The notes beneath the pieces were generated by a model. That model had not been told where the DNA came from, did no database searches, and worked only from the letters and a program-made list of their open reading frames with translations. A program made the translations under genes and the position numbers. Shown here in pieces: positions 1 through 12,228 of a stretch of 12,228 nucleotides of DNA (within the stretch, counting starts at the first letter, position 1; every line of letters starts with the position of its first letter). The stretch covers positions 1 to 12,228 of the forward strand of contig CDMY01000900.1 in the NCBI GenBank assembly GCA_001179505.1. The letters are read 5' to 3'. Source of the stretch: Vitrella brassicaformis CCMP3155. Its lineage: Eukaryota; Protista; Chromerida.

Positions 1-2
1 AC

Positions 3-452
3 GCGACGATCCGGATGGCTCATCCGCTGGTGCTGGGCGCTCTCAAGACCAGCATCGGGCACCTGGAGGGGTCGGCAGGCATCTCGGGGCTCATCAAGCT
101 CATCCTCACTCTCCTGCACGGCGTCGCCCCGCCCAACCTGCACCTGAATCAGCTCAACCCCCACATCGACACGGACGGCTTCAACGTCCTCATCCCCACA
201 CAACCCGTCAAGCTCCTCAGGGCCAACAGGCAGCAGCATGGACAAGGCCAGAGCAGTAAAGACTCGTCATCGCCGACATCCTCATTGCCGAAGGAGTCAT
301 CGCCGAAAGAGAAATCGCCGAAGGAGTCATCCCCGACGTCGTCAGTGCCGACATCGTCAGCGACATCGTCAGTGACGACAGGCATGCCGGTCCTGGTGGG
401 CGGCGTCAGTTCCTTCGGCTTCGGCGGCGCCAACGCCCACGCCCTCATCCAG
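3..452 (+). other. Ketosynthase domain, C-terminal part
   Basis: GALKTSIGHLEGSAGISG (second catalytic His at 60-62), PPNLHLNQLNPHI and GVSSFGFGGANAH. The catalytic Cys and first His would lie upstream of the window. Confidence 0.92.
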
Positions 453-3400
453 TGCCACCCCATCAGCCAGTCGTCGACAACAACGGTGCAGGAGCTGCTC
501 GAGACGGGAGGTTTGTCAGCGGCGGCCCGGCAGTCTGAGAAGCGGAAGGTGGCGCTCATGTTCACGGGTCAGGGCAGCCAGTACGTCAACATGGGACGGG
601 AGCTGTACGAGAGCGATCAGGTGTTCCGCGAGGCGATTGGCCAGTGCGCGTCGGTGCTCGATCCGTATCTGTCGGCGCAGCACGAGGGCATCTCACTGGT
701 GGGGCTGCTGTACCCCGACTCGAGTGGTGAAGCTGACGAGATGGCGCGGCTCATCGACGAGACGCGCTTCTCTCAGCCCGTGCTGTTTGCTGTCGAGTAC
801 GCCCTGTACGCGTCGCTGTCTGCGCGTGGAGTGGTGGCGGATGTGGTCATGGGACACAGCCTGGGCGAGTACGTCGCGGCGACCGTGGCTGGGGTCATGT
901 CGCTGCCCGACGGGCTGCGTCTGATCGCGGAGCGGGCGCGCATCATGCACGCGAGCGATCCCAAGGATGGCGTCATGGCGGCCTGCCGACTGAGCCCTGA
1001 GCAAGTCGACGAGGCCATACAGGCGCTGCCAGCAGCATCGAGGAACGTGTCGCTGGCGGCGGTCAACGGCCCCAAGAGCGTCGTGGTGTCGGGTGCTCGC
1101 GAGCAAGTGGAGGAGGTCTTCAAGAGCCTACATGTCGGCAACCGATACAAGCTGCTGCCGGTGTCCCACGCCTTCCACTCGCCCCTCATGGCCGACACCG
1201 TCGACCACTTCAGGCAAGTCCTGCAGACCGTCGCCCTCCGTCCACCCACCATCCCCCTCGTCTCAAACGTCACCGGACACCTCGTCACACCTGACCAGCA
1301 ACCTGGCAGCACCACAACAGACTTGACCGACGTCGACTACTGGGCCCACCACATCACCCTGCCGGTCCGCTTCCTCGACGGCATCCAGACCACCATACAG
1401 CAGGCCGGCGCAAGAGTTCTCATCGAGGTCGGACCCAAACCCACGTTGATCAACATGGGCAAACAGTGCCTCAGGGGCGATGCACAGCCACTCGACCTTC
1501 AGTGGCTACCAACCATCGACCCGAAGACCGACGCGATCGGTTCCATGAAGGATGTTGTCGAGTCCGTCTCGTTCAAGGAGTCCGGCACCCACCAATGGAA
1601 GCATGACTTGTTCCCGTGGGTCGAGGTGGCTCATCCTGTGCTTGGCAAGCGTGAAGTGCTCGAGAAGGGTTCCAACTTCGAGGGTGTCCTGCGGAAGGAG
1701 GTGCGTGCGCTCATTTCAGAGCACATTGTCCTTGGAGCCGCCTTGATGCCCGGTGCTGGCTTCCTCGAAGCCATGAGTTCGGCTGGTGCGGCCGCAATGG
1801 AGCCTCCTCTTGGCCAGAGCCTTGATTTGTCCGGCAAGAAGAGGAGTGCTTACGATCTCGTGTGTCTTGAAGAGGTCATGTTCGAGAAGCCCTTGCGGCT
1901 CCTCAAGGCAAGATCTGGTGGGTCTGAGGAAGCCAAGGAACAGACGGTCCGCATCACAGTCAGTGGTGAGGAGGTGTCCAACCTGACTCACTGCTGCGCT
2001 CCACCGATGGCAATCGAGTTCCTCTCAAGAGCAGAGGGCGAGGATGACTTCTCGGCTCACGGGTCTGCTCGGCTCACGGCGTTTGCTCCACCAGACGAGG
2101 CGGTCACCAGTTCAGTGGAGGAGGTCGGCACAGTCAAGGAGCGGTGTCCTCACACCGCCGACATCTCATCCTTCTACTCGCAACTCAAGGCCCTGGGACT
2201 TCAGTACCAAGGGCGCTTCCAGACAGTCCAGGACATCGCAGTGGGAGACGACGAAGCCATCTCACGCCTCAAGCTGCCAGCCACCGCCGCCTTCGAGAGG
2301 GGCTTCCGCTTCCATCCGGCCCTTCTAGATGGAGCATTCCAAACAACTGCCGGCATCTTGGCGGCAATTGAGCCCAAGGACAGCGTTCGAACCAAGTCGA
2401 AGACTGTTCTCGTACCCGTGGGTGCGGAGCGGGTCTGTCTTGCGAAGCTTGATTCATCGCAGGAGGTGTGGAGTCACGTGAAGCTGGTTCAGAAGGACGA
2501 CAACGGCGTGCTCATCGACGTCACAATCCAGGACAGGCTCGGACGGCCAGTGGCTGTCTTGAACAAGTTGAGTCTGCGTCAGATGGAGACTACAGCCCCT
2601 GCAGAGATTCCCAGGGATCTTCTGTGGGAGACATCATGGAAGCAACAGGCCCTCCCTGCTGAGGAGGAAGACAAGACACACGAGCCCAAGCTGCAGGCAG
2701 CCCCCGATCTTGAAGAGGAGACCACCCACAGGACAAAGTCGAATTGCCTCGTCTTCGGTGCCGCCGGTGACTGGCAGCAAGCTACAGAGAGCTTCCTGTC
2801 AGCGACTGCGTCGCTTGGAGAGACGCGGGTCATCTGCCACGGTGACATGCCGTCGGCAGCCGACCTCGACAAGCTCTTGTCAGACAAGGAAGGAGACAAG
2901 CTGCTATGGGACAGCATCATCTACCTTGGAGGACTGATGGTCGACTCGCGGCCTCTCGAGGACAGCGAGATCGTGCTTGACGTCATGGGTGAGGTCCTAG
3001 AGCTGACGCAATCCCTTCTTCGTCTAGGAAGGACGATGGAGCTTCCAGCCGTGTGGCTCGCCACAGCAGGCAGTCAGAACTGTGAGACCAGCGGCCATGA
3101 CGAAGCAGGTATGAATGAAAATGTCATCCCCATTGCTCACAAACTTATCATGTACGTCTTCGCCGTGTGATCTTATATGTCTGTTATGCAGGAGACCTTC
3201 TGGCTCGTCACGCCATGCATGGTGGCTTGTGGGGCTTCGCAAAGGTGGCACGATTGGAGTCAGAGAACGGCCTCGGACAAATGATCCGCATGAGCTGCGT
3301 CGACCTGGATCGACGCACAGCGGACGCGGAGTCATTGCTGCAGCAGCTGCTCTGGGCAATCGACCGTGAGTGGCCCAAGGAGGCAAAGGACTATGAGCCA

Positions 3401-6400
3401 GAGATCGCAGTGCGCAACAACCACGCCGAGTCGCCGGGAGCTTACAAGCTCTACTACTCCCGAATGGTCAAGTCGTCTCTACAAGCCAGAGGACACTGTG
3501 AGCTGCAGCTAGGCAAGCGCGGCACCCTTTCCAGCCTGAGAGTGCGGCCAGTCTCCAACGATGGTCGCGAGTCTCCGGGTGCTGGCTGCGTGGAGGTGCG
3601 TGTGCGTGCGGTTGGTTTGAATTTCCGTGACGTGTTGAACGTGATGGGTCTGTATCCTGGTGACCCGGGTCCGCCTGGCGGCGATTGCTCGGGGACGGTC
3701 GTGAGTGTTGGAGCGGGTGTGACGCATCTGAGTGTGGGCGATGATGTGTACGGTGTTGCACCCGGGTGTCTGCGGACGTATGTGGCCACGGATGCCCACT
3801 TGATGGCCATCAAGCCGGTGACCATGTCGTTCGAGCAAGCCGCGGCGCTGCCAGTCGTCTTCGTCACGGTCCAAGTGGCCTTCAGGGAGCTCGCCAAGGT
3901 CACAAAGGGCGACAAGGTGCTCGTGCACGTGGCGACGGGAGGGGTGGGCTTGGCCNNNNNNNNNNNNNNNNNNNNNNNNNNNNNNNNNNNNNNNNNNNNN
4001 NNNNNNNNNNNNNNNNNNNNNNNNNNNNNNNNNNNNNNNNNNNNNNNNNNNNNNNNNNNNNNNNNNNNNNNNNNNNNNNNNNNNNNNNNNNNNNNNNNNN
4101 NNNNNNNNNNNNNNNNNNNNNNNNNNNNNNNNNNNNNNNNNNNNNNNNNNNNNNNNNNNNNNNNNNNNNNNNNNNNNNNNNNNNNNNNNNNNNNNNNNNN
4201 NNNNNNNNNNNNNNNNNNNNNNNNNNNNNNNNNNNNNNNNNNNNNNNNNNNNNNNCTCCGGTGGGCTTGGCCGCTCTGCAGTACTGCCAGCAAGTGGGAG
4301 CGACCGTGTTTGCGACGGCCGGCAGTGAGGCGAAACGGGACTACCTGCGCCAGACGTGTGGCGTCCAGTACGTGACCACATCGCGTGACGCCAAGCAGTT
4401 CAAGGAGGACATGCTGTCGTTCCTGGGGGGCGCCAGTAGTGGCAAGATCGATGTGGTCCTCAACTCGTTGATCGACGACTACATTCCCTTCTCTCTTGAC
4501 CTCATGGCACCCAACGGCCGCTTCATGGAGCTCGGCAAGCGCGAGACCTGGACCAAGGACAAGGTCGCCGAAAAGAGACCCGACGTCATGTACGAGCTCA
4601 TCGCCATAGATCGGTTCATTGAGGAGAACCCCTTGAGGGTCGAGAGCATCCTGAAGGACATGTCCGCCGGATTCGCTGCCGGGAGGCTGCCGCCTCTGCC
4701 AATGCACGTCTTCGACATGACCAGTCAAGACCAGCATTTGGGCGGTGTTGCAGGCTTCCGGTTCCTGCAGCGGGCGCAACACATCGGCAAGGTCGTCCTG
4801 AGGGTGCCGAACGCCCTTCAATCTGTCGACACCGTCTTGGCGTCGTCACAGAGCAGCGGTAGCTATGTCATCACGGGCGGCTCTGGCGGCATCGGCCTCT
4901 TGCTGGCCGAGTGGCTGGTGCACGAGGGAGCCAAACACATCGTGTTGGTGTCGAGACGCGGCAAGCCGTCCGCTGCCGTGGCTGCCACGGAGCTTTGGCA
5001 ACGCCTCACGGCAGCGTCCAACACATCCTTCAAGGTCCACTGCCTTGCGGCTGATGTGTCCAAGAAGGACGACTGCGAGAGGCTCTTCCAGCAACTGGCC
5101 GAGAGCATCCCTGATGCGCCTGTCAAGGGCATCTTCCACGCCGCTGGTGTGCTGGAAGACGCAACGCTCAACAACCAGACAAAGGACAACATCACCAAAG
5201 TCTACCTGCCAAAGGTGAGACCGAGAGAGTGGGCGGCGGACCTTCTAAGAAGGGGACTTCACTTCTTGTTTGTGCTTTTCTTCAGGTCATGGGAGCCTGG
5301 TATCTTCACGAGTTATCTCAGACATGGCCTCTGCCTCTTGACCACTTCATGATGTTCTCGTCGGTGGCGTCCATGCTGGGCAACTTCGGCCAAAGCAACT
5401 ACGCTGCAGCCAATGCGTGCCTCGACGCACTGACAGTCCATCGACGCTCGAGGGGATTTGCCGCACAGAGCATTCAATGGGGCCCCTGGGTGGAGCAAGG
5501 CATGGCAGCCAAGCTCCGCCAGCATTTGGACAAGGTCGGCATCAAGGGCATCTCCAACGAGCTCGGACTCCGCGTCATGGGCGACGTCATGAGCCACCAG
5601 CTGTCGACGCCCGCCAGGCCAGGAGTGGGTGTCATCGGTTGCCAGGCCCTCAACTGGCCTGTCTTCCTAGGGCGTCACGAGAGGGTTCCGAACCTTTTCG
5701 CTGACATCCCCATGGCATCTACAGCAGCCTCTGAAGGCAAGGGCAGCCTCGATCTGAGCAGAATGAGCAGAGACGAGCTGGGAGACATCCTGTGCTCACT
5801 CGCTGAGGAGGTGGCGGGATCGGGCGAGAGGCCGGAGCCCGACGCGCCTTTGATGGAGCTCGGGTTCGACTCGCTCGGCGCCGTCGAGTTCCGCAACGCT
5901 ATCGCAGACATGACGGGCGTCAAGCTGCCGCAGTCACTGGTCTTCGAGAATCCCAGCATCAACGACCTCGCCGACTTCATTCTCAGCAGAGCACCGACCA
6001 AGGGCAAGGACGAGCCGTCAGCTGATTCTGCTGAGGGAGTGGACGGGAGCAAGGCCAACGCCGAGGCGATCGCCAGCGGCACCACCAAGCCGTTCGACAT
6101 CATGTCACTGACGGTGGAGAAGTGGCTGCGGTTCACCTTCTCTGAGAACAAGCGCTACTTCCAGTACGTCGACGCCTTCGAGAACAAGTACCCGTCAGTC
6201 GACGCCATGTCCAAGGAGAGTGACGTCCACGGAGCGATAAGGTCCCTCAACGTCAAGAACGCGGAGGATACGCAGCTGATCGCAGCCGCGTGGGAGAAGC
6301 TCATCAGCGCTGACACCGCCGAGGCCAAGCCTGGCAGGAGGCAGAAGACCCCAGACGTGTACGACGACATGAAGATGTTGTCCGACTGGCTCGACACCGA

Positions 6401-9400
6401 GATTGCAGTCCGCATCAAGTCAGCTCTCCCTCGTGTGCCCCAGAGACGGGTCCGCCGCGTTCTGTTGACGGGCGTGACGGGCTTTGTCGGTCGCTGCCAA
6501 CTGGTGACATTGCTCGAGAGGGAGACGCCTGGGAAGCTCGTCGTGTGCTGTCTTGTGCGCGCCTCAAGCGTCGAGCACGGCCTCCAGCGAGTCCGTCAGG
6601 CCTGCACTGAGGCGAGGATATGGCGGGAGGAATTTGCTCACAGGATTGAGGTGCTGCCGGGAGACTTCACGCTTGAGGACTTTGGACTGGGAGAGAAGAA
6701 ATTCCAGGAGCTGTGCCGCTCAGTCGACATGGTAAGGAGGAAGAGGCAATCAAAGCAGACAGGCAAGACGATCACCTTCTGTTGTTCTGTCCTCAGGTGT
6801 ACCACACCGGTGCCGATGTGAATCTGATGAACAACTACGCCAAGCTGCGTCACACCAACACTCTCGCCATGAAGGGCGTCATCCGCGTCTGCGCCACACA
6901 CAGACTCAAGGAGCTCCACCACACGTCCACCCTGGGCGTATTCCCGGTGAGTGTAACGAATGCATGGAAGCATGCAGCATACACACATACAGTGAGTGCT
7001 TGTACACAATCGATTGGGATGTATGTGTGCTTGGATGTGTGTGTATATGTTTAATTAGGCCTTCTACGCGGCCTTCGGTCAGGAGTTCAGCGACATGAGC
7101 CCCATCATGGAGGGTGTGTCGCCCGACGAGAAGGAGATGAAGAAGTTCTTCCCTCCGACAGCCATCGGGTACCCCTGGAGCAAGTGGGCCACCGAGCAGA
7201 CACTCCGCAAGGCGCGCGACCTGGGCCTCCCCCTTTGCATCTATCGGCTGCCCAACACTAACCTGAGTCTGCGGACGGGCTTCACCAACCGCACCGACTA
7301 CCTCACGGCCCTTATGGTGTCCTCCATGCAAGAGGGCATGTTCCCTATCGGAGCCACCGCTGCGCCCTTCACACCCGCAGGTCAGACGACCTCACAAGGC
7401 AGTAGTTAGGCTAACGACTACAGATTCTCTTACTCTCTTGTGCGGCTTTTGTTGTGCGCAGACACCATATCTGAGATGCTGGTTGAGGCGTCCTTCCTTG
7501 AGAATCGCAAGCACTGGTTCTACCACCTGGTCGATGCGACCATCGTCACAAGGTACTTACTACTCGCACACAGCGTTCAGCTGGTACGACACTAGATACT
7601 ACATCTTGTCCCTCCCCCACTGTGCGTGCAGGCACGAGCTGGAGCGGTGGTCAGCTGACATGGGCGTGAGCTATCGCGGTGTCCATGTCCAAGAGTTCCT
7701 CAACGCTGTCAAGGAGAGAGGCCGAGTTTCTCCCGTCCATCGGTTCGTCCCACTCATGCAGGTGAGAATGGAACAACGAACCGTCCATGGAGGTAGGGGA
7801 TCCATCTCGTTGGTTGGTATCCCATTCCTTTAGCATTGGCGTCGGTATTGGTTTGACTCTGAGGAGCGGACCGAGCCGCTGCCAATCAGCAACAGACACA
7901 TCTTCGAGGACCTGCCCACCTTCAAATGGCCCAGTGGACGCGACGTCTTCCAGGCATCCTTTATGGTCAGTGAGGGAACGATGGAGGGAGAAACACCACA
8001 CCAGCTCGCACAAGTCAAACTGACCGGCTCGTTGTGCTCTTTGGCATCGTGTCTTCAGTACTCTTGCGAGTCTCGTTTCTTCATGCCCAACTCCAAGTCG
8101 ATCGGCATGGTTGCCGATGACATGGTGTCCCTGGCCAAGAAGAACGCCGGCCTCGCCACACTGCCGCAAGGGCTGCCTGGCGGGGATGCCTTCTTCACCC
8201 AGCCCATCCGGTCCCTCACAGAGAGCGCCAGACACGACGTCAAGCTGAGCTTCTTCGGACAGTTTGCCCTCTCCCGCACCGTCCACCAGCTGCTTAAGAA
8301 CGCCCTCTTCCTCCAGGCCATGGAGCAGCAGCACCCGGACATACTCCGCCAGTCCATCTCACAACCGCTCGTCATCGTGGGGCCGGATGTGCTCGGCAAC
8401 GCCTTCCTGCAGCTGCTCATGGCCCAGGACCCATCGAATCGCGTGCCGCGCTTCTGCGAAGTCAACTTCCCGTACGGCGAGGATGGATCATTCAGACCGA
8501 AGCGACTGCCCAATAACGCCCCATGGGAACAGGTGCGTACACCTGCACACCAGGGAACAGTGTTGCCTGGACCGATCCATGATGTGTGTATGTGTCTTGG
8601 TTTGCTCCTTCCTTCCTTGGCGCAGGACCCTCGCATGGCAGCCGCTCGGCGGCTGCTCGAGTCCTCTCCCATGCTGGGCAATGACTACATGTCCATCCTC
8701 CCCCGCAGTGGCGACATGCCCGAGGATGACACGGCCATATTCGAGCACTCACTCCGCGCGCACACCTTCTGCATGGGCTACGGCGCGCCGTCGTACGGCC
8801 AGTGGCTGAGGGAGTCTGATGGAGCGGAGATCAAGAAGGGCTACGCAATGCACAAGAGATTCCTCCAGCACCTGCAGTGGCAGCGGGCAGGCGACCGGTG
8901 GGTGCTCAAGATGCCCGCACACATGCTGGCTCTTGACGCGCTCTTCGAGACCTACCCCGATGCCAGGGTCATCTTCCTCCACAGGTGTGTGAGAATGGAC
9001 AACACACATACTGACACATGGGCTCTGTGGCATCCCTCTCACCGGTATACCTCTTCCTTTGCTTTTTTGTTTGTCATCAATTCATTCATTCAGAAACCCC
9101 AAGGTTGCCCTCGGGCCAGTGTGCAGGATCGTCAACTCTGTGCGCGAGAAGCTCATGGACGATGCTGACATGAGCGTCACAAGCCACCAGCAGGCGGAGC
9201 TCATGGCCGAGATGGTCAACACAGCCACAGAGTTCCGCCAAAACAATCCCGCGCTGAGGGGCCGGTTTGTCGACGTCACGACCGACGCGCTCGTCCGCGA
9301 TCCCGTGGGCACCGTGAGGAAGATCTACCGGCAGTGCGGGCTGGCCATGCCTCGGCGGGCGTCTCAGTCCATGTGGGACTTGGTCAGCCAGCACCGCGAC

Positions 9401-9706
9401 AAGCGAGACCAGCTCTTCAGGCAGCACGAGCCGCTCGACCAGTTCGGCCTCGACGAGGACGACCTGGACGAGGCCTTCCAGCCCTACTACTCTGAGACAA
9501 GGCAGATCCAGACGCAGCGCCGCTTCTCGCGCCTGATGCCCACATGCGGCGGTGGCAACACAATCGCGCGGAGGACATCCAGCCAAAGCGGGCGATGGCG
9601 GCGGCTGTCACTGCCACAGTCGCTGTCAGTCATGGCCACACGCCGTAGCGAATCGTATACCGTAAGCATCCGCCGTAGCGAATCGCAGAGACAGGACAGC
9701 AAGTAG
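3..9706 (+). CDS. 5'-partial multi-exon modular type I polyketide/fatty acid synthase, terminal module. Proposed join: <3..3108, 3192..3955, 4273..5214, 5286..6731, 6797..6946, 7059..7380, 7462..7552, 7632..7761, 7834..7965, 8059..8532, 8626..8984, 9094..9706 (8529 nt, ~2842 aa + stop)
   Basis: PKS domain motifs occur in canonical order across ORFs in all three + frames. Every frame change is explained by a GT-AG intron with consistent phase, or by the overlap at the N gap. The frame is open from base 3 (GCG ACG ATC CGG ATG), so ATG15 is internal. Confidence 0.93.
261..377 (+). repeat. Coding degenerate 15-nt tandem repeat (~8 units; DSSSP TSSLP KESSP KEKSP KESSP TSSVP TSSA TSSVT) inside KS
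   Basis: The first six units end in CCG at 275, 290, 305, 320, 335 and 350. Confidence 0.85.
546..1527 (+). other. cis-acyltransferase domain, malonyl-CoA-type
   Basis: MFTGQGSQY, QPVLF, GHSLG (Ser 858-860), HAFH (1167-1178) and LIEVGP. HAFH is the established malonyl-specificity motif. Confidence 0.92.
1632..2580 (+). other. Dehydratase domain
   Basis: HPVLG, HIVLGAALMP (HxxxGxxxxP, His 1722-1724), GLQYQGRFQ and HPALLDGAFQ (Asp 2328-2330). Confidence 0.9.
2620..3470 (+). other. Structural pseudo-KR subdomain (spans intron 1)
   Basis: Lies between DH and ER. Contains LLWETSW, VWLATAGSQ, GLWGFAKVARLE, CVDLD and EPEIAVR, which resemble psiKR signatures. Confidence 0.75.
3109..3191 (+). other. 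Intron 1 (83 nt, phase 1)
   Basis: GTATGA...ATGCAG; joins HDEAG to DLLARHA and removes the stop at 3168-3170. Confidence 0.88.
3490..4810 (+). other. Enoylreductase domain (interrupted by N gap)
   Basis: EVRVRAVGLNFRDVL..MGLYPG, VLVHVATGGVGLA|ALQYC, VFATAGS, DVVLNSL, GRFMELGK and HIGKVVL. Confidence 0.92.
3956..4255. other. Assembly gap 1 (300 N), probably spurious
   Basis: GGTGGGCTTGGCC is present at both 3943-3955 and 4260-4272, and the protein is contiguous across the gap. Confidence 0.85.
4861..5600 (+). other. Ketoreductase domain (spans intron 2)
   Basis: YVITGGSGGIG Rossmann motif, HAAGVLED (LDD-like, B-type-like), PK|V catalytic Lys, FSSVAS and GQSNYAAAN (catalytic Tyr/Asn). Confidence 0.92.
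5215..5285 (+). other. Intron 2 (71 nt, phase 0)
   Basis: GTGAGA...TTTTCTTCAG; restores the KR segment YLPK|VMGAWYLHE. Confidence 0.92.
5770..5990 (+). other. Acyl carrier protein domain
   Basis: LMELGFDSLGAVEFRN..LP.SLVFENPS; phosphopantetheinylation Ser at 5871-5873. Confidence 0.93.
6102..6308 (+). other. Putative SAM (sterile alpha motif)-like helical domain in the ACP-R linker
   Basis: By eye, TVEKWL...YFQYVDAFENK..SVDAM....IRSLNVKNAEDTQLIAAAWEKL follows the SAM pattern V..WL....Y...F.e.......L...LGi...g.r.kil.a...L. No HMM was run. Confidence 0.45.
6732..6796 (+). other. Intron 3 (65 nt, phase 0)
   Basis: GTAAGG...TCCTCAG; restores SVDM|VYHTGADVN. Confidence 0.92.
6947..7058 (+). other. 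Intron 4 (112 nt, phase 0)
   Basis: GTGAGT...TTAATTAG with GT-repeat-rich interior; joins GVFP|AFYAAF. Confidence 0.85.
7381..7461 (+). other. Intron 5 (81 nt, phase 1)
   Basis: GTCAGA...GTGCGCAG; removes the in-frame TAG at 7407-7409 and joins FTPA|DTISEML. Confidence 0.85.
7553..7631 (+). other. Intron 6 (79 nt, phase 2)
   Basis: GTACTT...GCGTGCAG; joins TIVT-R|HELERW. Confidence 0.8.
7762..7833 (+). other. Intron 7 (72 nt, phase 0)
   Basis: GTGAGA...TCCTTTAG; the terminal TAG is an in-frame stop if retained. Joins PLMQ|HWRRYWF. Confidence 0.85.
7966..8058 (+). other. Intron 8 (93 nt, phase 0, stop-free in frame)
   Basis: GTCAGT...TGTCTTCAG. Inferred from splice signals and composition only, because the frame stays open through it. 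Confidence 0.7.
8533..8625 (+). other. Intron 9 (93 nt, phase 0, stop-free in frame)
   Basis: GTGCGT...GTGTATGTGTCTTGGTTTGCTCCTTCCTTCCTTGGCGCAG; removal gives PWEQ|DPR, matching ST-family spacing. Confidence 0.78.
8985..9093 (+). other. Intron 10 (109 nt, phase 2)
   Basis: GTGTGT...TTCATTCAG; restores IFLH-R|NP, the HRDP-like motif. Confidence 0.88.
9641..9685 (+). repeat. 15-nt perfect direct repeat CGCCGTAGCGAATCG x2 (RRSES), 30-nt period
   Basis: Copies at 9641-9655 and 9671-9685. Confidence 0.9.
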
Positions 9707-9790
9707 AGCCCCAGTGAACGGTGAATGGATGTAGTGTTGGAGTGCATGCATGTCTTGTAGTGAATGTATGGGCGTCTGTGTGTGTGTGGG

Positions 9791-10090
9791 NNNNNNNNNN
9801 NNNNNNNNNNNNNNNNNNNNNNNNNNNNNNNNNNNNNNNNNNNNNNNNNNNNNNNNNNNNNNNNNNNNNNNNNNNNNNNNNNNNNNNNNNNNNNNNNNNN
9901 NNNNNNNNNNNNNNNNNNNNNNNNNNNNNNNNNNNNNNNNNNNNNNNNNNNNNNNNNNNNNNNNNNNNNNNNNNNNNNNNNNNNNNNNNNNNNNNNNNNN
10001 NNNNNNNNNNNNNNNNNNNNNNNNNNNNNNNNNNNNNNNNNNNNNNNNNNNNNNNNNNNNNNNNNNNNNNNNNNNNNNNNNNNNNNNNNN
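9791..10090. other. Assembly gap 2 (300 N)
   Basis: Run of N next to a GT-repeat; I saw no flank overlap. Confidence 0.98.
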
Positions 10091-10260
10091 TGAGAACGTT
10101 AATCTGAGCCTGTGAGCTTTGTGAGTGTGTGTAGTGTATGTCAGTCATGTCGTAGTAAAGTGCACCGACCGCACCTGCAGAAGAAAGAGGGACGGCCTGC
10201 CTGCCTGCCTGAGTTTTGAGAATCATAGTCTGTCTGCCTGTCTCATACATACTCTCTCTG

Positions 10261-10263
<3 letters not shown>

Positions 10264-10293
<30 letters not shown>
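10264..10293. repeat. (TGTC)n microsatellite
   Basis: Direct reading; a degenerate related tract lies at ~10587-10622. Confidence 0.95.
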
Positions 10294-10828
10294 CGAGTGT
10301 CATTGTCCAAAGTCAATCAAAACCCTGTTTTTTATTGTCCACACAACACACACTGGCCACCACTGAACGAATGGATCCCATCCATCTTCCCGGAGTGAGT
10401 GCATTGATTGCCGACTGGCAGTATGCACGGCACACTCTCATCCCTGTCCATCACCCACCCCCTCCTTGAGTCATTTTTCGTACCTTACTACCTCTCTGTC
10501 TTGTGTGATGAAGATCGATCGCAGCTGAGCCAGCCAGCGCTCCGTTGCACGCTGAGCGTCTGTCGGTGTGTATGGCGTGTGCGGTGTCTGCCTGTCCGTC
10601 TGCCTGTCTGTCTGTCTGTCTGGCTGTGGGGTGCATGAGTGATCCATCGATTGAATGCGGGAGACGAGCGCTTCAGTGAAGTGACTGACCTTGAGGCAAT
10701 AGCTCTTCCCCTGCTGCAGTGAAGTAAGCACGCGATGTGTGCAGTCGATGGATGACAGATGGATGACGATGAAGCCAACAGGGCTTCGGACAGTTTTGCG
10801 GTCTTGACTGTACTGTTTGGTGCACTGC

Positions 10829-10866
10829 TCTCTCTCCCTCTCCCTCCCTCTCTCCCTCCCTCCCTC
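10829..10866. repeat. (CT)n/(CCCT)n polypyrimidine microsatellite
   Basis: Direct reading. Confidence 0.9.
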
Positions 10867-11460
10867 CCGGTCTCTCGCTCTCTTTATTCGTATGTGTGTC
10901 TGTCTGTGTGTGATGTGGTGGCGCTATGGTGTCCGGCGGCTGTGGGTCGACCGCATCGAGGATTGTGATGATGCAACCCCCGCGAGCCATGCATGCGTGT
11001 CTGTCTTGTGTGCGTGTGTGTGGCTTTCTTCATCCTTCTTCGTGCTGTTCGCCAGTGCGTTCTCCTTTTTGCCGGATCGTTCCTCTTTTTGCCCTTTTTT
11101 TGTAAGAAAACCTCTTTCTGACGTGCCTCCCCCTGATAGCTCGGTGCCGCTCGCGATCCGTCCAGACATAGATACCATTGCCGGGTCGATGCGAGCCAAT
11201 CACATACGGCGCCTGTCTAGTCTTAAGTGCGTGTGGTGTGTCTGTGCCTCGTTCCCCCCATTGTGTATACTCGTCTCGTGAGTGTTTTGTTTGGGAGGTG
11301 GGACTAGAGGGGGGCGGGGCCATCTGATGATAATCGAACGAGGGAGGCAACTCTGACGGACTCGGGCTGGATCGATCGAATCTTAATGCTATCATTTTTC
11401 TTTCATGCATGCAACTTTGGGTGTCTGCATCACCCACTGCCTGCATCACGAATATCGCTC

Positions 11461-11544
11461 CCTGCCTGTCTGTCTGGCTGGCTGGCTGGCTGGCTGGCTG
11501 TCCGTCTGTGCGTGTGTGTGCGTGTGTGTGCGCGTGTGTGTGTA
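11461..11544. repeat. Compound microsatellite (CTGT)-(CTGG)n-(GT)n
   Basis: Direct reading. Confidence 0.93.
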
Positions 11545-12050
11545 TGGCTTTATATGACACCCATGATAGTCGACTGACTTGTAAGGGTGAGGATGACTGA
11601 AACTAGTGTGCGTGGACAGACAAACATCGTGTGTGCTGTGCCGCTTTGTGCCTTTGTCGATGGTCCATAGGACTCACTCAACGACTTACGGATTGCACAC
11701 CTTCAACATTACCGGAAAAGTCGAGAGACAACGCACATCACCTGTCCTCTCCGTTACGAGCCATGCATGATTACTTGACGTGTGTACAGAGTTCGAAGAG
11801 GTATTCAAGAAGGTCAAGCCGCTGGAGACACTGTGGAAGTCTTATATTCCTCCGGCGAGGCGATGCGCTCGTCGTCCACCCACACGATCTTCGAAGCCTC
11901 GCTCATGCCGAAACACTTGGGGCATCAGCAGTAGCTCGGGGTAGCGAGTAGGAAATTACTAGGAATGTAACGAAGCCAAAGAATTATTCAGTGACGATAG
12001 AGTGGCGAGATCTCCACAAGTTGGGATGCACGCAGCACATCTAATATAGA

Positions 12051-12119
12051 AAACCGTAACAAACCCTAGCGAAACCCTGGACGAGGCTCGCCCAGGCTCG
12101 CCCTACAGGCTCGCCCTAC
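12051..12119. promoter_or_regulatory. Cluster of telomere-like AAACCCT motifs and three AGGCTCGCCC copies; function putative
   Basis: AAACCGT 12051, AAACCCT 12061 and 12072; AGGCTCGCCC at 12084, 12094 and 12107. The repeats are seen; a regulatory role is inferred. Confidence 0.35.
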
Positions 12120-12155
12120 GATCGCTGCCTGCCGCAGTAGAGAATGAACAAGGAA

Positions 12156-12173
12156 GGAGGAGGAGGAGGAGGA
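12156..12173. repeat. (GGA)6 trinucleotide repeat
   Basis: Direct reading. Confidence 0.9.
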
Positions 12174-12228
12174 GAAGGGACGTAGGGAGAGCGTTGGTGC
12201 TTGTTGCGGAGCCTTGGGGCAGGTGGGT

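What the first reader, a model, noticed from the sequence alone, without database searches (positions are those of the whole stretch)
5770..9706. PKS ends in an ACP-(SAM-like)-reductase-sulfotransferase-like cassette, an unusual chain-release architecture
Seen: after splicing, one reading frame runs from ACP through an intact-looking R domain (TGVTGFVG, HTST, YPWSK) directly into a ~390-aa sulfotransferase-fold domain. Established: R domains release acyl chains as aldehydes or alcohols and normally end the protein. The known PKS-embedded sulfotransferases (CurM/OLS type) lie between ACP and a thioesterase and make terminal olefins. Here the order is R then ST, and there is no TE. Inference: this could be a reduce-then-modify or reduce-then-bind terminus, for example producing long-chain alkyl alcohols that are sulfated or handed on. 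I cannot say whether this architecture is already described in related alveolate FAS1/PKS proteins.
Basis: partly seen in the sequence, partly recalled or inferred. Interest (0 to 1): 0.82.

Follow-up and report, generated by a model that had tools for sequence, protein, structure and literature searches.

The report
Synthase tail: reductase fused to sulfotransferase-like
The tail of a giant lipid-building enzyme gene of the alga Vitrella brassicaformis really ends in a chain-releasing reductase fused to a sulfotransferase-shaped domain. This ending was already noted in 2013 in parasites and sponge bacteria, and this copy has lost the residues that normally hold the sulfate donor.

Summary
The window is a whole 12.2-kb contig of Vitrella brassicaformis. 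It carries the 3' part of a type I FAS/PKS gene: KS-AT-DH-ER-KR-ACP, a SAM-fold module, a thioester reductase (R) and a sulfotransferase-like (ST) domain, then a stop. There is no thioesterase.

- **Transcript:** spliced contigs from three runs show eight GT..AG introns, and all junctions keep one reading frame from ACP to the stop. The public gene model (P0151) and transcript peptides (P0001, P0152) join R and ST the same way.
- **Not unusual:** I found the same KR-ACP-R-ST tail in Chromera, gregarines, Selenidium, Rhytidocystis, Cardiosporidium and Digyalum, and R-ST as a separate protein in a sponge-type Acidobacteria swf cluster. Della Sala 2013 already described SwfB and coccidian FAS tails as contiguous R-ST. 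Bushkin 2013 drew a terminal ST on Toxoplasma and Eimeria PKS1. I found no biochemical test.
- **Specific to this copy:** the ST keeps the Stf9/Stf1 fold and 37 of 41 conserved columns. It has lost the PAPS-loop arginine and serine/threonines and the 3'-phosphate serine, so "reduce then bind" is more likely than "reduce then sulfate".
- **SAM-fold module:** the ACP-R module folds as a sterile-alpha-motif domain.
- **Earlier in the scan:** the same tail was found on four other pieces of this genome.

Verdict: new member of a known, untested kind.

The parts
3..5492 (+). Upstream part of the same gene: end of KS, then AT, DH, ER and KR (one fully reducing module). The contig starts inside KS, and the ER is interrupted by the N run 3956-4255.
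   Evidence: Pfam on ORF pieces; P0151 maps to window 3-9703 by tblastn; N runs.
5787..5981 (+). ACP (PP-binding) with the LGFDSL phosphopantetheine site.
   Evidence: PF00550, E 1e-14, aa 187-251 of the frame starting at 5229.
6090..6329 (+). SAM-fold (sterile alpha motif-like) five-helix module between ACP and R (P0151 1851-1930).
   Evidence: Conserved in chromerid and apicomplexan homologues, with W, F, Y, D, A, D and L invariant. AF2 pLDDT 86.6, five helices. Foldseek top 50 are all SAM domains. VIA-align Z 9.0-7, rmsd 1.6-2.7 A, mostly SAM domains. No Pfam match. Not found at the bacterial SwfA end or SwfB start.
6459..7965 (+). Thioester reductase (R) domain in six exons: 6459-6731, 6797-6946, 7059-7380, 7462-7552, 7632-7761 and 7834-7965. 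Carries TGVTGFVG, HHTST and YPWSK.
   Evidence: NAD_binding_4 in three pieces; TIGR01746 thioester reductase; nearest solved structure MxaA 4u7w, E 2.9e-37, with the STxS and YxxxK motifs aligned; splice joints.
8059..9521 (+). Sulfotransferase-like domain (Stf9/Stf1 type) in three exons: 8059-8532, 8626-8984 and 9094-9521.
   Evidence: Sulfotransfer_3 at 36.2 and 39.0 bits on the two pieces (cut-off 27) and 82.6 bits on the spliced peptide P0001. AF2 pLDDT 92.4, pTM 0.91. Foldseek 2z6v E 6e-19, TM 0.76/0.84, and 2zq5.
8380..8403 (+). Degenerate 5'-phosphosulfate-binding loop: GPDVLGNA where the family has G[LM][PN]R[ST]G[ST][ST].
   Evidence: Aligned to PRTGTT of Stf9. Motif table of 157 proteins. 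Arg/Lys is present in 139 of 142 relatives and the Ser/Thr positions in 123-136 of 142.
8908..8922 (+). KMPAH: the His is invariant across the family and retained here.
   Evidence: Invariant column H257 of alignment A3.
8980..9118 (+). 3'-phosphate-binding motif, split by the intron 8985-9093: HRNPKVALGP. The Arg is kept. The conserved Ser is Pro and Asp is Asn.
   Evidence: Arg is present in 141 of 142 relatives and Ser/Thr in 130 of 142; listed among the four differing conserved columns.
9522..9706 (+). Ser/Arg-rich C-terminal tail of about 60 aa and the TAG stop at 9704-9706. No further domain follows.
   Evidence: Translation. RNA-type contigs run through 9706 without a joint. P0001, P0152 and P0007 end at the same residue.
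6732..9093 (+). Eight GT..AG introns: 6732-6796, 6947-7058, 7381-7461, 7553-7631, 7762-7833, 7966-8058, 8533-8625 and 8985-9093.
   Evidence: Joints in X1, X2 and X7 and none in X3; dinucleotides checked.

Best explanation
The window holds the 3' part of a Vitrella brassicaformis type I fatty-acid/polyketide synthase. The last fully reducing module (KS-AT-DH-ER-KR-ACP) is followed on the same polypeptide by a SAM-fold module, an MxaA-like thioester reductase and a Stf-type sulfotransferase-like domain.

Shown:
- One spliced reading frame runs from ACP to the stop, with no TE.
- The R domain has an intact NAD(P)H motif and Ser/Thr-Tyr-Lys residues.
- The ST-like domain belongs to a distinct clade of reductase-linked sulfotransferases, shared with apicomplexan FAS/PKS tails and bacterial SwfB.

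Inferred:
- The saturated acyl chain on the ACP is released reductively by R as an aldehyde or primary alcohol, as in MxaA and CpFAS1-R.
- In canonical members of the cassette the neighbouring ST would then sulfate that alcohol with PAPS to give an alkyl sulfate. This was proposed in 2013 and, as far as I found, never tested.
- In this copy the arginine and all three Ser/Thr of the 5'-phosphosulfate loop and the serine of the 3'-phosphate motif are replaced, while the fold and nearly all other conserved residues are kept. The domain most likely no longer uses PAPS. It probably survives as a non-catalytic partner of R, for example binding or handing on the lipid product, or scaffolding.
- The SAM-fold module may hold the tail in an oligomer.
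For: - Domain order and absence of a TE.
- Eight splice joints in three runs, in phase.
- Identical joins in P0151, P0001 and P0152.
- R domain: TIGR01746 and MxaA at E 2.9e-37 with catalytic motifs aligned. CpFAS1-R reduces C20-C26 acyl thioesters (PMC2995488).
- The same KR-ACP-R-ST tail in Chromera, Gregarina, Selenidium, Rhytidocystis, Cardiosporidium, Digyalum and a Vitrella paralogue.
- A bacterial swf-type cluster with an R+ST protein.
- A quick tree puts all 16 R-linked STs on one side of a 99% SH-aLRT branch, apart from 71 stand-alone STs.
- ST fold.
- Specific loss of PAPS residues: 2 of 7 phosphate-contact positions are kept, against 37 of 41 generally conserved columns.
- The degenerate loop is identical in the 93-95% identical Vitrella peptides P0001 and P0152.
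Against: - No enzyme activity, cofactor binding or product was measured, here or in the literature I could search.
- Loop main-chain amides could still bind a nucleotide, and the 3'-phosphate Arg and the invariant His and Glu-type residues remain. Residual or altered-donor activity is therefore not excluded.
- Purifying selection on the ST-like domain was not measured, because I held no DNA of a second strain.
- The splice evidence comes from short assembled contigs that are only guessed to be RNA, so each joint is seen separately rather than on one long read.
- The tree is a quick search without bootstrap.
Confidence: 0.62

Rival explanations
1. Active reduce-then-sulfate terminus. R makes a long-chain primary alcohol and the ST domain sulfates it with PAPS despite its odd loop, so the gene makes alkyl sulfates.
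For: The cassette is conserved from bacteria to Myzozoa with R and ST always adjacent. The invariant His, the 3'-phosphate Arg and 37 of 41 conserved columns are kept. An alkyl sulphate product was proposed in PMC3908369.
Against: The loop Arg/Lys is present in 139 of 142 relatives but is Val here. The three Ser/Thr are Leu, Asn and Ala. An Asp sits in the loop. The 3'-phosphate Ser is Pro. From general knowledge of sulfotransferases, these side chains hold the 5'-phosphosulfate and 3'-phosphate of PAPS.
Confidence: 0.2
2. The ST-like domain is a decaying relic without any function, on its way to being lost. Only the R domain matters for release.
For: All chromerid PKS-linked STs are off-consensus in the PAPS motifs. 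An earlier unchecked note describes a sister gene with a shortened tail (s1-233275).
Against: The changes are concentrated in cofactor-contact residues, while 37 of 41 conserved columns and a confident fold are kept. The domain is transcribed and spliced in frame through three exons. It is kept intact in the 93-95% identical Vitrella peptides P0001 and P0152; the paralogue P0007 also has a full ST, but its N half is only about 40% identical.
Confidence: 0.12
3. R and ST are separate genes or an assembly/annotation chimera, so the fusion is not real.
For: The evidence is from short contigs, and paralogues share near-identical 3' parts that can mislead assemblers.
Against: A chain of in-phase GT..AG joints links R exon 7632-7761, the 132-nt exon 7834-7965 and ST exon 8059-8532 in three runs from two studies. 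The same fusion occurs in more than ten other species. There is no stop or start context between the domains.
Confidence: 0.03

Closest known systems
SwfB of the swf clusters of sponge symbionts (Della Sala et al. 2013, PMC3908369), with a present-day example in Acidobacteria MAG SB0661_bin_38 (locus L003)
   Same: Contiguous thioester reductase plus Sulfotransfer_3 domain, acting after a fully reducing KS-AT-DH-ER-KR-ACP synthase. Its ST falls in the same reductase-linked clade.
   Different: SwfB is a separate protein of about 840 aa next to B12-radical-SAM genes. It has canonical PAPS motifs and no SAM-fold module. Here R-ST is fused in cis to the synthase and the PAPS motifs are degenerate.
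[quoted passage not shown]
   Same: The same KR-ACP-(SAM-fold)-R-ST order in cis with no TE. The ACP-R module and the R-ST junction are conserved.
   Different: The apicomplexan copies keep GLNRSGTT and HRDPxxxxxSW. The Vitrella copy has GPDVLGNA and HRNPKVALGP.
Chromera velia Cvel_19857, Cvel_3734 and Cvel_17954, and the Vitrella paralogue CEL93275.1
   Same: Chromerid megasynthase tails with R-ST whose PAPS motifs are also off-consensus.
   Different: They keep the loop Arg, and the window's gene is the only one of these without it. Chromera and Vitrella STs form separate clades.
CurM / olefin synthase ACP-ST-TE terminus
   Same: A sulfotransferase-fold domain embedded at the end of a PKS.
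   Different: There the order is ACP-ST-TE and the sulfate serves as a leaving group to make a terminal alkene. Here the order is ACP-R-ST with no TE. Structural similarity to 4gbm and 4gox is only TM about 0.3/0.45, against 0.76/0.84 for Stf9.
MxaA and CpFAS1-R terminal reductases
   Same: NAD(P)H-dependent reductive release from an ACP. MxaA is the nearest solved structure. CpFAS1-R is the characterised apicomplexan example.
   Different: Neither has been described with an attached ST in the sources I read.

Membership tests
Thioester reductase (R/TR) domain, NAD_binding_4 / TIGR01746 | Rossmann TGxTGxxG nucleotide motif | tested here: met
   TGVTGFVG at P0151 1977-1984; NAD_binding_4 profile matched from position 1.
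Thioester reductase (R/TR) domain, NAD_binding_4 / TIGR01746 | Catalytic Ser/Thr plus YxxxK | tested here: met
   HHTST and YPWSK align to YVSTVS and YAQSK of MxaA 4u7w.
Thioester reductase (R/TR) domain, NAD_binding_4 / TIGR01746 | Reduces an ACP/CoA thioester to an aldehyde or alcohol | not testable with these tools
   Needs an enzyme assay. Only the CpFAS1-R precedent exists (PMC2995488).
Sulfotransfer_3 / Stf-type PAPS-dependent sulfotransferase | Sulfotransferase fold and profile match above Pfam's cut-off | tested here: met
   36.2, 39.0 and 82.6 bits against a cut-off of 27; Foldseek to 2z6v and 2zq5, E 6e-19 and 1e-17.
Sulfotransfer_3 / Stf-type PAPS-dependent sulfotransferase | 5'-phosphosulfate-binding loop PR[ST]G[ST][ST] | tested here: not met
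   GPDVLGNA: the Arg and all three Ser/Thr are replaced, and only Gly is kept.
Sulfotransfer_3 / Stf-type PAPS-dependent sulfotransferase | 3'-phosphate-binding motif HRDPxxxxxS | tested here: not met
   HRNPKVALGP: Arg kept, Ser replaced by Pro.
Sulfotransfer_3 / Stf-type PAPS-dependent sulfotransferase | Invariant His of the K-x-P-x-H strand | tested here: met
   H2596 lies in the only fully invariant His column of 94 sequences.
R-ST release cassette (SwfB / apicomplexan FAS tail) | R and ST contiguous on one polypeptide after a reducing PKS/FAS module | tested here: met
   the same order in homologues.
R-ST release cassette (SwfB / apicomplexan FAS tail) | ST belongs to the reductase-linked clade | tested here: met
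   A 99% SH-aLRT split in a quick IQ-TREE; the window groups with Vitrella paralogues.
R-ST release cassette (SwfB / apicomplexan FAS tail) | Product is an alkyl sulfate | not testable with these tools
   Only proposed in PMC3908369. I found no biochemical paper.
CurM/OLS ACP-ST-TE olefin-forming terminus | ST lies between ACP and a thioesterase | tested here: not met
   No TE domain in any piece; the order is ACP-R-ST-stop.
SAM (sterile alpha motif) domain | Five-helix SAM fold | tested here: met
   AF2 pLDDT 86.6. SAM domains fill the Foldseek list and nearly all of the VIA-align list. Scores are modest for so small a helical domain.
SAM (sterile alpha motif) domain | Sequence match to Pfam SAM families | tested here: not met
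   No SAM family among the Pfam hits of the seven aligned modules, even at E up to 10.

The most novel reading that the evidence does not exclude
In chromerids the sulfotransferase of the ancestral reduce-then-sulfate cassette has become a conserved pseudo-enzyme. It keeps its fold and lipid-facing residues but no longer binds PAPS, and it acts as a product-binding or hand-off partner of the reductase. A previously undescribed SAM-fold module between ACP and R, shared by chromerids and apicomplexans but absent from bacterial SwfA/SwfB, oligomerises the release end of these megasynthases.
Probability: 0.3. Interest if true: 0.55.

Novelty: new member of a known kind. Interest (0 to 1): 0.3.

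Why it matters
The products of the many fully reducing megasynthases of chromerids and apicomplexans, including the abundant oocyst PKS1 of Toxoplasma and Eimeria, are unknown. The R-ST tail is the best clue to what leaves the enzyme: a fatty alcohol or an alkyl sulfate. This window adds a transcribed chromerid example with exact exon structure. It shows that the cassette forms one clade from sponge-symbiont bacteria to Myzozoa. It also gives a natural contrast between canonical and PAPS-loop-dead versions that could be used in a simple assay. The claim of an unusual new release architecture does not hold.

Tried and rejected
- **Exon joining:** I searched the pieces by reference and then used the database's own protein P0151 and its sub-ranges.
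- **NCBIfam:** nothing on the ST pieces.
- **PDB profile search of the ACP-R linker:** it found only the start of R domains. Pfam on the linker found no SAM family. The SAM reading rests on predicted fold only.
- **The search for related loci with the broad ST alignment:** failed for lack of a conserved stretch. A narrower alignment found a single bacterial locus, so the bacterial spread of SwfB was not surveyed.
- **Literature:** searches for a biochemical follow-up of SwfB, for R-ST or alkyl-sulfate synthases, for SAM domains in PKS and for Stf9 details gave nothing usable.
- **dN/dS:** not done, because I held no DNA of the second Vitrella strain.
- **Careful tree:** the search did not finish in time, so only the quick tree is reported.
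- **CurM/OLS-type reading:** rejected on domain order and weak structural similarity.
- **Coccidian sequences:** not re-fetched. That part rests on the two papers.


Full report
**What is in the window.** The window is GC-rich (about 60%), intron-bearing eukaryotic DNA with two runs of N at 3956-4255 and 9791-10090. Pfam on the long + strand reading-frame pieces gives this order:
- end of KS, AT and DH (15-3170);
- ER (3167-3950 and 4258 onward) and KR;
- PP-binding (5787-5981);
- NAD_binding_4 in three pieces;
- Sulfotransfer_3 in two pieces.

No thioesterase is found. NCBIfam adds the thioester-reductase model TIGR01746.

**One transcript.** I laid four public runs on 5770-9706. Three of them (X1, X2, X7; two studies) hold spliced contigs with eight GT..AG joints. 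The fourth (X3) runs through the introns like genomic DNA. With the stated cut offsets the introns are 6732-6796, 6947-7058, 7381-7461, 7553-7631, 7762-7833, 7966-8058, 8533-8625 and 8985-9093. All of them begin with GT and end with AG.

Counting phases on the three-frame translation, every junction keeps a single frame from the ACP through R. The frame continues through a 132-nt exon (7834-7965) and three ST exons to TAG at 9704-9706. RNA-type contigs pass 9706 without a further joint.

The runs are assembled contigs only guessed to be RNA, and each joint sits on a short contig. This is therefore a chain of junctions, not one long molecule.

Independent support comes from the protein databases. 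The exhaustive search with the ST exon returned P0001, a 690-aa Vitrella brassicaformis transcript peptide, 95% identical over the matched stretches. Its cluster holds P0151, the 2820-aa public gene model of this very 12,228-nt contig. P0151 maps to window 3-9703 and has exactly the joins that I derived. From here on I used P0151 and its sub-ranges.

**How common the tail is.** The search found 2987 relatives of the ST at E no higher than 1e-3. Many of the best are long proteins with the ST at their C-terminus. Pfam on their tails gives three patterns:

| Tail | Proteins |
|---|---|
| KR - PP-binding - NAD_binding_4 - Sulfotransfer_3 | P0005, P0010, P0013, P0033, P0034 |
| PP-binding - R - ST | P0002, P0006, P0046 |
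| R - ST | P0003, P0022 |

By the sources' own names these are:
- Rhytidocystis pertsovi, Gregarina sp. Poly1, Gregarina niphandrodes ('putative type I fatty acid synthase'), Selenidium pygospionis, Cardiosporidium cionae and Digyalum oweni;
- three Chromera velia genes (Cvel_19857, Cvel_3734, Cvel_17954);
- a Vitrella paralogue (CEL93275.1).

A pattern scan of bacterial genomes found one locus, in an Acidobacteria MAG. There the KR-ACP end of a PKS is followed by two B12-radical-SAM genes, an 846-aa R+ST protein and an MFS transporter. That is the swf cluster of Della Sala et al. 2013.

**What was already published.** Della Sala et al. state that SwfB is a fusion of a thioester reductase and a sulfotransferase. 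[quoted passage not shown] They also say the expected product would be an alkyl sulphate, untested (PMC3908369). Bushkin et al. 2013 drew Toxoplasma and Eimeria PKS1 with a terminal ST (PMC3760245). A survey of algal biosynthesis notes that chromerid PKS modules are nearly all fully reducing, but it does not mention the tail (PMC7073580). I found no biochemical study of any R-ST pair.

**Tree.** A quick maximum-likelihood tree of 94 ST domains puts all 16 reductase-linked STs, plus seven short sequences that are probably fragments, on one side of a branch with 99% SH-aLRT. The 71 stand-alone STs lie on the other side. The bacterial SwfB-type sequence is basal in the reductase-linked group, on a long branch (1.87 changes per column) that the tool flags as of unsure placement. 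The window's ST groups with Vitrella paralogues, and the three Chromera STs form their own clade. The careful search did not finish, so this is provisional.

**The reductase.** The nearest solved structure is MxaA, the terminal reductase of the myxalamid pathway (4u7w, E 2.9e-37). The Ser/Thr and YxxxK motifs align. From my own knowledge, MxaA reduces the thioester through the aldehyde to the primary alcohol. The characterised apicomplexan example, CpFAS1-R, acts only on C20-C26 acyl thioesters (PMC2995488). Reductive release is therefore the expected chemistry here. It is an inference.

**The sulfotransferase-like domain.**
- By sequence, the closest solved proteins are the mycobacterial sulfotransferases Stf9 and Stf1.
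- An AlphaFold2 model of P0151 2340-2775, built on 94 sequences, has pLDDT 92.4 and pTM 0.91.
- The model matches Stf9 (2z6v, E 6e-19, TM 0.76/0.84) and Stf1.
- The PKS-embedded CurM and olefin-synthase STs match only weakly (TM about 0.3/0.45). The fold claim holds, and the domain is not of the CurM type.

The cofactor site is altered. The table gives counts over 142 aligned relatives.

| Position | Relatives with the usual residue | This window |
|---|---|---|
| 5'-phosphosulfate loop, Arg/Lys | 139 | Val |
| Loop Ser/Thr, three positions | 123, 130 and 136 | Leu, Asn, Ala |
| 3'-phosphate motif, Arg | 141 | Arg (kept) |
| 3'-phosphate motif, Ser/Thr | 130 | Pro |

The window reads GPDVLGNA and HRNPKVALGP where the family has G[LM][PN]R[ST]G[ST][ST] and HRDPxxxxxS. 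So it keeps only the loop Gly and the 3'-motif Arg. In contrast, of 41 columns at least 85% conserved among the other 93 sequences, the window keeps 37. The four exceptions are the loop Arg, the 3'-motif Ser and two conservative changes, Glu to Asp and Asp to Asn.

The loss is thus targeted at PAPS contacts rather than general decay. Pfam accordingly matches the spliced peptide only from profile position 68, whereas the homologues match from position 1. The other chromerid PKS-linked STs are also off-consensus but keep the loop Arg, while the apicomplexan ones are canonical. This agrees with the separate first-stage note s1-199367 on this window, which I tested here.

**The SAM-like module.** Between ACP and R lies a module of about 75 aa (P0151 1851-1930, window 6090-6329).
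- It is conserved in chromerid and apicomplexan homologues.
- AlphaFold2 predicts five helices, pLDDT 86.6.
- Foldseek's top 50 hits are all sterile-alpha-motif domains. The E-values are weak (0.2-2), with TM to target 0.6-0.8.
- An independent all-against-representatives alignment again lists mostly SAM domains, with Z 9.0-7 and rmsd 1.6-2.7 A over 62-77 residues.
- These scores are middling for a small helical domain. The uniformity of the hit list is the argument.
- There is no Pfam sequence match, and nothing like it at the bacterial SwfA end or SwfB start.
- In the ten best-ranked papers of one search for a SAM domain in a PKS, none contained the phrase 'sterile alpha motif'.

**Mechanism and verdict.** I commit to the following:
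- The last module builds a saturated chain on the ACP.
- R releases it reductively as an aldehyde or alcohol.
- The ancestral role of the adjacent ST was to sulfate that alcohol.
- In this Vitrella copy the ST-like domain most likely cannot use PAPS. It persists as a non-catalytic partner, for binding, hand-off or scaffolding.

The architecture is neither unusual nor new. It is the routine, published, but biochemically untested tail of chromerid and apicomplexan megasynthases and of bacterial SwfB.

The scan had already met the same tail on four other pieces of this genome, and the follow-up agents reached the same verdict (s1-205475, s1-205548, s1-197154, s1-233275). I read those notes after reaching my own conclusion, and they did not change it.

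Noticed in passing
window 8880-9706; proteins P0007, P0152: Vitrella ST paralogues are mosaics. P0007 is only about 40% identical to the window's ST over its first 260 aa, but 90-100% identical from FLQHLQWQRAGD to the end, and the last 110 aa are identical. P0152 combines the window-type N part with the P0007-type C part. Contigs of X2, X7 and X3 leave the window at 8894. This points to gene conversion between paralogues, or to assembly chimeras at a shared stretch.
   Followed up: partly
window 9522-9703: The last 60 or so residues form a Ser/Arg-rich tail with several RRxS-type motifs (RRTSS, RRLS, RRSES twice). The tail is identical in the paralogue P0007. It could be a phosphorylation-regulated or targeting tail.
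   Followed up: no
window 8533-8625: This intron is 93 nt, in frame and free of stops. A retained intron would insert 31 aa into the ST-like domain without breaking the frame.
   Followed up: no
window 3956-4255 and 9791-10090: Two 300-nt runs of N. The first lies inside the ER domain, so the public gene model P0151 skips part of the ER. The contig also starts inside KS, so the number of modules in the gene is unknown.
   Followed up: partly
L003 (Acidobacteria MAG SB0661_bin_38, VXMN01000125.1) 17-9871: A complete-looking swf-type cluster: the KR-ACP end of a PKS, two B12-radical-SAM genes, an R+ST protein of 846 aa and an MFS transporter. It was the only bacterial genome locus found by the pattern scan.
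   Followed up: partly
L001 (JGI metagenome contig Ga0666101_000954) 1-13450: A multimodular PKS of more than 4100 aa is followed, with a 23-nt overlap, by a separate PP-binding-R-ST protein of 1149 aa. This is an intermediate arrangement between the cis-fused and SwfB-like forms. The organism is unknown.
   Followed up: no
window 5807-7160, run X2: Run X2 (a different coded organism or strain) differs from the window at many single positions, for example 14 within 6225-6730. This is consistent with the 93-95% identical peptides P0001 and P0152 from another Vitrella strain or allele.
   Followed up: no
window 10100-11600: Downstream of the gene the DNA is rich in short GT/CA-type and CAGA-type repeats. 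Their translations read TDRQTDRQ or VCLSVCLS. I saw no convincing ORF there.
   Followed up: no

What the first reader, a model, noticed from the sequence alone, without database searches (positions are those of the whole stretch)
8365..9135. The sulfotransferase domain has lost both PAPS-binding motifs: a likely pseudo-enzyme or repurposed domain
Seen: the 5'-PSB position reads PLVIVGPDVLGNAFLQLLM (8365-8421). Family members typically have P.FIVG.PR[ST]GTT.LH.LL, so the Arg and Ser/Thr phosphate-binding residues are replaced by D-V-L-G-N-A. The 3'-PB position reads HRNPKVALGPVCRI where HRDP....S.CS is expected, so Arg is kept but the Ser is missing. Surrounding scaffold motifs (DP.NR, WVLKMPAH, YPDARVIF, DPVGTV..IY) are well preserved and the frame is intact. 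Inference: the fold is maintained but PAPS chemistry may be gone, leaving a possible lipid-product binding, scaffolding or novel catalytic role.
Basis: partly seen in the sequence, partly recalled or inferred. Interest (0 to 1): 0.7.

Follow-up and report, generated by a model that had tools for sequence, protein, structure and literature searches.

The report
Likely dead sulfotransferase domain on algal PKS
The last domain of a giant lipid-building enzyme of the alga Vitrella brassicaformis has a sulfotransferase fold but has lost most residues that normally hold and use the sulfate donor, yet it is expressed and strongly conserved, so it is probably a retained 'pseudo-enzyme' domain, not a decaying one.

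Summary
The window is a whole 12.2-kb scaffold of Vitrella brassicaformis. It carries the 3' part of a type I PKS/FAS gene: KS-AT-DH-ER-KR-ACP-thioester reductase-sulfotransferase.

- **Gene structure:** the ST domain is split by two introns (8533-8625 and 8985-9093). Both are confirmed by spliced contigs in RNA-like runs.
- **Lost residues:** among 269 relatives, the 5'-PSB Arg is R in 261 and Val only here. The two Thr are N and A only here. The 3'-PB Ser is Pro only in this gene.
- **Kept residues:** 42 of 50 highly conserved columns, including the counterparts of TPST Glu99, Lys158 and Arg183. The AF2 model is confident (pLDDT 94.6) and matches mycobacterial STF9/STF1.
- **Selection:** a second, about 91% identical, expressed copy exists. 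Around the loop dN/dS is 0.06, or 0.015 outside the loop. Three of the four amino-acid changes fall in the loop (GNA versus STT).
- **Relatives:** seven other fused ST domains (four of them named Vitrella or Chromera genes) also have degenerate loops and may form one clade. Vitrella CEL94036 and the apicomplexan termini are intact.

Best reading: a retained, catalytically disabled ST domain in a known R-ST release module (SwfB/coccidian FAS type, described in 2013). Loss of activity has not been tested. This scan has already noted R-ST tails on two other pieces of this genome, one also with donor-binding losses.

The parts
15..3170 (+). KS C-terminal end, AT and DH domains of the PKS. The gene is cut by the scaffold's 5' end.
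   Evidence: Pfam Ketoacyl-synt_C, Acyl_transf_1 and PS-DH. GHSLG and HxxxGxxxxP are present in P0270.
3581..5492 (+). ER (ADH_N / ADH_zinc_N) and KR domains, interrupted by intron(s).
   Evidence: Pfam hits in ORFs 3167-4375, 3766-5352 and 5229-6821.
5787..5981 (+). ACP (PP-binding), GFDSLG.
   Evidence: Pfam PF00550. Motif found.
6465..7352 (+). Thioester reductase domain (NAD_binding_4), in several exons. TGVTGFVG and YPWSK are intact.
   Evidence: Pfam PF07993 in two ORFs. Motifs. Splice joints.
8059..8532 (+). ST-domain exon A: N-terminal helices, the 5'-PSB strand-loop-helix and the Glu128 counterpart (8458-8460).
   Evidence: The intron at 7966-8058 and the exon end at 8532 come from the RNA joints and P0270. 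This exon gets no Pfam hit.
8380..8403 (+). Degenerate 5'-PSB loop, G-P-D-V-L-G-N-A. The family consensus is G-L-[PN]-R-[ST]-G-T-T.
   Evidence: The second copy reads S-T-T at 8395-8403.
8533..8625 (+). Intron 1 (93 nt, in frame, no stop).
   Evidence: GT..AG joint in X7, X9 and X6. An intron sits at the same position in L001.
8626..8984 (+). ST-domain exon B. It includes H177L (8698-8700), E186D (8725-8727), the kept Lys247 (8908-8910) and His251 (8920-8922), and the start of the 3'-PB motif (His-Arg).
   Evidence: Pfam Sulfotransfer_3, E 5.8e-8. Column analysis.
8985..9093 (+). Intron 2 (109 nt), lying inside the Arg codon of the 3'-PB motif.
   Evidence: GT..AG joint. L001 has an intron at the same position and phase.
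9094..9706 (+). ST-domain exon C. It holds the rest of the 3'-PB motif (NPKVALGP, with Pro at 9116-9118 in place of Ser), the C-terminal helices, a low-complexity tail and the stop codon.
   Evidence: Pfam Sulfotransfer_3, E 1.9e-7. Also.

Best explanation
The domain is a catalytically disabled sulfotransferase-fold domain (a 'pseudo-ST'). It sits at the C-terminus of a Vitrella type I PKS/FAS whose release module is reductase plus sulfotransferase.

- **In intact relatives:** the reductase would release the ACP-bound acyl chain as an aldehyde or alcohol, and the ST would sulfate it with PAPS. This is inferred, following the proposal made for SwfB.
- **In this copy:** the Stf/TPST-type fold and most scaffold residues are kept. 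The PSB-loop Arg, which aligns with the TPST Arg that contacts the 5'-phosphate, is Val. Both loop Thr are gone, and the 3'-PB Ser is Pro. A strongly conserved His (position 177) is Leu.
- **Predicted consequence (inferred):** the domain no longer carries out PAPS-dependent sulfotransfer. The enzyme would release an unsulfated reduced product. The domain would be retained for a non-catalytic role in the R-ST module, such as structural support or product binding.
- **Shown versus inferred:** sequence, splicing, expression, fold prediction, family statistics and the selection pattern are shown here. Loss of activity and the retained role are inferred.
For: **Substitutions at conserved sites**
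- Across 269 relatives, the changes at the PSB Arg and both PSB Thr are unique to this gene. Pro at the 3'-PB Ser is seen only in its products.
- Six of the eight lost conserved columns lie in the two PAPS motifs.
- The profile-to-PDB alignment maps these positions onto the TPST PSB Arg, Lys158 and Arg183/Ser191. Ala mutants of the TPST Arg, Glu and Lys substantially reduce activity (PMC10951654).

**The domain is maintained**
- AF2 pLDDT is 94.6, with top matches STF9 and STF1.
- The gene is spliced and expressed, and the upstream catalytic motifs are intact.
- Against the second copy, dN/dS is 0.064 over 52 codons and 0.015 without the loop. The loop alone has 3 nonsynonymous and 1 synonymous change.

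**The same pattern in relatives**
- Seven other fused ST domains, four of them named Vitrella or Chromera genes, have degenerate loops and have lost His177, and most have also lost Ser280 or Lys247.
- A tree holding all eight degenerate sequences together is not rejected (AU p 0.65). It scores 6.7 lnL units better than the free search.
Against: - There is no binding or activity measurement.
- The loop length, both Gly, the Glu128/Lys247/His251/Arg272 counterparts and the C-terminal region are kept. PAP(S) could therefore still bind through backbone amides and the 3'-PB Arg.
- The dN/dS estimate rests on 52 codons. It was built from a variant table that may be incomplete, and the phasing of the second copy across unitigs is unknown.
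- The AF2 model borrows its fold from an alignment dominated by intact homologues.
- The single clade of degenerate sequences was named after the tree had been seen. It could also reflect attraction between fast-evolving sequences.
Confidence: 0.6

Rival explanations
1. The domain is still a working PAPS-dependent sulfotransferase with a non-canonical donor site. The backbone amides of the kept-length loop, together with Lys247, His251, Arg272 and C-terminal basic residues, would be enough.
For: The loop length and both Gly are kept, as are the Glu, Lys, His and Arg counterparts. Purifying selection around the loop is strong. The second copy still reads S-T-T in the loop.
Against: The Arg is R in 261 of 269 relatives, and both copies lack it. 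The aligned TPST Arg contacts the 5'-phosphate, and its Ala mutant loses most activity (PMC10951654). The loss of Ser280 and His177 in the same domain points to relaxation of the whole active site.
Confidence: 0.15
2. The ST fold has taken on a new function. It would bind another ligand or catalyse PAPS-independent chemistry on the reductase product. The loop differences between the two copies would then reflect adaptive change.
For: Three adjacent nonsynonymous changes lie in the loop against an otherwise almost unchanged flank. Degenerate ST domains have been retained in several chromerid PKS genes.
Against: No new conserved motif replaces the lost one. The degenerate loops differ from each other (GPDVLGNA, GFDRVSVT, GLDRISTT, GVARVAGQ, GHPRAAGS), which looks like relaxation rather than a new site. 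Three codons are too few to show positive selection.
Confidence: 0.15
3. The domain is simply decaying. It would be a recently inactivated, functionless appendage that has not yet been broken.
For: Intact paralogues and orthologue-like genes exist (CEL94036, L001, gregarines). The branch leading to this domain is long (0.70 against 0.46 for CEL94036).
Against: The frame is open across three exons, and the gene is correctly spliced and expressed. With dS about 0.55 to the second copy, dN/dS is only 0.015 outside the loop. The domain keeps 42 of 50 conserved columns.
Confidence: 0.07

Closest known systems
Mycobacterial Stf-type sulfotransferases STF1 (PDB 2zq5) and STF9 (PDB 2z6v), Pfam Sulfotransfer_3
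   Same: Closest solved structures by sequence profile (E 4e-95 and 5e-86) and by fold (TM 0.75-0.86). The overall architecture matches, including the N-terminal helical extension.
   Different: STF1 and STF9 have the canonical loop (GLVRTGTT, GMPRTGTT) and the conserved His. STF9 also has the full RDP...S 3'-PB motif, and STF1 keeps its Arg and Ser. The window domain lacks the loop Arg, both loop Thr, the 3'-PB Ser and that His. It is also fused to a PKS rather than free-standing.
SwfB (R+ST) of sponge-symbiont swf clusters and the R-ST C-termini of coccidian type I FAS (PMC3908369)
   Same: The domain set is the same: KS-AT-DH-ER-KR-ACP followed by thioester reductase and sulfotransferase. 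The window gene is the fused form. Gregarine, Rhytidocystis, Cardiosporidium and Chromera proteins share the tail.
   Different: The product proposed for SwfB is an alkyl sulfate. In this copy the ST has lost its donor-site residues, so sulfation is not expected. No member of this group has been characterised biochemically.
CurM / olefin synthase ST domains (PDB 4gbm, 4gox)
   Same: These are also sulfotransferase domains embedded in a PKS off-loading module. They are distant homologues (profile E about 1e-5; Foldseek E 6e-5 to 2e-4).
   Different: Their context is ACP-ST-TE. They sulfate a beta-hydroxyl to create a leaving group and have intact PAPS sites. Here the context is ACP-R-ST, there is no TE, and the subfamily (Stf-like) is different.
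Tyrosylprotein sulfotransferases TPST1/2 (PDB 5wri, 3ap1)
   Same: Same Pfam clan. The profile alignment maps R105, K247, R272 and S280 onto the TPST PSB Arg (Arg78 in TPST2), Lys158 and Arg183/Ser191.
   Different: The TPSTs are active enzymes with all of these residues. The window domain has Val and Pro at two of them, and it carries a large insertion (about residues 130-240) that the TPSTs lack.

Membership tests
Sulfotransfer_3 / Stf-like sulfotransferase fold family (homology) | Significant sequence or profile match | tested here: met
   Pfam PF13469 hits exons B and C (E 5.8e-8 and 1.9e-7). phmmer hits 2z6v and 2zq5. There are 2,955 relatives at E<=1e-3.
Sulfotransfer_3 / Stf-like sulfotransferase fold family (homology) | Sulfotransferase alpha/beta fold with a strand-loop-helix at the PSB position | tested here: met
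   AF2 pLDDT 94.6. Strand 98-101, loop, helix 105-115. Foldseek STF9 TM 0.80/0.86. The model depends on an alignment of intact homologues.
Active PAPS-dependent sulfotransferase | 5'-PSB loop with the catalytic Arg/Lys and Ser/Thr residues (G-x-x-R-[ST]-G-[TS]-[TS]) | tested here: not met
   The loop reads GPDVLGNA. Arg to Val, Thr to Asn and Thr to Ala are each unique among 269 relatives.
Active PAPS-dependent sulfotransferase | 3'-PB motif: Arg, and Ser eight residues later | tested here: inconclusive
   The Arg is kept. The Ser is Pro, where 246 of 269 relatives have S. The motif is therefore half present.
Active PAPS-dependent sulfotransferase | Counterparts of TPST Glu99 and Lys158 | tested here: met
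   Lys247 is present by alignment. Glu128 is present; its equivalence to TPST Glu99 rests on its spacing after the PSB Arg, since the profile alignment to TPST stops short of it. The Glu column is E/Q variable in this family, so its catalytic role here is uncertain.
Active PAPS-dependent sulfotransferase | PAPS binding and sulfate transfer | not testable with these tools
   Needs protein biochemistry.
R-ST release module of swf / apicomplexan type I FAS-PKS | ACP followed by a thioester reductase and then a contiguous ST domain at the C-terminus | tested here: met
   Pfam domain order. P0270 model. Same tail in L001, Gregarina, Cardiosporidium, Rhytidocystis and Chromera. Described in PMC3908369.
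R-ST release module of swf / apicomplexan type I FAS-PKS | Reductase with an NAD(P)-binding Gly motif and YxxxK | tested here: met
   TGVTGFVG at residue 1977 and YPWSK at residue 2152 of P0270.
CurM/OLS-type ST-TE off-loading | ST placed between ACP and a C-terminal thioesterase | tested here: not met
   There is no TE. The ST is the terminal domain and follows a reductase. Homology to 4gbm and 4gox is only distant.
Pseudoenzyme (operational criteria) | Homologue of active enzymes that lacks key catalytic or cofactor residues, yet is expressed and under purifying selection | tested here: met
   Residue losses. Spliced contigs in RNA-like runs. dN/dS 0.064, or 0.015 outside the loop, on 52 codons. 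The absence of activity itself is untested.

The most novel reading that the evidence does not exclude
The degenerate ST domains of chromerid PKS genes would form one old clade. Its members would be this gene and its second copy, Vitrella CEL96740 and CEL93275, Chromera Cvel_3734 and Cvel_19857, and three unnamed transcripts. In that clade the sulfotransferase fold would have been repurposed inside the R-ST release module for a new, PAPS-independent job, such as holding or channelling the fatty alcohol or aldehyde product, or a new reaction. It would be a conserved 'psi-ST' comparable to the pseudo-KR and pseudo-MT domains of animal FAS.
Probability: 0.2. Interest if true: 0.7.

Novelty: new variant of a known kind. 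Interest (0 to 1): 0.5.

Why it matters
R-ST termini of apicomplexan and chromerid type I FAS/PKS enzymes, and of sponge-symbiont Swf proteins, have been known since 2013. They have never been characterised biochemically.

This finding shows that, within one genome, an intact ST terminus (CEL94036) sits beside several termini whose donor site has degenerated but which are still expressed and constrained. That gives a natural active/inactive pair for two tests:
- whether these modules make alkyl sulfates;
- what a sulfotransferase fold does in a megasynthase once it no longer binds PAPS.

It also warns against predicting sulfated products from domain annotation alone.

Tried and rejected
**Searches that found nothing**
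- A word-index search with the 87-aa PSB exon piece, meant to fish out protein fragments of the second copy, returned nothing.
- The look-up of encoding contigs found no gene on record for P0003 or P0121. I therefore had no DNA for a full-length dN/dS.

**P0003 dropped as evidence**
- I first took P0003 (UniProt A0A7S1KFH3) as an independent stand-alone paralogue sharing the Pro substitution.
- The loose ends show other paralogues joining the window sequence at a shared 44-nt stretch (8851-8894).
- P0121 and P0271 mix variant blocks.
- These transcriptome proteins are therefore probably mosaic assemblies, and I do not count P0003 as independent evidence.

**Readings rejected**
- 'The true PSB loop lies elsewhere.' phmmer, the family profile and the AF2 strand-loop-helix all place it at 8365-8421.
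- Membership of the CurM-type ST-TE group.

**Other limits**
- Papers on pseudo-sulfotransferases: no paper held the three search terms.
- No coordinates of the model are available to scripts. I could not measure distances from His177 or Glu186 to the donor site.
Exons were searched by reference one at a time. For the spliced product I used the deposited model P0270 and the transcript protein P0121, both returned by the databases.
Full report
**What the window is**

The window has introns and an assembly gap of Ns starting near 9791. Pfam on its long ORFs gives Ketoacyl-synt_C, Acyl_transf_1, PS-DH, ADH_N/ADH_zinc_N, KR, PP-binding, NAD_binding_4 and Sulfotransfer_3, in that order on the + strand. 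It is therefore the 3' part of a type I PKS/FAS with the order KS-AT-DH-ER-KR-ACP-R-ST.

An exact look-up shows a 2,820-aa NCBI protein (P0270) on a contig of 12,228 bp, which is the window's own length. The cluster it belongs to is named Vitrella brassicaformis. A protein of that length, Vbra_483.t1, is listed among 'other KSs' in PMC7464705. The match to that name rests on length alone. That paper never mentions a sulfotransferase.

**Gene structure of the ST domain**

Reading the DNA gives three exon ends and starts:
- an exon ending at 8532;
- a 93-nt in-frame intron (8533-8625);
- an exon at 8626-8984;
- a 109-nt intron (8985-9093) that splits the Arg codon of the 3'-PB motif;
- a last exon at 9094-9706.

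P0270 and the transcript protein P0121 read ..NAPWEQ|DPRMAAA.. and ..IFLHR|NPKVALGPVCRIV.. exactly as that model predicts.

Contigs of three RNA-like runs (X7, X9, X6) carry GT..AG joints at both introns and at 7966-8058. DNA-like run X2 covers the introns. These runs are labelled RNA by guess only, but the spliced joints show that they contain transcripts.

Exons were searched separately by reference. For the spliced product I used P0270 and P0121 as the databases returned them.

**The observation**

Window 8365-8421 reads PLVIVGPDVLGNAFLQLLM. phmmer against PDB aligns this, without gaps, to ..PLIVLGMPRTGTTVISYLL.. of STF9 (2z6v) and to the matching stretch of STF1 (2zq5).

A 69-sequence family profile aligns the same stretch to IFIGGVPRSGTTLMRAML of TPST1. 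It also aligns K..P.H / hRDPlevlaS to KDPFAL / VRDGRASVHS of TPST1. By this alignment:
- position 105 corresponds to the TPST PSB Arg (Arg78 in TPST2);
- position 247 corresponds to Lys158;
- positions 272 and 280 correspond to Arg183 and Ser191.

Position numbers count from P0270 residue 2346.

Across 269 relatives:

| Position | Family | This gene |
|---|---|---|
| PSB Arg | R 261 | V, unique |
| PSB Thr 1 | T/S 253 | N, unique |
| PSB Thr 2 | T/S 258 | A, unique |
| 3'-PB Ser | S 246 | P, seen only in two products carrying this gene's C-terminal part |

Gly102, Gly107, Glu128, Lys247, His251 and Arg272 are kept.

Of 50 columns conserved at 85% or more, the domain keeps 42. The eight it has lost are L103P, R105V, S/T108N, T109A, H177L, E186D, D273N and S280P. 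Six of these eight lie in the two PAPS motifs. The intact Vitrella paralogue CEL94036 keeps 49 of 50.

Pfam's Sulfotransfer_3 model does not hit the PSB exon here. It hits the equivalent exon of a relative from profile position 1.

**Fold**

AlphaFold2 was run on P0270:2346-2765 with the 69-sequence alignment.
- Mean pLDDT is 94.6 and pTM 0.93, with strand 98-101, a loop and helix 105-115 at the PSB position.
- Foldseek's best PDB matches are STF9 (TM 0.80/0.86) and STF1 (0.75/0.85).
- The olefin-synthase ST, the TPSTs and the CurM ST follow far behind.

The model leans on intact homologues. It shows that the sequence is compatible with the fold, not that the pocket works.

**Not a decaying gene**

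The upstream motifs are intact:
- AT: GHSLG
- DH: HxxxGxxxxP
- KR: GGSGGIG
- ACP: GFDSLG
- R: TGVTGFVG and YPWSK

All four runs laid on the window contain, beside contigs identical to it, contigs of similar depth that differ at 21-25 of about 250 bases. These appear in the DNA-like run X2 as well as in the RNA-like runs. A second copy, about 91% identical, therefore exists and is expressed.

For 8335-8490 the table lists 19 differences, 15 synonymous and 4 nonsynonymous. Three of the nonsynonymous changes fall in adjacent loop codons: 8395 G>A, 8399 A>C and 8401 G>A. They turn G-N-A into S-T-T. Both copies have Val at the Arg position.

Nei-Gojobori estimates:

| Codons | dS | dN | dN/dS |
|---|---|---|---|
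| All 52 | 0.546 | 0.035 | 0.064 |
| Without the 8 loop codons | 0.657 | 0.010 | 0.015 |
| Loop alone (3 nonsyn, 1 syn) | 0.167 | 0.197 | about 1.2 |

The chance that 3 of 4 changed codons fall among the 8 loop codons is 0.009.

Caveats:
- The stretch is short.
- The variant table is capped, and six of the contig's 25 differences are not listed.
- Unitigs cannot be phased.

In the neighbouring unitigs, P0121 differs from the window at 6 and 7 residues, where the variant contigs differ at 21 and 23 bases. If P0121 follows the second copy there, the ratio is again low. This is an inference.

**Relatives**

An exhaustive HMMER search found 2,955 relatives. Most are free-standing bacterial Stf-like proteins.

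About two dozen are long eukaryotic proteins with the ST at the C-terminus. Named members come from Gregarina niphandrodes ('putative type I fatty acid synthase'), Gregarina sp., Selenidium, Polyplicarium, Rhytidocystis, Cardiosporidium, Chromera velia and Vitrella.

A Logan contig, L001, carries ACP-R-ST with introns at the same two positions, and the same phase at intron 2. Its GLNRTGTT and RDPKDTLAS motifs are intact, and an alveolate IMCp gene lies next to it.

In the tree:
- The fused eukaryotic STs form one clade (SH-aLRT 100).
- Within it, the window groups with other chromerid sequences, and its nearest relative is the intact CEL94036.

Eight sequences have degenerate loops:
- the window (GPDVLGNA);
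- Vitrella CEL96740 and CEL93275 (GFDR..);
- P0126 and P0128 (GLDR.STT);
- Chromera Cvel_3734 and Cvel_19857;
- P0176.

All eight have also lost His177, and most have lost Ser280 or Lys247. Every fused eukaryotic sequence with an intact loop in the table keeps His177, Glu186, Lys247 and Ser280.

Over the whole family, loop integrity and His177 are associated (odds ratio 42). The rows are not phylogenetically independent, and some intact bacterial members have Tyr, Asn or Gln there.

Holding the eight degenerate sequences together as one clade gives a tree 6.7 lnL units better than the free search, with AU p 0.65. A single old loss is therefore compatible with the data. The group was named after the tree had been seen, and fast-evolving sequences can attract each other.

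Only this gene has lost the Arg as well.

**What is known**

Della Sala et al. 2013 (PMC3908369) described SwfA (KS-AT-DH-ER-KR-ACP) and SwfB (R+ST) of sponge symbionts.
- They proposed an alkyl sulfate as the product. No function has been tested.

For the TPSTs, the PSB Arg contacts the 5'-phosphate. Ala mutants of the Arg, Glu and Lys substantially reduce activity (PMC10951654).

I found no paper on degenerate ST domains in PKS termini.

This scan has noted R-ST tails on two other pieces of this genome. One of those notes also says that the copy has lost donor-holding residues. That agrees with what I see for CEL96740 and CEL93275.

**Reading**

The most likely explanation is a retained but catalytically disabled ST domain in a known kind of release module. 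The reductase looks functional, so I predict reductive release of an unsulfated long-chain product. The ST fold would be kept for a structural or product-handling role.

Rivals are residual activity through a non-canonical site, a new function, and plain decay. Decay fits worst with the selection pattern.

None of this has been tested at the bench. The active/inactive paralogue pair within one genome makes the test straightforward.

Noticed in passing
window 7865-8925 (variant contigs): A second copy of this PKS tail, about 91% identical in DNA, is present at similar depth in the DNA-like run and the RNA-like runs. It is not represented as a separate protein in the databases searched. Its PSB loop reads GPDVLSTTF instead of GPDVLGNAF.
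   Followed up: partly
window 9091-9762 (record 31 of run X9): Only run X9 holds a variant of the last exon, with 58 differences in 672 nt. It matches the C-terminal variant seen in P0271 and P0003 and also keeps Pro at the 3'-PB Ser position. The other three runs show no variant contig there.
   Followed up: no
window 8851-8894 and 9391-9487: These short stretches are shared exactly with other paralogues. Several contigs join and leave the window here, and depth rises about threefold. The UniProt transcriptome proteins A0A7S1KFH3 (P0003), A0A7S1KGP7 (P0121) and A0A7S1KFC6 (P0271) look like mosaics assembled across such stretches.
   Followed up: partly
L001:1-3823 (Logan contig of SRR7685247): An unidentified alveolate carries ACP-R-ST with introns at the same two positions as the window, and the same phase at intron 2. 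[quoted passage not shown] An IMCp-domain gene lies downstream on the other strand.
   Followed up: partly
window 3500-4500: A low-GC stretch (0.44 against about 0.60) lies between the ADH_N and ADH_zinc_N halves of the ER domain. It is probably one or more introns.
   Followed up: no
window 9707-12228: Downstream of the stop codon there is no Pfam-recognisable ORF. The region holds an N gap (about 9791-10090) and several tetranucleotide repeats (TCTG, TGTC, CTCC, CTGG). The gene is cut at the scaffold's 5' end inside the KS domain.
   Followed up: partly
proteins P0145, P0172, P0208 (bacterial-length relatives): A few free-standing Stf-like proteins have also lost the PSB Arg together with the 3'-PB Ser, and two of them the Lys as well. 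Degenerate members therefore occur outside the eukaryotic fusions too.
   Followed up: no
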